A stretch of 64,000 nt of DNA from an uncultured Actinomycetes bacterium. GTDB taxonomy: Bacteria; Actinomycetota; Actinomycetes; Streptosporangiales; Streptosporangiaceae. The translations under genes were made by a program, and so were the position numbers. Position 1 is the stretch's first letter; every line of letters starts with the position of its first letter. The stretch spans positions 50 through 64,049 of the forward strand of contig CAVRMX010000040.1 of assembly GCA_963722275.1 (NCBI GenBank), read 5' to 3'. This document shows positions 1-64,000 of the stretch, piece after piece. Under the pieces are notes generated by a model. It made no database searches and was not told the DNA's origin. It saw nothing but the letters and a program-made list of their open reading frames with translations.

Positions 1-601
1 GCCGCTGCCGTCCGGCGCCCTGGTCCGGATAGCGCTGCTCCGGGTAATACTGCCCGGTGTAGTCGCCGACGTAATCCTGCGTGCTCTGCGGCGCCTGGAA
101 TCCTTGGGACGACGCCGGGCCGGGAGGAAGCGCCAGCGGGGCCGGGGGCAGCGCCCGGGCTACCTGCGGCGGGGCTGGCGGGGCTACCTGCGGCGGGGCT
201 GGAGCAAAAACCATCGTGCCGGCCGAGTCGTCGGATCGCAGCGCGCGGAAGTCTCCGGTGACCGGGCCGGTGAAATCCGTGTCGCGGCCGCCGTAACCGC
301 CAGGCAGCGCCGTCAGCCTCGGGTCGGTCGGCGCGCCAGGGAGCTGGCTGGCGTACGCACCTGAGCCGCGGGGGTCAGGGGCCTGCGCGCCGCGCTGCAA
401 GGCGTCGATCAGCCTCGGCAGTTCCTCCATCGGAAGCCGGAACGTGCCGGTGCAGGTGCCTCCCTGCCAGATGCTGAAGACAGAGACCCCGGTGTCCGCG
501 TACCAGCTCAGGCGCATGCTGCGGGAGCTGCCGCGTACGTCGAAGAAAACCTCGCCGAGCCGGGGCAGCGGCGCTGCGTCCGACGCTGACATGGTGCCCA
601 T
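1..601 (-). CDS. hypothetical protein (start inside the window, 3' end runs off the left edge); structured N-terminal domain, then a Pro/Gln/Tyr-rich tail
   Basis: Absent from the ORF track because no stop lies inside the window. Minus-strand ATG at 601-599 with GAAGGGAG about 10 nt upstream. My translation MGTMSASDAAPLPRLGEVFFDVRGSSRSMRLSWYADTGVSVFSIWQGGTCTGTFRLPMEELPRLIDAL... stays open to position 1. Confidence 0.5.
   Translation of the reverse strand, partial: MGTMSASDAAPLPRLGEVFFDVRGSSRSMRLSWYADTGVSVFSIWQGGTCTGTFRLPMEELPRLIDALQRGAQAPDPRGSGAYASQLPGAPTDPRLTALPGGYGGRDTDFTGPVTGDFRALRSDDSAGTMVFAPAPPQVAPPAPPQVARALPPAPLALPPGPASSQGFQAPQSTQDYVGDYTGQYYPEQRYPDQGAGRQR
157..204. repeat. 2 x 24-bp tandem repeat (gggctacctgcggcggggctggcg), in frame in the Pro-rich tail of the 1..601 ORF
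   Basis: Two adjacent copies identical at 23 of 24 positions. They encode the duplicated APPQVA-type segment on the minus strand. Confidence 0.8.
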
Positions 602-979
602 CGTGGCCTTGCTCCCTTCTCTTTGTCCAGTTCGTCACCAACACTCTCCAGCAGGCTAGCTGGAGGCCGGAATTCAGGTAGGGAATTTCGTCACCCCGCA
701 TGCAAGACCGGTGTCGCGGGTGGCATCATTATCGACGGGCATGCAGCGGCCTGCGCAAAGGTTTAGCAGAACGAGTGAACCGGTGCGCGGGCGCCAGCCG
801 TTCGGTATGGTAACCACTTACCTACGCGGTCGCCGTAGCCGGGCACGGGAACACTACGTCGCGAAGACGCGTTGTATCTTGCAACGGAGGCTTCCGGACA
901 GGGCATTGTTCGCGTGTTCACGAGCCTCCGCTCCACTGTAACGCACCATTTGATGCATCTTGGTTGAGGTGATTGATCC

Positions 980-1279
980 ATGTCTCAGGTACGTCGGCAG
1001 TCAGCTGTGCTTCCCCGCCCGAACTGGGGGTGGCAAGATGCTGCCGCGTGCAAGGGCGAAGACCTGTTGCTCTTCTTCGGCCCCGACGGTGAGCGCCAGC
1101 CGGAGCGGGAGATCAGGGAGCGGAAGGCCAAGGAAGTCTGCGCTGCTTGCCCGGTGCGGCTCGAATGCCTGAACTACGCGGTTTCGCGGCCGGAGAAGTA
1201 CGGCACGTGGGGTGGCCTGAACGAGGATGAGCGGTCGGCCGAGCGCCGCCGCCGCATGCGTCGCGCCAACGCCGCTTAG
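980..1279 (+). CDS. WhiB-family Fe-S transcriptional regulator
   Basis: 99 aa. Four Cys in the WhiB arrangement (C...C-x2-C-x5-C: AACKGED...VCAACPVRLEC), the GTWGGL turn and a basic C-terminal tail. A long, lower-GC upstream region (about 640-979) is typical of wbl promoters. Confidence 0.9.
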   Translation: MSQVRRQSAVLPRPNWGWQDAAACKGEDLLLFFGPDGERQPEREIRERKAKEVCAACPVRLECLNYAVSRPEKYGTWGGLNEDERSAERRRRMRRANAA

Positions 1280-1308
1280 GCCGGACCGCCTAGGCCTAAG
1301 AACCCGGC

Positions 1309-1971
1309 TCAGCCGAGCAGCGCCAGTACGTCGGCGTCGGTCAGCTGGCCGAACGATGTGTACCACTCCCCCACGGACCGGAACCGCCGGGGCGTCGCCA
1401 AGATGATCACTCGGTCGGCTTCCGCGTGCATCTCTTCCGCCGCGGCCGGCGCGGCGACCGGGATCGCTAGCACGAGATAGGCCGCCTGCGCCGCACGCAG
1501 CGACCGAAGCGCCGCCCGTGCGGTCGCGCCGGTCGCCAGGCCGTCATCCACCACGATCACGCACCATCCGGCGACCCGCGGCAGCGGGCGGCCGCCTCGG
1601 TACGCCTGCACCCGCCTGGCCAGCTCGACTTGCTCGGCGGCGACGACCGGAGCCAGGTCGGCTTGCGAGAGCGACAGCCGGCCGAGCAGATCGGCGTCGT
1701 ACACGGCCGTTCCCAGGCCCTCCGCGATGGCGCCCACGCCCAGTTCGGGCTGGCGTGGATAGCCGATCTTCCTGGTCACGATGACGTTCATCGGCACGCC
1801 CAGGGCGATGGCGACTTGTTTCGCCACGGCCACCCCGCCCCTGGGCAGGGCGAGCACCACGGTCCGTTCGGCCCAATCGTCCAGGGCCAGGGCACGAGCG
1901 AGCCGTTCCGCCAGCAAGGTCCCGGCGGTCCGTCGGTCCGGGAAGGGGAGCAGGTACTCACCCTGGCGCAT
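1309..1971 (-). CDS. phosphoribosyltransferase-family protein
   Basis: 220 aa. PRTase PRPP-binding loop VIVVDDGLATGATARAA, and an N-terminal ALPRGGVAVA motif. Confidence 0.8.
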   Translation of the reverse strand: MRQGEYLLPFPDRRTAGTLLAERLARALALDDWAERTVVLALPRGGVAVAKQVAIALGVPMNVIVTRKIGYPRQPELGVGAIAEGLGTAVYDADLLGRLSLSQADLAPVVAAEQVELARRVQAYRGGRPLPRVAGWCVIVVDDGLATGATARAALRSLRAAQAAYLVLAIPVAAPAAAEEMHAEADRVIILATPRRFRSVGEWYTSFGQLTDADVLALLG

Positions 1972-2005
1972 GTCCCGGATTTACCCGCGTAAGGGGACGC
2001 AATGC

Positions 2006-2170
2006 GTGGATGAGTCGCACAATGGAAACATGATCTGCGTCCCGTGCCGGAAGCGCCACCATGAGGAGTGCCCCGGCGGCACCTGGTGCGACTGCCAGCA
2101 CCTCCCGCCGGCCGGGCAGCCCGGGCTTACCGGGGCGGAGCCATCGCTCAGCTGGCTCCGCCAGGGTTAG
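2006..2170 (+). CDS. small Cys/His-rich (probable metal-binding) protein
   Basis: GTG 2006 with AAGGGGA 8 nt upstream (alternative ATG 2030). Translation VDESHNGNMICVPCRKRHHEECPGGTWCDCQH.... It is embedded in track ORF 1781..2170, whose upstream part is antisense to the PRTase gene. Confidence 0.45.
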   Translation: MDESHNGNMICVPCRKRHHEECPGGTWCDCQHLPPAGQPGLTGAEPSLSWLRQG

Positions 2171-2234
2171 GCCGGGAGACAGCAACGCCGGGAGACAGCA
2201 ACGCCGGGAGACAGCAACGCCGGGAGACAGCAAC
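2171..2234. repeat. perfect 4 x 16-bp tandem repeat (gccgggagacagcaac)
   Basis: Four exact head-to-tail copies start on the nucleotide after the stop of the small Cys-rich ORF. Unit length is not a multiple of 3, so the repeat is non-coding. Confidence 0.95.
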
Positions 2235-2592
2235 CGGGAATAGGGACCGGCATGGCCACGTTGCCACGCGTATGCCGCAGGATGTGACACTTCGCACCGT
2301 CCACATGACGGACGATGCCTGGACAGCCTGGTCCGTTACATGTGATCCTGGCGTCATGAGTGTTACGGACCCGCTGCTCGTCGTGCGACGGCACGTCGAC
2401 TTCCTGCGCGTCCGCAGTGCCATCTGTCTACTCGCCCGATAATCGCCGGCCCGGATTCTGCCACCGGGCGCGCGCGCGATGCCGGGCGCCATCCTGCTGG
2501 ACCCCGCGGCTGAGCCGCGTCTAAACGGGCGACCAGCGGAGCCCAGGTTCTCGTGACAGGCGCGTCCCCGAACCTGAAGGAACCCTCTCCAC

Positions 2593-4272
2593 ATGCCAGT
2601 CGTAACTGGGACCAAGCGTAAACGCGGCGAAGGCCAGTGGGCGCTCGGCTATCGCGAGCCGCTCAACAAGAACGAGGAAAGCAAGCGAAACGACGACGGG
2701 CTCAACGTCCGTCAGCGGATCATCGACATCTACTCGAAGTACGGCTTCGACTCCATCGACCCAGCCGACCTGCGCGGCCGGTTCCGCTGGTACGGGCTGT
2801 ACACCCAGCGCCGGCCCGGCATCGACGGCGGCAAGACCGCGGTGCTCGAGCCGGAGGAGCTCGACGACCGCTACTTCATGCTGCGGATCCGCATCGACGG
2901 CGGCCGGCTTTCCAACGACCAGCTGCGGGTCATCGCCTACATCTCGCGCCGGTACGCGCGCGGCACCGCGGACGTGACCGACCGGCAGAACATCCAGCTG
3001 CACTGGATCGAGATCGAGAGCGTCCCCGACATCTGGGAGGCGCTCGAGTCGGTGGGCCTGTCCACCACCGAGGCCTGCGGTGACACCCCGCGGGTGATCC
3101 TCGGCTGCCCGCTGGCCGGCATCGACGCAAACGAGATCATCGACGGCACGCCGGAGATCGCCGCCATCGGCGAGCGGTACATCGGCGACGCCGCGTTCTC
3201 CAACCTGCCGCGCAAGTTCAAGACCTCGATCAGCGGCTGCTCGGCGCAGTGCGCCATCCACGAGATCAACGACGTGGCGTTCGTGGGCGTGCTGAACGCG
3301 AACCAGGAGCCGGGCTACGACCTGTGGGTCGGCGGGGGCCTGTCCACCAACCCGATGATCGGCAAGCGGCTCGGCGCGTTCGTCCGGCCGGCCCAGGTGG
3401 CCGAGGTCTGGGCGGGCGTGGCCGGGCTGTTCAGGGACTACGGCTACCGGCGCCTGCGGCACCGGGCCAGGATCAAGTTCCTGGTCGCGGACTGGGGCCC
3501 GGAGAAGTTCCGCGAGGTACTGGAGAAGGAGTATCTCGGCTACGCCCTGCCAGACGGCCCGTCCCCCGACGCGCCGCGCGACGGGATCCGCGACCATGTG
3601 GGCGTGCACCGGCAGCGCGACGGCAACTACTACGTCGGCTTCGCGCCCGTCGTGGGCCGGCTGTCGGCCGACGCGCTCGACGTGATCGCCGACCTGGCGG
3701 CCAGGTACGGCAGCGGCCGGGTGCACACCACCACCGAGCAGAAGATGGTTATCCTCGACGTGCCACCGGAGCGCACCGACGAGCTCGTGGCCGAGCTGGA
3801 CAAGTCTGGCCTGCCGGCCCGCCCCAGCGCGTTCCGCAGGCACACGATGGCCTGCACCGGCATCGAGTTCTGCAAGCTGGCCATCGTCGAGACCAAGGCC
3901 AGGGCCGCCGACCTGATCAGCGAGCTCGAACGGCGCCTGCCCGGCTTCGACGCCCCGGTCACGATCAACGTGAACGGCTGCCCGAACTCCTGCGCCCGGA
4001 TCCAGACCGCTGACATCGGCCTGAAGGGCTCGCTGGTCACCGGTCCGGACGGGCAGCAGGTCGAGGGCTTCCAGGTGCACCTGGGCGGCAGCCTGAACGG
4101 CGGCGACGGCTCGGGCTCGGGCTTCGGCCGCAAGGTGCGCGGGCTCAAGACCACGGCCGAGGAACTGCCTGACTACGTGGAACGGGTGCTGCGCCGGTTC
4201 GACGCGGCCCGCCAGCCCGGCGAGAGCTTCGCCGCCTGGACCGTTCGGGCGAGCGAGGAGGAGCTCGCATGA
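2593..4272 (+). CDS. sirA: ferredoxin-dependent sulfite reductase (siroheme/4Fe-4S; SirA/NirA type)
   Basis: 559 aa. Nitrite/sulfite reductase architecture with the cysteine cluster MACTGIEFCKLA...NGCPNSCAR. Followed by cysH and cbiX, as in actinobacterial sulfate-assimilation operons. Confidence 0.9.
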   Translation: MPVVTGTKRKRGEGQWALGYREPLNKNEESKRNDDGLNVRQRIIDIYSKYGFDSIDPADLRGRFRWYGLYTQRRPGIDGGKTAVLEPEELDDRYFMLRIRIDGGRLSNDQLRVIAYISRRYARGTADVTDRQNIQLHWIEIESVPDIWEALESVGLSTTEACGDTPRVILGCPLAGIDANEIIDGTPEIAAIGERYIGDAAFSNLPRKFKTSISGCSAQCAIHEINDVAFVGVLNANQEPGYDLWVGGGLSTNPMIGKRLGAFVRPAQVAEVWAGVAGLFRDYGYRRLRHRARIKFLVADWGPEKFREVLEKEYLGYALPDGPSPDAPRDGIRDHVGVHRQRDGNYYVGFAPVVGRLSADALDVIADLAARYGSGRVHTTTEQKMVILDVPPERTDELVAELDKSGLPARPSAFRRHTMACTGIEFCKLAIVETKARAADLISELERRLPGFDAPVTINVNGCPNSCARIQTADIGLKGSLVTGPDGQQVEGFQVHLGGSLNGGDGSGSGFGRKVRGLKTTAEELPDYVERVLRRFDAARQPGESFAAWTVRASEEELA

Positions 4273-4415
4273 CTAACAGGGCCGTTCCTTTCTACTGCCC
4301 TTACTGCGGCGAGGAGGACCTCGAACCGCAAGGTGCGGCCGACGGTGAATGGCATTGCCGCAGTTGCACACGGTCTTTCCAGCTACGCTTTGCCGGAATA
4401 GGAGTCACACTGTGA
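4269..4415 (+). CDS. 48-aa zinc-ribbon protein of the sirA-cysH operon
   Basis: Below the ORF-track size cutoff. Its ATG overlaps the sirA stop (ATGA) and its stop overlaps the cysH GTG (GTGA). Translation MTNRAVPFYCPYCGEEDLEPQGAADGEWHCRSCTRSFQLRFAGIGVTL has two CxxC pairs. Confidence 0.6.
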   Translation: MTNRAVPFYCPYCGEEDLEPQGAADGEWHCRSCTRSFQLRFAGIGVTL

Positions 4416-5146
4416 GCCCCGTCGTAACGCGCGGCCTGGCGCAGCAGACCAGCCTGGAGGACCCCGAGCAGATGCGAACCCTCGCCGAACAGGCCGCGGA
4501 GGAACTTGCCGACGCGCCGGCCGAAGAGGTAATTCGCTGGGCGGTGGACACGTTCGGTGACCGGATCTGCATCACCTCCTCCATGACCGACGCGGTCATC
4601 ATCCATCTCGCCTCGTCCGTCCACCCGGGCATCGATGTGGTGTTCCTCGACACCGGCTACCACTTCGCCGAGACCATCGGCACCAGGGACGCCGTCGAGG
4701 TGGTGTACCCGATCCACCTGGTCAACGTCACCCCGTCGCGCACCGTGGCCGAACAGGACGCCGAACTCGGGCCGAGGCTGTTCGGGCGCAACCCGGACCT
4801 GTGCTGCTACCTGCGCAAGGTCGAGCCGCTCGAGCGGGCGCTGACCAACTACGACGCCTGGATCACCGGCGTGCGCCGGGACGAGACCAACAACCGCCGC
4901 CAGTCCCAGGTCGTCGAGTGGGACGACCGGCGGGAGATGGTCAAGGTCAACCCGATCGTCAGCTGGACGCAGAAGCAGGTGGACGAGTTCATCACCACCA
5001 ACAGCGTGCTGGTGAACCCGCTGGTCTACGACGGCTACCCGTCGATCGGCTGCGCGACCTGCACGCTCCGCGTCGAGCCGGGCGCGGACCCGCGCAGCGG
5101 CCGCTGGGCCGGGACCGGCAAGACGGAGTGCGGTATCCATGCCTGA
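4412..5146 (+). CDS. cysH: phosphoadenosine/adenosine phosphosulfate reductase (Fe-S type)
   Basis: GTG 4412 is in frame with track ORF 4349..5146. C-terminal ECGIH motif plus the CC...CxxC cysteines (DLCCYLRK, SIGCATCT) typical of Fe-S APS/PAPS reductases. Confidence 0.9.
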   Translation: MSPVVTRGLAQQTSLEDPEQMRTLAEQAAEELADAPAEEVIRWAVDTFGDRICITSSMTDAVIIHLASSVHPGIDVVFLDTGYHFAETIGTRDAVEVVYPIHLVNVTPSRTVAEQDAELGPRLFGRNPDLCCYLRKVEPLERALTNYDAWITGVRRDETNNRRQSQVVEWDDRREMVKVNPIVSWTQKQVDEFITTNSVLVNPLVYDGYPSIGCATCTLRVEPGADPRSGRWAGTGKTECGIHA

Positions 5147-6034
5147 AGGTGACTCTGCTAGCCCGGGGGGACCCATCCCCCCAGACTCCCCTTGGACCCC
5201 CTCGGCCACCCTGCGGGGGGTACTAGTCGCGGTCGCGCACGGCAGCACGGACCCGCGCGCCTCGGCCACCATCGCGGAGCTGGCGGCGGTGGCCAGGGAG
5301 CGCTCGCCCGGGCTGGACCTGCGTACCGCCTTCCTCGGCCATGCCCCGCCGTCGCTGCCTCAGGTCCTGGGCACGATCGAGGCGGACCGCGAGGTAACCG
5401 TCCTGCCGCTGCTGCTCACGGCGGCGTACCACAGCAAGGCCGACCTCCCCCGCATGCTGGCCAGGACTTCGCGGCGGGTCAGGTACGGCGACACCCTCGG
5501 GCCGCACCCGCTGTTGCTGAGTGCGCTGGAACGCCGCCTCGCTGAGGCAGATCCCGAAGGCCTCGAGGACCCGGCGCGCACCGCGGTGGTGCTCGCGGCG
5601 GCCGGCTCCAGCGACCCCGAGGCGAATGCCACCATCTCCCGGATGGCGGCGCAGTGGCGGGCCAGGACCGGATGGTTCGCGGTCCGGCCGGCTACGCCTC
5701 GGCCGCAGAGCCCTCCCCCGCGGCGGCGGTAGCCGGCCTGCTGCGGGACGGGGCGCCACGGGTGGCGGTCGCGACCTACCTGCTGGCCCCGGGCCTGTTC
5801 GCCGACCGGATCCGCCAGGCCGCGCTGGCCGCGGGCGCGGTCGCCGTGTCCCCCGCGCTCGGCGCCCGTGCCGAGGTGGCGGACGTCCTGCTGGACCGGT
5901 TTGCCGAAGCGAGATCACAGCGGCGCAGCGCAGCACGAGTCAGCGCAGCAGAGTCAGCGCAAGAGTCAGCGCAGCACGAGTCAGCGCAGCACGAGTCAGC
6001 GCAGCACGAGTCAGCGCAGCATAAGTCGGGGTGA
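5139..6034 (+). pseudogene. cbiX: sirohydrochlorin ferrochelatase (CbiX/SirB type); reading frame broken by an apparent 1-nt deletion near 5692
   Basis: The N-terminal half (VAVAHGSTDP...LLLTAAYHSKADLP...AAAGSSDPEANA) is in the 5139 frame. The C-terminal half (YASAAEPS...RVAVATYLLAPGLFADRI) is in the 5654 frame. One extra base between 5692 and 5693 would give ...FAVRPAYASAAEPS.... The N-terminus carries repeat copy A and the C-terminus carries ESAQH repeats. Confidence 0.75.
5163..5220. repeat. G6/C6-hairpin dispersed repeat, copy A
   Basis: Core ccggggggacccatccccccagactccccttgga (5163-5196). Near-identical cores lie at 19346-19379 and 26872-26906. GGGGGGA-CCCA-TCCCCCC forms a perfect 7-bp stem. 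Confidence 0.85.
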
Positions 6035-6075
6035 CGTAAGCCGGGGCGACGTAAGTCGGGCGGGTAAATCTGGGT
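5937..6075. repeat. two adjacent families of about 15-bp tandem repeats
   Basis: Six units of gagtcagcgcagcac-type repeat (5937-6022, encoding ESAQH x3-4 in the cbiX tail). Then aagtcggggtgacgt / aagccggggcgacgt / aagtcgggcgggt / aaatctgggt (6023-6075). Confidence 0.9.
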
Positions 6076-6219
6076 AAAACTCCCGATAACCCTCGAGAAA
6101 ACCGAGGAACCCCGACCCGCTGGTCACGATCCGGTATCGTACGTCCCTCCGGGCATACGCTAACCCGGTAGAATCGGCCGCTGGCCGAACGCGACCCGAC
6201 TGGCCGCCAAAGGGGGCGA

Positions 6220-8335
6220 TTGCGTATCTGGCCGGGAACGCCATACCCGCTTGGTGCGACATGGGACGGATGGGGCACGAATTTCACCCTTTTTTCCGAG
6301 GTCGCGGAACGCGTAGAGCTTTGCCTCTTCGACGAGGCCGACGAGGGTAACGGCTCGCTCACCGAGACCAGGGTCGAACTGACCGAGATCGACGGCTTCG
6401 TCTGGCACGGTTACCTGCCCGGCATCGCGCCGGGGCAGCGCTACGGCTATCGCGTGCACGGGCCGTACGATCCGCCGCGCGGGCTGCGCTGCGAAGGGTC
6501 CAAGCTGGTGCTCGACCCGTACGGCAAGGCGGTCGAGGGTGACCTGCGCTGGGACGAGTCCCTGTTCGACTACCAGTTCGCCCACCCCAGGAAGCGCAAT
6601 ACCAGGGACAGCGCGCCGTACATGCCGAAGAACGTGGTCATCAACCCGTTCTTCGACTGGGGCAACGACCGGGCGCCGCAGATCCCCTACCACGAGACGA
6701 TCATCTACGAGGCACACGTCCGCGGGCTGACGCTGTGCCATCCGGAGGTCCCGGCGGCTCAGCGCGGCACCTACGCCGGGCTCGCCCACCCCGCGGTGAT
6801 CGCGCACCTGCAGCGGCTCGGGGTGACCGCCGTCGAGCTCATGCCGGTGCACCAGTTCGTCGCCGAGCAGTCCCTGGTCGCCCGCGGCCTGACCAACTAC
6901 TGGGGCTACAACACGATCGGCTTCCTGGCCCCGCACAACAGGTACTCCTCGGCTGGCCAGCGCGGTGAGCAGGTCGGCGAGTTCAAGTCGATGGTGAAGG
7001 CGCTGCACGAGGCCGGCATCGAGGTCATCCTCAACGTGGTCTACAACCACACCGCCGAGGGCGACCACATGGGGCCCACGCTGTCCTTCCGCGGTATCGA
7101 CAACGCCGCCTACTACCGGCTGTCGGACTCCGAGCGCTGGCGCTACCTGGACTACACCGGCTGCGGGAACAGCCTCAACGCCCGCAACCCGCACTCGCTG
7201 CAGCTCGTCATGGACTCGCTGCGGTACTGGATCCTGGAGATGCACGTCGACGGGTTCCGGTTCGACCTGGCCGCCGCGCTGGCCAGGGAACTGCACGACG
7301 TGGACCGGCTGTCCACCTTCTTCAACCTGGTCCAGCAGGACCCGGTGGTCTCCCAGGTGAAGCTGATCGCCGAGCCGTGGGACGTCGGCGAGGGCGGCTA
7401 CCAGGTCGGCAACTTCCCGCCGCTGTGGACCGAATGGAACGGCAAGTACCGCGACGCGGTCCGCGACTTCTGGCGCGGCCGGCCATCCGCCGTGCCGGAC
7501 TTCGCGTCCCGGCTCACCGGCTCGAGCGACCTTTACGCGACGAGCGGGCGCCGCCCGGTCGCCTCGATCAACTTCGTCACCTGCCACGACGGGTTCACCC
7601 TGAACAACCTGGTCAGCTACAACCACAAGCACAACGAGGCCAACGGCGAGGGAAACCGGGACGGCGCCGACGACAACCGCTCGTGGAATTGCGGCGCGGA
7701 AGGACCAGCCGACGATCCCGCCATCAATGAGCTGCGGGCCAGGCAGAAGCGGAACTTCCTGGTCACCTTGTTCCTGTCGCAGGGCGTCCCGATGCTGCTG
7801 GCCGGTGACGAGATGGGCCGCACCCAGGCCGGCAACAACAACGGCTACTGCCAGGACACCCAGCTGTCCTGGCTGGACTGGGGCCTGGCCGCCGGCGAGC
7901 AGGACCTGCTGCAGTTCACCGAGACGCTGGCGGGCCTGCGCCGCGACCACCCGGTGTTCCGCAGGCGCCGGTTCTTCCGCGGCCCGGGCCCGGACGGCGA
8001 ACAAGGCGACATCGTTCTGGCTCACCCCGGCCGGCGAGGTGATGACCGACTCGGACTGGGGCGCCAGCTACGCGAAGTCGCTCGCGGTGTTCCTCAACGG
8101 GGACGCGATCAGCGAGCCCGACCCGCGCGGCGGGAAGATCAGCGACGCCAAGTTCCTGCTGCTGTTCAACGCGCACAGCAATCCGCTCACGTTCACCCTG
8201 CCCGAGGCCAGCTACGCGGCCGGCTGGGAGGTCGTCATCGACACCTCGCTCGGGGTGCCCGGGGCGATCCACCCGCCGAAGAAGGAAATCGAGGTCCGCG
8301 ACCGCGCCGTCGTCGTGCTACGGTCCACCCAGTGA
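6220..8335 (+). pseudogene. glgX: glycogen debranching enzyme GlgX (GH13); frame break near 8011-8017
   Basis: TTG 6220 with AAAGGGGG upstream. Translation [17 protein letters not shown]..., plus GH13 motifs [22 protein letters not shown] and [10 protein letters not shown]. The C-terminal roughly 105 aa ([16 protein letters not shown]...VVVLRSTQ) lie in the 7727..8335 frame. The track ORF 6220..9078 reads through by chance into the next gene. Confidence 0.85.
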
Positions 8336-9078
8336 GCCCGCGCCAGCTGTTCCCGGTCGCCGCAGACCAGCCGGACCTGCCCGCACTGTATGCCTATCCG
8401 GACGGCCGGTGGCTGCGCGCCAACATGGTGGCGAGCGCGGACGGCGCCGCGACCCTGGACGGCGCCTCGGCGGGCCTGTCCTCCGACACGGACCGGCGGG
8501 TGTTCGCGCTGCTGCGCACGCTGTCCGACGTCATCCTGGTCGGCGCCGCGACGGCGCGCGCCGAGCGGTACAAGCCGGTCAGGCCGCGAGAGCTCTGGCG
8601 TGACCTGCGGGACGAAGGGTCCGGCCGGACGCTGACCCCGCCGATCGCGGTGGTCACCCGGCGGCTCGACCTCGACCCGGACAGCCCGCTGATTACCGCG
8701 GCCCCGCCGGACGCCCGCACGATCGTCATCACCACGGCGAAGGCCCCGCGGGACGTCCGGACCGCCATCGAGCCGCACGCCGACGTGATCATCGCCGGCC
8801 AGGAGACTGTCGACTTCGAGGCCGCGGTGAACGCGCTGGCCGAACGCGGCCTCCGGCGGATCCTCGCCGAGGGAGGCCCGCGCCTGCTCGCCCAGTTGCT
8901 CGAGGCCGGACTGCTGGACGAACTGTGCCTGACCATCGGCCCGCTGCTGGCCGGCCCGGGCGCGGGCCGGATCGTGGCGGGAACGGGGCCGGCCACCCCG
9001 CCGTTGCCGCTGAACCTGGCTCACGTACTGGCGGACGACGGCTTCCTGCTCTGCCGGTACACCAGGAAAGACCATTAA
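8332..9078 (+). CDS. RibD C-terminal domain (pyrimidine/dihydrofolate reductase-like) family protein
   Basis: GTG 8332 overlaps the glgX stop (GTGA). Translation VSPRQLF...[22 protein letters not shown]...[22 protein letters not shown] is typical of RibD_C family proteins. Confidence 0.75.
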
Positions 9079-9118
9079 CCCGAACGGGCCGGGCGCGTGC
9101 CCCGGCCACGCATCATGT

Positions 9119-10183
9119 TCAGGGAAGCTGGCCCGGGCGGCTGACGATGGCGGTCTGCAGGAGGGCGTCCCCGCCTTCCTGCCCTTGCTCGCCCCAGGTG
9201 GTCAGGCCCAGGTAGGCGTACGTGCCGGGGTCGAAGATGTTGACTGCCTTGCTGCCCTCGAACGACCAGCCCACGCCCACGCCGGGGCGCCCGCCGATGT
9301 CGCGCACGTGGGGCTCGACGATCAGCCCGGGCGTCGTGGCCAGGAACTCATAGAGCGCAGCCCGCTGAGCGGGCAGGATGTAGTCGGACTGGAGCATGAA
9401 GCCGACCGTCTTGGCCAGGTCGTTCAGGTTGCCGGGCTGGATCCCCTGCGTCTGCTGCAGGTATGAGGCCATCGCGCTCGCGCTGGTCGGCATGTCGGGG
9501 AAGTACGCGAGCACCGGGGTGCAGTGCGTGGTGACGACGGGCCCGTCCATGGGCACGCTGGTCCCGTACTTCTGCTTGTACTGCTCGGGGGTCACCGGCT
9601 TGCCGCCGAGGTGTAGCGGCTTGCCGCCGATTCCGGGCGTGCGGAAGCGCAACTCCCCGGTAGGACAACCGGAGATGGCCGAGGACTGGACCTTCCCCTG
9701 CGGACTGGTGGTGACCACCATGCCGTTCCGCTTCCCGTCCACGGACAGCCACGTCTGCACTACCGATTGCCCAGGTCCTCCCCCCACCTTCGTATACACG
9801 AACTGATCCGCCCGGGGCGCGACCGCCGGCTCGCTCAGCGCCGCCCGGGCTGCCCGGTCCAGTACCTCCCGAGCCGTCAGCTGGGCCGGCACCACAGCAG
9901 GCGCCGTCCCCCCCGAGCGGGTCGACGCGTGCGTCCCCACCAGGACTCCCGCCGTAATAGCGACGGCGGCGGCCACCGTAACGCCACCGATCGCTACACG
10001 CGCAGCAGGGCCGTGCCATTTCCGTCGCCGGCGTTCGGCCGCCGGCGGCGGAAATGCGTGCCGGCCCTGCTCTCCGTAGACCGCGATTCCCGCCACAACG
10101 CGCTGCCGTGGTGCTGATAGATCACGAAGCGAAGGCAGAGGCGCGTCAGGTGCCGCGTCCCGGAGCAGGTCGAGGTCATTCAT
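9119..10183 (-). CDS. membrane-anchored protein co-transcribed with the ECF sigma factor (putative anti-sigma/sensor partner)
   Basis: 354 aa. Its start overlaps the sigma-factor stop by 8 nt. It has one central hydrophobic segment (VAIGGVTVAAAVAITAGVLV) and an extracytoplasmic C-terminal domain. Confidence 0.55.
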   Translation of the reverse strand: MNDLDLLRDAAPDAPLPSLRDLSAPRQRVVAGIAVYGEQGRHAFPPPAAERRRRKWHGPAARVAIGGVTVAAAVAITAGVLVGTHASTRSGGTAPAVVPAQLTAREVLDRAARAALSEPAVAPRADQFVYTKVGGGPGQSVVQTWLSVDGKRNGMVVTTSPQGKVQSSAISGCPTGELRFRTPGIGGKPLHLGGKPVTPEQYKQKYGTSVPMDGPVVTTHCTPVLAYFPDMPTSASAMASYLQQTQGIQPGNLNDLAKTVGFMLQSDYILPAQRAALYEFLATTPGLIVEPHVRDIGGRPGVGVGWSFEGSKAVNIFDPGTYAYLGLTTWGEQGQEGGDALLQTAIVSRPGQLP

Positions 10184-10766
10184 TGTTCAGGATCTCCTCG
10201 TAGGTCGCGGCGGCCGGGGTGCTGGCCAGGGCCTGACGTATCTTCGTCCGGGCGCGGTGCAGCCGGGACCTGACGGTGCCGACCGGGATGCCGAGCGCAC
10301 GGGCCACCTCGTCGTAGCTGAGCTGCTCCCAGGCGATCAGCAGCAGGACGTCCCTGTCGGGCTCGGCGAGCCCGGCGAGCGCCTTAGCCAGCAAGGCGCG
10401 AACGGATTGCGCGGTCAGGTCGACCACGGTCCGTTCGGCATAATCGTTCTGAACCAGGACGGGACCCGCGGCTTGCCGCAGCCGCAACTGGCGGACCTCG
10501 TCCCGCCGGTGCTGGCCGACGAGGTTGGTGGCGATGCCGTACAGCCACGGCCGGGCGTCCCGGAAGCGGGGGTCGTCGCCGGCCCGTTTCCCGAATGCCA
10601 CCAGGAACGTCTCCGCCACCAGGTCATCGGCGGCCTGGCCGCCGACCCGGCGGGCGAGATAGCGGTGGATGTGCGGCGCGTGGCGGTCAAAGAGGGACGC
10701 GAAGAGATCGGGTTCGGCGCGGGACGCCTCGATCACGGCCGCGTCGTCAAGGGTCAGTGGTGTCAT
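10176..10766 (-). CDS. ECF (sigma-70 family) RNA polymerase sigma factor
   Basis: 196 aa. Region 2 (DDLVAETFLVAF...PWLYGIATNLV) and region 4 HTH (LSYDEVARALGIPVGTVRSRLHRAR). Confidence 0.85.
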   Translation of the reverse strand: MTPLTLDDAAVIEASRAEPDLFASLFDRHAPHIHRYLARRVGGQAADDLVAETFLVAFGKRAGDDPRFRDARPWLYGIATNLVGQHRRDEVRQLRLRQAAGPVLVQNDYAERTVVDLTAQSVRALLAKALAGLAEPDRDVLLLIAWEQLSYDEVARALGIPVGTVRSRLHRARTKIRQALASTPAAATYEEILNNE

Positions 10767-11042
10767 GCTCCGTCTCTTCGCTGGGCGGCTTTACCCGCTA
10801 TCCGCAGCAGCCGCCGACGGAGTTCACGGTGCCTTGGTCATGGGCGGGGCAGCAGGCCGCGCTCAACCGTTCGGCTGACCCGGTCCTGCTCGGCTGGTTC
10901 AGGGACGGCGCCGGGCGGGCTAGCTCACTGCACGATGACACGCCCTCGGACCGAGACGCTAGCCTGACGGAGGAAAGGCTCACCACGGCCTGCCCGGGGG
11001 ATCAGGGCGCCCCAGCCATCCGCGGAGACGGGAGAAGGGTCC

Positions 11043-12446
11043 ATGCCGCTGCACACCCAGGTGGACGAGTCCACCCAGGACGCCGAACTCGACGTCAACC
11101 CGGTCTACGTCCGCGAGCTGAGTCAGCAGATCCCGCGGTACCGGCTGCCCGAGCACGGCATGCTGCCGGGCACCGCGCTGCAAGTCGTGCGGGACGAGCT
11201 GATCCTTGACGGCAACGCCCGGCTCAACCTGGCCACCTTCGTCACCACCTGGATGGAGCCTGAGGCCGAGAAGCTGATGGCGGAGTGCGCCGCCAAGAAC
11301 ATGATCGACAAGGATGAGTACCCGCAGACCGCCGAGCTCGAGCGGCGCTGCGTGAACATCATCAGCAACCTGTGGAACTCACCCGCAGGCGGCTCCGCTA
11401 CCGGCTGCTCCACCACCGGGTCGAGCGAGGCGTGCATGCTGGGCGGGATGGCGCTGCTCTGGCGGTGGCGCGCCCGGCGGCAGGCGGCGGGGCTCGACGC
11501 GGCCAGGCCGAACCTGGTGATGGGATCCAACGTCCAGGTGTGCTGGGAGAAGTTCTGCCGCTACTGGCAGGTCGAGCCGCGCTACGTACCGATGGTGCCG
11601 GGGCGGCTGCACCTGCGCGGCGCCGAGGCCGCGGCCAAGTGCGACGAGAACACCATCGGCGTGGTCGCGATCCTGGGCTCCACCATGGACGGCAGCTACG
11701 AGCCCGTGCTGGAGATCAGCCAGGCCCTGGACCGGCTGCAGGCCGAGCAGGGCCACGACGTGCCGGTCCACGTGGACGGGGCCTCCGGCGGGTTCGTCGC
11801 CCCGTTCCTGCAGCCGGACCTGGAATGGGACTTCCGGGTCCCGCGGGTGGCTTCGATCAACGCGTCGGGGCACAAGTACGGCCTGGTGTATCCCGGCGTG
11901 GGCTGGGTCCTGTGGCGGACCCCGGACGCCTTGCCTGAGGACCTGGTCTTCCGGGTGAATTACCTCGGCGGGGAGATGCCGACGTTCGCGCTCAACTTCT
12001 CCCGGCCCGGCGCACAGGTCGCCGCGCAGTACTACAACTTCGTCAGGCTCGGTCACCAGGGCTACAAGCGCGTCCAGCAGACCTGCCAGGATGTCGCGCT
12101 CCACCTGTCCGGCGAGATCGCCAAGATGGGGCCGTTCGAGCTTCTCACCGAGGGCAGGGACCTGCCGGTCTTCGCGTTCAAGCTGCGCGACGACATCACC
12201 GGCTACTCGGTATTCGACCTGTCGGAACGGCTGCGGATGCGGGGCTGGCAGGTGCCGGCCTACACCTTCCCCGCGGACATGACGGACACCGCCGTGATGC
12301 GGATCGTGATCAGGAACGGCTTCAGCATGGACCTGGCCGGCCTGCTGCTCAGTGACCTGCGGCTGCACATCCGGGTCCTCGAGCATCACCCGCATGCGCA
12401 GCCGCCGCCCGAGATCCAGCAGAAACGGCAGTCCTTCAAGCACTAG
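11043..12446 (+). CDS. gadB: glutamate decarboxylase (PLP-dependent)
   Basis: 467 aa. Colinear with bacterial GAD (NLATFVTTWMEPEAEKLM, DKDEYPQTAELE), with the PLP-lysine motif SGHKYGLVYPGVGWVLWR. Confidence 0.9.
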   Translation: MPLHTQVDESTQDAELDVNPVYVRELSQQIPRYRLPEHGMLPGTALQVVRDELILDGNARLNLATFVTTWMEPEAEKLMAECAAKNMIDKDEYPQTAELERRCVNIISNLWNSPAGGSATGCSTTGSSEACMLGGMALLWRWRARRQAAGLDAARPNLVMGSNVQVCWEKFCRYWQVEPRYVPMVPGRLHLRGAEAAAKCDENTIGVVAILGSTMDGSYEPVLEISQALDRLQAEQGHDVPVHVDGASGGFVAPFLQPDLEWDFRVPRVASINASGHKYGLVYPGVGWVLWRTPDALPEDLVFRVNYLGGEMPTFALNFSRPGAQVAAQYYNFVRLGHQGYKRVQQTCQDVALHLSGEIAKMGPFELLTEGRDLPVFAFKLRDDITGYSVFDLSERLRMRGWQVPAYTFPADMTDTAVMRIVIRNGFSMDLAGLLLSDLRLHIRVLEHHPHAQPPPEIQQKRQSFKH

Positions 12447-12531
12447 CCACCATGATGAGGGCTTCTGCTGCTGCGTCACCGGAGACGGGAAGATAGCGTA
12501 ACTGAGGGGACCGGCAGGTAAGGAGCTGACG

Positions 12532-14571
12532 ATGACGGCGCTGCGCAGCTACGTGAGCGGGGCATGGACCGAGCCCGCCGACGACGGGCGGCCCGTGCTC
12601 GACGCGGTGACCGGCGAGGAAGTCGCGCGGGTCTCGTCGGCCGGCATCGACCTGGGTGCGGCGCTCGGCTATGGCCGCACCGTCGGCGGGCCGGCGCTGC
12701 GCGAGCTGACCTTCCACCAGCGCGCGGCGCTGCTCAAGTCGCTCGGGCAGCTGCTGCGCGAGCACCGCCAGGAGCTCTACGCCCTGTCCGCCCGCACCGG
12801 CGCGACGCTCGGGGACGCCAAGTTCGATGTCGACGGCGGCATCGGCGTCCTGCTCAGCTACGCCAGCCGGGCCAAGCGCGAGCTGCCGAACGACACGATC
12901 CTGGCCGAGGGCCCCGTCGAGCCGCTCGGCAAGGGCGGGACCTTCGTCGGCCAGCACATCCTCACCCCGCTGCACGGGGTGGCGGTGCAGATCAATGCGT
13001 TCAACTTCCCGGTCTGGGGTCCGCTGGAGAAGTTCGCGCCGGCGTTCATCGCCGGCGTGCCGAGCCTGGTCAAGCCGGCCACCCAGACCGCGTACCTGAC
13101 GGCCCGGCTGGTCGAGCTGATGGTGGATTCCGGGCTGCTGCCGGAAGGCTCGATCCAGCTGGTCTGCGGCAGCGTCGGTGACCTGTTCGATCATCTCGGC
13201 GAGCAGGACCTGGTGTCGTTCACCGGGTCTGCCGCCACCGCCCGGCAGCTGCGCGCCCACCCGGTCATCATCGGGCGGTCGGTACGGTTCAACGCCGAGG
13301 CGGACTCGCTGAACTGCTCGGTCCTCGGTCCCGAGGCGGGCCCGGGCACGCCCGAGTTCGACCTGTACATCCGGCAGCTGGTCAGCGAGATGACGGTGAA
13401 GGCAGGCCAGAAGTGCACCGCGATCCGGCGCGCCCTGGTCCCGGCCGCGCTGGCCGGCCAGGTGGCGGAGGCGGCGCGCGACCGGCTGGCCAAGGTGGTG
13501 GTGGGCAACCCGGCGGAGGAAAGCGTGCGGATGGGCGCGCTGGCCGGCCTTGAGCAGCGCGAGGAGGTCCGCCGTTCGGTCAAGGCGCTGCTGTCGGCGA
13601 GCCGGATCGTGTCCGGTGACCCGGACCGGGTGGACGTCGTCGGAGCCAGCGCCGAGCGGGGCGCGTTCATGGCGCCGCTGCTGCTGCAGGCCGACGACGC
13701 CAGCCGCCCGGAGCCGCATCAGGTAGAGGCGTTCGGGCCGGTCAGCACGATTATCAGCTACCGCGACACCGGCGAGGTGATCGAGCTCGCGGCACGCGGC
13801 CGGGGCAGCCTGGCCGGATCGATCGTCACGGCCGACCCGTCCTTCGCCCGCGACGTGGTCCTCGGCCTGGCGCCGTGGCACGGCCGGCTGCTGGTGCTGG
13901 ACCGCGAGGACGGGGCCGAGTCCACCGGCCACGGGTCGCCGCTGCCCATGCTGGTGCACGGCGGCCCGGGACGGGCCGGCGGCGGCGAGGAGATGGGCGG
14001 CGTCCGCGGCGTGCTGCACCATATGCAGCGCACGGCCGTACAGGCCAGCCCGCGGGTCCTGTCCGCCGTGACCCGCCGCTGGATCCCGGGTGCCGAACGG
14101 ACTACCGATGGCGGCCACCCCTTCCGCAAGCCGCTCACGGAGCTGCGCATCGGCGACACGGTGATCGCCGGGCCGCGTCAGGTCACGCTCGCGGACATCG
14201 AGCACTTCGCCGAGTTCACCGGTGACACCTTCTACGCGCACATGGACGAGGAGGCCGCCCGGGCGAACCCGTTCTTCGACGGCCGGGTGGCCCACGGCTA
14301 CCTCATCCTCTCCTTCGCCGCGGGCCTGTTCGTCCAGCCCGATCCCGGTCCGGTGCTGGCCAACTACGGCCTGGAGAACCTGCGCTTCCTGACCCCGGTC
14401 TACCCGGGCGACGAGCTGACGGTGACGCTCACCTGCAAGCAGATCACCCCGCGCGAGGACGCCGCGCACGGCGAGGTCCGGTGGGACGCCACCGTGACCA
14501 ACCAGGACGGGAAGCCGGTGGCCACTTACGACGTGCTGACCCTGATGGCCAAACAGTGGCCGCCCGCCTAG
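12532..14571 (+). CDS. paaZ: PaaZ-like bifunctional aldehyde dehydrogenase / MaoC-type hydratase
   Basis: 679 aa. N-terminal ALDH domain (FNFPVWGPLEKFAPAFIAGVP, GQKCTAIRR) fused to a C-terminal hot-dog/MaoC domain (IEHFAEFTGDTFYAHMDEEAA). Confidence 0.8.
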   Translation: MTALRSYVSGAWTEPADDGRPVLDAVTGEEVARVSSAGIDLGAALGYGRTVGGPALRELTFHQRAALLKSLGQLLREHRQELYALSARTGATLGDAKFDVDGGIGVLLSYASRAKRELPNDTILAEGPVEPLGKGGTFVGQHILTPLHGVAVQINAFNFPVWGPLEKFAPAFIAGVPSLVKPATQTAYLTARLVELMVDSGLLPEGSIQLVCGSVGDLFDHLGEQDLVSFTGSAATARQLRAHPVIIGRSVRFNAEADSLNCSVLGPEAGPGTPEFDLYIRQLVSEMTVKAGQKCTAIRRALVPAALAGQVAEAARDRLAKVVVGNPAEESVRMGALAGLEQREEVRRSVKALLSASRIVSGDPDRVDVVGASAERGAFMAPLLLQADDASRPEPHQVEAFGPVSTIISYRDTGEVIELAARGRGSLAGSIVTADPSFARDVVLGLAPWHGRLLVLDREDGAESTGHGSPLPMLVHGGPGRAGGGEEMGGVRGVLHHMQRTAVQASPRVLSAVTRRWIPGAERTTDGGHPFRKPLTELRIGDTVIAGPRQVTLADIEHFAEFTGDTFYAHMDEEAARANPFFDGRVAHGYLILSFAAGLFVQPDPGPVLANYGLENLRFLTPVYPGDELTVTLTCKQITPREDAAHGEVRWDATVTNQDGKPVATYDVLTLMAKQWPPA

Positions 14572-14589
14572 CGGCGGGGCCCAGCGCCG

Positions 14590-14754
14590 TCAGCCGGGGG
14601 CGCCGTCCACACCGATAGGTGCGCGGGCTCCAGCGCCGCGTTGACCACGTCGAGTCATCGTGCTCACCACCGCGGTCCCCGCCAGCATCAGCATGGTGAC
14701 GATGCCCACCGCCAGCGCGGTTCCTGGCCTCACCACACGAGGACGGCGGAGCAC
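14590..14754 (-). CDS. possible 54-aa single-pass membrane protein
   Basis: GTG 14754 with GGGAGGG 9 nt upstream. Hydrophobic core ALAVGIVTMLMLAGTAVVS. No recognisable family. The longer track ORF 14590..14886 overlaps the reactivase 3' end. Confidence 0.25.
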   Translation of the reverse strand: MLRRPRVVRPGTALAVGIVTMLMLAGTAVVSTMTRRGQRGAGARAPIGVDGAPG

Positions 14755-14807
14755 GGTCTCGTTCCCTCCCACGGGTATCACGGTACGTGGGCGGCGTTCC
14801 GGGAACG

Positions 14808-16491
14808 TTACGGCGCCGGGGGCGCTGGGGCCAGGGCCAGGCCGAGCGCGACCGCGTAGCGGTGGCCGAGTGGTCCGCCCGGGCAAATGCCGCCTACGTC
14901 GCCGCGGCCGACAGCCACGTCATCCGGCAGCGAGCGGGCGAGCACGCCGAGCAGTTCCTCATCGCCGGCCGGGCCGCCGACCACGAGGACCTGCGCCGGG
15001 TCCTGGCCGAGCGTGTGCACCGCCCGGCGGAAGTTCGCCGCCAGCACGGCCTGCTTCAGCCGCAGCCGGATGGCCCGCCATTCCCCCGGGCCGTGGTGCC
15101 GGTCGAATGGCAGCCAGCCGCCCGGGCCTTCCACTGCGAGCATGCCCGCCGCGGAGGCGGGCGCCGGGCACGTCCAGGAAGCCGCGGCGGCCGTCCTCGC
15201 CCTCCCACCGCTGTCCGCCGTCCACCCGCACGCACGGCCCGCGCTTGACCCAGTCGGCAGACGCGCGCGGGATGCCGAGCATCTCCGCGACCGCGGCGGT
15301 GAGTAGATCGCCCGCGCCGGCGGCCACCACGCTGCGCCCCGACCAGATGACGTCGATCGTGCCGGCCCCCAAGTCGACCACGACCGCGTCCTCGCGGCCG
15401 CCCGGCGTGGTGAGGGCGCCGAGCCGGGCCGCAGCCGACTCGCTGACCGGGCTGTGCACCGGGACTTCCAGCAGGTCCCGCAGCATGGAGGCGGTGTCAT
15501 CGTCGCCCGCACGGCCCAGCGAGGCGACCAGGACCGCCCGGCCGGTGCTGCCCAGCCGGGCGGTGGCCGCTTCGGCCGCGGCGGCCAGGTCCACCGCGAA
15601 CAGGTCATCGACCTCGCTGGCCACGGCACCGGTGCCGTACGCGTGTATGGCACCGACCGGCCAGCCCGCTAGCCGCGGGCACGCGGCCCGCAGCGTGAGA
15701 CGGCCCTCCCCCGCGGTCAGCACCCACGGTTCGGCCGGGGTCTCGGGCACGCCGGGCGTCTCTGGCAGCAGGCCAACCACGGCGTTGGCCTGGTCGGCCA
15801 GCATCCGGCTCAGTGCGGCCGCGTCACCCGCCTCGGCCTCGTCCAGCGGATCCAAGCCGAGGCGGGCCCCGAGCGCGACCGGGTCGGCCAGCACCCGCAG
15901 GGTGTGCCCGGGCGGGCGTACCTCGACCGCGAGCAGACGGCACGCGGCGGCCACGTGCGCGTCAACCTGGTCGATGACCGGCAGGCCGCCAGGCAGCCGG
16001 TTCGCCACCAGCACGCCTTCGTCGCCCGCCACCAGCACCGCACCGATCCTGGTCCCGGCCGCCAGCAAGGCCCGCAGCCGCACGGCGGCCTCGTCGTAGC
16101 GCAGGCCGGCCGGGACGATAGCCACCACGTCCGCCGCGCCACCCGGCGCCGCATCACCGAGCCGAAACGGCGGCCCGACGCAGGCCCCGGTCCCGCCAGG
16201 GGTAGGCACGCCCGCGGCCAGCACGCGCAGCCGACCGTTTGGCGGGGCCGCGCCGGGCACGGTCACCACCGAGGTGATGACCGGCCGCAGCGGCGCGATC
16301 CTGACCTCGCCGACGGCGCACCCGAGCTGGCGTTCCATCCGCCGGACCAGCGCGGCCGCGGCACGCAGCGAGCCCGGCGATCCCTTCCGGCCGCGCGTCG
16401 GCACCCGTCCGGCGCCCAGGATCTTGCCGCCGGACACCAGCACGACCTCCGTCGTGGCGTTGCCGACGTCGACCCCGGCGATCACCGTCAC
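14808..16491 (-). pseudogene. diol/glycerol dehydratase reactivase large subunit (DdrA/PduG-like); frame break near 15140-15175
   Basis: The N-terminal roughly 440 aa (MTVIAGVDVGNATTEVVLV..., DLGAGTIDVI) are in ORF 14959..16491. The conserved C-terminus (...VLVVGGPAGDEELLGVLARSLP...GPLGHRYAVALGLAL) is in the frame of ORF 14808..15653. Confidence 0.8.
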
Positions 16492-16503
16492 CCGGCGGCC
16501 TCC

Positions 16504-16866
16504 CTAAGCGGACAGGCCGCGGCGGGCGTAGACCTCGGCCGCCTCCGTGACCAGGGCCGCGCAGCGCGGCAGCCCCCGCCCGGCCAGGGAGGCGGCCAGC
16601 GCGGTGAGCTGGGCGGGCGTGGACCGGCCGGGCCGCAGCGCCTCGTAGACGGCCAGCACCTCGTCGTCAGGCAGCCGGGTCAGCTCGGCCGCGCGGCGCA
16701 GGTTCCCGGCCAGCTGCGGGTTGCCGTGCTGCTCCGCCACCACCGCCTGCCGCTCCAGCGTGTCCGGGTGAATTCGCAGGTCCGCCACGCCGACCTCGCC
16801 CGCCCGCACCGCCTCCACAGTGAGCCCGTCTACGGGTTTGCCCGACAGCGCCCGCACACCAGTCAC
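16504..16866 (-). CDS. pduE: B12-dependent diol dehydratase small (gamma) subunit
   Basis: 120 aa. Colinear with PduE/DhaB3 core motifs (DLRIHPDTLERQAVVAEQHGNPQLAGNLRRAAELTRLPDDEVLAVYEALRPGRST). It lacks the N-terminal extension of BMC-targeted PduE. Confidence 0.8.
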   Translation of the reverse strand: MTGVRALSGKPVDGLTVEAVRAGEVGVADLRIHPDTLERQAVVAEQHGNPQLAGNLRRAAELTRLPDDEVLAVYEALRPGRSTPAQLTALAASLAGRGLPRCAALVTEAAEVYARRGLSA

Positions 16867-16897
16867 CTCAGCACCATCCAGTCCTGTCAGTCAACGG

Positions 16898-16952
16898 CAA
16901 CGATGGAGCATTGATGTCGTTCCAGCGACAACGATGGAGCATTGATGTCGTT
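16898..16952. repeat. direct repeat, 2 x 24 bp (caacgatggagcattgatgtcgtt), 31-bp period
   Basis: Identical copies at 16898-16921 and 16929-16952. Each copy has imperfect inverted ends (AACGAT...GTCGTT). Confidence 0.9.
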
Positions 16953-16962
16953 GGCGCAGGAC

Positions 16963-17062
16963 GCAGGCCGGGCGCGAGGGGCAGGCCGGGCGCGAGGGGC
17001 AGGCTGGGCGCGGGGGGCAGGCTGGGCGCGGGGCGGGGCTGGGCGGGAGGCCTGGGCGGGGG
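16963..17062. repeat. 18-bp tandem repeat array (gcaggccgggcgcgaggg), 4 clear units plus degenerate ones
   Basis: Units at 16963, 16981, 16999 and 17017, decaying toward 17062. Confidence 0.9.
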
Positions 17063-17067
17063 CCGAG

Positions 17068-17602
17068 TCACGTTAGTCCCTCCAGTGACAGCTCTTCGGG
17101 GGATGCCCCGGGGACCATGCGGCGGCGCTCCAGTTCCATCAGGGCGATCACGGTGGTGTGGTAGCGGGCCTCGATGGCCTCGTCGGAGTACGGGTTGCGG
17201 GCCGGGTCGGGCGTGCCGCCCTTGGCGTGCCGCGCGGCGTTGGCGCCGAGCAGCCGGTAGAGCTCGGGGGTGACCGAGGGCGCCACCGAGTACAGCTCCA
17301 GGTTCGCCAGCGGGGCCAGGTCGCGGCGATGGATCAGCGCGGTGCCCTTGCCCTGCAGCCCGATTCCGATCCCCAGCCGGCCAGCCTGGCCGCGGCCAGG
17401 CCGATCCGGCCCAGGTCGACGCTGGCGTTGAAGCGGACGACCCGTCCGGCGCAGCCTTCCTCCTCCAGGCCCGCCAGCATCTCCCGCAGCACGTCCGTCA
17501 CCGCCAGGCCGGACAGGCACCGCCACACGTCCCGGCCGACGGCGGGCGAGACGCCGATGACGACGTCGCGGGGGTCCTGCCCGGGCCGGCCGGGCCGCTC
17601 AC
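17068..17602 (-). pseudogene. pduD: B12-dependent diol dehydratase medium (beta) subunit; at least two frame problems
   Basis: DPRDVVIGVSPAVG...LREMLAGLEEEGCAGRVVRFNAS is in the frame of ORF 17334..17864. GIGIGLQGKGTALIHRRDLAPLANLELYSVAP...ARYHTTVIALME is in ORF 17068..17526. The frame switches at about 17375-17380. No start codon lies in frame upstream of the first fragment. A GTGA junction at 17599-17602 fits only if another indel exists near 17576-17580. Confidence 0.8.
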
Positions 17603-19276
17603 GCCGAGCAACGGCACCGCGAACCGCGCCTGCTCGGCCCGCAGGTCGGCGACCCCGCGGGCCTGGCGGATGGCGTCGATCTCGGCCTGCCGGGACGGCG
17701 AGGGTTCGTAGCCGGTGCCCGGGCCCGCGTAGTCGTTCGGGTCGGTGACCAGGGACAGCACGCGCAACTGCTCGTCGAAGATGGCGGACGTCTGCAGGTA
17801 GTCGCCGGACAGCCTGGCCCGGGCGAAGGCCATGGTCCGTTCGGCCTCGTGGGAGTAGCCGCACTCGTCCAGGGCGGCCACGATGTCCACCACGGTCAGC
17901 CCGCGCTGGCGGATGGCGTGCGCCGCGCCCAGCACGGCCAGGGTGTCGGTCTCCCCCAGGTCCTTCGACCCGGCCGCGTCCACCGCCAGCTCCACGTGCT
18001 CGTCGGTGAAGTCCGCCAGGCCCAGGTGGGCGTAGACCGCGCGGCAGGCCTGGGCCGCCTCGCGGCGCAGCTCACCGATCCGGGCGGGGTCAACCGTCCG
18101 CAGGCCGCCGTCGACGCCCCAGTCCCGCTGCATGGCCAGGAAGTCGTCGATGTCCTCGGCGTTGAAGTTGCTCGGGCCGAACATGTTGTCGTAGCGCTGG
18201 ATCGACCCGAACCCGCTGAACGCGAAGTCCGAGCCCGCCAGCACGATCGGCAGCGTGCGGGAGGTCCGGCGCATGTCAGACTCGCTCATCAGCGCGTCAT
18301 TGCCCGAGCAGGACTCCAGGTTGCGCATCATCACCATGACGTTCTCGGCCATCAGCTCGCGCAGCCCGCCCGGCACCGCGGCGGCCACGCTGGCACCGTC
18401 GATCCCGCCGTTCTGCACGCCCTGGGCGCCGATGGCCCGGGCCAGCGCCACGCAGCGCGCCTCCAGGTAGAGCATCGACTGGCCCTGCGCGCCGGCCATC
18501 AGGACCTCGGCGCCGGCCCCCGAGGACACCCGCATCTTCATGCCGCGGGAGGCGTAAGCGGAGGTGAGGAAGGCCTTCGACCACGGGGTATCGTCGCCGT
18601 CTGTGAACACCTGCTCGGTGCCGTACAGCGAGACGGTCTCGGCGTAGGAGGTCAGCCCGCGCATGCCGAGCTCGAGCTCCATGGCCTCCTCGACGGAGCA
18701 CTGGATGAGCACGCCGTCGGCGCCGAACGCCGCCCCGATCAGGCAGGCCACCGCGTTGCTCGGCGCGTCGCCGAGCACCGGCACGGTGGTCTCGACCTCG
18801 CGGAACCCGAACGCCGCCGCGGTGGCCGCGTCGGCGGCGAGCAGCAGCGGGTCGTCGAGCCGGTTGGTGACGTGCGCCTGGTTGCTTGGCGTGCGGCGGG
18901 CGCGCAGCTTGGTCATCGCCATGACCAGTTCGGGCGGGCGGAGCTGGGCCAGCACGCGGGCCAGCTTGGCCGGGGTGGCGCCGGCGCTCAGCCTGACGAT
19001 CTCGTGCCGCGGCACGGCGGGGTCGACCAGGAGGCGGGCGAACGCCACGTCGGACAGGGCCATCGCCTCGCCCGCGGCGCTCAGGTCGAGGCCGTGCCGG
19101 GCGATGTAGGTGTCGATCGAGTCGAACTCCGCCTCGGGCACGCCGTCCAGCTCGGTCACCCGGCCGCCGGCCACGGCCAGGCTGGCCGCCGGGTCGTTCG
19201 GCGAGCGGAGCGCGGCCAGCCCGAGTCCGGGGTCCTCGATGGCGAAACCGTCCAGGTTGACCCGCTGCCGGTCCAT
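17498..19276 (-). CDS. pduC: B12-dependent diol/glycerol dehydratase large (alpha) subunit
   Basis: Colinear with PduC/DhaB1 (SPNDPAASL, TELDG, QCSVEEAMELELGMRG, SGNDALMSESD, NDYAGPGTGY). Homology ends about 17650. The last roughly 50 codons of the literal ORF overlap the beta-subunit homology in another frame, so the true 3' end is uncertain. Confidence 0.85.
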   Translation of the reverse strand: MDRQRVNLDGFAIEDPGLGLAALRSPNDPAASLAVAGGRVTELDGVPEAEFDSIDTYIARHGLDLSAAGEAMALSDVAFARLLVDPAVPRHEIVRLSAGATPAKLARVLAQLRPPELVMAMTKLRARRTPSNQAHVTNRLDDPLLLAADAATAAAFGFREVETTVPVLGDAPSNAVACLIGAAFGADGVLIQCSVEEAMELELGMRGLTSYAETVSLYGTEQVFTDGDDTPWSKAFLTSAYASRGMKMRVSSGAGAEVLMAGAQGQSMLYLEARCVALARAIGAQGVQNGGIDGASVAAAVPGGLRELMAENVMVMMRNLESCSGNDALMSESDMRRTSRTLPIVLAGSDFAFSGFGSIQRYDNMFGPSNFNAEDIDDFLAMQRDWGVDGGLRTVDPARIGELRREAAQACRAVYAHLGLADFTDEHVELAVDAAGSKDLGETDTLAVLGAAHAIRQRGLTVVDIVAALDECGYSHEAERTMAFARARLSGDYLQTSAIFDEQLRVLSLVTDPNDYAGPGTGYEPSPSRQAEIDAIRQARGVADLRAEQARFAVPLLGVSGPAGPGRTPATSSSASRPPSAGTCGGACPAWR

Positions 19277-19308
19277 GAACCGTACTCTGCCGACTGGCGT
19301 GTTGGCGC

Positions 19309-19414
19309 GGGGGGGCGACCCCCCGGGATCCCCCCGCTGTTCCTGCCGGGGGGACCCATCCCCCCGGACCCCCTTGGGAGGGGCTGCCCGCCCCCCCGTT
19401 CCCCCCCGGCCCCC
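19309..19414. repeat. G6/C6-hairpin dispersed repeat, copy B (intergenic, between the GntR gene and the pduC-like gene)
   Basis: Core ccggggggacccatccccccggacccccttggga at 19346-19379. It is flanked by further GGGGGGG-N-CCCCCC modules and fills most of the 141-bp spacer. Confidence 0.85.
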
Positions 19415-19417
19415 TAG

Positions 19418-20206
19418 TCATACCGCCGCCTGGGGGTGCAGCTCGACGACCCGGGCCCGGCCGGGGACGGCGCGGGACGTGCCGCCCTCGGTGCGGACGA
19501 CGATCCGGGTCCGGTCGGCCCGGAACAGGTCGCGGGAGAACTCGATCGGCTCGCCGTCGGGGTCGCTGGTCGTCCTGGTGATGGCCATCAGCGGCGCTCC
19601 TGGGTCCACGTCGAGGATGGCCGCCTCGTCCGCCGAGGCGAGGACCACCTCGATCCGCTCCACCGCGCCGGTGGGCTCGGCGCCGAAGTGCTCCTCGAGC
19701 AGCTCGTAGACCGAACCCCCGAGCGGCAGCTCAAGCAGGCCGGGGAAGCGCCGGGCCGGGAACCTGGCGTGCTCCAGGGAGAACGGGCTGCCGTCCGCGA
19801 GCCTGATCCGCACCAGGTCGATGACCAGGTCGCCGGGCCGGGCATGCAGCGCCTGCGCGGTAATGTCGTCCGCCTCGGCCAGCCGGGCGCTGAGCACCCG
19901 GGTCCCGGCCACCACGCCCTGGCTGCGCAGCAGCGCGGGCACGCCGACGATCCGGGACAGGTCCCGCTCGATCTTGCCCTTGGCCACGAAGGTGCCGCCG
20001 CCGCGGCCAGGCACCCGGCGGACCACGCCGCCGTCGGCGAGAACCGCGAGCGCCTGGCGCAGCGTCGCCCGGCTGACCCCGAACTCCGCCGCGAGCGCCC
20101 GCTCGGCGCCCAGCCGCTGCCCGGGGCGCAGCCGGCCGCTGCCGATCTGCTCGGCCAGGGCGCGCCTGACCTCCTCCGGCGTCCGTGCTGGCGGACTCTC
20201 GGTCAC
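19418..20206 (-). CDS. GntR-family (HutC/UTRA subfamily) transcriptional regulator
   Basis: GTG 20206 overlaps the SDR stop (GTGA). Winged-helix region [43 protein letters not shown], then a UTRA-like effector domain. The upstream part of track ORF 19418..20614 is in-frame read-through over the SDR gene. Confidence 0.85.
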
Positions 20207-21006
20207 GCGGAACCCGCCGCCATCGCTTCGGGTGACTCGGGCAGCACCTGGCCGCCGTCCACCACGATCGTCTGGCCGGTGATGTAGGCGGCCTCGTCGG
20301 TGGCCAGGAACAGGGCGGCGTAGCCGATCTCGTCGACGGTGCCAAGCCGGCGCATCGGGATCGCGGCGGTCATCCCGCTCGCGTAGTTCGAGCCGAGGTC
20401 GGCCAGGCCTTCGGTGGCGATGTTGCCCGGCAGGACCGCGTTGACGGTGATGGCCTTGGGCGCCAGCTCGATCGCGGCGGTCCGCATGAAGCCGAGCTGG
20501 CCGGCCTTGCTCGCGCCGTAGTGCGTCCAGCCGGGGAAGCCGGTGATCGGCCCGGTGATGGACGAGGTGAGGATGACCCGGCCGCGGCCCGAGGCCGCCA
20601 GGGCAGGCAGGCACGCCTGGACGCTGAGCACCGTGCCCTTCAGGTTGGTGCCGAACACCTGGTCAAGATCGGATTCGGTCAGGTCCTCGAGGCGGGCCTC
20701 GGGGAAGATCCCGGCGTTGGCGCAGAGCACGTCGATGCCGCCGAGGCGCTCCCGGGCGATCGCGGCCATCCGGCGGCAGTCCTCCCGGCTGGCCACGTCG
20801 GCCAGCACGAACGAGACCTCACCGGGCGGGCCGGCCGCGGCGGCCAGGGCGTGCAGCTCCTCGGCGGCGGCCCGGGCGGTGTCCGAGTCCCGCCCGGTGA
20901 TCAGCACCTTCGCGCCGCTGCGGGCGAACACGCTGGCGATCCCCTTGCCGATCCCGCGGGTGCCGCCGGTCACCACCACGGCACGGCCCGCGATCGATGT
21001 GAACAT
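20203..21006 (-). CDS. short-chain dehydrogenase/reductase (candidate 1-amino-2-propanol/aminoacetone dehydrogenase)
   Basis: 267 aa. [12 protein letters not shown] cofactor motif and a Y-x3-K catalytic motif (YGASKAG). The specific role is inferred from the RMM-type locus context. Confidence 0.8.
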
Positions 21007-21018
21007 GGCAGGTCCCTC

Positions 21019-22026
21019 TCAGTGAGTGCTTAGGTACGACTCCGCAAGGTCACAGCTGCCCTGCGTGTATCCGGCGCCGAGTTCGGCGGCGATGTCCACG
21101 GCCCGGTGCGAGCCGATCCACGCGACCAGCAGCAGCCGCCGGAACATGATGAACGTCCAGATCTCCGCCTGGTCCTCGGCGGACAGCCGGCCGGCCTTCC
21201 GGTAGCCCTCGAGCCAGCTGTCCACCAGGGCGGGGACGCCGGGCTCGTGCTCGAAGAAGCTGACCGATGTGCCCAGGTCGTACAGGTACCAGCTGAATCC
21301 GGAGTCGTCGAAGTCGATGACGCTGACCGACCCGTCGTGCACCAGCAGGTTGGCCAGCCGGGTGTCCGCGTGCACCAGGCCGTACCGGGCCGGGCCTGAG
21401 CCGAACGCCCGCAGCCGGGCGCGGAGCACGTCGTCCAGCCGGGACAGGACCCGGTGCTCGGACGGCCCGACGCCGATGCCGTCCTGCCAGCGGCCCCAGC
21501 GGGCCTGGCGGCCGAACGCCGACGCGTAGTCCCAGTGGAACCGGGTGAACCAGGGCGGCCGGGACCATTCCCTGGCGTGCCGGTGCATCCGCGCGGTGAT
21601 CTCGCCCAGCTCGGCGAAATGGGTAGCCGCCAGCGCCGGTTCCCCGCCCGGTTCGGTGCCCGGCAGGAACTCGAACCGCACGCAGTACCGCTCCGCCGTG
21701 CTGCCCCGCTCCCGGACGGTGACCACCCGCCGCCCGTCGGCGGCCGGCACCACCCGCGGCGTGCGCACGCCGGCCTCCGCGCGCAGCGCGTCCATCCAGG
21801 CCAGCTCCGACGCGATCTCCTGCTCGGTGTGGTAGCCCAGCCGGTGCACGCGGAGCACCGTGGGCCCGGTCTCGGCGCCGGACACCAGGAAGGTCGCGTT
21901 CTCCGAGACGTTGAGCAGCTCGACGGACGCCCCGGGGTGACCGCCGTAGGCGGCCAGCGCGTCCTGCGCGCAGCCGCGGACCCGGTCCATGACGTCGCCG
22001 CCGGCCGACAGGTCGTGCTCGCTCAT
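21019..22026 (-). CDS. aminoglycoside-phosphotransferase-fold kinase (candidate 1-amino-2-propanol kinase)
   Basis: 335 aa. APH catalytic loop LVHADTRLANLLV and IDFDDSGFSWYLYDL. The substrate is inferred from the locus type. Confidence 0.8.
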   Translation of the reverse strand: MSEHDLSAGGDVMDRVRGCAQDALAAYGGHPGASVELLNVSENATFLVSGAETGPTVLRVHRLGYHTEQEIASELAWMDALRAEAGVRTPRVVPAADGRRVVTVRERGSTAERYCVRFEFLPGTEPGGEPALAATHFAELGEITARMHRHAREWSRPPWFTRFHWDYASAFGRQARWGRWQDGIGVGPSEHRVLSRLDDVLRARLRAFGSGPARYGLVHADTRLANLLVHDGSVSVIDFDDSGFSWYLYDLGTSVSFFEHEPGVPALVDSWLEGYRKAGRLSAEDQAEIWTFIMFRRLLLVAWIGSHRAVDIAAELGAGYTQGSCDLAESYLSTH

Positions 22027-22028
22027 GG

Positions 22029-22697
22029 CTACCCCGCGTGCTCCCGGCCGGCCACGGCGGTGAGCACCTCGAGGATCTCGCGCTGCGCGCGCCGGACCTC
22101 GGCGGTCGGCCCGCTCAGGTAGATCCGCCCGGCCGCGCCGATCATCGACACGTCGACCAGCGTAACGCCCGGCGCGGCCCGTTCGGCCTCGTTGGCCGCG
22201 ACCGCCGCGAACAGGGCCGGGGTGACCTCGCTGACGCCCAGCGTGTCCCCGGGGATGATCATGGAGCCGGAGCGGTTCCTGTTGATGATGATCGCGTGCG
22301 CGTCGGTCACGTCCTCGATCACGTCGGAGAACAGGATCCGCGGCCTCAGCTGGTCCTTCTCGTCGGCGCCCAGCCCGTCCAGGATCGCCTGCCCGGCCCG
22401 GCGCACGTCGCCGGAGTCCCGCCCGTGCACCTCGAGCACGCCGAACTGCCGCTCGACGAACACGATGCCCGGCTCGACCGCGGGCACCGCGCGCAGCGCC
22501 AGGTCGGTGACCCGCTCGATGGCCAGCGCGGGCGCCACCTCGACGATGAGCGCGTGCTGCCCGGCGAACGGCGGGTAGCCGCGGGCCCGGGTCGGGGTGC
22601 CCAGGTACGCGGCGAACTGCGGCTGCAGGTCGCGCACCAGGAGGTAGACCCGCAGCTCAGCCGCTCGCGGGTCGCCCGGGTCTGCGGCGCTAGTCAC
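22029..22697 (-). CDS. BMC shell protein with two BMC-like domains (tandem/BMC-T-like), paralogue 1
   Basis: 222 aa. The second half shows the BMC pattern ([41 protein letters not shown]). The first half is a divergent copy ([28 protein letters not shown]). Clear paralogue of 23669..24271. Confidence 0.75.
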
Positions 22698-22971
22698 CGC
22701 TGATCTTGAAGTGCCTGGCCAGGTCGGGGTGCGGGCGCGGGATCACGTGGACCGAGACGAGCTCGCCCACGGTCAACGCGGTCTCGGCGCCGGCCTCGGT
22801 GGCCGCCTTCACCGCGCCGACGTCCCCGACGATCGTCACGGACACCAGCCCGTCGCCGACCTCCTCGCGGCCGACGATCGTCACGTTCGCCGCCTTGACC
22901 ATGGCGTCTCCCGCCGCGAGCGCGGCCACGTACCCCTTGGTCTCGATCAGTCCGATCGCGTTATCCGCCAT
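22690..22971 (-). CDS. BMC-H hexameric shell protein (PduA/EutM-like)
   Basis: 93 aa. Canonical BMC domain sequence [63 protein letters not shown]. Confidence 0.95.
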
Positions 22972-22974
22972 CGT

Positions 22975-23241
22975 TCACTCTCCTTCCTGCTGGGTCCCCG
23001 GGTCCGGGTCGATAGAGCCGATGATCAGGGCGTCGACGGGCGGCGGCTTGCCGGCGAACCAGGCCGCCGCGACCGAGCCCTGGGTGATGAGCACGCGCTC
23101 GCCCACCCCGCTGCCGAGCACGTCGAAGGCGATCAGCCGCTGTCCGGTGCCCTCGGCCTCCACCTCGAGGAAGGCGCCGTTGGGCAATTCGGCCAGCCGG
23201 CGCGTGGCCCAGACGCTCCCGATCACCGTTGCGGTCAGCAT
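22975..23241 (-). CDS. BMC-P pentameric vertex protein (EutN/CcmL family)
   Basis: 88 aa. MLTATVIGSVWATRRL...AFDVLGSGVGERVLITQGSVAA...VDALIIGSID matches the EutN/CcmL pattern. Confidence 0.9.
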   Translation of the reverse strand: MLTATVIGSVWATRRLAELPNGAFLEVEAEGTGQRLIAFDVLGSGVGERVLITQGSVAAAWFAGKPPPVDALIIGSIDPDPGTQQEGE

Positions 23242-23668
23242 CAGCGCTCCTTCTCGATCTGCACGCCGCTCGCCCTGGCCCGGTCCCTGGCCAGCGGGGT
23301 GAGCACGGCACCGCGGCCGAGCACCAGCCGCTGGCCGGCCCGCGCCGCTGCTTTGATCACCGCTTCGGTCACCGCGCCGCGCTCGATGCGGCGCACCAGC
23401 GCGGATTCCCCGGCCCGTTCGGCCCCATGGGCGGCACCGGCCGGGACCGGCGCGGCGGCTGCGGCGGCGGATGGGGCGGCCAGCCTGAACCGTTTCCGGC
23501 CGGACCGGAGCTCCTCACGCTGATCCGGGTCAAGGTCCAGGAGGCGTGTCACGAACGCCGCCAGGCCTTCGTCGGTTGAAAGGTTAACCGTTTCGGTACC
23601 GGTCAGGCCGTTAGGCAGCACGTCCCGGAGGACCTCGCGAACCAGTGCGCGGAGCTCGTCGAGGTCGC

Positions 23669-23672
<4 letters not shown>
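23241..23672 (-). CDS. 143-aa BMC-locus protein: encapsulation-peptide-like N-terminus, Ala/Pro linker, small C-terminal domain of unknown function
   Basis: ATG 23672 overlaps the upstream stop (ATGA). N-terminus MSDLDELRALVREVLRDVL resembles the PduD targeting helix. Ala/Pro linker AAPSAAAAAAPVPAGAA. C-terminal domain ...AVTEAVIKAAARAGQRLVLGRGAVLTPLARDRARASGVQIE. Confidence 0.6.
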
Positions 23673-24271
<599 letters not shown>

Positions 24272-24273
24272 GG

Positions 24274-25881
24274 TCAGCCTCCGGCCAGCTGGGATAGCTC
24301 TTCGAGGATGAGCCTGCGGATCTCCTCGCGCAGCGCCGAGGTATCGGGCCCAGAACCATTAGGTTCCGAACGGCCCGGGCCGCCTGCCCGTTCTCCGCCG
24401 CCTGCGGGCGGCGGGCGGTCGCCCCGCTGGTTGGACGCCACCGGGTACGGGGGTACCGGGCCGGCCGGCGCCTGCCAGGGCACCAGCCCGGCGAAGTCGC
24501 CGAACGGCTCGGCCGGGTCGCGGTTGTAGGCCAGCCGCGTCCACTGCACCAGGTGGCTGGGGTGCAGGTTCTCCGCCACCGAGGACCGGCCGAAGAACCC
24601 GGTGCCGATCGTCATCGTGGGGGCCAGGTTGGTCTGGTAGCCCGCGCTGCCCAGGCTGCTGCCCACGTTGACGGCGACCCGCAGGACCTCGACCGCGGCC
24701 CCGTACTCCATGATCACCTGCGGGTCGGTGCTGTGGATGGCCGCCGAGTGGCCGCGGCCGGACAGCCGCAGCACGGCCCGCGCGGCGCCGATCCCGCGCC
24801 GGGCGGACGGCACCCGGACCAGGCCGAGCACCGGGCAGAGCTTCTCGTGGGCCAGCGGTTCCTCCGGCATCACCAGGTCGAACGGCGCGAGCAGGACACG
24901 GGTGCGGTTCGGTACCCGCAGGCCCGCCTCGGCCGCGATCCAGCTCGCGTCCTTGCCGACGAAGCGGATGTCGAACCGCCCGCCTGGGAACAGCATCGCG
25001 GATACGCGGTCCCGCTCGCCCGCCTCGAGCAGGTAGGCGCCGGCCTGCTTCAGCTGCCGCAGCAGCGGGGTCGCCGCCTGCTCGGCGACGATCAGCACCG
25101 ACTCGCTGGTGCACAGGACCGAGTTGTCGAAGCTCTTGCTGTCCACGATCCGCCTGGCCGCCTTGGCCAGGTCGGCGGTCGCGTCCACCAGCACCGGCAC
25201 GTTGCCCGGCCCGACGCCGAGGGCGGGCGTGCCCGAGCTGTAGGCGGCGCGCACCACGGGAACGCCGCCGGTCGCGACGATGACGCTGGTGCGCTCGTCG
25301 GTCATCAGCGCGTCGATCAGCGGCACCGACGGCTCGTCCACCACCTGGATGACGCCGTCGGGGGCACCCGCCGCGACGGCCGCGGCGCCGAGGGTGCGCG
25401 CGGCGTCGGCGCAGACCTCCTTGGCCAGCGGGTGCGGGCTGAGCACGACCACGCTGCGGGTCATCAGCGCGAGCAGGCACTTGAAGAACACCGTGGCGAC
25501 CGGGTTGGTCGACGGGGTAAGCGCCAGCACCACGCCCGCCGGGCGCGGCACCTCGACGATCTTGGCTTCGGCGTCGATCCGCGGCGTCACGTAGTCGTGG
25601 CCCGCGTAATAGTCCACGATCCCGGTGCTGCAGGCGATGTTCTTGAGCACCTTGTGCTCGGCCACGCCGAACCCGGTCTCGCGCACCGCCCAGTCCGCGT
25701 ACTCGCGGGCCTTGGCCGCGCCGGCCGCGGCGGCGGCGCGCACGATCGCGTCCACTCCAGCCTTGTCGTACCGGGCGAAGGCGCGCGCGGCCCACTCCGC
25801 CCGCTGCAGCATGGCCCGCGCCCGCGGCACCCCCGCCGGGTCGGTGAGCAGCTCGGCCACGCTGATCCGCGCCTCGGTCAC
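24274..25881 (-). CDS. CoA-acylating aldehyde dehydrogenase (PduP/EutE class) with a C-terminal encapsulation peptide
   Basis: GTG 25881 overlaps the upstream stop (GTGA). Catalytic-Cys motif SFDNSVLCTSES. C-terminal Pro/Gly linker, then the amphipathic helix SALREEIRRLILEELSQL. Confidence 0.9.
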   Translation of the reverse strand: MTEARISVAELLTDPAGVPRARAMLQRAEWAARAFARYDKAGVDAIVRAAAAAGAAKAREYADWAVRETGFGVAEHKVLKNIACSTGIVDYYAGHDYVTPRIDAEAKIVEVPRPAGVVLALTPSTNPVATVFFKCLLALMTRSVVVLSPHPLAKEVCADAARTLGAAAVAAGAPDGVIQVVDEPSVPLIDALMTDERTSVIVATGGVPVVRAAYSSGTPALGVGPGNVPVLVDATADLAKAARRIVDSKSFDNSVLCTSESVLIVAEQAATPLLRQLKQAGAYLLEAGERDRVSAMLFPGGRFDIRFVGKDASWIAAEAGLRVPNRTRVLLAPFDLVMPEEPLAHEKLCPVLGLVRVPSARRGIGAARAVLRLSGRGHSAAIHSTDPQVIMEYGAAVEVLRVAVNVGSSLGSAGYQTNLAPTMTIGTGFFGRSSVAENLHPSHLVQWTRLAYNRDPAEPFGDFAGLVPWQAPAGPVPPYPVASNQRGDRPPPAGGGERAGGPGRSEPNGSGPDTSALREEIRRLILEELSQLAGG

Positions 25882-27302
25882 CGCCGTCCCCCCTTGGCCG
25901 CGTCGTCCCTGGCCGTGGCGATGGCCACCTCGGTCCGCTCGAGCAGTTCCTCGCAGAGCGCCGGGGTGAGCAGGATGCCCGGCTTGTACTGCAGCACGCG
26001 GGAGTCGAGGGTGGAGAAGATCGCCCACACCCCGTTCTCGTAGAGCCGCTTCATGACGAACTTGGCGCCCTGCGGATGGCCGAACTCCAGGCCCATGACC
26101 AGCCCGTCCTGCCGGATGCCGGTGAACCAGTCCGGGTACTGGGCCTGGATCTGCGCCAGCCCGCCGGTGAACATCCCCGCGATGTAGTGCACCATCGACC
26201 TGACCTCGGGCCGGCAGGTGATCTCCAGCGTCTTGAGCGCCGTTACGCAGCCGAGCTCGGCACCGCCGAACGTGGACATGTGCGCGAAGCCGTCCTCGGT
26301 CAGCCAGCCCGCGGCGGCCTCCGTGGCCAGCACCACGCTGACCGGGTACATGCCGCCGGAGATGCCCTTTCCTGAGACCAGGATGTCCGGGTTGACGCCA
26401 TGCTTGCTGATGGCCCACAGCTCGCCGGTGCGCATCAGCCCGGTCTGCACCTCGTCGGCGATGTAGAGCGCGCCGTAGCGCTCACACAGCCGCTTGACCC
26501 CGGCCAGGTAGCCGGGCGCGGGCAGCGGGAAGCCGTAGGTGGCCGGGATCGTCTCCATGATCACCGCGGCCACGTCCCGGCCGCGCAGCGCCGCCTCCAT
26601 CGCGTCCAGGTCGTTGAACGGCACGTGGGTGAACTCGTCAGGACGGTCGGACAGGAACAGGGTCGCGAACCGCTCGTCGCCGGTGGCCACGGCCAGCCCG
26701 GTGTGCCCGTGGTAGGCCTTGGCCACCGAGACGATGCCGCGCTTCTTCGTAGCGTGACGCGCGCTCTTCAGCGCGATGTCGATCGCTTCCCCGCCACCGC
26801 TGCCGTACATCACCTTTGTTAGCCGCGTTGCCTCGGGGGGAACGATCCCCCCAGACCCCCCTGCTCCTTTTCCGGGGGGACCCATCCCCCCGGACCCCCC
26901 TTGGGAGAGACCCATCCTCCCAGACCCCCCCTGGGAGGCCCCTTGCGGGGCCCCCGATGCCGGTGCGGCCGCCGCCGCCGTGGCGTTGACCAGGGCTTCG
27001 GCGAGGGCGGTGCGGGCCAGGCTCGGGAAGTGATGGTTGCCGATGTCGAAGCGCTGCATGGCCGCGGTCACGGCGGCGGCCACCTCGGGGTTGCGGTGGC
27101 CGAGGTTGTAGGTGCCGCCGTTGAGGTGGACGTCGATGAGGCGCTTGCCCTCGACGTCGTAGATGAAGTAGCCCTCGCGGCGGTCGATGACCAGCGGGAC
27201 CCCGGAGTCGATCCAGAACTGCGTCTTGTCCGGGTTCCAGAACTGCTTGGACTTCGCCAGCATGTCCTGCTTCGAGGCGAATGAGATCAGTTCCTCGGTC
27301 AC
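25878..27302 (-). CDS. class-III aminotransferase-fold PLP enzyme (candidate 1-amino-2-propanol O-phosphate phospho-lyase) carrying an insertion of about 45 aa
   Basis: Aminotran_3 motifs (HLNGGTYNLGHRNPEV, ADEVQTGLMRTGELWA, SGKGISGGMYP). Start chosen at GTG 27302 (GGAGG 6 nt upstream). GTG 27317 and the track start 27437 are alternatives. The insert comes from repeat copy C. Confidence 0.85.
   Translation of the reverse strand: MTEELISFASKQDMLAKSKQFWNPDKTQFWIDSGVPLVIDRREGYFIYDVEGKRLIDVHLNGGTYNLGHRNPEVAAAVTAAMQRFDIGNHHFPSLARTALAEALVNATAAAAAPASGAPQGASQGGSGRMGLSQGGSGGMGPPGKGAGGSGGIVPPEATRLTKVMYGSGGGEAIDIALKSARHATKKRGIVSVAKAYHGHTGLAVATGDERFATLFLSDRPDEFTHVPFNDLDAMEAALRGRDVAAVIMETIPATYGFPLPAPGYLAGVKRLCERYGALYIADEVQTGLMRTGELWAISKHGVNPDILVSGKGISGGMYPVSVVLATEAAAGWLTEDGFAHMSTFGGAELGCVTALKTLEITCRPEVRSMVHYIAGMFTGGLAQIQAQYPDWFTGIRQDGLVMGLEFGHPQGAKFVMKRLYENGVWAIFSTLDSRVLQYKPGILLTPALCEELLERTEVAIATARDDAAKGGRR
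26835..26955. repeat. G6/C6-hairpin dispersed repeat, copy C (inside the aminotransferase-fold gene, in frame)
   Basis: Core ccggggggacccatccccccggaccccccttggga at 26872-26906, plus related modules (ggggggaacgatcccccc, gagacccatcctcccagacccccc). On the minus strand it translates as APQGASQGGSGRMGLSQGGSGGMGPPGKGAGGSGGIVPP. Confidence 0.85.
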
Positions 27303-27485
27303 CGCGACCTCCGTCACCGTTCGCGGGCGCCGCAACCATATGGCTCGTTCGGCTAAACCAAAGAAGTACCGCCCTGACCGTTTGATGTCAAGAGGTTCTG
27401 TTTCACTCTGATTAACTGAACCAGAACTCTTGATCATGGTTCCCGCAGGCTGTTACGCTCCCCGCAAATGCGCCGGAGGTGTACC
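27303..27485. promoter_or_regulatory. divergent promoter/operator region between the BMC operon and the permease gene
   Basis: GC content is clearly lower than the flanks. Palindrome CCATATGG at 27336-27343. Inverted repeat GAACCA(27418-23)-N13-TGGTTC(27437-42). GGTTCTG (27394-400) pairs with CAGAAC (27422-27). Protein binding is not demonstrated. Confidence 0.4.
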
Positions 27486-29033
27486 ATGGCACATCCCCAG
27501 GTCCCCGAAGTCCCCCGCCTGCCCGTGCGGCCGCCTGCCGAGGACTTTGACGTCTCGCAGCGCTCGGACGTAGCCAAGCTCCGCAAGGGCGCGATCGGGC
27601 TCGGCGGCGTCCTGTTCCTGACCGTGACCGGGTCGGCCCCGATCTCGGCCATGCTGTTCAATGTCCCGATCATGGTGGGCTTCGGACAGGGCGTCGGCGC
27701 CCCGGCCGCCTTCGAGTTCGCGGCGGTCGTGCTCGTCGTGTTCGCGGTCGGCTACGTCGCAATGGCCAGGAAGAAGACCACGGCGGGCGGCTTCTACTCC
27801 TACATCAGTCACGGGCTCGGCCGGGAACTGGGCATCGGCACGGGCTACGCCTCGGTGGTCGCGTACTCCGTGTTCGAAGCGTCCCTGGCCGGCGGTTTCG
27901 CCTACTTCCTCAGCCTGAAGCTGAACCAGTTCGGGGTGACCATCGCCTGGCCCTGGCTGGCCCTGGCCATGGTGGTGATTATCAGCATCCTGACCTACTT
28001 CGACGTCCGGATCTCCAGCATGGTGCTCGCGATCGGGCTGATCAGCGAGATCGTCATCCTGCTCATCTTCGACGTCTTCCTGTTCGCCCGCGGGCACGTG
28101 ACCGCGGCCCCGCTCAACCCCGTGAACGCCTTCAAGAGCTTCCCGGCGCAGGGTACGCTCGCAGCCGGCGCGATCGGCATCGGCCTGTTCTTCGCCTTCT
28201 GGTCCTGGGTCGGCTTCGAGATGGCACCGAACTACGGCGAGGAATCCCGCGACCCCAAGCGGATCGTCCCCCGCGCCCTGTACATCTCGGTGATCGGGCT
28301 CGGCGTCTTCTACACGGTCACGGCCTGGGCCTCGCTCGCCGGGTACCCGACCACAAGGGCCGCCGCCGCCGTGTCGCAACACAACGCGGCCCAGTACTTC
28401 CTCACCCCGGCCGGCCACTATGCCGGGCAATGGGTGGCCTCGGTGATGAGCTACCTGATCATCACCGGCTCGTTCGCCTGCGGCATGGCCTTCCACAACA
28501 CCACCGCGCGGTACATGTACTCACTCGGCCGTGAGGGCCTGGCCCCGCGGGCGCTCGGCAAGACCCACCCCAAGTGGAAGAGCCCGCACATCGCGTCCCT
28601 CACCCAGTCGGTCGTCGCCGCCATCATCATCGGGCTTTTCGCCATCTTCACCGGCAGCAACAACCCCAACACGCAGGCCTACATCCAGCTCTACGGCCTG
28701 ATGGCGGTGATGGGCGTGATCATCATCCTGTCGGTGCAGGCGGTGGTCTCGCTCAGCGTGCTGGTCTACTACGAGCGCTTCCACCGGGACGAGGCGCACT
28801 GGTGGCGGACCAGGCTGGCCCCGCTGCTCTCGTTCATCTCCCAGGCCTTCGTGGTGTACCTGCTGTTCACGAACATCGATTTCCTGGGCGCCGGCAGCTA
28901 CAGCTACGCGAACTGGCTGGGTCCGATCGACGCCGTGGTGGTCCTGGCCGGCGTCGGCACCGCCTTCTATTTCAAGAAATACAAGCCCGCCAAGTACGAG
29001 CAGGCCGGCCGCCTGATCAACGAGGGTCTCTGA
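27486..29033 (+). CDS. APC-family amino acid/amine permease
   Basis: ATG 27486 with GGAGG 7 nt upstream. About 12 hydrophobic segments. APC-type N-terminal motif GAIGLGGVLFLTVTGSAPISAM. Confidence 0.85.
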   Translation: MAHPQVPEVPRLPVRPPAEDFDVSQRSDVAKLRKGAIGLGGVLFLTVTGSAPISAMLFNVPIMVGFGQGVGAPAAFEFAAVVLVVFAVGYVAMARKKTTAGGFYSYISHGLGRELGIGTGYASVVAYSVFEASLAGGFAYFLSLKLNQFGVTIAWPWLALAMVVIISILTYFDVRISSMVLAIGLISEIVILLIFDVFLFARGHVTAAPLNPVNAFKSFPAQGTLAAGAIGIGLFFAFWSWVGFEMAPNYGEESRDPKRIVPRALYISVIGLGVFYTVTAWASLAGYPTTRAAAAVSQHNAAQYFLTPAGHYAGQWVASVMSYLIITGSFACGMAFHNTTARYMYSLGREGLAPRALGKTHPKWKSPHIASLTQSVVAAIIIGLFAIFTGSNNPNTQAYIQLYGLMAVMGVIIILSVQAVVSLSVLVYYERFHRDEAHWWRTRLAPLLSFISQAFVVYLLFTNIDFLGAGSYSYANWLGPIDAVVVLAGVGTAFYFKKYKPAKYEQAGRLINEGL

Positions 29034-29110
29034 CCGTGACCACAGCACTGTGGGCCGTTACCACCCGCCTAGCGGGGGTAACGGCCCACGGTCGTTGCTG
29101 ACGAGCGGCC

Positions 29111-29443
29111 TCAGGCGCCGCGGAGGCGGGCCAGGGCCTCGGCCAGGATGGCCTCGCCGTCGGAGTCGCTGCGGCGCTCCTTCACGTAGGCGAGGTGCGT
29201 CTTGTACGGCTCGACGCGGGGCGGTTTCGGCGGGGCCTGCTCATTCTGGCCCGCGGGATTGCCGCACCGGGGGCACTCCCAGGTGTCAGGGATCGCGGCG
29301 TCGGTCGCGAAGCTCGGACGCGTCTCGTGCTTGTTCGCGCACCAGAACGAGACCCAGACGCGAGGCGCAGCCTCGCCGCGCTCGGCCTCTCCCATCGGAC
29401 CCGCGCCGACCCTGCTGCCGCGGATGGCGTTGCCACTACTCAC
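29111..29443 (-). CDS. rbpA: RNA polymerase-binding protein RbpA
   Basis: 110 aa. Translation ...RVWVSFWCANKHETRPSFATDAAIPDTWECPRCGNPAGQ...PYKTHLAYVKERRSD is the RbpA signature. Confidence 0.9.
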   Translation of the reverse strand: MSSGNAIRGSRVGAGPMGEAERGEAAPRVWVSFWCANKHETRPSFATDAAIPDTWECPRCGNPAGQNEQAPPKPPRVEPYKTHLAYVKERRSDSDGEAILAEALARLRGA

Positions 29444-29524
29444 AGATCACCCCTTTGAAGGCCATAGAGCTATCAAGCCAGAACTTCGATGCGGGATAAC
29501 GACGGTGCGGGATAGAGCTACAGG

Positions 29525-29755
29525 CTAGCGATTGATCAGCAAGTTGAGGGCGATAATGCAGACGAACCACAGGACCCCGAAGAAAATCGTGATGCGGTCC
29601 AGGTTCCGCTCGACGACCGAGGAAGAGCCGAGGGTAGAGCTCACCCCGCCGCCGAACAAGTCAGACAGCCCGCCGCCCTTTCCCTTGTGCAGCAGGACGA
29701 GCAAGACCATCACGAGGCTCGTGATGACCAGGACAACGGAGAGCCCGACGACCAT
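29525..29755 (-). CDS. secG: preprotein translocase subunit SecG
   Basis: 76 aa. Two TM helices flank the motif HKGKGGGLSDLFGGG. Conserved position next to tpiA. Confidence 0.9.
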   Translation of the reverse strand: MVVGLSVVLVITSLVMVLLVLLHKGKGGGLSDLFGGGVSSTLGSSSVVERNLDRITIFFGVLWFVCIIALNLLINR

Positions 29756-29803
29756 AGCTGCTATCCATCTCCCGCGAGTGACAAGGGCATTGCTGATGTA
29801 AGC

Positions 29804-30616
29804 CTACGCTGCCAGTTCACGATACCGGCAGATCTGAGCGAACTGCCCGGCGTTGAGGCTGGCTCCGCCGACGAGGGCGCCGTCAACGTCCGGCTGCGCC
29901 ATGATCGGCGCGATGTTGTCGGGCTTGACGGACCCGCCATACAGGATACGCACACTCGTGGCCGTTTCGGCGCCATGAAACTCCGAAACCCGTGACCTGA
30001 TCGCCGCGCACGTCTCCTGAGCGTCCTCCGGGGTGGCCACCATGCCGGTGCCGATGGCCCAGACCGGCTCGTACGCGATCACCATCGCCGCCACCGCGTC
30101 GGCCGGGAACCCCTTGAGACCTTCGTCGAGCTGGCCCATGCAGTGACCGAGCTGCTGCCTGGCCTGGCGGACCTCCAGCGGCTCCCCCAGGCACAAGATC
30201 GGCGTGAGCCCGGACCGCAGCGCGGCCAGCGCCTTGGCGTTGACCACGTCGTCGGTCTCCGCGTGGTACTGCCGCCGCTCGGAGTGCCCGGCCAGCACGT
30301 ACTGGCAGCCCAGCTTGGCCAGCATCGGCCCGGACACGTCGCCGGTGTAGGCACCGGAGTCGAACTGGGAAATATCCTGCGCGCCGTAGGCGATCCGCAG
30401 CTTGTCCCCGTCGATCAGGGTCTGCACGCTGCGCAGCGCGGTGAACGGCGGCAGCACGGCCACCTCGACCGCGTCGAAGTCCTTCCCGGTCAGGGTGAAC
30501 GCGAGCTTCTGGACCAGCGCGATCGCCTCGAGGTGGTTCTCATGCATCTTCCAGTTCCCGGCCATCAGCGGCAGCCGCTTCCCGGAACCCCCGGACGTGC
30601 GGGCGCTGGCCATCAC
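29804..30616 (-). CDS. tpiA: triosephosphate isomerase
   Basis: Motifs [31 protein letters not shown] and YGGSV. Confidence 0.95.
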
Positions 30617-31829
30617 GAATCCGCCTCGAGCGCTACCAGCCCGGGCAGCGTCTTGCCTTCGAGGTACTCGAGGCTGGCGCCGCCGCCGGTGGAGATGTGA
30701 CTGTAGGACTTCTCCGGGATGCCCAGCGCGCGGACGGCCGCGGCCGAGTCTCCGCCGCCCACCACGGTCAGCCCGTCGACCGCCGCGACCGCCTCGGCCA
30801 CCGCGCGGGTGCCCGCGGCGAAGGCCGGGAACTCGAACACCCCGACCGGCCCGTTCCAGAACACGGTCTTTGCGTCGGCCAGCTTCTCCGCGAACAGCGC
30901 CCGGGTCCGCGGGCCCGCGTCCACGCCCTCCCGGTCGGCCGGGAAGTCGGTCACCGGCACGACGGAATGTTCCGCGTCGGGCGCGAAGCGGGTCGCCGCG
31001 ACCAGGTCGACGGGGAGGACGAGTTCGACCCCGCGCCGTTCGGCCTCGGCCATGACCTCCTTGACGGCGGGAATCTGGTCAGCCTCGAGCACCGAGTGGC
31101 CGACCTCGTATCCCTGCGCGGCCAGGAACGTGTACCCCATGCCGCCGCCGATCAGGATGCGGTCCGCCAGGTTCAGCAGGTTGCCGATCACGGCGAGCTT
31201 GTCCGACGGCTTCTTGCCGCCGAGGATCACCACGAAGGGCCGAGCCGGGTCGGTGGTGAGCCGGCGCAGCACCGCCACCTCGTCCCGCACCAGGTCGCCC
31301 GCGGCGTGCGGGAGCAGCGCGGGCAGGTCGTACACCGAGGCGTGCTTGCGGTGCACGGCACCGAACCCGTCGCCCACGTACAGCTCGCCGAAGCGGGCCA
31401 GCCGCTGCGCGAAAGCGCCGCGCTCGGCGTCGTCCTTGCTGGTTTCCGCGGGCTCGAAGCGCACGTTCTCCAGTACCGCCACGTCCTCGTCGCCGAGGCT
31501 GAACGCGGTCTCCTCCGCCGAAGGCCCGGCCACGTCGGCGGCGAACGAGACGGGCCGCCCGAGCAGCTCGCCCAGCCGCGCCGCCACCGGCCGCAGCGAC
31601 GGGCCGCCGGCCGCACGCTCCTCGAACGTGGCGCCCTTGGGCCGGCCGAGGTGCGCGAGGACGATCACCCGCGCGCCCCGGTCGGACAGCTTGCTGATCA
31701 CCGGGAGGCTGGCCCGGATCCGGCCGTCGTCGGTGATCTCCCCGGTGCCGGTCAGGTCGAGCGGGACGTTCAGGTCCGACCGCAGCAGCACGCGGCGGCC
31801 CATGACCTCCAGCTCGTCGATCGAGTGCA

Positions 31830-31830
<1 letters not shown>
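30613..31830 (-). CDS. pgk: phosphoglycerate kinase
   Basis: ATG 31830 ([25 protein letters not shown]) overlaps the gap stop by 1 nt. The track ORF extends 44 codons upstream into gap. The [15 protein letters not shown] motif is present. Confidence 0.95.
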
Positions 31831-32891
<1,061 letters not shown>

Positions 32892-33153
32892 CTATCGGAC
32901 GCCGCCCCACGGGGATGACCCGGAGGCGGCACCTGGCCCGCGCGTCCCGGAGCCTGTCGTGACCCCTGTACCGGGCAGGCAGGACAGAATCCTGAGGTCT
33001 AGACCTTATCAAAAGAACAAAGTCAGGGATCCGAACGGCCCGGGCGCGTGCCCCGCGCCCGGGCCTTGCGGCCTGTCGATCCGCGTCCGATGGATTCGTA
33101 TAGGGGTAAAGGCCGGCCCGAAGGGCCGGCGTAGCCTCAGGAGGATGACCGAG

Positions 33154-33507
33154 ATGAAGCAGTACATGCTCAGCATCTACCAGCCGGACGGGGATCCGCC
33201 GCCGCCCGAGATCCTCGAGCCGGTCATGCGGGACATCGACGCGCTGGACGCCGAGATGAGGGCCGCGGGCGCCTGGGTGTTCACCGGCGGCCTGCACCCG
33301 CCGGACACGGCCACCGTGCTGCGGGCGGACGGCGGCAACGTGGTCGTCACCGACGGGCCGTTCGCCGAGGGCAAGGAGCACGTCGGCGGGTTCTGGATCA
33401 TCAGGGCGCCGGATCTGGACGCCGCGCTCGGCTGGGCCCGCAAGGCCACGGTGGCGTGCACGCTGCCGGTCGAGGTCCGGCCGATGGTGGACATGGCGGA
33501 GGGCTGA
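33154..33507 (+). CDS. YciI-family protein
   Basis: ATG 33154 with GGAGGA 10 nt upstream. [11 protein letters not shown]...[18 protein letters not shown] is typical of YciI/DGPF proteins that sit next to SigG-like ECF sigma genes. Confidence 0.8.
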
Positions 33508-33512
33508 CCCTG

Positions 33513-33584
33513 CCCATGCCCATGCCCGGTCCCGCGCCTGTGCCTGTGCCTGCGCCTGCGCCTGCGCCTGCGCCTGCGCCTGCG
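33513..33584. repeat. hexanucleotide microsatellite (cccatg)2 ... (cctgyg)8
   Basis: Eight consecutive cctgtg/cctgcg units at 33537-33584 encode [16 protein letters not shown] at the sigma-factor N-terminus. Confidence 0.9.
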
Positions 33585-34892
33585 CTCGCCGGCGTCGAGC
33601 GCGTCTTCCGCCAGGAGTATGGCCGTGCCGTGGCCGTCCTGACCCGTGTCTTCGGCGACATCGACACCGCCGAGGACGCGGTCCAGGATGCCTTCGCCGA
33701 GGCGGCCAGGCGGTGGCCGTCGGCCGGGCTGCCGCCGAGCCCGGCCGGGTGGATCATCACCACCGCGCGCAACCGGGCCATCGACCGGCTGCGCCGCGAG
33801 GCGGCCCGCGACGGCAAGCACGCCCAGGCCGCGTTTCTGCACGCCCAGGACGAGCCTGTGGAGGAGGAAGGCCCGGTGCGCGATGACCGGCTGCGGCTCA
33901 TCTTCACCTGCTGTCACCCGGCGCTCGCCCCCGCCGCGCGGGTGGCGCTGACGCTCCGGCTGCTCGGCGGCCTCACCACGGCCGAGATCGCGCACGCGTT
34001 CCTGGTACCGGAACCGACCATGGCCCAGCGGCTGGTCCGGGCCAAGGCCAAGATCCGGGACGCGCGAATCCCCTACCGCATCCCGGCGGACGCGGACCTG
34101 CCCGGCCGGATCTCAGCCGTGCTCGCCGTCGTCTACCTCATCTTCAACGAGGGGTACACGGCGAGTTCGGGTACGGCGCTGGCGCGCGACAGCCTGTGCG
34201 CCGAGGCGATCCGGCTCGGGCGGCTGCTGGCCCAGCTGATGCCGGACGAGCCGGAGGTGCTGGGCCTCCTCGCGCTGATGCTGCTCACCGAGTCACGGCG
34301 GGCGGCCCGCACGTCCGCGGACGGCGACCTCGTGCTGCTCGCGGACCAGGACCGGAGCCGCTGGGACGGGGCCCTGATCGCCGAGGGCCAGGCCATCGTC
34401 CGGCAGTGCCTGCGGCGCAACCAGCCCGGCCCGTACCAGATCCAGGCGGCGATCAACGCCGTGCACAGCGACGCGGCGGTCGCATCCGGCACCGATTGGG
34501 ATCAGATCCTGCGGCTGTACGACCAGCTGCTCGCGGTCGCGCCCAGCCCGGTGGTGGCGCTCAACCGGGCCGTGGCGATCACCGAGGTCGACGGCCCGGC
34601 CGCCGCGCTCGCGCTGGTCGACGGCCTGGATCTGGGTAGCTATTACCTGTTCCACGCCATCCGCGCCGACCTGCTCCAGCGGCTGGGCCGGACCGCCGAG
34701 GCCCGGGCCGCCTACGAGACCGCGATCGCGCAGACCGGCAACGCGGCCGAGCGCGCGCACCTAATCGCGGCGAAGGAACGCCTGCGCGACCCGGACGGCG
34801 TATCCGGCGGCCAAGGCCAGGCAGGCCACGACGCCGAGGCCGGGAACGCAGGACAACTCGGTGCGGCTCATATTGAGCACGAAGAATCCTAG
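33516..34892 (+). CDS. ECF sigma factor with a long C-terminal extension (SigG-like class) and an N-terminal (Pro-Ala/Val)n tract
   Basis: Region 2 ([17 protein letters not shown]...[19 protein letters not shown]), region 4 ([29 protein letters not shown]) and a C-terminal domain of about 230 aa. The first usable start codons all lie upstream of or inside the hexanucleotide repeat. Confidence 0.8.
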
Positions 34893-35132
34893 AGCGCCGG
34901 AGCGCTGGTCAGGTAACTAGGGTAAGTCCAGTCCGCCTGGCATCACGGGCCCCATGAGCTCGGAGGTGGACGGCGGGCCGATGCCTAGCGAATCTAGGTG
35001 TCAAGCAAACCCGGGTCGTCGAGGATCGGCTGCCACGCGAGCTCGGCCGCGCCGACGAGGCTGCCGTTCTCCAGCACGCAGCCGAGCACCGGAACGCTGC
35101 TGCCGCAGACGCCTCCCCCAAGGCCTGACATC

Positions 35133-35185
35133 CATGATCGTGGATCGTTACACCCCAATGGGGGGTATTTGTATCCACGATGATG
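35133..35185. terminator. long imperfect palindrome between the convergent sigma-factor and whiA genes (candidate bidirectional terminator)
   Basis: catgatcgtggat (35133-45) pairs with atccacgatgatg (35173-85) at 12 of 13 positions. The arms enclose an inner CCCC-aat-GGGGGG hairpin. There is no U-tract. Confidence 0.35.
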
Positions 35186-35208
35186 CTGCCCTCTGGTTCA
35201 GGACCGGG

Positions 35209-36192
35209 TCAGGGGAGCATGTCGACGGTGAGGGTGGATTCGGTGCTCGGGATGCCCTGATCGGCCGCCCGGCGGTCGGCCATGGCCAGCAGGCGGCGGA
35301 TGCGGCCGGCGATCGCGTCCTTGGTCAGCGGCGGGTCGGCGAGCTGGCCGAGTTCCTCCAGGCTGGCCTGCCGGTGTGCCATCCGCAGCTGGCCCGCCAT
35401 GGTCAGGTGCTGCGGCGCGTCCGGGCCGAGGATCTCCAGGGCACGCTCCACCCGCGCGCCCGCGGCCACCGCGGCGCGCGCGCTGCGGCGCAGGTTGGCG
35501 TCGTCGAAGTTGGCCAGCCGGTTGGCGGTGGCCCGGACCTCGCGGCGCATCCGGCGCTCCTCCCAGGCCAGCACGGCCTGGTGCGCACCGAGCCGGGTCA
35601 GCATGGCGCTGATCGCCTCGCCGTCCCTGATCACCACCCGGTCCACGCCGCGCACGTCACGCGCTTTGGCGTGCACCTTCAGCCGCCGCGCCGCGCCGAC
35701 CAGGGCGAGCGCCGCCTCCGACCCGGGGCAGGTGATCTCGAGCGCCATCGAGCGGCCCGGCTCGGTCAGCGACCCGTGGGCCAGGAACGCGCCGCGCCAG
35801 GCGGCCTCGCAGTCGCAGGCCAAACCCGACACCACCTGCCGGGGCAGGCCGCGCACCGGGCGGCCGTAGCTGTCGATCAGCCCGGCCTGGCGGGCCAGGC
35901 TCTCGCCGGCCTGCCCCTTGCTCACGCGCACCAGGTAGCGGTTGCCCTTGCGCAGGCCGCTCGGCGAGAGCACCAGGAACTCGGCCGGGTGGCCGAACAC
36001 CTCGGCGATGCTCGCGCGCAGCCGCCGGGCCGCCGCGCCGGTGTCGAGTTCGGCCTCGATGACCACCCGGCCCTCGGACAGGTGCAGGCCGCCGGCGAAT
36101 CTGAGCAGCGTGGAGACCTCGGCCTTACGGCAGCAGGGCTTGATCACCTGGACCCGGCTGAGCTCGTCCTTCACCACGCTGGTCATCGCCAT
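35209..36192 (-). CDS. whiA: sporulation/cell-division transcription factor WhiA
   Basis: 327 aa. [37 protein letters not shown].... Conserved yvcK-whiA synteny. Confidence 0.95.
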
Positions 36193-36198
36193 GCGGCG

Positions 36199-37197
36199 TC
36201 ACTCCCCCCAATTAGGTCCCGGCCCAGGATGCCCCGGCACCGCGCGGTAGCTCCCGAAGATCTGCGCGTACATCCCCGCCAGCAGCCTCGGGTCATGCTT
36301 GGGCGTGCCGTCGGCCGCGGCCACGTCCGCCATCACCAGCCGCGCCCCGAGCACCGCGGCTGCCTTCTCCAGGTCGGCCAGGTTACCGGTTCCGGCTGCC
36401 TTGGTGTCGGCGAGGACGATATCCACAGTAAGCGCAGGCGCGTGCCCGGCAAGGACCTCGAGGTGCTTGTGGGGCGAAAATCCCTCCGTCTCGCCCGGCT
36501 GCGGCGCCAGGTTGAGGACGAGCAGCCGCCGGGCCGTGGTGACGTGCAGCGCGGAGGAGAGCTCGGGCACCAGCAGGTGCGGCAGCACGCTGGTGAACCA
36601 CGAGCCAGGGCCGAACACCACCCACTCCGCCTCCAGCACCGCGCGCACCGCCTCGGGCACCGCGGGCGGGTCCGGTGGCAGCAGCGTGATCGACCGCACC
36701 TGGCCGGGCGTGCTGGCGCACGCCGCCTGGCCGCGGACCGTGCTGACCTCGTCGGGCCGGGCCGGATCGGCGCCGACCACTTCCGCGACGATATCCAGCG
36801 GCACTGCGGCCATGGGCAGCACCCGGCCGCCGGTGCCGAGCAGCCTGCCCACCCAATCCAGGCCCGCGACCGTGTCGCCGAGCAGGTCCCACAGCGCGAC
36901 GATGAGCAGGTTGCCGACGGCATGGCCGGCCAGCTCGCGGTCGCCGTCGAAGCGGTGCTGCACGACCTTGCTCCAGGTGGTGCCCCACTCGTCGTCACCG
37001 CACAGCGCGGCCAGCGCCATCCGCAGGTCACCGGGGGGGAGCACGCCGAAGTCGCGGCGCAGCCGCCCGCTCGACCCGCCGTCGTCCGCCACCGTGACGA
37101 TCGCGGTCAGATCATCGGTCACCCGGCGCAGGGCCGACAGCGACGCCGCCAGCCCGTGTCCGCCGCCGAGCGCTACCGCCCTGAGGCCAGTCCCCAA
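36199..37197 (-). CDS. yvcK: gluconeogenesis factor YvcK (CofD-like, UPF0052)
   Basis: Motifs ALGGGHGLAASLSALRR, IVTVADDGGSSGRLR and LPPGDLRMALAAL. Confidence 0.9.
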   Translation of the reverse strand: MGTGLRAVALGGGHGLAASLSALRRVTDDLTAIVTVADDGGSSGRLRRDFGVLPPGDLRMALAALCGDDEWGTTWSKVVQHRFDGDRELAGHAVGNLLIVALWDLLGDTVAGLDWVGRLLGTGGRVLPMAAVPLDIVAEVVGADPARPDEVSTVRGQAACASTPGQVRSITLLPPDPPAVPEAVRAVLEAEWVVFGPGSWFTSVLPHLLVPELSSALHVTTARRLLVLNLAPQPGETEGFSPHKHLEVLAGHAPALTVDIVLADTKAAGTGNLADLEKAAAVLGARLVMADVAAADGTPKHDPRLLAGMYAQIFGSYRAVPGHPGPGPNWGE

Positions 37198-37201
37198 CTG
37201 C

Positions 37202-38095
37202 TCACTCCCGACCCAGATCCCGGTGCACCACCTGCACCTCGGCCCCGACCGCAGAACTACCGAGCGCGCCGGCCACGCGCGCCGCCAGTTCGTCGGCTAT
37301 CGCCACGCTGCGGTGCTTGCCGCCGGTGCAGCCGACCGCGAGAGTGACGAACCGCTTGCCCTCCCGTTCATAGCCGGGCAGCACCACATGGAGCAACTCC
37401 GCGTAATAGCGCAAGAACTCCTTGGCGCCAGGCTGGGCAAGAATGTACTCGCGGACCGGCTCGTCCTGCCCCGTCATGGGGGCAAGCTCGGGGATCCAGT
37501 GCGGGTTGGGCAGGAAGCGGCAGTCGGCCACCAGGTCGGCGTCGACCGGGAGGCCGTATTTGTAGCCGAACGAGACGACGCTGAGCCTCAGCCCGGCGGC
37601 CGTGCCGCCGCCGAAGAAGTCGCGCATCCTGGCCCGCAGCTCGTGCACGTTGAGCCTGGTCGTGTCCAGTACCAGGTCGGCGTCGCCGCGCGCCTCGCGA
37701 AGCAGTTCGCGCTCGGCCGTGATGCCGTCGGTGACCCGGCCGGTGCCCTGCAGCGGGTGCGGCCGCCGTTCGCTGTCGAACCGGCGCACCAGCGTGTCCT
37801 CGGCGGCCTCGAGGTAGACGACGCGCGCGGTCGCGCCGCGCGCGCCGAGGTCGCTGATCGCCGACTTCAGGTCGGTGCTGAAGGCGCGGCTGCGCACGTC
37901 GACGACCGCGGCCATCCGGCTGACCGCGCCGTTGGACCTGGCCGCGAGGTCCACCATGGTCGGCAGCAGGCCCGGTGGCAGGTTGTCGACCACGAACCAG
38001 CCCAGATCCTCCAGCGATTTGGCCGCGGTGGACCGCCCCGCCCCGGACATGCCGGTGATGACGACGATGTCCGCCGGGTCGTCAGCCGTCCTCAT
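37202..38095 (-). CDS. rapZ: RNase adapter / nucleotide-binding protein RapZ (YvcJ)
   Basis: ATG 38095 ([40 protein letters not shown]) overlaps the uvrC 3' end by 14 nt. C-terminal motif CTGGKHRSV. Confidence 0.9.
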
Positions 38096-40052
38096 GGCTT
38101 CCCCCTGTGTCGGTGGCCTCGGCCTGGTTCGAGCCCAGGGCGGCGGCGATGGTGGCGGCCAGCCGGGGGCCGATGCCCGGCACCGCCGCGATCTGGACGA
38201 TGCTCGCCGCGCTGAGCTTACGCACCGAACCGAAGTGCTTGAGCAGGGCCTTGCGCCGGGCCGGGCCCAGCCCGGGCAGGTCGTCGAGCGCGCTGGTGGT
38301 GGCGGCCTTGCCGCGCTTCTGCCGGTGGTAGGCGATCGCGAACCTGTGCGCCTCGTCCCGCACCCGCTGCAGCAGGTAGAGCCCCTCGCTGCTGCGAGGC
38401 AGGATGACCGGGTACTCCTCGCCGGGCTGCCAGACCTCTTCCAGGCGCTTGGCCAGGCCGCAGACGGCGACGTCGTCGATGCCCAGCTCGGCCAGGGCCC
38501 GCGCCGCCGCCTCGGCTTGCAGCGGCCCGCCGTCGACGACCACCAGGTTGGGCGGGTAGGCAAATTTCTTCCGCGTGCTTACGTCTTCTTCCTCGGGGTC
38601 CGGGTCACCGAGGGTGTCTAGCTCGCCAGTCTTCTCGCGTTCGGCCAGGTAGCGGCGGAACCGCCGGGTAATTACCTCGTGAATCGCGGAGATGTCGTCG
38701 GTGCCGTCGGTGCCCTTGACCGCGAACCGGCGGTACTCGCTCTTGCGGGCCAGGCCGTCCTCGAACACGACCATCGACGCGACCACGTGCGTGCCCTGCA
38801 GGTTCGAGACGTCATAGCACTCGATCCGCAGCGGGGCATCGTCTAGGTCCAGCGCCTCCTGGATCTCGCTGAGCGCCTTGCTCCGGGTGGTCAGGTCGCT
38901 GGCGCGGCGGGTCTTGTGCAGGGCGAGCGACTGGCCGGCGTTCCTGGCCACGGTCTCCAGCAGGGACTTCTTGTCGCCGCGCCGAGGTACCCGCAGGCTG
39001 ACCGGGCCGCCGCGGCGCTCGGCCAGCCACTGGGTCATGGTCTCCGGGTCCGGCGGAAGCTCGGGCACCAGGACCTCGCGCGGGATGCCGGCGTTGACCG
39101 CCTCCGCCCCGGCCGGGCTGTCCGCGTATACCTGGCCGAGGAACTGCTCCACCAGCCCGGCCGGCGTCACTTCCTCGATCTTGTCCAGGACCCAGCCGCG
39201 CTGGCCGCGGACCCGGCCGCCGCGTACGTAGAACACCTGGACGGCCGCCTCGAGCTGGTCCTCGGCCAGCGCGATCACGTCGCAGTCGGTGCCGTCGCCG
39301 AGCACCACCGCCTGCTTCTCGATCGCCCGCTCCAGCGCCCGCAGGTCGTCACGGAGCCGGGCGGCGCGCTCGAACTCCTCCTCGGCGGCGGCCTGCTTCA
39401 TCTCGGCTTCGAGACGCCCGGCGAACCGGCTGGTCTGCCCGGCCATGAAGTCGCAGAAATCCTCGGCCAGCCGGCGGTGCTCCTCCGCGCTGACCCGCTT
39501 GACGCACGGCGCGGAGCACTTGCCGATGTAGCCAAGCAGGCAGGGGCGGCCGATCTGGCCGGACCGCTTGAACACCCCCGCCGAGCAGGTGCGCACCGGG
39601 AACACCCGGAGCAGCGTGTCCACCGTGTCGCGGATGGCCCAGGCGTGGCTGTACGGGCCGAAGTACCTGGTGCCCTTGCGCTTGGCACCGCGCATGACCT
39701 GGACCCGCGGGTACTCTTCGCCCATGGTGACGGCCAGGTAGGGGTAGCTCTTGTCGTCCCGGTACTTGATGTTGAACCGGGGGTCGAACTCCTTGATCCA
39801 GGAGTACTCCAGCTGCAGCGCCTCGACCTCGGTGCCGACCACGGTCCACTCGACGCCCGCCGCGGTCTGGAGCATCATCTGGGTGCGCGGGTGCAGGCTG
39901 GCGAAGTCGGCGAAGTACTGATTGAGCCGCTGCCGGAGCGACTTGGCCTTGCCGACGTAGATCACCCGGCCGCGCTGATCGCGGAACCTGTAGACCCCTG
40001 GGGATTCGGGAATCTCGCCCGGCGCCGGCCGGTAGCCGTGCGGATCTGCCAC
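38082..40052 (-). CDS. uvrC: excinuclease ABC subunit C
   Basis: 656 aa. GIY-YIG N-terminus ([26 protein letters not shown]), a UvrBC domain and a C-terminal (HhH)2. Confidence 0.95.
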
Positions 40053-40106
40053 GAAGCAACTTTACGCGCTCCCAGATCTAACAGGCCCGCGCTCCGGCCG
40101 GCCACG

Positions 40107-42545
40107 ATGGGCTTCGTGGGTATCTTCGCCGCGGCCGGGCGGCTGTCCGTCCGCTTCCGCTGGGCCATCGTGCTCGCCTGGGTGGCCGGCGCGACCGCGG
40201 CGATGGCGCTGCTGCCGTCCCTGTCGGGCGTGACGCAGAGCGATAACACCTCGTTCCTGCCGGCCAGCGCGCCCAGCGAGCAGGCGGCCCGGCTGGCTTC
40301 GCCGCTGCAGGGGGCCACACTGACCGCGGTCACGGTGGTGGCCGCCCAGCCGGGCAGAACGCTGTCCGGCCCGGACCAGGCATTCGTCGCGCGGCTGGCG
40401 GGTTCGCTGTCCCGGGTCGCCAGGGTGGTCGCGGTGCGGGACGCCGGCCAGTCGGCCGACGGGCAGGCCGAGCAGCTCACGGTGCTGGCCGCGCTGGCCC
40501 AGTCCGGCGGCCTCGCCGCGTCCCAGCAGGCCACCCTGGTGACGGACGTGCGTGACGCGATCCGCGCGGCGGGGCCGCCGCCGGGGTTCTCGGTGCACAC
40601 GGCGGGCACGGTGGCCACCAGGGTGGACACCAACGCCACCTCGACCAAGACCGGCGGCCAGGTCCAGTGGTTCTCCATCATCTTCGTGATCGCGCTGCTC
40701 ATCGCGGTGTTCCGGTCGGCGCTGGCGCCGCTGATCGCGGTGCTGCCCGCGGTGGTGGTGGTGCTGGTCGCCGAGCGGCTCACCGCCGAGGCCGCGGTGC
40801 ACGGGCTGGGCGTGTCGCAGATCGCCTCGCTGCTGCTGATCGTGCTGGTGCTCGGCGCGGGCACGGACTACGCGCTGTTCCTGATGTTCCGGGTGCGGGA
40901 GGAGATGCGGGCCGGGCTGGGCTGCCACGAGGCGATCGTGCTCTCGGTGGCGCGGGTCGGCGAGACGATTACGTTCTCCGCGGGCATTCTCATCGCCGCG
41001 CTCCTGTCACTGGCCAGCGCCACCTTCAGCCTGTACTCGGGGCTGGCGGCGCCGCTGGCCATCGCGATCGGGCTGATGCTCATCGCCGGGCTCACCCTGC
41101 TGCCGGCGCTGCTCGCGATCTGCGGCCCGGTCGCGTTCTGGCCGTCCTCGGTCCGCCCGGGCACCGGGCGGGCCGGCTGGTGGGGGCCGGCCTGCTCGCG
41201 GATCGTACGGCGGCCGCTGGCGACGCTGGTCATCGGCCTCGTCGTCTTCTGCGCGCTCGCGGTGGCCTCGGCGGGCTACCTGGCCGCCGGGTTCGGCGGC
41301 GCGGTGACCGGGCCGGCGGGCAGCGACTCTGCGGCCGGTGACGCCCTGCTGAACAGGCACTTCCCGCAGACAGCGGCCAACCCGACGGTCATCGTGCTGC
41401 GCCTGCGGCAGCCCGCCTGGGCGGTCGCCGCTTCGGTGGCCGCCGCCGGGCGGCAGCTGACCGCCGACCCGGCGTTCACCTCGGTCTCGGGGCCGCTGAA
41501 CGCCAACGGGACGGCGCTGACCGCGGTCCAGTACGCCGCGCTGTACGCCGCCTACGGCCCGCCGCGGGCGATTCCGGCCGCGGCCGCGGCCCGGGTCCCG
41601 CGGGCGAAGCTGGCCGCGTACCAGTCCTACCGGGCCAGCGGCTCGTACGTGAGCGCGGACGGGCGCACGATCTCGTTCGCCGCTTCGCTCGCGGCGGGGA
41701 GCGCGACCAGTACCGCCGCGGCGCAGGCGGTGCCGGCCGTCCGGGCCGCGGCCGCCCGTGCGGCGCGGGCCGCCGGCGCCCCGGCCTCCGGGGTCACCGG
41801 GCAGGCGGCGTTCACCTACGACGTCGCCCAGCTGTCCGACAACGACCTGCGCACCGTCATCCCGATCGCCATCGCGGTCATCGCGGTGCTGCTCGCGCTG
41901 GTCATGCGGAGCCTGATCGCGCCGCTGTACCTGATCCTCTCGGTGGTGCTCTCCTACTTCTCCGCCCTCGGGCTGACCGTGCTGGTGTTCATCAAGGGCG
42001 CCGGCCAGCCGGGGCTGACGTTCATCCTGCCGTTCCTGCTGTTCATGTTCCTGCTGGCGCTGGGCGAGGACTACAACATCCTGGTCATGACGCGGATCAG
42101 GGAAGAGGCCCACCACCTGCCGCTGCGCGAGGCGGTGGGCCGGGCGCTCAGCGTCACCGGGACGACGGTGACCTCGGCGGGGCTGGTGCTGGCCGGGACG
42201 TTCGGGGTGCTGGCGATCGTGGGCTCGGGCAGCGCCGGGGCGCAGAACGTCCGGACGATCGTGGACGTGGGCGTCGGCCTCGCGCTCGGCGTACTGATGG
42301 ACACCTTCCTGGTCCGGACGCTGCTGGTGCCGTCGGCGGCGGTGCTGATCGGGCGGTGGAACTGGTGGCCGTCGGCGCTGGGCCGGGCGCGGCCGGCCAC
42401 CCAGCCGCCCGCCGGGGCCGGGGGCACCTCCTTTACAACACTCAAGTTATTACTTAAGATAGCGCCCGAGGGCTGCGGGGCCGGAGGCTACGGGGCCGGA
42501 GGCTACGGGGCCGGGGCTACGGGGCCGGGGGGCTCGCTGAGCTGA
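40107..42545 (+). CDS. MMPL/RND-family membrane transporter
   Basis: ATG 40107. Two blocks of about 6 hydrophobic helices are separated by soluble domains, with the motif GTDYALFLMFRVREE. The first 1.2 kb of track ORF 38916..42545 is antisense to uvrC and is rejected. The C-terminus carries GAGGY repeats. Confidence 0.85.
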   Translation: MGFVGIFAAAGRLSVRFRWAIVLAWVAGATAAMALLPSLSGVTQSDNTSFLPASAPSEQAARLASPLQGATLTAVTVVAAQPGRTLSGPDQAFVARLAGSLSRVARVVAVRDAGQSADGQAEQLTVLAALAQSGGLAASQQATLVTDVRDAIRAAGPPPGFSVHTAGTVATRVDTNATSTKTGGQVQWFSIIFVIALLIAVFRSALAPLIAVLPAVVVVLVAERLTAEAAVHGLGVSQIASLLLIVLVLGAGTDYALFLMFRVREEMRAGLGCHEAIVLSVARVGETITFSAGILIAALLSLASATFSLYSGLAAPLAIAIGLMLIAGLTLLPALLAICGPVAFWPSSVRPGTGRAGWWGPACSRIVRRPLATLVIGLVVFCALAVASAGYLAAGFGGAVTGPAGSDSAAGDALLNRHFPQTAANPTVIVLRLRQPAWAVAASVAAAGRQLTADPAFTSVSGPLNANGTALTAVQYAALYAAYGPPRAIPAAAAARVPRAKLAAYQSYRASGSYVSADGRTISFAASLAAGSATSTAAAQAVPAVRAAAARAARAAGAPASGVTGQAAFTYDVAQLSDNDLRTVIPIAIAVIAVLLALVMRSLIAPLYLILSVVLSYFSALGLTVLVFIKGAGQPGLTFILPFLLFMFLLALGEDYNILVMTRIREEAHHLPLREAVGRALSVTGTTVTSAGLVLAGTFGVLAIVGSGSAGAQNVRTIVDVGVGLALGVLMDTFLVRTLLVPSAAVLIGRWNWWPSALGRARPATQPPAGAGGTSFTTLKLLLKIAPEGCGAGGYGAGGYGAGATGPGGSLS
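42432..42460 (+). promoter_or_regulatory. candidate sigma-70-type promoter in an AT-rich island (TTTACA-N17-TAAGAT) upstream of the P450 gene
   Basis: A 35-nt AT-rich stretch (ctttacaacactcaagttattacttaagata) stands out in otherwise GC-rich sequence. It lies inside the last codons of the MMPL ORF, about 95 nt upstream of the P450 ATG. Confidence 0.3.
42477..42532. repeat. 15-bp tandem repeat (ggggccggaggctac), about 3.5 units
   Basis: Exact copies at 42477 and 42492, with a 14-nt variant at 42507. They encode GAGGYGAGGYGAG at the MMPL C-terminus. Confidence 0.9.
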
Positions 42546-42557
42546 CGAGGGGCACAC

Positions 42558-43763
42558 ATGGCCGCGCCGCATATGGCTGCCGAACACCTGGGCGCCGAGT
42601 ACTTCCAGGATCCCTATTCCGTGCACGCCAGGCTGCGGAAGCAGCGCCCGGTCACGGCCGTGATCATGCCAGGCGGGATGTCCGCGTGGCTGGTCACCGG
42701 GTACGCGGAGGCGCGCGCGGCGCTGGCCGATCCGCGGCTGGGCAAGCGCATGCCGGGCTGGGACCCGGAGCCGGACTCGATCTTCGCCGCCCTCGAAATG
42801 CACATGCTCAACAGCGACCCGCCGGACCACGAGCGACTGCGCAGGCTGGTGAACAAGGCCTTCACCGCGCGCCGCGTCGAACGCCTCAGGCCGCGGATCA
42901 CCGCGATCACGACGGGTCTGCTTGACGACATGTCGGCCCTCGGGAGCCGGCCCGAGGTGGACCTGCTCGCGTCGTTCGCGTTCCCGCTGCCGATCACGGT
43001 GATCTGCGAGCTGCTCGGCGTCCCGGTGGCCGACCGGGACGACTTCCGCACCTGGTCGGCCACCGCCGTCTCGGACACGGCCCCGCCCGAGCTGTCCCGT
43101 ATACACGCCGCCGCGCTGATCCGCTACTTCATGACCCTGCTGGCCGCCAAGCGGCGCGAGCCCGCCGACGATCTGCTGTCGGCCCTGATCACGGCCCGGG
43201 ACGACGGGGACAGGCTCAGCGAGAACGAGCTGGTGTCGATGGCCTTCCTGCTGCTGGTAGCCGGGCACGAGACCACCGTCAACCTGATCGCCGGCGGCGT
43301 GCTCGCGCTGCTGCTCAACCCGGCCGAGCTCGCCCGGCTGCGAGCCGACCCCTCGCTGATCGGCGGTGCGGTGGAGGAATTCCTCCGGTACGTGAGCCCG
43401 GTCAACAACGCGACGTTCCGGCACGCGGCCGAGACGCTCGAGATCGGCGGCGTGCGCATCGGCCGGGGCGACCTGGTGCTCGTGGCGCTGAGCGCGGCGA
43501 ACCGGGACCCGGCCCGGTTCGGCGGCCCGGAGCGGCTGGAACCCGGCCGGGACAGCTCGGGGCACCTGGCGTTCGGCCACGGCATCCACTACTGCCTGGG
43601 CGCGCCGCTGGCCCGGCTGGAGGCGGAGATCGCCTTCTCCGGCCTGCTGGCGAGGTTCGGCTCGATCCGGCTGGCGGTGCCGGCGAACACGTTGCGGTGG
43701 CGGCCGAGCACGCTCATCCACGGCCTCGAGGCGCTGCCCGTCCGGCTGGCCCCCGCCCCGTGA
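42558..43763 (+). CDS. cytochrome P450
   Basis: 401 aa. Heme-thiolate loop FGHGIHYCLGAPLARLE, the EEFLR (ExxR) motif and I-helix AGHETT. Confidence 0.9.
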   Translation: MAAPHMAAEHLGAEYFQDPYSVHARLRKQRPVTAVIMPGGMSAWLVTGYAEARAALADPRLGKRMPGWDPEPDSIFAALEMHMLNSDPPDHERLRRLVNKAFTARRVERLRPRITAITTGLLDDMSALGSRPEVDLLASFAFPLPITVICELLGVPVADRDDFRTWSATAVSDTAPPELSRIHAAALIRYFMTLLAAKRREPADDLLSALITARDDGDRLSENELVSMAFLLLVAGHETTVNLIAGGVLALLLNPAELARLRADPSLIGGAVEEFLRYVSPVNNATFRHAAETLEIGGVRIGRGDLVLVALSAANRDPARFGGPERLEPGRDSSGHLAFGHGIHYCLGAPLARLEAEIAFSGLLARFGSIRLAVPANTLRWRPSTLIHGLEALPVRLAPAP

Positions 43764-43825
43764 AACCGATTCCCGGCCCGTGACACCGCTTCCCCGATGG
43801 CGCCGGCCTGTGACAACATGCCCGG

Positions 43826-44599
43826 ATGGGAAGGTTGGCGGAGATCGCCCCCGGAGTGCTCGTCGGCACCAGCTCGTACGCCACCACCACGACCACCGTG
43901 GTGGCAGGCCCGGCCGGGACCTGCCTGCTCATCGACCCGGCCGTGACCGTGGCGGACCTGACCGCGCTGGCCGGTGAGCTAGCCGCCATGGGGCTGCGGC
44001 CGGCAGCGGGCTGGTCGACTCATCCGCACTGGGATCACGTGCTGTGGAGCCGGGAGCTCGGGGACGTGCCCAGGTACGCCGCGCCTGCCGCCATCACCCT
44101 CGCCGAGACCGAGCGGGACGGCATCCTCAACGGCGTCCGGCAATCCGCGCCCGGGCACGATCTCGAGCTGGTCGGGCGGATGCGGTCGCTGGACGATCCG
44201 GTCATCCCGTGGGAAGGGCCGGAGGCCCGGCTGATCGTGCACGACGGGCACGCGCCCGGGCACGGCGCCGTGTTCCTGCCGGACAGCGGCGTCCTGATCG
44301 CCGGGGACATGTGTTCTGACATAGAGATTCCGCTGCTGGACACCGTGGCCCCGGATCCGCTCGGCGACTACCGCGCCGGGCTGCAGCGGCTGGTGTCCGT
44401 GCCCGGCGTGCGTCAGGTGGTGCCCGGCCACGGCCACGTCGGGGACGCCGGCGAACTCCGCAGGCGGCTTGCCCTCGATGCCGCCTACCTGGACGCCGTG
44501 TCCGCGGGCCAGCCGTACGACGACCCGCGGCTGACGGCGGACAGCCCGAAGTGGATGCGGGTCATGCACGAGGAGCAGATGCGGTACTTCAAGGGTTAG
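43826..44599 (+). CDS. MBL-fold metallo-hydrolase
   Basis: 257 aa. HPHWDHV (HxHxDH) motif plus downstream His/Asp ligands (VHDGHAPGH, PGHGH). Confidence 0.8.
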   Translation: MGRLAEIAPGVLVGTSSYATTTTTVVAGPAGTCLLIDPAVTVADLTALAGELAAMGLRPAAGWSTHPHWDHVLWSRELGDVPRYAAPAAITLAETERDGILNGVRQSAPGHDLELVGRMRSLDDPVIPWEGPEARLIVHDGHAPGHGAVFLPDSGVLIAGDMCSDIEIPLLDTVAPDPLGDYRAGLQRLVSVPGVRQVVPGHGHVGDAGELRRRLALDAAYLDAVSAGQPYDDPRLTADSPKWMRVMHEEQMRYFKG

Positions 44600-44643
44600 C
44601 GCCTGGCCGCGGACGCAATCGGGAAGGACCTGGGCGGGTACCC

Positions 44644-44681
44644 GGACCGTTCGGGAAAAATCTGACTATCCCGAACGGTCC
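44644..44681. terminator. perfect 12-bp-stem hairpin between convergent genes (candidate bidirectional terminator)
   Basis: ggaccgttcggg (44644-55), a 14-nt A-rich loop, then cccgaacggtcc (44670-81). The right arm overlaps the last codons of the CocE-type gene. Confidence 0.5.
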
Positions 44682-46413
44682 GTGGTGCTACGTTCCGCCG
44701 CCGGCAGCAGCAGCGCCGATGGGTGTTCCGCGGCCAGGCTGATCTCGTACTGGGTGGTCACGAGATCCTCGGCGGCCGCGTCGAGGAGGCCGTTGCCCGG
44801 GTTGCGGGCGAAGCGCGGATGGGCTCCCCCGGCCACCTGGAGCCTGATCCGGTGCCCGCGGCCGAACCGGTGGGCCGCGCCGAACATGCTCACCCGCGTG
44901 GTTCCGGTCAGCGGGTCGGCCCCGGTGAGCCGCACGATGCCGTCGCAGATGTTCCGCGACCGGCCTTGCGGGTCCACGTCGCACAGCCGCACGAACAGGT
45001 CCGCGTACGGGTTGTCGCGGGTGGCGGCGAGCTCGGCCGCGACCTCGCCGATGACCTCGAGCGGCTCGTCCAGCGGATCGCTGCTGAACACCAGCACGTC
45101 CAGCCGGCGCTCCACGGCACGGTTGTCGCGGCTTCCCCCGGTCCGGGCCAGGATCGCGCCGCCCGGCGACGGCGTAGGGTCGGCCGGGTCATAGCGGAAG
45201 CTGGAGGCCGGCGCATCCGGGGACGGCTTCCCGGTGCTAAGCGAGCCGTGCGCGCCGAGGTACCAGCGCTGCTGCGTGGCGCCTGGCGGCGGCCAGCCGG
45301 GGATCTCGCGCCACTCCCCCGCGCCCTCGCCGCCCACCCAGATGCGTACCGAGTGGTCCGGGTGAGCGGCCCCGGCCGGGCCGGCCGGGGACCGGTCTTG
45401 CCTGGGCTGGCGTAACGGTCGAGCCAGGCGAGGCTCTCGACGACCGCGGCGCCGCCCTTGTTCGTCAGGTCCAGGTGAGCCCAAGGCCCGACCAGCAGCC
45501 GGGTAGGCACCTCCCGCGCGGCGAGCGTGCGGTACTGCTCGAGAGTCTGCTCGATGAACAAGTCGTGCCAGCCGCCCACCACCAGGACCGGGACCGTGAT
45601 CCGTTCCAGGGCGGCACCGCACTGCAGCGGCGCCCAGAACGGGTCGCTGAGCTGCGGGTGCTCCAGCCACCTCTCGGACGATGTCGGCTCGCGCCCGAGC
45701 AGGTCACGGACGCCCGCCTCGACCGGCAGCCGGTCGAGCACCGGGCGCAGCCGCCGTTCGGCCGTAGCCAGGCGCACGAGGGCTGGCAGCGCCCTGGTGC
45801 TCTCCTGGTGAGCGACCAGGTCGCTCCAGCTGACGTAGTTGTACAGGTCGAAGACACCGTGACGGTACGCGGTCCGGCTGAAGTCGTGCGGGCCTATGTG
45901 CACGATGGCCGCGACCAGCTCCGGCGGCGGGTCCATGGCCAGCGCCCACTGCACGAACCCGAGGTAGCTGGCGCCGTAGGTGGCTAGCCGTCCCTCGAAC
46001 CAGCTCTGCTCACGCAGCCAGGCGACGGTGTCCTGCCCGTCCGCGATCTCGTGGCGCATCGGCTCGAACTCCCCGCCGGACCCGAACGTACCGCGGCAGC
46101 TCTGCAGCAGCACGTGGTAGCCGCGTTCGGCGAGGATCTGCGCGTTCTGCAGGGCGAACGGGCCGCTGCGGCCGTACGGGCAGCGGACCAGCACGGTGGC
46201 CGCCGACGCCACGCTGACCGGCAGGTAGTGGTCGGCCAGCAGCACCGTGCCGTCGGACATCGGCACCTGGATGTCGCGCTCGACCGCAACCCGGTTCCGC
46301 TGCGGCGGCAGCGACCATGCCCGGGACAGCATCCTGCCGAACGCGGTCGCCCCAGGGCTCAGCGGGCGGGCCGTGACGGCCTTATGACCGCTCATCACGC
46401 TCTGCTGGCGCAT
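44666..46413 (-). pseudogene. CocE/NonD-family (X-Pro dipeptidyl-peptidase S15) hydrolase; frame break near 45365-45400
   Basis: The N-terminal alpha/beta-hydrolase part (GASYLGFVQW, GGWHDLF) is in ORF 44908..46413. The C-terminal beta-sandwich part (RIWVGGEGAGEWREIPGWPP...VLVFSSDPLDEPLEVIG...HRIRLQVAGG) is in ORF 44666..45670. The switch falls inside a ccggcc/gggg run. Confidence 0.8.
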
Positions 46414-48268
46414 CCGCCGTCCTTTCCGTTACGACGACCCCGGCCGGGACCGGCTGGGCGTAGAGCAGTTCGACCAGCGCCGCGCGGTTGGCGAGGACCT
46501 GCCGCTGGTTGACGTAACCCTTGTCGGTGATCTCGCCGTCGTCAAGGCCGGCCGGGCGGGCCATCACCAGCAGCCGCTCGATCCGGGCCGCGGAGCCCGC
46601 GGTGGCATTGTGCCCGGCCAGCGCGCGGGCGAGTTCCGCGCGGATGGTCTCGTCGGTGATCAGCTCACCTTCAGCGTGCGGTGGCCGGCCGAGGAACTTG
46701 CCCGCCTCGGCCGCGTTCAGCCAGGCCAGCGCGCACACCGCCCCGCGCTCCTCGCCCGCGATCACCGCGTCGGCCAGGAGCGGCGCGGCGGACAGCAGGG
46801 CCGTGCGGACCGCGCCGACCCGGACGAACGTGCCGGTGTCGAGCTTGAAGTCCTCCGCGATCCGGCCGCGGAACACCAGCCCGGCGTTCAGGTCGTCCGG
46901 ATCGGCCAGGCCGACGGCGTCGCCGGTGCGGTAGAAGCCCTGGGCGTCGAACGCGGCCGCGGTGAGATCCGGCCGGGCGAAGTACCCGGGGGTGACCATC
47001 GGGCCCTTCACCCGGATCTCGTACGCGCCCTCGACGGGGACCAGCTTGACCTCGGCGCCCGGCAACGGCACGCCGATGCAGCGGGCGTCGGCGAAGTCGA
47101 AGTGCGCGCTGGTCACCGCCGGGGCGGTCTCCGTCGCGCCCCAGGAGCCGGTGACCGGGACGGGATGCCCGGCCGTCTGCACGGCGAGGTCGCCCAGCCG
47201 CTGGCGCAGCGTGGCCGGCAGCGCCGCCGCGGCGTTGAACATCAGCCGCAGCCGGGAGAAGAAGCGGGCCGCGAACGCGGCGTCGGCTTCCAGGGCGGGC
47301 ACGAGCTGGGCGTACCCGGCGGGGACGTTGAAATAGATGGTCGGCCGGACCTCGGCCAGGTTGGCGATGCTCTGGGCGAACATCCCGGGCACGGGCCGGC
47401 CGCCGTCGACGTAGAGCGTGCCGCCCGCGGTGAGCGCCATGTTCACGTTGTGGTTGCCGCCGAACGTGTGGCTCCACGGCAGCCAGTCCACGATCACCGG
47501 CCGCTCGGTACGCAGGAACGGCCAGGCCTGCCGGATCATCTGCTGATTGGCGGCGAGCATCCGGTGGGTATTGAGCACTCCCTTCGGCGCGCCGGTGGAG
47601 CCGGAGGTGAACAAGATCTTCGCGACCGCGTCCCGGTCCGCGGCCGCGACGGCCGGGCCGGGCACGGTGGCCATGAGGTCCTCCAGCCGTTCCGCTCCCG
47701 GCCGGGCCCCGTCCCGCACGATGGCCGGCACCGCGCTGATCGCGTCCAGCGCCGCCGCGAACCGCTCCGCGTCACCGGCGAACACCGCTCCCGGGCGGAT
47801 CAGCCCGGTGATCGCCCTGATCCGGGCGTGGTCATGACTCTGCAGCGAGTACGCCACGCTGACCGGCGCGACCGGGACCCCGGCGGTCATGGCCCCGAGG
47901 GTGAGCAGCAGGTGGTCCACGCCGTTGCCGGACAGCACGAGCAGCGGCCGCCCGGGACCCAGCCCGCGCTCGAGCAGCGCCTGGCCGATGGCGTCCGCGG
48001 CGGCCACCGCCTCGCCGTAGCGGCAGATCCGCCATCCGCCGCCGGCGTCGCGCTCGGCCACCAGCGGATGGGCGGGATCGGCCGCGGCCCAGGCCCGCAC
48101 GCTGTCCATCACGGTCGCCGGGTAACCGGCCAGCGGTTCGGCCGAGCGGATGAGCAGGCTGCCGTCCTCGGCGCCGCCCTCGCCCACGGCGGCGGTCACG
48201 CTGGGCACCGCGAACAGCGGCGTTGTGATGCCGGTTTCCATGACCATAGCCCGGCCCTTCGACATCAC
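46382..48268 (-). CDS. AMP-dependent synthetase/ligase of the feruloyl-CoA-synthase-like class
   Basis: 628 aa. AMP-binding motif ILFTSGSTGAPKGV. The N-terminal region (LLIRSAEPLAGYP...WAAADPAHPLVAERDAGGGWR) resembles this ligase subfamily. The start codon is uncertain (MMSKGRAMVMETG). Confidence 0.75.
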   Translation of the reverse strand: MMSKGRAMVMETGITTPLFAVPSVTAAVGEGGAEDGSLLIRSAEPLAGYPATVMDSVRAWAAADPAHPLVAERDAGGGWRICRYGEAVAAADAIGQALLERGLGPGRPLLVLSGNGVDHLLLTLGAMTAGVPVAPVSVAYSLQSHDHARIRAITGLIRPGAVFAGDAERFAAALDAISAVPAIVRDGARPGAERLEDLMATVPGPAVAAADRDAVAKILFTSGSTGAPKGVLNTHRMLAANQQMIRQAWPFLRTERPVIVDWLPWSHTFGGNHNVNMALTAGGTLYVDGGRPVPGMFAQSIANLAEVRPTIYFNVPAGYAQLVPALEADAAFAARFFSRLRLMFNAAAALPATLRQRLGDLAVQTAGHPVPVTGSWGATETAPAVTSAHFDFADARCIGVPLPGAEVKLVPVEGAYEIRVKGPMVTPGYFARPDLTAAAFDAQGFYRTGDAVGLADPDDLNAGLVFRGRIAEDFKLDTGTFVRVGAVRTALLSAAPLLADAVIAGEERGAVCALAWLNAAEAGKFLGRPPHAEGELITDETIRAELARALAGHNATAGSAARIERLLVMARPAGLDDGEITDKGYVNQRQVLANRAALVELLYAQPVPAGVVVTERTADAPAERDERS

Positions 48269-48475
48269 CGGCTGGCCGTCAGGACGGCGCCCGCCCGGCC
48301 AGCCGAATATTCGACAAGAACACCATCACCCGACATCTCTTTGTAGCGCTTATAGCCGGCGTGGCGCAAGCGCTGACGTGACGCTGGTCGTCGCGGGCGG
48401 GCCGGGCCCGGAGCCATGCGGCCACAGCCGCGTCAGCCAGGGCCGGCTGGCGGACGCGGATCCGGGGAACCGCCG

Positions 48476-49882
48476 TCAGAGGGCGGAACTTCCGCCGTCG
48501 CCGGCGGCGCGGCTGGGCGCGGTCTCGAAGGCCGGCGTCAGGCCGTCGCCGGTGTCGTCGGCCGGGCTCTCGCCAGCCTGGGTCTCGCCTGCTGGCGTCT
48601 CGCCAGCCTGGGTCTCGCCCGCTGGCGTCTCGCCAGCCTGGGTCTCGCCTGCTGGCGTCTCGCTGGCGAGGTCGTCGAGCGGCGCGGCGTCCGAGCCGTA
48701 GGCGCCGCCCGGCAGGACCGTGGCCGCGGCGGCCGGATCAGGCGTGAAGAGCATCCACGCGCACGAGACGATCAGCGCGACGAGGAACCCGCAGTAGACC
48801 CAGAAGGCCAGCGTCATGCCGGAGCTGATCGTGAGCCCGAGCTGCGAGGCTTGCGCGGACGAGATGCCGAACTGGGCGGGCGAGGGCGTCTGGCCGGCCT
48901 GGACGAGAGCCGAGATGGCCTGGGCCGCCATCGGGATCGCGGCCCCGGCGAGCAGCACCGCCCCGTGCCGGACCGGGCGCCAGAGCGCGGCCACCACGAC
49001 CACCGCCGCGAACGCGACCATCACGGCGACGTCCCCGGCGATGACCAGTCCCGGGTTGGCGAAGGCGTTACCCAAGGTCACCGACTGCGACTGCCCGGCG
49101 GACGTGCGCAGCGTGAAGGTGTCCCAGGCCGGCGCGAACGCGGCGGCCACCCCCAGGCCGGCCAGCACCAGCATCACCATGGGACCGAGCGCGGATCCGC
49201 GCGGCCGCGCCAGCGGGCCCGGGTGACCCGGCTGGGCGTCCGGAGCCGGCGCGCTGGCCGGGCGGACACCGAACGCGACCACCGACCCCGCGGCGCAGGC
49301 CAGCCAGCCGAGGAGGGCGAGCACGAGCCCGGCGCCGCCGGCGTTCCCCGCCCCCGCGATGGCCGTGCCTGCGTCCGCGAAGAACAGGCCGAACGTAACC
49401 ACGCTCAGCCCCAGGCCGAGCAGCGCGCCGAGCCGCAGGCGGGCGCCGCCGAGGAGGATGAGCACGGCGCTCGCGGTCCAGACGGCCAGGTAGATGGCGT
49501 GCGGGACGAGCAGTTCGGCCTGCTGGGCGAGGCTGGAACCGCCGAGGTACGACGGGAAGAGCCCGGCGACCCCCAGCGCGACCCCGAGGCCGAGCAGCGC
49601 CGCCGCGGCGATCGCGGCGGCCTTCCCGCTGAGCGCCGGACGGCTCACCCGCGCGGCGCCGGAGCCAGCCGGCGCGGTGTGCCGGCCCACCGGGACGATC
49701 GTGCCAGGCGCCTCGATGCTCGCGAACCGGGTCCACGCGGCCGACCAGCCCTCGGGGGTCTCTGGCCACCGCTCGAGCGGCTGGGACCGCGGCGCTCCGG
49801 ACGTCCAGATGCCGTAGAAGTCCCAGCCCCGCCCGATCTCGTACTTGGCTCCGCGGTACGTGATGGTCACTTTGTCAAACAC
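48476..49882 (-). CDS. integral membrane protein with a small N-terminal soluble domain and an acidic repeat tail
   Basis: GTG 49882 with AGGAAAGG 8 nt upstream. VFDKVTITYRGAKYEIGRGWDFYGIW..., then about 10 hydrophobic segments and C-terminal (ETPAG/ETQAG)x6. The upstream 245 codons of track ORF 48476..50617 are rejected. Confidence 0.6.
   Translation of the reverse strand: MFDKVTITYRGAKYEIGRGWDFYGIWTSGAPRSQPLERWPETPEGWSAAWTRFASIEAPGTIVPVGRHTAPAGSGAARVSRPALSGKAAAIAAAALLGLGVALGVAGLFPSYLGGSSLAQQAELLVPHAIYLAVWTASAVLILLGGARLRLGALLGLGLSVVTFGLFFADAGTAIAGAGNAGGAGLVLALLGWLACAAGSVVAFGVRPASAPAPDAQPGHPGPLARPRGSALGPMVMLVLAGLGVAAAFAPAWDTFTLRTSAGQSQSVTLGNAFANPGLVIAGDVAVMVAFAAVVVVAALWRPVRHGAVLLAGAAIPMAAQAISALVQAGQTPSPAQFGISSAQASQLGLTISSGMTLAFWVYCGFLVALIVSCAWMLFTPDPAAAATVLPGGAYGSDAAPLDDLASETPAGETQAGETPAGETQAGETPAGETQAGESPADDTGDGLTPAFETAPSRAAGDGGSSAL
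48568..48661. repeat. 15/30-bp tandem repeat array (tctcgccagcctggg / tctcgcctgctggcg)
   Basis: Three near-identical 30-mers make six 15-mers. They encode ETPAGETQAG x3 on the minus strand. Confidence 0.9.
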
Positions 49883-50004
49883 GGTCCAAGCCTTTCCTGC
49901 CGCTGCCACAGCCGCCCCTCGCGTCCTGTCCGAACCTAGCCGAAACCATATGCAGCCGGCCTGTAGGCCGGCTGTGCGGTCTCTCAAGCATTCCTGACTC
50001 TTTG

Positions 50005-50746
50005 ATCCGCGGCTGCAAGCCACCTGGGCGGCCGCCAATGGGACGCGGTGATCGAGGTTTCCTGGCAGCCCGGCCTCGTCCGCGGTGCCCTGGCCGCCCT
50101 GGGCGAGCGGGCGGCGCACTGGACGTACGTCTCCTCGGGCAGCGTCTACGCGTCCCACGCGGCCATCGGCGCCGACGAGTCCGCGCCGCTGCTCGCCCCG
50201 GACGACCGCGACGAGGCGGATGCCGAGCGGTACGGCGAGGCGAAGGTGGCGTGCGAGCAGGCATCGGCCGCGGCCGCCGGCGACCGCCTGCTGATCGCGC
50301 GCGCCGGGCTGATCGGCGGCCCGGGCGATCACACCGGCCGATCCGGCTACTGGGCCGCGCGCGCGGCGCGCGACCCGCGCGGGCCGATGCTCGTGCGGCC
50401 GTCCCGGACATGCCGACGCAGGTGGTGGACGTCCGCGATTGCCTGGATGCGCGCAGGCCGGGGCGGGCACACCGGGCCGGTCGGCGGAGCGTGGCTGCTC
50501 GGCCAGGCGTCGCGAGTACTGGGCCCGGAATCGCTGCCGATGTGGGTGGCCGAACCGGGCTGGGAGGGCTTTTCCGCGCGCAGCGGCCAGGCCGCGGCGG
50601 CCGCCGGACTGCGGCACCGGCCGCGATCCGAGCTCCAGGCCGACGTGCTGGGGTGGGAACGCGCGCAGGGACTTGACCGGCCGCGACCGGCGGGCCTGAG
50701 CGCGGGACGCGAACGCGAGCTGCTAGCCGCGCTCGGTACGGCTTAA
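50005..50746 (+). pseudogene. remnant of an NAD-dependent epimerase/dehydratase-family gene (N-terminal Rossmann part missing, at least 3 frame breaks)
   Basis: HLGGRQW | [20 protein letters not shown]...YVSSGSVYA. The frame shifts at the GGGG run 50039-42. The [12 protein letters not shown] segment lies in a second frame (about 50400-50445). The C-terminal part (...[22 protein letters not shown]) is back in the 50048 frame. No GxxGxxG region is present. Confidence 0.6.
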
Positions 50747-50762
50747 GCCGCGCGCCGCGCTC

Positions 50763-50807
50763 GTCAGCATATGTTGACGAGATGCTGGTGTCAGCATATG
50801 CTGACAC
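50763..50807 (+). promoter_or_regulatory. promoter with two palindromic operators for HTH/Clp_N module 1
   Basis: gtcagcatatgttgac (50763-78) contains the -35 TTGACG (50774-79). The 20-bp perfect palindrome gtgtcagcatatgctgacac (50788-807) contains the -10 TATGCT (50797-802). The -35/-10 spacer is 17 nt. The ATG 50810 lies 7 nt after the -10, implying a leaderless transcript. Confidence 0.6.
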
Positions 50808-50809
50808 AC

Positions 50810-51031
50810 ATGGAACCAGTACTTGAAATCGCCGAGGGCGCCACCAGCAACGACCCCGATGTCGGGCTACGCGCGGTGGCGGCCCTGCGCGCGCTGGCCG
50901 AGCGGCTGGAGGTGCTGCAGGTGCAGACCGCACGCGAGCTCGGCTGGTCGTGGCAGGACATCGCGGAACGCCTCGGCGTGACCAAGCAGACCGTGCACCG
51001 CAAGTACGGCCGGCGGATCGGGAGGCGATGA
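50810..51031 (+). CDS. small helix-turn-helix protein (sigma-70 region-4-like), module 1
   Basis: Translation MEPVLEIAEG...GLRAVAALRALAERLEVLQVQTARELGWSWQDIAERLGVTKQTVHRKYGRR. Paralogue of 56901..57140. The track start 50771 lies inside the operator. Confidence 0.7.
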   Translation: MEPVLEIAEGATSNDPDVGLRAVAALRALAERLEVLQVQTARELGWSWQDIAERLGVTKQTVHRKYGRRIGRR

Positions 51032-51741
51032 TGTTCGAGCGCTTCAGCCAGGACGCTCGCACCGTTGTCAGGCAAGCCGTCGAGCACGCCCGTCGGCTCG
51101 GCCACCGCTACGTGGGCGGCGAGCACATCCTGCTCGCCGCCGTGTCCACCAGCCAGCCGGCCAGCGCGGTCATGCGGGCGCACGGCGTCACGCCGGAGCT
51201 GGTCGAGGAGGAGATAGTCCGCCGGGTCGGGCTGGGCGCCGGAGCAGGCCTGTTCGGCGGCCTGGACCGGGACGCGCTGGCCACGATCGGGATCGACCTG
51301 GATGCGGTGCGGGCCAGGATCGAGGCGTCCTTCGGCCCGCAGGCGCTCAGCAACGCCGCCCAGGCGGCGTACCGGGGCCGGCGCAGCCGCCCGGGCCCGC
51401 GGCCGCCCCGGATCGTGCGCAACTGGCGGCGCAGGCGCCGGGCCCGGCGGGCCATGGCACACGCGCCCGGTCCCCGGCCTCCCGCGGCCGCCGGCCGCTA
51501 CCGCGCGGCCGGCCCGCCGCCCGGCGGGCATATCCCGTTCACCCCGGCCGCCAAGAAGATCCTCGAGCTCACCCTGCGCGAGTCGCTCGCCATGAACGAC
51601 TCGCACATCGGCGTCGAGCACATCGCGCTCGCCCTCACCACGGTCGCGAGCGGGCTGGTGCCCCCCATCGTGTCGGCGGCGGGCGCGACGGCACCGGGGC
51701 TGCGCGCCGCCATCCTCGACCGGTACCGGCAGGCGAGCTGA
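51031..51741 (+). CDS. Clp amino-terminal (Clp_N repeat) domain protein, module 1
   Basis: MFERFSQDARTVVRQAVEHARRLGHRYVGGEHILLA..., with a second repeat FTPAAKKILELTLRESLAMNDSHIGVEHIALAL. The two repeats are separated by an Arg-rich insert. GGGAGG lies 5 nt upstream, and the start is coupled to the HTH stop. Confidence 0.8.
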   Translation: MFERFSQDARTVVRQAVEHARRLGHRYVGGEHILLAAVSTSQPASAVMRAHGVTPELVEEEIVRRVGLGAGAGLFGGLDRDALATIGIDLDAVRARIEASFGPQALSNAAQAAYRGRRSRPGPRPPRIVRNWRRRRRARRAMAHAPGPRPPAAAGRYRAAGPPPGGHIPFTPAAKKILELTLRESLAMNDSHIGVEHIALALTTVASGLVPPIVSAAGATAPGLRAAILDRYRQAS

Positions 51742-51889
51742 CCCGGGAACCGCTCACGGACCGCGATACAGGCTGGTGAGCAGCCCGACATCGCGCCGCC
51801 AATGGTCGGGGGCCACGGACATGCCGGCACAGGTCTTCATGTCGAAGGGCATCATGCTCCTGGCCCGGACACCGCCGACGACGGCCGTG

Positions 51890-52873
51890 TTAGTGGGCGC
51901 GGCCACCGTCGGTAATCCCGTTCCCGGACGAGCAGGTCCTGGTCGTCCTGTTCATTTGCGTCGAGTTCCGGTCCGCCCGAACGGTGAGGGCCACGGCCGT
52001 GCCGATGAGGGCCGCGCCCGCCATCCCGGCCGCGCTCAGCCGCTCGCCGAGCAGCAGGGCCGCGAGGATGGCGCCGGTCAGCGGCTCGAGCAGGGCCAGC
52101 AGGGCGGCCGTGCCGGCGGCGGCCGAGCGCAGGCCGCGGAAGAACAGCGTGTAGGCCACGGCGGTCGGGCCGGTGCCCAGCGCGACCAGCAGGCCGATGG
52201 CCGCGGGGCCAGGCCTGAAGCCGATGCCCCCCGCCAGCTGCGCCAGCGGCAGCAGCGCCAGGCCGCCGATGGTGAAGCCGAAGCCGGTCACGGTGAGGTC
52301 GTCGAGTCCGGGCACCGGGCGGGAGCCGGTCAGGGTGACCGCGGCGAAGCCCGCCGCGGCCAGCACGGCCATGCCCGCGCTGGCCAGGACCGCGGTTTCG
52401 GGGAATCCGGACGGCAGGCCCACGAGCAAGCCGAGGCCGGTGACCGCCAGGCCGGTGGTCGCGACCGCGGACCGGCCGACCTGCCGCCCGGCCAGCCGGT
52501 CGGCGCCCAGCACGATGACCGGGGCGGCACCGATCGCGACCAGAGTGGCCAGCGGCACCGAGGTCAGCGACACGGCCGTGAAGTAGCAGCTCTGGTAGAA
52601 CGCGGCCAGCAGGCCGATGACGGTGATCCGGGTCCAGGCCGCCCGGCCCGTCGGCCAGGGCCTGCGGGTCACGATGAGAAGGGCGACGATCAGCACGCCG
52701 CCGGCGGTAAGCCGGCAGGCGGCGACGGCAATCGCCGACAGGCCGGCCACCCGGCCGAGCAGGCTGCCGGTGAGGCCGCCCGTCCCCCACAGCAAGCCGG
52801 ATATCACTAGGCAGAGAAGGCCAGTACCGGGCCGGCGGCGGGCGGCCGCGGACCCCGTGGTGAACGCACGCAT
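51890..52873 (-). CDS. EamA/DMT-family transporter
   Basis: Start taken at MRAFTTGSAAARRR... (52873). Two homologous halves of about five hydrophobic helices each, typical of EamA. Confidence 0.75.
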   Translation of the reverse strand: MRAFTTGSAAARRRPGTGLLCLVISGLLWGTGGLTGSLLGRVAGLSAIAVAACRLTAGGVLIVALLIVTRRPWPTGRAAWTRITVIGLLAAFYQSCYFTAVSLTSVPLATLVAIGAAPVIVLGADRLAGRQVGRSAVATTGLAVTGLGLLVGLPSGFPETAVLASAGMAVLAAAGFAAVTLTGSRPVPGLDDLTVTGFGFTIGGLALLPLAQLAGGIGFRPGPAAIGLLVALGTGPTAVAYTLFFRGLRSAAAGTAALLALLEPLTGAILAALLLGERLSAAGMAGAALIGTAVALTVRADRNSTQMNRTTRTCSSGNGITDGGRAH

Positions 52874-53400
52874 CGGGAAACGCTCCTGCGACGAGAAGGG
52901 AATGGTCGCGGAAGCGGGGCGCACCGAAATCACCCAGGCGGCAGCACAAGATGGGTGCTCGCCGGGCAGGGGGAGCGCGTCAGCTCAGCCCACGGTGCTC
53001 AGCCGGCCGTACTCGATGGCTGGCTCTGTACTCGACGCACCGGGCCCGACGCGCGGACTATCGCCCCGCTAGGAGCGGGGCGGCGGGGTGATGGGGAAAC
53101 ACCGGTGCATGACGATCATGCTACCCGGGCGTGAGCCGGGCGCGCGAACGAGTTCTGGTCACTCCCCGCCCGGAGCCGGATCCGGCGCGGGCGGGCACCG
53201 GCCAGCGGCTGCCGGCTGCCGAGACGCCGGGACAGCAGGTCAAGGGGGCCGCCGCCTTCCAGCCCGAGCAGCTCCCAGGACCGCGCGATGCCGATGCCGA
53301 ACAGGAGGTACAGGAACGTCACGCTCATGCTGTCCAGGCTGCTCTGCGTGCGGAGCAGGATCCCGCTGCACCGGGCGGGCCAGCGTAGGATCACCGTGAC

Positions 53401-53933
53401 ATGCTGCTGACGTTCGGGCACGGGACCGCCACGGCCGAGCGGATGACCGAACTGCTCCGGGGGCCGGCGTGGCCGTGCTCATCGACGTCAGGACGGCTCC
53501 CGGCAGCCGCCGTCATCCGCACGTGGTGCGCGCCGAGCTGGAACGCTGGCTGCCCGAAGCCGGAATCTTCTACCGCTGGGACAAGCGGCTCGGCGGCTTC
53601 AGGAAGGCCGCCCCTGACTCACCGGACACCGCCTGGCGTGAGGACATGTTCCGGGGTTACGCCGCGCACATGCGGACGGACGGCTTCCTGGCCGCGGCGG
53701 ACGAGGCGCTCGCCCAGGCTCGCATCGAGCCGACGGTGGTGATGTGCGCCGAGAGCCTGTGGTGGCGCTGCCACCGCCGGCTGCTCGCCGACTTCGTGGT
53801 GGCGGCACGCGGCGTGCCGGTCCGGCATCTCCTGCACGACGGGCGGCTCGAGGAGCATCGTCTCTCCCCAGGGCTGCGGCGGCGCGACGACGGCCTGCTC
53901 GTCTACGACGCGGGCCAGCCGACCCTGCTCTGA
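53401..53933 (+). pseudogene. DUF488-family protein; frame break in the G5 run 53459-53463
   Basis: MLLTFGHGTATAERMTELLRG is in the 53401 frame. It continues as AGVAVLIDVRTAPGSRRHPHV...VMCAESLWWRCHRRLLADF in the 53469 frame. One additional G would restore the frame. Confidence 0.7.
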
Positions 53934-53946
53934 GCGAGCCGGCGGG

Positions 53947-54708
53947 TCAGCCCAGGTACCTGCCGAAGCCGCTGGTCTGCCAGGTCGCGCCGGCCGCGGT
54001 GACGGCGAACGCCTCGTAGCCGTCCAGGCCCTCTACCCACTCGCAGGCGGCGGATCCCATCGCGAACGCCGCCGTGGCGTAGGCGTCCGTCTCGGCCAGC
54101 CGTGCCCCGACCACCGTGACGCTGGCCAGGCCGGCCGGGGGCTGCCCGGTGTAAGGGTCGATGATATGAGCCCCTCGCTCGGCGACGCCCGACGTGGCCA
54201 CGGCGAAGTCCCGGCCAGCTACCACGAGCGCCAGCCTGCCCGGGTGCAGCGGGTCGGCGATTCCTACCCGCCACACCCGGTCGCCGGTGCACTGGATGTC
54301 GCCGCCGCCGTTGACGCTGTGCTCGGCCGAGCCCGCCGCGGTGAGGATGGCGGCCGCCCGCTCGATCGCCCATCCCTTCACGTACCCGGAGGGGTCGAAC
54401 GTGCCGCCGGGCGTGGTGGTGAAGTACCCGCCGCTCTGCGCGCTGATGGCCGCGCACGCCTCGAGCACCTCGGCGAGTTCGGGCGCGCAGTCCGTCAGCG
54501 GCACCGAACCGCGGCCGAACCGGGCGACGTCGCTGTCGTCCCGGTACGGCGAGAAGGTGGCGTCCACCCAGTGCAGCCAGCGCACCGCCTGGCCGAGAGA
54601 TCCGTCACCGTGCGGCTCCCCGGCGCGGGCGGGCACGTCGAAGGAGACGACCGTGCCCATCACGTGCTCGGCGTGCCTGCGCCGCCCGGGCGCCCCGCCG
54701 TCCGTCAT
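53947..54708 (-). CDS. apbE: FAD:protein FMN transferase (ApbE family)
   Basis: 253 aa. MGTVVSFDV...FSPYRDDSDV...DPSGYVKGWAIERAA...VATSG..ERG.HIIDP is the ApbE pattern. Confidence 0.85.
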   Translation of the reverse strand: MTDGGAPGRRRHAEHVMGTVVSFDVPARAGEPHGDGSLGQAVRWLHWVDATFSPYRDDSDVARFGRGSVPLTDCAPELAEVLEACAAISAQSGGYFTTTPGGTFDPSGYVKGWAIERAAAILTAAGSAEHSVNGGGDIQCTGDRVWRVGIADPLHPGRLALVVAGRDFAVATSGVAERGAHIIDPYTGQPPAGLASVTVVGARLAETDAYATAAFAMGSAACEWVEGLDGYEAFAVTAAGATWQTSGFGRYLG

Positions 54709-54714
54709 GCGGGC

Positions 54715-55203
54715 TCAGCCGCGCTTGTCCAGTGCGCTCTGCAGCGACTGGATGTAGCCGCCGCTGGTGTAGGTGGCGCCGGACACCGCGTCGATCTTGC
54801 CATTCTGCGACGTCAGCGTCTCGCTGATCAGCTTGGGGAAAGCCATCGCGCCGATCTGGATGTCGTGGAGGGTGTTGGCCGGCTGCACCAGGACCGCGAC
54901 CTTGACGATCTTGCTGTTCCGCTCGATCAGCTGGATCTGCACCGGCCCGTAGGCGGTGTTGGCCGCCTTCCCGTCGACCGCGGTCTCGCCCGCGGGCAGG
55001 TTCTTGGCCAGCGACCCCTGCGGGAATTCTCCGGGCACGGTCGTAGTCTGGCCGCCCGACGAGGAAGAGGAGGACGACGACGAGCTGCCGCCCGACCCGC
55101 CGGTCGTGGCCGCCACCGGGACGGACGGGACGTGCGACTTGAACGACAGCAGGGCCACCAGGCCGGCGATGGTGCCGGTGACGGCCAGGATAACCCGGCG
55201 CAT
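54715..55203 (-). CDS. secreted/membrane-anchored FMN-binding domain protein
   Basis: N-terminal TM/signal segment, a Ser/Gly linker, and an FMN_bind motif with the flavinylation site SGATYTSGGY. Confidence 0.8.
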   Translation of the reverse strand: MRRVILAVTGTIAGLVALLSFKSHVPSVPVAATTGGSGGSSSSSSSSSSGGQTTTVPGEFPQGSLAKNLPAGETAVDGKAANTAYGPVQIQLIERNSKIVKVAVLVQPANTLHDIQIGAMAFPKLISETLTSQNGKIDAVSGATYTSGGYIQSLQSALDKRG

Positions 55204-55220
55204 TTCGCCGATCCTCTCCC

Positions 55221-56675
55221 TCAGAACTCGAACGACTCGACGTGGATGGACTGCCCGGGCACCCCGGCGGCGCGCAGCGCGCGGACCGCGGAGGCGGTCA
55301 TGCCGGCCGGCCCGCAGACGTAGGCGTCCTGCTGGTCCAGGCCGGGCACCAGCGACCGCAGCACCCGGGGAGACAGCGGGTCGCCGCCGATCTCGGCCCG
55401 GGAGCCGACCAGGTAGTGCACGGTCGCGCCGCGCGCGGCCGCGATGGCGTCCAGCTCGTCGCGGAACACGAGGTCCCGCTCGCTGCTGGCGCGGTAGATC
55501 AAGGTGACGTGCCCGGGCAGCGTCGCGAAGATGGCCCGCAGCGGGGTGATGCCGACCCCGCCGGCCAGCAGCAGCACCCCGCGGCCGGAATCGGCGGGGG
55601 TGAACGCGCCGTAGGGACCCTCGGCGAAGACGCGGGTCCCCGGCTGGAGCCGCGCCAGCGCCTGGCTGTGGTCACCCAGGTTCTTCACGGTGATCCGCAG
55701 CACGTCGGACCCCGGCGCGGCGGAGAGCGAGAACGGGTGCGAGGACCACCACAGCGATCTGGTCAGGAACCGCCAGCGGAAGAACTGCCCGGGCTCGGCG
55801 TCCAGCTCGTCGAACCGCCCGCCGCCGATGTAGATCGAGATGACTCCCGGCGCCTCCGCCTTCACCCCGAGAACCTCGAAGCGGTGCCTGCGGTACGCGA
55901 GCAGCGGGACCGCGACGCGGTACCACAGCACCAGGACCAGCACCGTCAGGTACATCGCGGACCACCAGAACCGCGCGGCCAGATTGCTGACGAACGCAGC
56001 GCCATCGGCCAGCTGGTGGCTGAACGCCAGGGCGATCGCGAGGTAGGTGTACAGGTGCAGGAAATACCACGTCTCGTAGCGGACCCGGCGCCGGGCGGCG
56101 CGCATCGAGACGATGCCGATGCCGAGCAGCAGGAAACCGGCCACGGTCGCCATCAGCACGTCCGGATACTGAGTGAGCAGCGTCGCGGTCTCGCTCACCA
56201 CGCTGGCGTGCGCGGTGACCGCGTAGCCCCACACGATGAGCAGGCCGTGCGCGACCACCAGGCTGACGATGTACCGCCCGCCCATAGCGTGCCAGCGAGC
56301 TAGCTTGTCGCTGCCCAGGCCTCGCTCGAGCGGCGGCAGCCGCGACATCAGCGCGACCAGGACCACCACGCCGTACCCGCACAGCAGGCCTAGGACCTCG
56401 CCCGCGCCGGTCAGCCAGCCGCCGAGCCCGTGGACGCCGGGCGTGCTGTGCCACCACAGGGCGACGACCACCAGCGCGCCCGCGATGATGACCGCGAGCG
56501 CGCCGCGCGCGCCGACACGGGCCGGACGGCTCCCGGGCCGCACGGGCGCCGGTCTCGCCTGCGGACGGCGGGACGGACCCGGACGGGGCGACGGCGCCTG
56601 CCGTGGCCCGGGGTACGTCTCCGCACCGGCATGGCGAGCCGGGCCAGATCGCCTGGCAACGCTGGTCACCCGCAC
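55221..56675 (-). CDS. ferric-reductase-like transmembrane protein fused to an FAD/NAD(P)-binding reductase domain
   Basis: N-terminal heme-type 6-TM region with conserved His residues, then an FNR-like domain (RWRF...HPFSLS, LLAGGVGITP, YVCGP). Confidence 0.8.
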   Translation of the reverse strand: MRVTSVARRSGPARHAGAETYPGPRQAPSPRPGPSRRPQARPAPVRPGSRPARVGARGALAVIIAGALVVVALWWHSTPGVHGLGGWLTGAGEVLGLLCGYGVVVLVALMSRLPPLERGLGSDKLARWHAMGGRYIVSLVVAHGLLIVWGYAVTAHASVVSETATLLTQYPDVLMATVAGFLLLGIGIVSMRAARRRVRYETWYFLHLYTYLAIALAFSHQLADGAAFVSNLAARFWWSAMYLTVLVLVLWYRVAVPLLAYRRHRFEVLGVKAEAPGVISIYIGGGRFDELDAEPGQFFRWRFLTRSLWWSSHPFSLSAAPGSDVLRITVKNLGDHSQALARLQPGTRVFAEGPYGAFTPADSGRGVLLLAGGVGITPLRAIFATLPGHVTLIYRASSERDLVFRDELDAIAAARGATVHYLVGSRAEIGGDPLSPRVLRSLVPGLDQQDAYVCGPAGMTASAVRALRAAGVPGQSIHVESFEF

Positions 56676-56853
56676 CTCCCGTTAGGACTGCCTAGCTGGA
56701 ATCGTATGCTCAGCCGAGCAGGGTGGTCCCGTTCTGGATCCCGACGGGCACGGTCAGACCCGGCCCTCCTCCCCTAGTTATGACTACGTAGCGCGATCTT
56801 GCACGGTTCAGCCAGCTCTCGTAAGCGCTTCGTAATCGGGCCAGCCGCCCCGC

Positions 56854-56897
56854 TGTCAACTCAGGTTGACACCGGGCGGTTGTCAACGTAAATTGAC
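56854..56897 (+). promoter_or_regulatory. promoter with two palindromic operators for HTH/Clp_N module 2
   Basis: tgtcaactcaggttgaca (56854-71) contains the -35 TTGACA (56866-71). gtcaacgtaaattgac (56882-97) contains the -10 TAAATT (56889-94). The -35/-10 spacer is 17 nt. The ATG 56901 lies 6 nt after the -10. Operator centres are 27 bp apart, as in module 1. Confidence 0.6.
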
Positions 56898-56900
56898 GCC

Positions 56901-57140
56901 ATGGACAACGCACCCGCCCTGGCGGCCGCGGCCGACAGCTCAGACCCGCGCACCGGGCTCCGGGCCGTCGCCGCCCTCCGCAGGCTGCTGGAGCAGCTCG
57001 AGGCGCTCCAGGTGGACAACGCACGGCAACATGGCTGGTCCTGGCAGGAGATCGCGGCGATCCTCGGCGTGTCCAGGCAGGCCGTCCACAAGAAGCACGC
57101 CCGCCGGGCGGACGGCAGCCGTCCCGCCCGCGTTCGCTGA
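56901..57140 (+). CDS. small helix-turn-helix protein (sigma-70 region-4-like), module 2
   Basis: Translation ...DPRTGLRAVAALRRLLEQLEALQVDNARQHGWSWQEIAAILGVSRQAVHKKHARR. Paralogue of 50810..51031. Confidence 0.7.
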   Translation: MDNAPALAAAADSSDPRTGLRAVAALRRLLEQLEALQVDNARQHGWSWQEIAAILGVSRQAVHKKHARRADGSRPARVR

Positions 57141-57158
57141 CCTGAGGGGATACCGACG

Positions 57159-57752
57159 ATGTTCGAGCGATTCACCGGCAAGGCCAGGACCGTGGTGATC
57201 CTGGCCAGGGCCAAGGCCGCCGAGCGCGGCGACCAGATCCGCCCGGTGTACATGCTGCACGCGCTGGCGTCCGGAGACGGCGTGGCCGCCCGGGCGCTGG
57301 GCGGCCTGGGCATCGACCCGGACGCGGTCGAGCGCCAGCTGGACCGAACCGCGCCGCTGGGCAATCCGCTCGGCGCCGGAACGGCCAGCGGCGACGCCGA
57401 GGCACTGGCCGCGATCGGCATCGACCTTGATGAGATCAAGCGCAAGGTCGAGGAGGGCTTCGGGCCCGGCGCGCTCGAGCGGGCGCCGCTGACCTCACAG
57501 GACCCGCTGAACTGGACCGGGCGGATATCGCTGACCCGGGAGGCGAAGCAGTCGCTGGGGCTCGCCCTCAAGGAAGCCCGGGCCCTGCACCACAGTTACA
57601 TCGGCACCGAGCACCTGCTGCTCGGCCTGCTCGGCGCGGCTGAGCGCAACCCGCGCGGGGACTTTACCCCAGACACCCTCCGCGACCTGGGCATCGATCC
57701 CGTCCAGGCACGGCAGCGCGTCCTCGACGAGCTGCGGCACGCCTCCGCGTAG
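57159..57752 (+). CDS. Clp amino-terminal (Clp_N repeat) domain protein, module 2
   Basis: MFERFTGKARTVVILARAKAAERGDQIRPVYMLHAL..., with a second repeat LTREAKQSLGLALKEARALHHSYIGTEHLLLGLL. Confidence 0.8.
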   Translation: MFERFTGKARTVVILARAKAAERGDQIRPVYMLHALASGDGVAARALGGLGIDPDAVERQLDRTAPLGNPLGAGTASGDAEALAAIGIDLDEIKRKVEEGFGPGALERAPLTSQDPLNWTGRISLTREAKQSLGLALKEARALHHSYIGTEHLLLGLLGAAERNPRGDFTPDTLRDLGIDPVQARQRVLDELRHASA

Positions 57753-57837
57753 CCTGCCCCTGCGGACATACTTACGTTCTAGTTAGATCTTACTAACCGT
57801 TAGGACAGGACACACTGACCTTACGGAGAGTATCTAG

Positions 57838-58380
57838 ATGAATACACAGAGCCATAACCTGTCATTGGGGATATCACGGATAGGATATGGTCAAATGCTC
57901 AGAGTAAGCGACGTTTGGGAGAGAGCGCTCCACACACCCGCCACGGCCGTCGCCAGACCAGGAGACGTCATCGTCATCCGCTCCGGCGGCGGCTATGACG
58001 GCAAGCAGGGCATGAGCCTGGCTACCGGCGTGAGCAGCCGGTCCGCGGGCGCCCAGGCCCTGTGCCTGCACCTGGTGACGATTCCTCCCGGGACCCGCGG
58101 CGTGCCGCACGTCCACAGCGGGCACGAGTCCGCCATCTACACGGTCAGCGGAGAAACCGAGGTGTGGCACGGCGAGGGCCTGCTGCAGCGCACCGTGGTC
58201 CAGGCCGGCGACTTCATGTACGTACCGCCGGGCACCCCGCATCTCCCGGTGAACCGCAGCGACGTGATGACGGTGGCCGTGGTCGCCCGTACCGACCCCC
58301 AGGAGCAGGAGAGCGTGGTTACCATGAGCCTGCCTCCGCACCTCGCTGACCTGGAAGCCTTCCCCGTCGCCAGCCAGTAA
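57838..58380 (+). CDS. cupin-domain protein
   Basis: Cupin motifs GVPHVHSGHESAIYTVSGE and GDFMYVPPGTPHLPVN. The 5' region (57765-57910) has unusually low GC, so the start could instead be the in-frame ATG at 57895. Confidence 0.7.
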   Translation: MNTQSHNLSLGISRIGYGQMLRVSDVWERALHTPATAVARPGDVIVIRSGGGYDGKQGMSLATGVSSRSAGAQALCLHLVTIPPGTRGVPHVHSGHESAIYTVSGETEVWHGEGLLQRTVVQAGDFMYVPPGTPHLPVNRSDVMTVAVVARTDPQEQESVVTMSLPPHLADLEAFPVASQ

Positions 58381-58556
58381 CCGCCGTTCCCGCGAGCCAA
58401 AGGACCGCGGCAACGCCTGGTGTCGAGCAAGGCGCTGACGAAGCGCTGGGGCGGGCGGGAAGAAGTCGCGAGCTGCCGCTCACCCCCGCGCTCACGGGTC
58501 CCGTGATACCAGGCGGACCGGACTTACCCCAGTTACCTGACCAGCGCTCCAGCGCT

Positions 58557-61379
58557 CTAGGTAAATGCCTCCGGCGGCGGGCACGCGCAGATCAGGTTCC
58601 TGTCGCCGTAGGCCTGGTCGACGCGCCGCACCGGCGGCCAGTACTTGGCCCGGCGGTCCAGGCCGGCCGGGTAGGCGGCCTCCTCGGCGTCGTACGGGTG
58701 CTTCCACTCCCCCGCGATCAGCATCTCCGCGGTGTGCGGGGCGTTCTTCAGCGGGTTGTCGTGCGCGTCGTACTCGCCGGAAGCCACCTGGGCGATCTCC
58801 GCCCGGATCGCGATCATCGCCTCGCAGAACCGGTCGAGCTCGGCCAGGCTCTCGCTCTCGGTGGGCTCGATCATGAACGTGCCCGCGACCGGGAACAACA
58901 TCGTCGGTGCGTGGAAGCCGTAGTCGATCAGCCGCTTGGCCACGTCCTCCACGGTGATACCGGTCTGGCGGGCCAGTGGCCGCAGGTCGATGACGCACTC
59001 GTGCGCGACCAGCTCGTTCCGCCCGGTGTACAGCACCGGGTAGTGCGGCGCCAGCCGCCGGGCCACGTAGTTGGCGGACAGCACCGCGACCTGGGTCGCC
59101 TGCCGGAGCCCGGCCGCCCCCATCATCGCGACGTAGGCCCAGGAGATGGGCAGGATGCCGGCCGACCCGTAGGGCGCGGCCGCAACCGGGCCCGTGCCGC
59201 CGCGGCCCGGCAGGAAGTCCGCCAGGTGCGCGCGGACCGCGACAGGGCCGACGCCGGGGCCGCCGCCGCCGTGCGGGATGCAGAACGTCTTGTGCAGGTT
59301 CAGATGCGACACGTCGGCGCCGAACGACGGCAGGGTGGCCACCCCGACCAGCGCGTTGAGGTTCGCACCGTCGATGTACACCTGGCCGCCCGCCGCATGC
59401 ACGGCCGCGCAGATGTCGGTGACGTTCTGCTCGTAGACGCCGGCCGTGGACGGGTAGGTGATCATGATCGCCGCGACGTGCCCCTCGTGCGCCGCCAGCT
59501 TGCCCTGCAGGTCGCCGAGGTCGACGGCACCGCCGGCGTCGCATTTGACCACCGCGACGCGCAGCCCGGCCAGCACCGCGCTGGCCGCGTTGGTGCCGTG
59601 CGCCGACTCCGGGATCAGGCAGACGTCGCGGCCGTCCTCGCCGCGCGAGGCGTGGTACCCGCGGATGGCGAGCAGGCCGGCCAGCTCGCCCTGGGAGCCG
59701 GCGTTCGGCTGCACCGAGACCGCGTCGTAGCCGGTGAGCCGGGCCAGCCGGAGCTCGAGCGACTCGATCAGCTCGAGGTAGCCGCCCGCCTGGGCGGCCG
59801 GCGCGAACGGGTGCATCCCGGCGAACTCCGGCCAGCTGACCGGCTCCATCTCTGCCGTCGCGTTCAGCTTCATCGTGCACGAGCCGAGCGGGATCATCGA
59901 CCGGTCGAGGGCGATGTCGAAGTCCGCCAGCCGCCGCAGGTAGCGCAGCATCGCGGTCTCGCTGCGGTGCTCGCGGAACACCGGGTGGGTGAGGAACTCC
60001 GAGGTGCGCCGCAGCGACCCGGGCAGCACGTCGGGCGAACCGTCCGATAGCTGCACGTCAGCGGGGTTTTCCAGCCAGCAGATGGCGGCCACGAGCTCGC
60101 GCAGCTGCTCGTCGGTGGTGGTCTCGTCGCAGCTGACCTGGACCGCGTCATCGGACGCCAGGTAGAGGTTGTACCCGGCGGCGTGCGCACGTTCCAGGGC
60201 GGCCGCCGCTTCATGGCGACCGCCGTCAAAGGCAATCCGGATCGTGTCGAAGAAGTCACCCGCGCTCGTTCGGTGCCCGAAATCGCGCAGCGTCGCGGAC
60301 AGGACCGCGGCGCTGCGGTGAGCGGCCCGGGCGATGGCGGCCAGCCCGTCAGGACCGTGGTAAGCGGCATACATGGCCGCGGTCACGGCCAGCAGGACCT
60401 GCGCGGTGCAGATGTTGCTCGTCGCCTTCTCCCGGCGGATGTGCTGCTCGCGGGCCTGCAGCGCGAGCCGGTAGGCGGGCTGGCCGTCGGCGTCCACCGA
60501 CACCCCGACCAGCCGGCCCGGCAGCTGGCGCTTCAGCGCGTCGCTGACCGCGATGTAGCCGGCGTGCGGCCCGCCGAACCACAGCGGCACGCCGAACCGC
60601 TGGGTCGAGCCCACCGCGACGTCCGCGCCTGCCTCGCCGGGCGGCTGGAGCAGGGTCAGCGCCAGCAGGTCGGCGGCCACCGCGGCCAGCGCCCCCGCGG
60701 CGTGCGCCGCCTCGATCAGCGGCGCGGGGTCGCGGATGACGCCGGAGGCCCCGGGGAACTGCAGCAGCACGCCGAACAAGTCGCTCTGCCGGGCGATGGC
60801 CTCGGCGGTCACCGGCTCGACGACCAGGTGGATGCCGAGCGGCTCGGCCCGGGTGCGCAGCACGGCCAGCGTCTGCGGCAGGCAGTCGGCGTCAGCCAGG
60901 AACACGTGGCCCTTCTTCGTGGCCCGCCGGGCCAGCGTCATCGCCTCGGCGGCCGCGGTCGCCTCGTCGAGCAGTGACGCGCCGGCCCACGGCAGCCCGG
61001 TCAGGTCGGCGACCATGGTCTGGAAGTTCAGCAGCGCCTCGAGCCTGCCCTGCGAGATCTCCGGCTGGTACGGGGTGTACGCGGTGTACCAGGCCGGGTT
61101 CTCAAGCACGTTGCGGCGGATCACGGCCGGGGTGATCGTGTCGTAGTAGCCCAGGCCGATCATCGAGGTCAGCACCTGGTTCCGGCCGGCCATCCGGCGC
61201 AGTTCGGCCAGCGCCTGGGTCTCGGTCAGCGGATCGGGCAGACGCAGGTCAGCGGGGGGTGTCCCCTCCGGCAGGGCGGCGGCGGTGAGCTCGTCGAGCG
61301 AGGCGTACCCCAGGCTGTCGAGCATGTGCCGCTGTTCGGCGGGCGCCGGGCCTATGTGGCGAATGGCGAAGTCTGTCAA
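58557..61379 (-). CDS. gcvP: glycine dehydrogenase (aminomethyl-transferring), glycine cleavage system P protein
   Basis: Colinear with single-chain GcvP. Start moved to TTG 61379 (GGGAGG 5 nt upstream, giving [11 protein letters not shown]...), because the track start at 61430 lies inside the riboswitch. Confidence 0.95.
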
Positions 61380-61390
61380 TGGAGCCTCCC

Positions 61391-61560
61391 CGGAACGAGC
61401 GCGGTCGCTGGCTGGCTCCCCGTCTGTCACGGCGCCCAGATGGCAACACCCGCTCCAGAGATGCCTGTTCCGTCCGGTTCGTGTGCCTGAGAGGTTCCGG
61501 GGATGTTGCCCCTTCGGCGCCCGCGGATTTACGCGGAGACTCTCCCGGCCGGTGTCATCG
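61391..61560 (-). promoter_or_regulatory. glycine riboswitch (one canonical aptamer plus a degenerate second half)
   Basis: The minus strand reads ...CCGGGAGAGtctccgcgtaaatccgcgggCGCCGAAGGGGCAAcatccccggaaCCTCTCAGGCAcacgaaccGGAC..., then CTCTGGAGcggg.... It matches the GGAGAG / CGCCGAAGGGGCAA / CTCAGGCA...GGAC consensus I know for this riboswitch class, in the expected place upstream of gcvP. Confidence 0.8.
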
Positions 61561-61619
61561 GCACTTGCGATCTTACCTGAGTGAAAACCAGATGGCGGGA
61601 CGCGCGCCGCTAAGCCGGG

Positions 61620-62243
61620 TCAGCTGGTGCGGCGCAGCCGGCGCTTGGCCAGGTCGTCCTGACTACCAGGCGGCACCGCCACGAAGCCGTCCTCGGCCCG
61701 GACCGAGGGCAGCACGGCCAGGTCACCCTCGACCTCACGCCAGACCCGGCCGAGCGCGATGCCGAACACGCCCTGGCCGCCCTGGAGCAGGTCGACGACC
61801 TCATCGGTAGACGTGCACTCGTAGACGCTGACCCCGTCGCTCATCAGCGTCACCTGGGCCAGGTCGGCGCTGCCGCGGTCGCGCAGATGCTGGACGGCGG
61901 CCCGGATCTGCTGCAGCGAGATCCCCGTGTCGAGCAGCCGCTTGACCACCTTCAGCACGAGGATATCGCGGAAGCTGTAGAGCCGCTGCGAGCCCGATCC
62001 GCGGGCGGCGCGCACGCTCGGCTCGACCAGCGCGGTGCGGGCCCAGTAGTCCAGCTGACGATAGGTGATGCCGGCAGCGGAACAGGCGGTCGGCCCGCGG
62101 TACCCGATCTCGTCGGAGTCCACGCTGGGCTGACCGGAGACACCGGGTTCACCGGGGACACCGGGCAAGCCCGGGACCTCGCTGTCATCGAACAGGGTGC
62201 CCTGCGAGCTGACCACGGCGGAGGGCCTGCTGTCCTGGCCCAT
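61620..62243 (-). CDS. MerR-family transcriptional regulator (Rv1830-like position)
   Basis: HTH ITYRQLDYWARTALVEPSVRAARGSGSQRLYSFRDILVLKVVKRLLDTGISLQQIR. Start taken at ATG 62243; the track start is 62285. Confidence 0.8.
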   Translation of the reverse strand: MGQDSRPSAVVSSQGTLFDDSEVPGLPGVPGEPGVSGQPSVDSDEIGYRGPTACSAAGITYRQLDYWARTALVEPSVRAARGSGSQRLYSFRDILVLKVVKRLLDTGISLQQIRAAVQHLRDRGSADLAQVTLMSDGVSVYECTSTDEVVDLLQGGQGVFGIALGRVWREVEGDLAVLPSVRAEDGFVAVPPGSQDDLAKRRLRRTS

Positions 62244-62402
62244 ATCTCCGTCGTCACCCCTGGTTACCGCCACGCCCACCTCCACGGGAGCTGACTACCC
62301 ACGGTACTCGCACCGTAAGCCGGCCCACACCGTGGCGTCAACGACCACCCACGGCGCGTCGTGACATTCCGGCGGCTTTGAGCTATGCCGGCACGCAGCC
62401 GG

Positions 62403-62873
62403 TCAGGTGGCCCGGCCGAAGTCCTCCGGCGAGATGGTGTCGAGGAACTCCCGGAACTTCTCCACCTCGTCTTCCTGCTCGTCCGGGATGGCCACGCCCG
62501 CCTCGTCCAGGATTTCCTCGCTGGCGAATATCTGCGCGCCGGTGCGCAGAGCCAGCGCGATCGAGTCCGACGGCCGCGCGCTCACCTCCGCGCCGTTGGA
62601 GAAGACCAGGTCCGCGTAGAAGATCCCGTCCCGCAGCGCGGTGATGTTCACCGTACGCAGCTGGACGTTCAGCACTTCGAGTACGTCGCGGAATAGATCA
62701 TGCGTGAGCGGCCGAAGGGAAACCATGCCCTGCTGGGCGAAGGCGATCGCCGTTGCCTCGACCGCCCCGATCCAGATCGGCAGGTACCTGTCACCCTGCG
62801 CCTCTTTAAGCAAGACGATGGGGCTGTTTGATGGCATCTCGACCCGGACGCCGATGACCTCCATCTGCCGCAC
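62403..62873 (-). CDS. bifunctional nuclease family protein (DUF151; Rv1829-like)
   Basis: GTG 62873 (GGAG 5 nt upstream) or ATG 62864. MEVIGVRVEMPSNSPIVLLKEAQGDRYLPIWIGAVEATAIAFAQQG...SARPSDSIALALRTGAQIF.... Confidence 0.85.
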   Translation of the reverse strand: MRQMEVIGVRVEMPSNSPIVLLKEAQGDRYLPIWIGAVEATAIAFAQQGMVSLRPLTHDLFRDVLEVLNVQLRTVNITALRDGIFYADLVFSNGAEVSARPSDSIALALRTGAQIFASEEILDEAGVAIPDEQEDEVEKFREFLDTISPEDFGRAT

Positions 62874-63755
62874 TACAGCTCCGTCCTCACGTGCCTGGGG
62901 AACCTCGGTTTGGCCACCACTCCCTTTGCCAAGGTACACCCGTAATCGCCCGGAGGCCGACCGCAGCCCCCCGGGCGCGGGTCCCTTCGCGTCCGGAGCG
63001 GGACCTGCTTCGGCCGGGTCCAGGGCGTCCAGCTCGAGGGCGCGGGCGCGCAGGGGCGCCGACGCGAGCCCGGCTTCGGCGAGCGCCGACTCGACCAGCG
63101 TCGCGTGCAGTTGCAGGGTCAGGTCGGCGATCTGCCACGCGGTCCTGGCCGCCGCGTCGCGCGCGCCCGCGCCACGCTGGCGTAGCTGCGGTGCCACCAC
63201 CTGCTCGACCAGGTTCGCTTCCCGGTCGGCGGCCGCCTTGACCGCACGCAGGTGCCTGGCCTGCACTCCGTACTGCCGCAGCGCGGCCAGGGCCCGGGCC
63301 ACCGCCAGCGCCTCCCCGCCGTACATCCGGCCCACCCGGCGGATCAGGCCGTAGTCCTCGAGCTCGGTCAGCTCCGCCTCGCTGATCTCGGCCGTGTCAA
63401 GCAGCTGGCGGCGGGTCATGTCGGCGGGCGTCCGGCCCTCCGGGTCCTGGCCGTTGGCCGTCTCGGCCCCGTCCGCCAGCCGCTCCTTGATCACCCGCAG
63501 CGGCAGGTAGGAATCCCGCTGCATGGTCAGGATGTACCGGAGACGCTCGATGTCGGCGGCGGAGAACCGCCGGTATCCCGAGCGGGACCTGGCCGGCTCG
63601 ATCAGTCCCTCGGCCTCCAGGTAACGGATCTTGGACGTGCTGATGTCATCGGCAAATTCGGGGCGGAGCTGGGCGAGCACCTCGCCGATGCCGAACTGCC
63701 CGCGCGCGTACTGGTCGCTCATGGCCGGACTCCTGCGCGCTTCCGGGGCGCTCAT
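62874..63755 (-). CDS. MerR-family regulator (Rv1828-like); no in-frame stop before the nuclease gene in this assembly
   Basis: MSAPEARRSPAMSDQYARGQFGIGEVLAQLRPEFADDISTSKIRYLEAEGLIEPARSRSGYRRFSAADIERLRYILTMQRDSYLPL.... The literal ORF 62403..63755 fuses it to the nuclease. The 3' boundary given here is nominal. Confidence 0.75.
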
Positions 63756-64000
63756 GCGTAGTCCTGGGCGCCCCTGCCTCGGCGGTCGGCGGACGGCGCC
63801 GGGCCGAGGTCCTGGCTGGTCAGGAACAGCAGCCGGAACTTGCCGATCTGCACCTCGTCCCCGCCGGTCAGCTCGGCCTCCTCGATCCGCTCCCGGTTCA
63901 CGTAGGTGCCGTTGAGGCTGCCCACATCGCGGACGGTGAACCTGGCGCCGTGCCGGTAGAACTCGGCGTGCCGCCGGGAGACGGTCACGTCGTCGAGGAA
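63752..64000 (-). CDS. garA: FHA-domain protein (GarA/OdhI-like); N-terminus beyond the right window edge
   Basis: FHA core ...VSRRHAEFYRHGARFTVRDVGSLNGTYVNRERIEEAELTGGDEVQIGKFRLLF. The reading frame is open to position 64000. Conserved garA-MerR-nuclease-MerR-gcvP synteny. Confidence 0.85.
   Translation of the reverse strand, partial: FLDDVTVSRRHAEFYRHGARFTVRDVGSLNGTYVNRERIEEAELTGGDEVQIGKFRLLFLTSQDLGPAPSADRRGRGAQDYA

Follow-up and report, generated by a model that had tools for sequence, protein, structure and literature searches.

In the 64,000-nt stretch of DNA analysed here (the window), a two-gene cassette that is widespread among actinobacteria occurs twice; it encodes a small putative DNA-binding repressor and a mimic of the domain with which the ClpC1 protease docks its substrates. 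Each module is probably a self-repressed, two-gene split form of the actinobacterial ClpC2 system, and the same arrangement very probably encodes ClpC3 of M. smegmatis. An HMM scan of all open reading frames in the window recovered these two HTH + Clp_N modules only, and both the reading frames and Pfam agreed with a sequence-only reading that had described each module as a pair of genes, the first for a small HTH protein and the second for a Clp_N-only protein. That reading had also called the cassette uncharacterised, which is not so: the fused homologue ClpC2 has been characterised, with a description of its promoter logic in print since 2023. The cassette is a split-gene paralogue or variant of this known system, not an unknown one. 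The coordinates of its features are listed in the table.

Table. Features of the two HTH + Clp_N modules in the window.
Feature	Position	Strand	Description
Module 1 distal operator	50763-50778		GTCAGCATATGTTGAC; class B; right arm provides -35 TTGACG (50774-50779)
Module 1 proximal operator	50788-50807		Perfect 20-bp palindrome; core GTCAGCATATGCTGAC (50790-50805); holds -10 TATGCT (50797-50802)
Module 1 promoter	50774-50802		TTGACG, 17 nt, TATGCT; ATG 7 nt further on
HTH protein 1	50810-51031	+	73 aa; class B; recognition helix LGVTKQTVHRK
Clp_N-only protein 1	51028-51741	+	237 aa; two Clp repeats; start overlaps HTH stop as ATGA
Module 2 distal operator	56855-56870		GTCAACTCAGGTTGAC; class A; right arm provides -35 TTGACA (56866-56871)
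Module 2 proximal operator	56882-56897		GTCAACGTAAATTGAC; holds -10 TAAATT (56889-56894)
Module 2 promoter	56866-56894		TTGACA, 17 nt, TAAATT; ATG 6 nt further on
HTH protein 2	56901-57140	+	79 aa; class A; recognition helix LGVSRQAVHKK; homologue of the ClpC2 N-terminal domain
Clp_N-only protein 2	57159-57752	+	197 aa; 18-nt gap after HTH gene with GAGGGG ribosome-binding site

We searched the window with the operator pattern GTCA(A/G)C-N4-G(T/C)TGAC, allowing one mismatch. The search returned six matches against 0.74 expected, and the two matches outside the modules were GC-rich and carried one mismatch each. A promoter scan of 8.5 kb identified three promoter-like sites where 0.2 would be expected; the third mirrors the module 1 palindromes. 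The results confirmed that in both modules a pair of 16-bp palindromes lies over the -35 and -10 hexamers with a centre-to-centre distance of 27 bp and a 17-nt spacer, and that the ATG follows the -10 by 6-7 nt, as the sequence-only reading had stated. The 27-bp distance corresponds to about 2.6 helical turns, which does not place two dimers on one DNA face. The second site of module 1 was likewise verified as a perfect 20-bp palindrome, and it is conserved at about 2 bits per position (70 unique upstream regions); the module 2 palindromes are imperfect, with 14/18 and 12/18 self-complementary positions.

The same layout was found in relatives. Two operators 27-28 bp apart, with the start codon 3-4 nt past the proximal one, were present in 80/80 genome loci from Streptosporangiaceae, Amycolatopsis, Streptomyces, Micromonospora, Jiangella and others, at -46 to -48 and -19 to -20 relative to the start codon, and all 75 metagenome loci with sufficient upstream DNA had the dual-operator layout. 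Absence of the motif pair upstream of orthologues had been named beforehand as evidence against the reading; the pair was kept in both sets. Among 82 modules, the -35 was TTGACA or TTGACG in 80 and the -10 was TAnnnT in 81, while a 17- or 18-nt spacer and a start codon 6-7 nt past the -10 were found in all 82. Information content was about 2 bits per position in the operators and about 0 in the flanks and the inter-operator DNA. The start of HTH protein 1 at ATG 50810 is probably leaderless. The reading frame has an alternative formal start inside the operator (ATG 50771), and the start was placed at 50810 because comparison with relatives put the class B consensus ATGGAACC 3-4 nt past the operator. 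The start of HTH protein 2 is probably leaderless too. The earlier proposal of autorepression at both hexamers and a leaderless mRNA gains support by analogy, being reported for fused ClpC2 in experimental work and matched by the geometry of 82/82 modules; we infer that the HTH proteins bind these palindromes and that transcription is leaderless in this organism.

The operators fell into two classes. Class A loci (module 2 type) combined a VS[RK]QAVHKK-type helix with GTCAAC half-sites in 78/78 class A genome loci, whereas class B loci (module 1 and the locus L040) combined a V[TS]KQT[VI]HRK-type helix with GTCAGC half-sites and an ATAT core in 75/75 class B metagenome loci, where GTCAGCATATGTTGAC recurred at the identical position. 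One class B metagenome locus had G in place of the second T of the helix motif. Within the window, SRQAVHKK paired with GTCAAC in module 2, and TKQTVHRK with GTCAGC in module 1. The single pooled consensus of the sequence-only reading, GTCA(A/G)C-N4-G(T/C)TGAC, merges these two specificity classes. The recognition helix and the half-site vary together between the classes, which points to the HTH, and not the Clp_N domain, as the DNA reader; the pairing reflects in essence a single evolutionary divergence, that between classes A and B, with the ClpC2 branch in addition, and does not represent many separate events. A few class A loci, from Streptomyces and Jiangella, altered position 5 of one half-site with the helix unaltered. 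Because modules 1 and 2 carry different operator/helix pairs, cross-regulation between them should be absent, and the N4 spacer should insulate both from any N5-type ClpC2.

Homology assigned the small proteins to the ClpC2 N-terminal domain. Pfam matched them to HTH_23 and Sigma70_r4_2-like models, with the HTH models covering residues 37-68. A profile of 51 diverse HTH homologues matched the N-terminal domain of Mtb ClpC2 (PDB 8ADA, E = 1.4e-4), and hhalign against full-length Mtb ClpC2 aligned HTH residues 22-70 to ClpC2 37-85 (96% probability, E = 3.4e-9). E31 and R42 of the HTH protein, the counterparts of the D46-R57 salt bridge in the ClpC2 dimer, were kept in 47/51 and 45/51 homologues, respectively. 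An AF2 model placed a helix-turn-helix at residues 48-70 with pLDDT above 90. Foldseek of this model against the PDB gave no significant match and did not recover 8ADA; its weak structural neighbours included sigma region 4 domains.

The partner proteins each contained Clp_N twice (Pfam, E = 1.7e-23 and 6.9e-20) and matched ClpC1 N-terminal domain structures (E = 1e-16 to 1e-23). A downstream Clp_N reading frame was present in about 75 of the 80 genome loci, and in class B its start and the HTH gene end shared 1-4 nt in 42/42 partners found (ATGA in 38). In the receptor pocket, F2 was kept in 100% of partners, F80 in 77% of class A and 95% of class B, and E89 in 68% and 86%, respectively. Clp_N protein 1 retains F2, IPF(80)TP and E89, and an Arg/Pro-rich insert of about 55 aa separates its two repeats. 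In Clp_N protein 2, repeat 1 is degenerate and repeat 2 retains IGTEHLLLGL, with F80 replaced by L and E89 by G; because both residues are lost, this protein may not bind cyclomarin-type ligands. The decoy role suggested earlier for the Clp_N proteins agrees, by analogy, with the published sponge role of ClpC2 and ClpC3.

On this basis, we propose the following mechanism. A housekeeping-type promoter (TTGACA, 17-18 nt, TAnnnT) would initiate at or beside the A of the HTH start codon and yield a leaderless bicistronic mRNA, from which the Clp_N gene would be translated by coupling, through the ATGA overlap or across a short gap with its own ribosome-binding site. The HTH protein would dimerise as the ClpC2 N-terminal domain does, its recognition helix reading both palindromes; with one dimer over the -35 and another over the -10 and start site, RNA polymerase would be excluded and expression kept low. 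The Clp_N protein would imitate the N-terminal receptor domain of the ClpC1 unfoldase and, once accumulated, could sequester ligands of that domain, namely proteins that are damaged or tagged with phospho-arginine, and antibiotics of the cyclic-peptide type. By analogy with fused ClpC2, it probably joins the HTH repressor non-covalently, and ligand binding would disrupt this assembly and cause derepression. Both the HTH-Clp_N contact and induction by ligand are inferred from ClpC2. Because the DNA-contacting helix of ClpC2 has been placed in its Clp_N domain, and neither ClpC2 domain represses by itself, a stand-alone HTH protein may be insufficient.

The strongest competing explanation, though an unlikely one, is plain negative autoregulation without sensing, in which the HTH protein alone represses and the Clp_N protein is an independent, constitutive ClpC1 competitor or adaptor, with no feedback and no inducing ligand. 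The two functions do lie on separate polypeptides in essentially all loci, and two loci (L007 and L040) keep the HTH gene and operators with the Clp_N gene lost or degraded, so the HTH circuit can persist alone. However, fused ClpC2 responds to ligand, cyclomarin, ecumicin and temperature stress are reported to induce M. smegmatis ClpC3, and RelI, a relative of the HTH protein, acts through binding to its partner protein. The tight translational coupling of the two genes and their almost universal co-occurrence also suggest joint action in fixed proportion.

It is considerably less probable that the Clp_N protein is the DNA reader or co-reader and the HTH-like protein mainly a dimerisation or scaffold subunit, the role first suggested for the N-terminal domain of ClpC2. 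Taylor et al. 2023 (PMC10030653) viewed the ClpC2 N-terminal fragment as a dimerising four-helix bundle and assigned the DNA-contacting helix to the Clp_N domain (R185/R189), where R185A/R189A weakens operator DNA binding; the Schmitz preprint adds that neither ClpC2 domain represses by itself. Against this reading, the crystallised ClpC2 fragment stops at residue 72, just short of the predicted recognition helix TKQAAQKRF, so the HTH would be invisible in it, and the mutated arginines sit in an LxLREA motif common to all Clp_N domains. The Pfam and AF2 assignments above likewise favour the HTH, the half-site covaries with the recognition helix and not with the Clp_N R93-equivalent region, and the 2026 RelI paper also terms the ClpC2 region an HTH.

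We consider a toxin-antitoxin-like module, with the HTH protein as antitoxin and autorepressor and the Clp_N protein as a growth-inhibiting effector blocking ClpC1, highly improbable. The build does resemble a type II system, in that the leading gene is small and encodes an autoregulating HTH protein, the next gene overlaps it, the operators are palindromic and a genome carries several paralogues, and the closest solved relative of the HTH by sequence is RelI (Rv2664), the HTH antitoxin of the Mtb RelS-RelI system (NAR 2026, PDB 9SDC; E = 7e-8). Yet Pfam detected no toxin domain, and the Clp_N-only ClpC2 and ClpC3 are, in the accounts available, tolerated at several-hundred-fold induction and cell-protective. 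The cassette was not found in plasmid or phage collections, and its neighbourhood in the window is ordinary core chromosome (sulfite reductase, uvrC, whiA, gcvP with a glycine riboswitch, EamA transporter, ApbE and a ferric-reductase-like protein). Least probable, and already disfavoured, is that the modules are self-resistance decoys beside the biosynthetic gene cluster of a ClpC1-targeting natural product: decoy target copies are a common self-resistance strategy and many module-carrying actinomycetes are prolific producers, but the core-chromosomal window contains no NRPS genes, and at least 582 species-representative genomes carry the cassette, far above a plausible number of producers.

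Returning to the split ClpC2-type autorepressor, we compared the cassette with known systems. RelI belongs to the same actinomycete-specific HTH family, is small and acts with the product of an adjacent gene. Its partner, however, is a RelE-like RNase toxin encoded upstream, whereas the cassette partner is a Clp_N protein encoded downstream, and no upstream inverted repeats are reported for RelS-RelI. The RelI paper described the family as small (124 proteins) and left the HTH + Clp_N branch unmentioned; in our analysis this branch comprised 3,576 clusters at 50% identity. Sigma70_r4_2 was among the best Pfam matches of the HTH proteins (25.5 and 24.5 bits, just under the cut-off of 25.7), and TTGACA, the -35 consensus recognised by sigma-70 region 4.2, lies within the half-site GTTGAC(A). 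The cassette proteins lack other sigma regions and would act as dimers on palindromes; the likeness is a resemblance only.

ClpC2 (Rv2667 / MSMEG_2792) is an autorepressor and a cyclomarin/phospho-arginine sponge (Taylor et al. 2023, PMC10030653; Anderson et al. 2026 preprint, PMC13345244). It represses its own promoter at CGTCAAC-n5-GTTGACG sites overlapping the -35 and -10, with a leaderless transcript inferred, and is released by cyclomarin, rufomycin and phospho-arginine. Its HTH-type N-terminal domain is homologous to the cassette HTH, and its Clp_N domain, like the cassette partners, to the ClpC1 N-terminal domain. It also shares GTCAAC/GTTGAC half-sites with class A, two operators over the -35 and -10 in most species, and a start codon 2-4 nt past the proximal operator, implying a leaderless mRNA; we read this layout ourselves in the DNA preceding clpC2 of Mtb and of M. 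interjectum. The split variant is distinguished by separate, translationally coupled proteins in place of fused domains, a palindrome spacer of 4 nt versus 5, and two helix/half-site classes, the second of which (GTCAGC-ATAT-GCTGAC) differs from ClpC2. Its operator centres are 27-28 bp apart, compared with 29 bp in the single clpC2 promoter with two operators that we examined. In sequence, the cassette partners also resemble the N-terminal domain of ClpC1 more than the C-terminal domain of ClpC2 and, unlike ClpC2, contain an extra conserved segment EALxxIGIDLDxV...FGPxAL and a basic inter-repeat linker.

Reviews of Hoi et al. 2023 present M. smegmatis ClpC3 (MSMEG_3761) as a Clp_N-type 'caretaker' that binds cyclomarin and ecumicin and is induced by both; like the cassette Clp_N proteins, it is a small ClpC1 N-terminal-domain-like protein. 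In the literature covered, we found nothing that ties its upstream neighbour MSMEG_3760 to the control of ClpC3 or to the N-terminal domain of ClpC2, and Perrone et al. assigned the two genes to separate transcripts. A 16-bp palindromic motif that was reported in 2017 without an explanation occurs twice ahead of MSMEG_3760, at -47 and -19 from its ATG, compared with -46 to -48 and -19 to -20 for the cassette operators. Matched by these published motif positions and descriptions, MSMEG_3760 and ClpC3 are very probably the M. smegmatis counterpart of the cassette.

The window carries two modules, each composed of a small HTH gene followed by a gene for a Clp_N-only protein. This arrangement, proposed by the sequence-only reading, was borne out by the ORFs and by Pfam: the small proteins of both modules matched HTH_23 above the cut-off, and the Clp_N domain was found twice in each partner protein (E = 1.7e-23 and 6.9e-20). 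An HMM scan of all window ORFs revealed no third copy. The palindromes ahead of each HTH gene, over the -35 (distal operator) and the -10 (proximal operator), lie where that reading had placed them, with the same 27-bp distance between centres, and the operator pattern, with one mismatch allowed, occurred six times in the window against 0.74 expected from shuffles. A promoter scan independently picked the same hexamers, spacer and distance to the ATG, namely TTGACG, 17 nt, TATGCT and 7 nt in module 1, and TTGACA, 17 nt, TAAATT and 6 nt in module 2. Sigma70_r4_2 scored 25.5 and 24.5 bits on the two small HTH proteins, just under the Pfam cut-off of 25.7. The HTH half-site GTTGAC(A) includes the -35 consensus, and the HTH resembles sigma-70 region 4.2. 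The repressor may read the -35 element in a sigma-like manner.

Coordinates of the two modules and of other features in the window
Feature	Position	Strand	Remarks
Palindromes, module 1	50763-50778; 50790-50805		centres 27 bp apart
Perfect 20-bp palindrome, module 1	50788-50807
HTH gene, module 1	50810-51031	+	73 aa; ATG to stop
Clp_N gene, module 1	51028-51741	+	237 aa; start overlaps HTH stop as ATGA
Arg/Pro-rich insert, module 1 Clp_N protein	51340-51530		~55 aa, between Clp repeats
Palindromes, module 2	56855-56870; 56882-56897		centres 27 bp apart
HTH gene, module 2	56901-57140	+	79 aa
Clp_N gene, module 2	57159-57752	+	197 aa; 18-nt gap with GAGGGG after HTH gene
Conserved non-coding block	56762-56838		80-85 nt; between module 2 operators and divergent ferric-reductase-like gene
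Direct repeat CCGTTAGGAC	56679-56688; 57797-57806		10 bp; either side of module 2
AT-rich stretch	57753-57900		from module 2 Clp_N gene into cupin gene start
Annotated cupin ATG	57838
gcvP, glycine dehydrogenase	58557-61430	-
Glycine riboswitch	61465-61557	-	Rfam RF00504, 62.7 bits; upstream of gcvP; ordinary
ORF of at most 713 aa	48476-50617	-	looks multi-pass membrane

A scan of one genome per species confirmed at least 582 HTH relatives, of which the best 80 were examined; these 80 came from Streptosporangiaceae, Amycolatopsis, Streptomyces, Micromonospora, Prauserella, Jiangella, Kitasatospora and many MAGs. All 80 genome loci carried the motif pair ahead of the HTH gene, as two 16-bp operators with starts 27 or 28 bp apart, and a start codon (ATG, or GTG in three) 3-4 nt past the proximal operator. 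When the two window modules were added (82 modules), the -35 was TTGACA in 68 and TTGACG in 12, the -10 was TAnnnT in 81, the spacer measured 17 nt in 48 and 18 nt in 34, and the start codon followed the -10 by 6 nt in 66 and 7 nt in 16. At sequence level the operators overlap the predicted -35 and -10 of the modules' own promoter, as published for ClpC2. Since 6-7 nt leave no room for a Shine-Dalgarno sequence, the transcript of the HTH + Clp_N modules would be leaderless, an inference as strong as sequence alone allows. A downstream Clp_N ORF starting MFERF was present at about 75 of the 80 genome loci, mostly overlapping the HTH gene or a few nt away, and the loci lacking it were contig ends, frameshifts or clear secondary losses (e.g. 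L007, a genome locus syntenic with module 2). The comparison assembled about 110 HTH and Clp_N sequence pairs. At 50% identity and E <= 1e-3 the HTH family comprised 3,576 clusters, nearly always of stand-alone proteins with 60-130 aa, and its 150 best representatives were with few exceptions stand-alone proteins within 60-200 aa; the rare long ones considered as HTH-Clp_N fusions (P0232, P0133) appear to result from frameshifts or errors in gene calling.

The two modules of the window fall in different, widely distributed classes, distinguished by the HTH recognition helix and the operator half-site. In information profiles of the unique upstream regions (80 of class A, 70 of class B), the operator arms held about 2 bits per position, whereas the flanks and the inter-operator DNA held about 0 bits, indicating selection on the sites and not recent common descent.

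The two classes of HTH + Clp_N module
Property	Class A	Class B
Members	module 2 and 78 genome loci	module 1, genome locus L040 and 75/75 metagenome loci with enough upstream DNA
Recognition helix	LGVS[RK]QAVHKK	LGV[TS]KQT[VI]HRK
Half-site	GTCAAC	GTCAGC
Distal operator	GTCAAC-N4-GTTGAC	GTCAGC-ATAT-GTTGAC (right arm kept as -35)
Proximal operator	GTCAAC-sTAr-rTTGAC	GTCAGC-ATAT-GCTGAC (gives -10 TATGCT)
Clp_N partner size	median 187 aa	median 233 aa
Clp_N partner features		median 69-aa Arg-rich insert; ATGA overlap in 38 of 42

The relationship of the cassette to known proteins emerged from profile searches. A profile of 51 diverse HTH homologues (profile A2) matched RelI (9SDC; E = 7.2e-8) and an N-terminal fragment of Mycobacterium tuberculosis (Mtb) ClpC2/Rv2667 (8ADA; E = 1.4e-4) in an hmmsearch against the PDB, and the 51-sequence profile was needed for this, as single-sequence phmmer of the module 2 HTH protein did not find ClpC2 there. 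Against full-length Mtb ClpC2, hhalign placed HTH residues 22-70 on ClpC2 37-85 (96% probability, E = 3.4e-9), and the D46-R57 salt bridge of the ClpC2 dimer corresponds to a conserved E31-R42 pair in the HTH family. The Clp_N partners matched ClpC1 N-terminal domains and ClpC2 C-terminal domains in the PDB. The AF2 model of the HTH protein (pLDDT 88) comprises four helices, one long and then the helix-turn-helix at residues 48-70; a Foldseek search of the PDB with this model found nothing at E <= 0.001 and missed both 8ADA and 9SDC, its weak top matches being a DeoR DNA-binding domain and sigma region 4.

The promoter design also has a counterpart in ClpC2. The C-terminal half of ClpC2 consists of a Clp_N domain, a homologue of the N-terminal receptor domain of ClpC1. 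The protein represses its own promoter through a pseudopalindromic operator, CGTCAAC-n5-GTTGACG, 1-2 nt ahead of the ORF; most actinobacteria have a second operator upstream, the pair overlaps the -35 and -10, and a leaderless clpC2 transcript was inferred (Taylor et al. 2023, PMC10030653). Cyclomarin A frees the ClpC2 repressor, whereupon the protein accumulates and acts as a sponge (PMC10030653). Phospho-arginine and rufomycin dissociate ClpC2 oligomers off the DNA, two operators are bound about 24-fold more tightly than one, and neither domain represses alone (Anderson et al. 2026, PMC13345244). Reading the clpC2 upstream regions directly, we found CGTCAAC-CTACT-GTTGACG tc ATG in Mtb; M. 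interjectum has a pair of such sites at a distance of 29 bp, with ggc ATG after them. On the basis of the HTH and Clp_N homology and of this promoter design, the window cassette is a split-gene relative of ClpC2 with promoter logic in common. The sequence-only observation is real and strongly conserved (80 genome loci, 75 metagenome loci) and its interpretation essentially right, except that a cassette described as uncharacterised has a design already published for ClpC2.

The same geometry appears in M. smegmatis. MSMEG_3760, which directly precedes MSMEG_3761, was reported to have a 16-bp motif that contains a 6-bp palindrome and occurs twice ahead of its ATG, at positions -47 and -19; the local TetR does not bind this motif, which was left unexplained (Perrone et al. 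2017, PMC5660060). MSMEG_3761 is named clpC3. According to reviews of Hoi et al. 2023, ClpC3 is a small protein related to the ClpC1 N-terminal domain that is induced by cyclomarin and ecumicin and binds both. In the split HTH family the operators lie at -46 to -48 and -19 to -20 from the start, and because these positions agree with the published ones, MSMEG_3760 and ClpC3 are probably the M. smegmatis member of the split modules, with motif geometry as the one link. No operator sequence is given in the primer and supplement text of that 2017 study (PMC5660060), and when homologues were sought from a Clp_N partner of a Mycobacteriales member, no named mycobacterial protein came up.

The Clp_N partners retain much of the ClpC1 pocket. 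F2 was kept in 100% of partners, F80 in 77% of class A and 95% of class B, and E89 in 68% of class A and 86% of class B, a pattern compatible with action as a decoy or sensor. All three residues are present in the module 1 partner; the module 2 partner carries F80L and E89G and has a degenerate first repeat. Given this difference in the pocket, the two modules may respond to different ligands. The insert of the module 1 partner (RGRRSRPGPRPPRIVRNWRRRRRARRAMAH...) is probably disordered, and a long basic insert (median 69 aa) is a hallmark of class B. This insert might contact DNA, serve as a degron or act as an acceptor of phospho-arginine.

Which protein reads the DNA is the point at which our model for the split modules departs from the original ClpC2 proposal, in which the DNA recognition helix lies in the Clp_N domain (Taylor et al. 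2023, PMC10030653). The 8ADA crystal fragment of the ClpC2 N-terminus stops at residue 72, directly ahead of the recognition helix, so the HTH lies outside what the structure shows; the RelI paper (NAR 2026) independently names this ClpC2 region an HTH. Homology, the published behaviour of ClpC2 and the pairing of two helix types with two operator types together argue that the HTH reads the DNA. In the proposed mechanism, the HTH protein would serve as autorepressor and DNA-reading head, with one dimer over the -35 and another over the -10 and start site, and the Clp_N protein would feed back on it through a non-covalent complex that ligand breaks. This feedback complex is the weakest step of the model, and is suggested by the existence of the fused form, the binding of RelI to its partner and the reported induction of ClpC3.

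Plain autoregulation without any sensing is a possible alternative, in that some lineages lost Clp_N yet kept the HTH. In L007 (3001-3445) the HTH and operators are intact and the Clp_N gene is mostly deleted, and in L040 (2968-3359) an equally intact HTH and operators accompany a Clp_N reduced to a 79-aa remnant, suggesting that the repressor circuit can outlive its partner. A toxin-antitoxin module, which the architecture and the antitoxin role of RelI would favour, is unlikely: the second gene encodes Clp_N only, with no toxin domain in Pfam, Clp_N-only proteins protect the cell and do no harm even when very abundant, and tblastn with the HTH found no match in plasmid and phage collections. 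A self-resistance gene in a biosynthetic cluster was rejected, as the Pfam content of the window is that of a core chromosome.

Further conserved sequence flanks module 2. The non-coding block upstream of its operators (CCCCTAGTTAyGrsTACGTmrCGC...GCAyGGTTCA...GTAAGCGCTTCGTAATCG) is conserved in 10 related Streptosporangiales loci (L001, L002, L005-L012) and holds a distant inverted repeat, GTTACG...CGTAAT. It had no match in Rfam, and RNAalifold gave only weak structure on either strand (about -6 kcal/mol, almost no covariation), so that a protein-binding or promoter region is more likely. The AT-rich stretch downstream (...ACTTACGGAGAGTATCTAGATGAATACACAGAGCCATAACCTGTCATTGGGGATATCACGGATAGGATATGG...) is conserved in L001, L006 and L008 and in part in L012, likewise had no Rfam match, and may form a conserved leader that contains the annotated cupin ATG. 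The direct repeat CCGTTAGGAC was considered as an insertion scar and is absent from 12 of 12 close relatives, indicating that it probably arose by chance. The putative membrane ORF on the minus strand ahead of module 1 had no Pfam match and bears a tandem ETPAGETQAG repeat near its C-terminus.

ClpC1 is among the leading targets for drugs against tuberculosis, and ClpC2 and ClpC3 weaken the effect of those directed at it. The split cassettes are a natural separation of the DNA-binding and ligand-binding halves of this defence, so that experiments can readily ask which of the halves recognises the operator and by what route ligand binding reaches the repressor. Four things appear to be new: a very large family with split-gene organisation, the N4 spacer within the palindrome, the two matched helix-operator classes and the argument from these classes for the HTH as DNA reader. 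The role of MSMEG_3760 as clpC3 regulator is a probable addition, and the comparison with the split modules would explain the orphan palindromic motif of 2017. The matched classes and the N4/N5 spacing offer ready-made specificity variants, and the classes suggest how several circuits coexist in one genome without cross-talk. A broader proposal, which taken as a whole we regard as less likely than not, is that the split cassettes form a large family of modular 'decoy-sensor' circuits, unrecognised as such until now, in which the ClpC2/RelI-type HTH and not Clp_N would read the DNA (revising the ClpC2 model), paralogues would be insulated by matched helix and half-site changes (A versus G at position 5) together with the N4/N5 spacer, and each Clp_N would respond to a ligand of its own among those that the ClpC1 receptor domain binds. 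If true, one genome would hold several independent alarms for different proteotoxic signals or antibiotics.

Profile searches against the PDB thus place the split-module HTH, the HTH region of ClpC2 and RelI together by sequence similarity. RelI, the antitoxin of RelS-RelI (M. tuberculosis Rv2663-Rv2664), is the closest solved HTH relative, and by locus numbering Rv2664 is only three genes off clpC2 (Rv2667). The 2026 RelI paper (NAR 2026, PDB 9SDC) described the HTH family as small, with 124 proteins; the ClpC2/RelI HTH family is much larger than this, and its HTH + Clp_N branch alone is far larger. ClpC2 joins both domains in one polypeptide of about 250 aa, whereas the split modules encode them as two translationally coupled proteins. 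The spacer inside the palindrome is N4 in 82 of 82 split modules compared with N5 in ClpC2 (Mtb, M. interjectum), and the operator centres are 27-28 bp apart compared with 29 bp at M. interjectum clpC2. The half-site GTCAAC is common to class A and ClpC2, while class B has GTCAGC. By sequence, the split-module Clp_N partners are nearer to ClpC1 N-terminal than to ClpC2 C-terminal domains, and unlike ClpC2 they carry an EALxxIGIDLDxV...FGPxAL segment followed by a basic linker between the Clp repeats.
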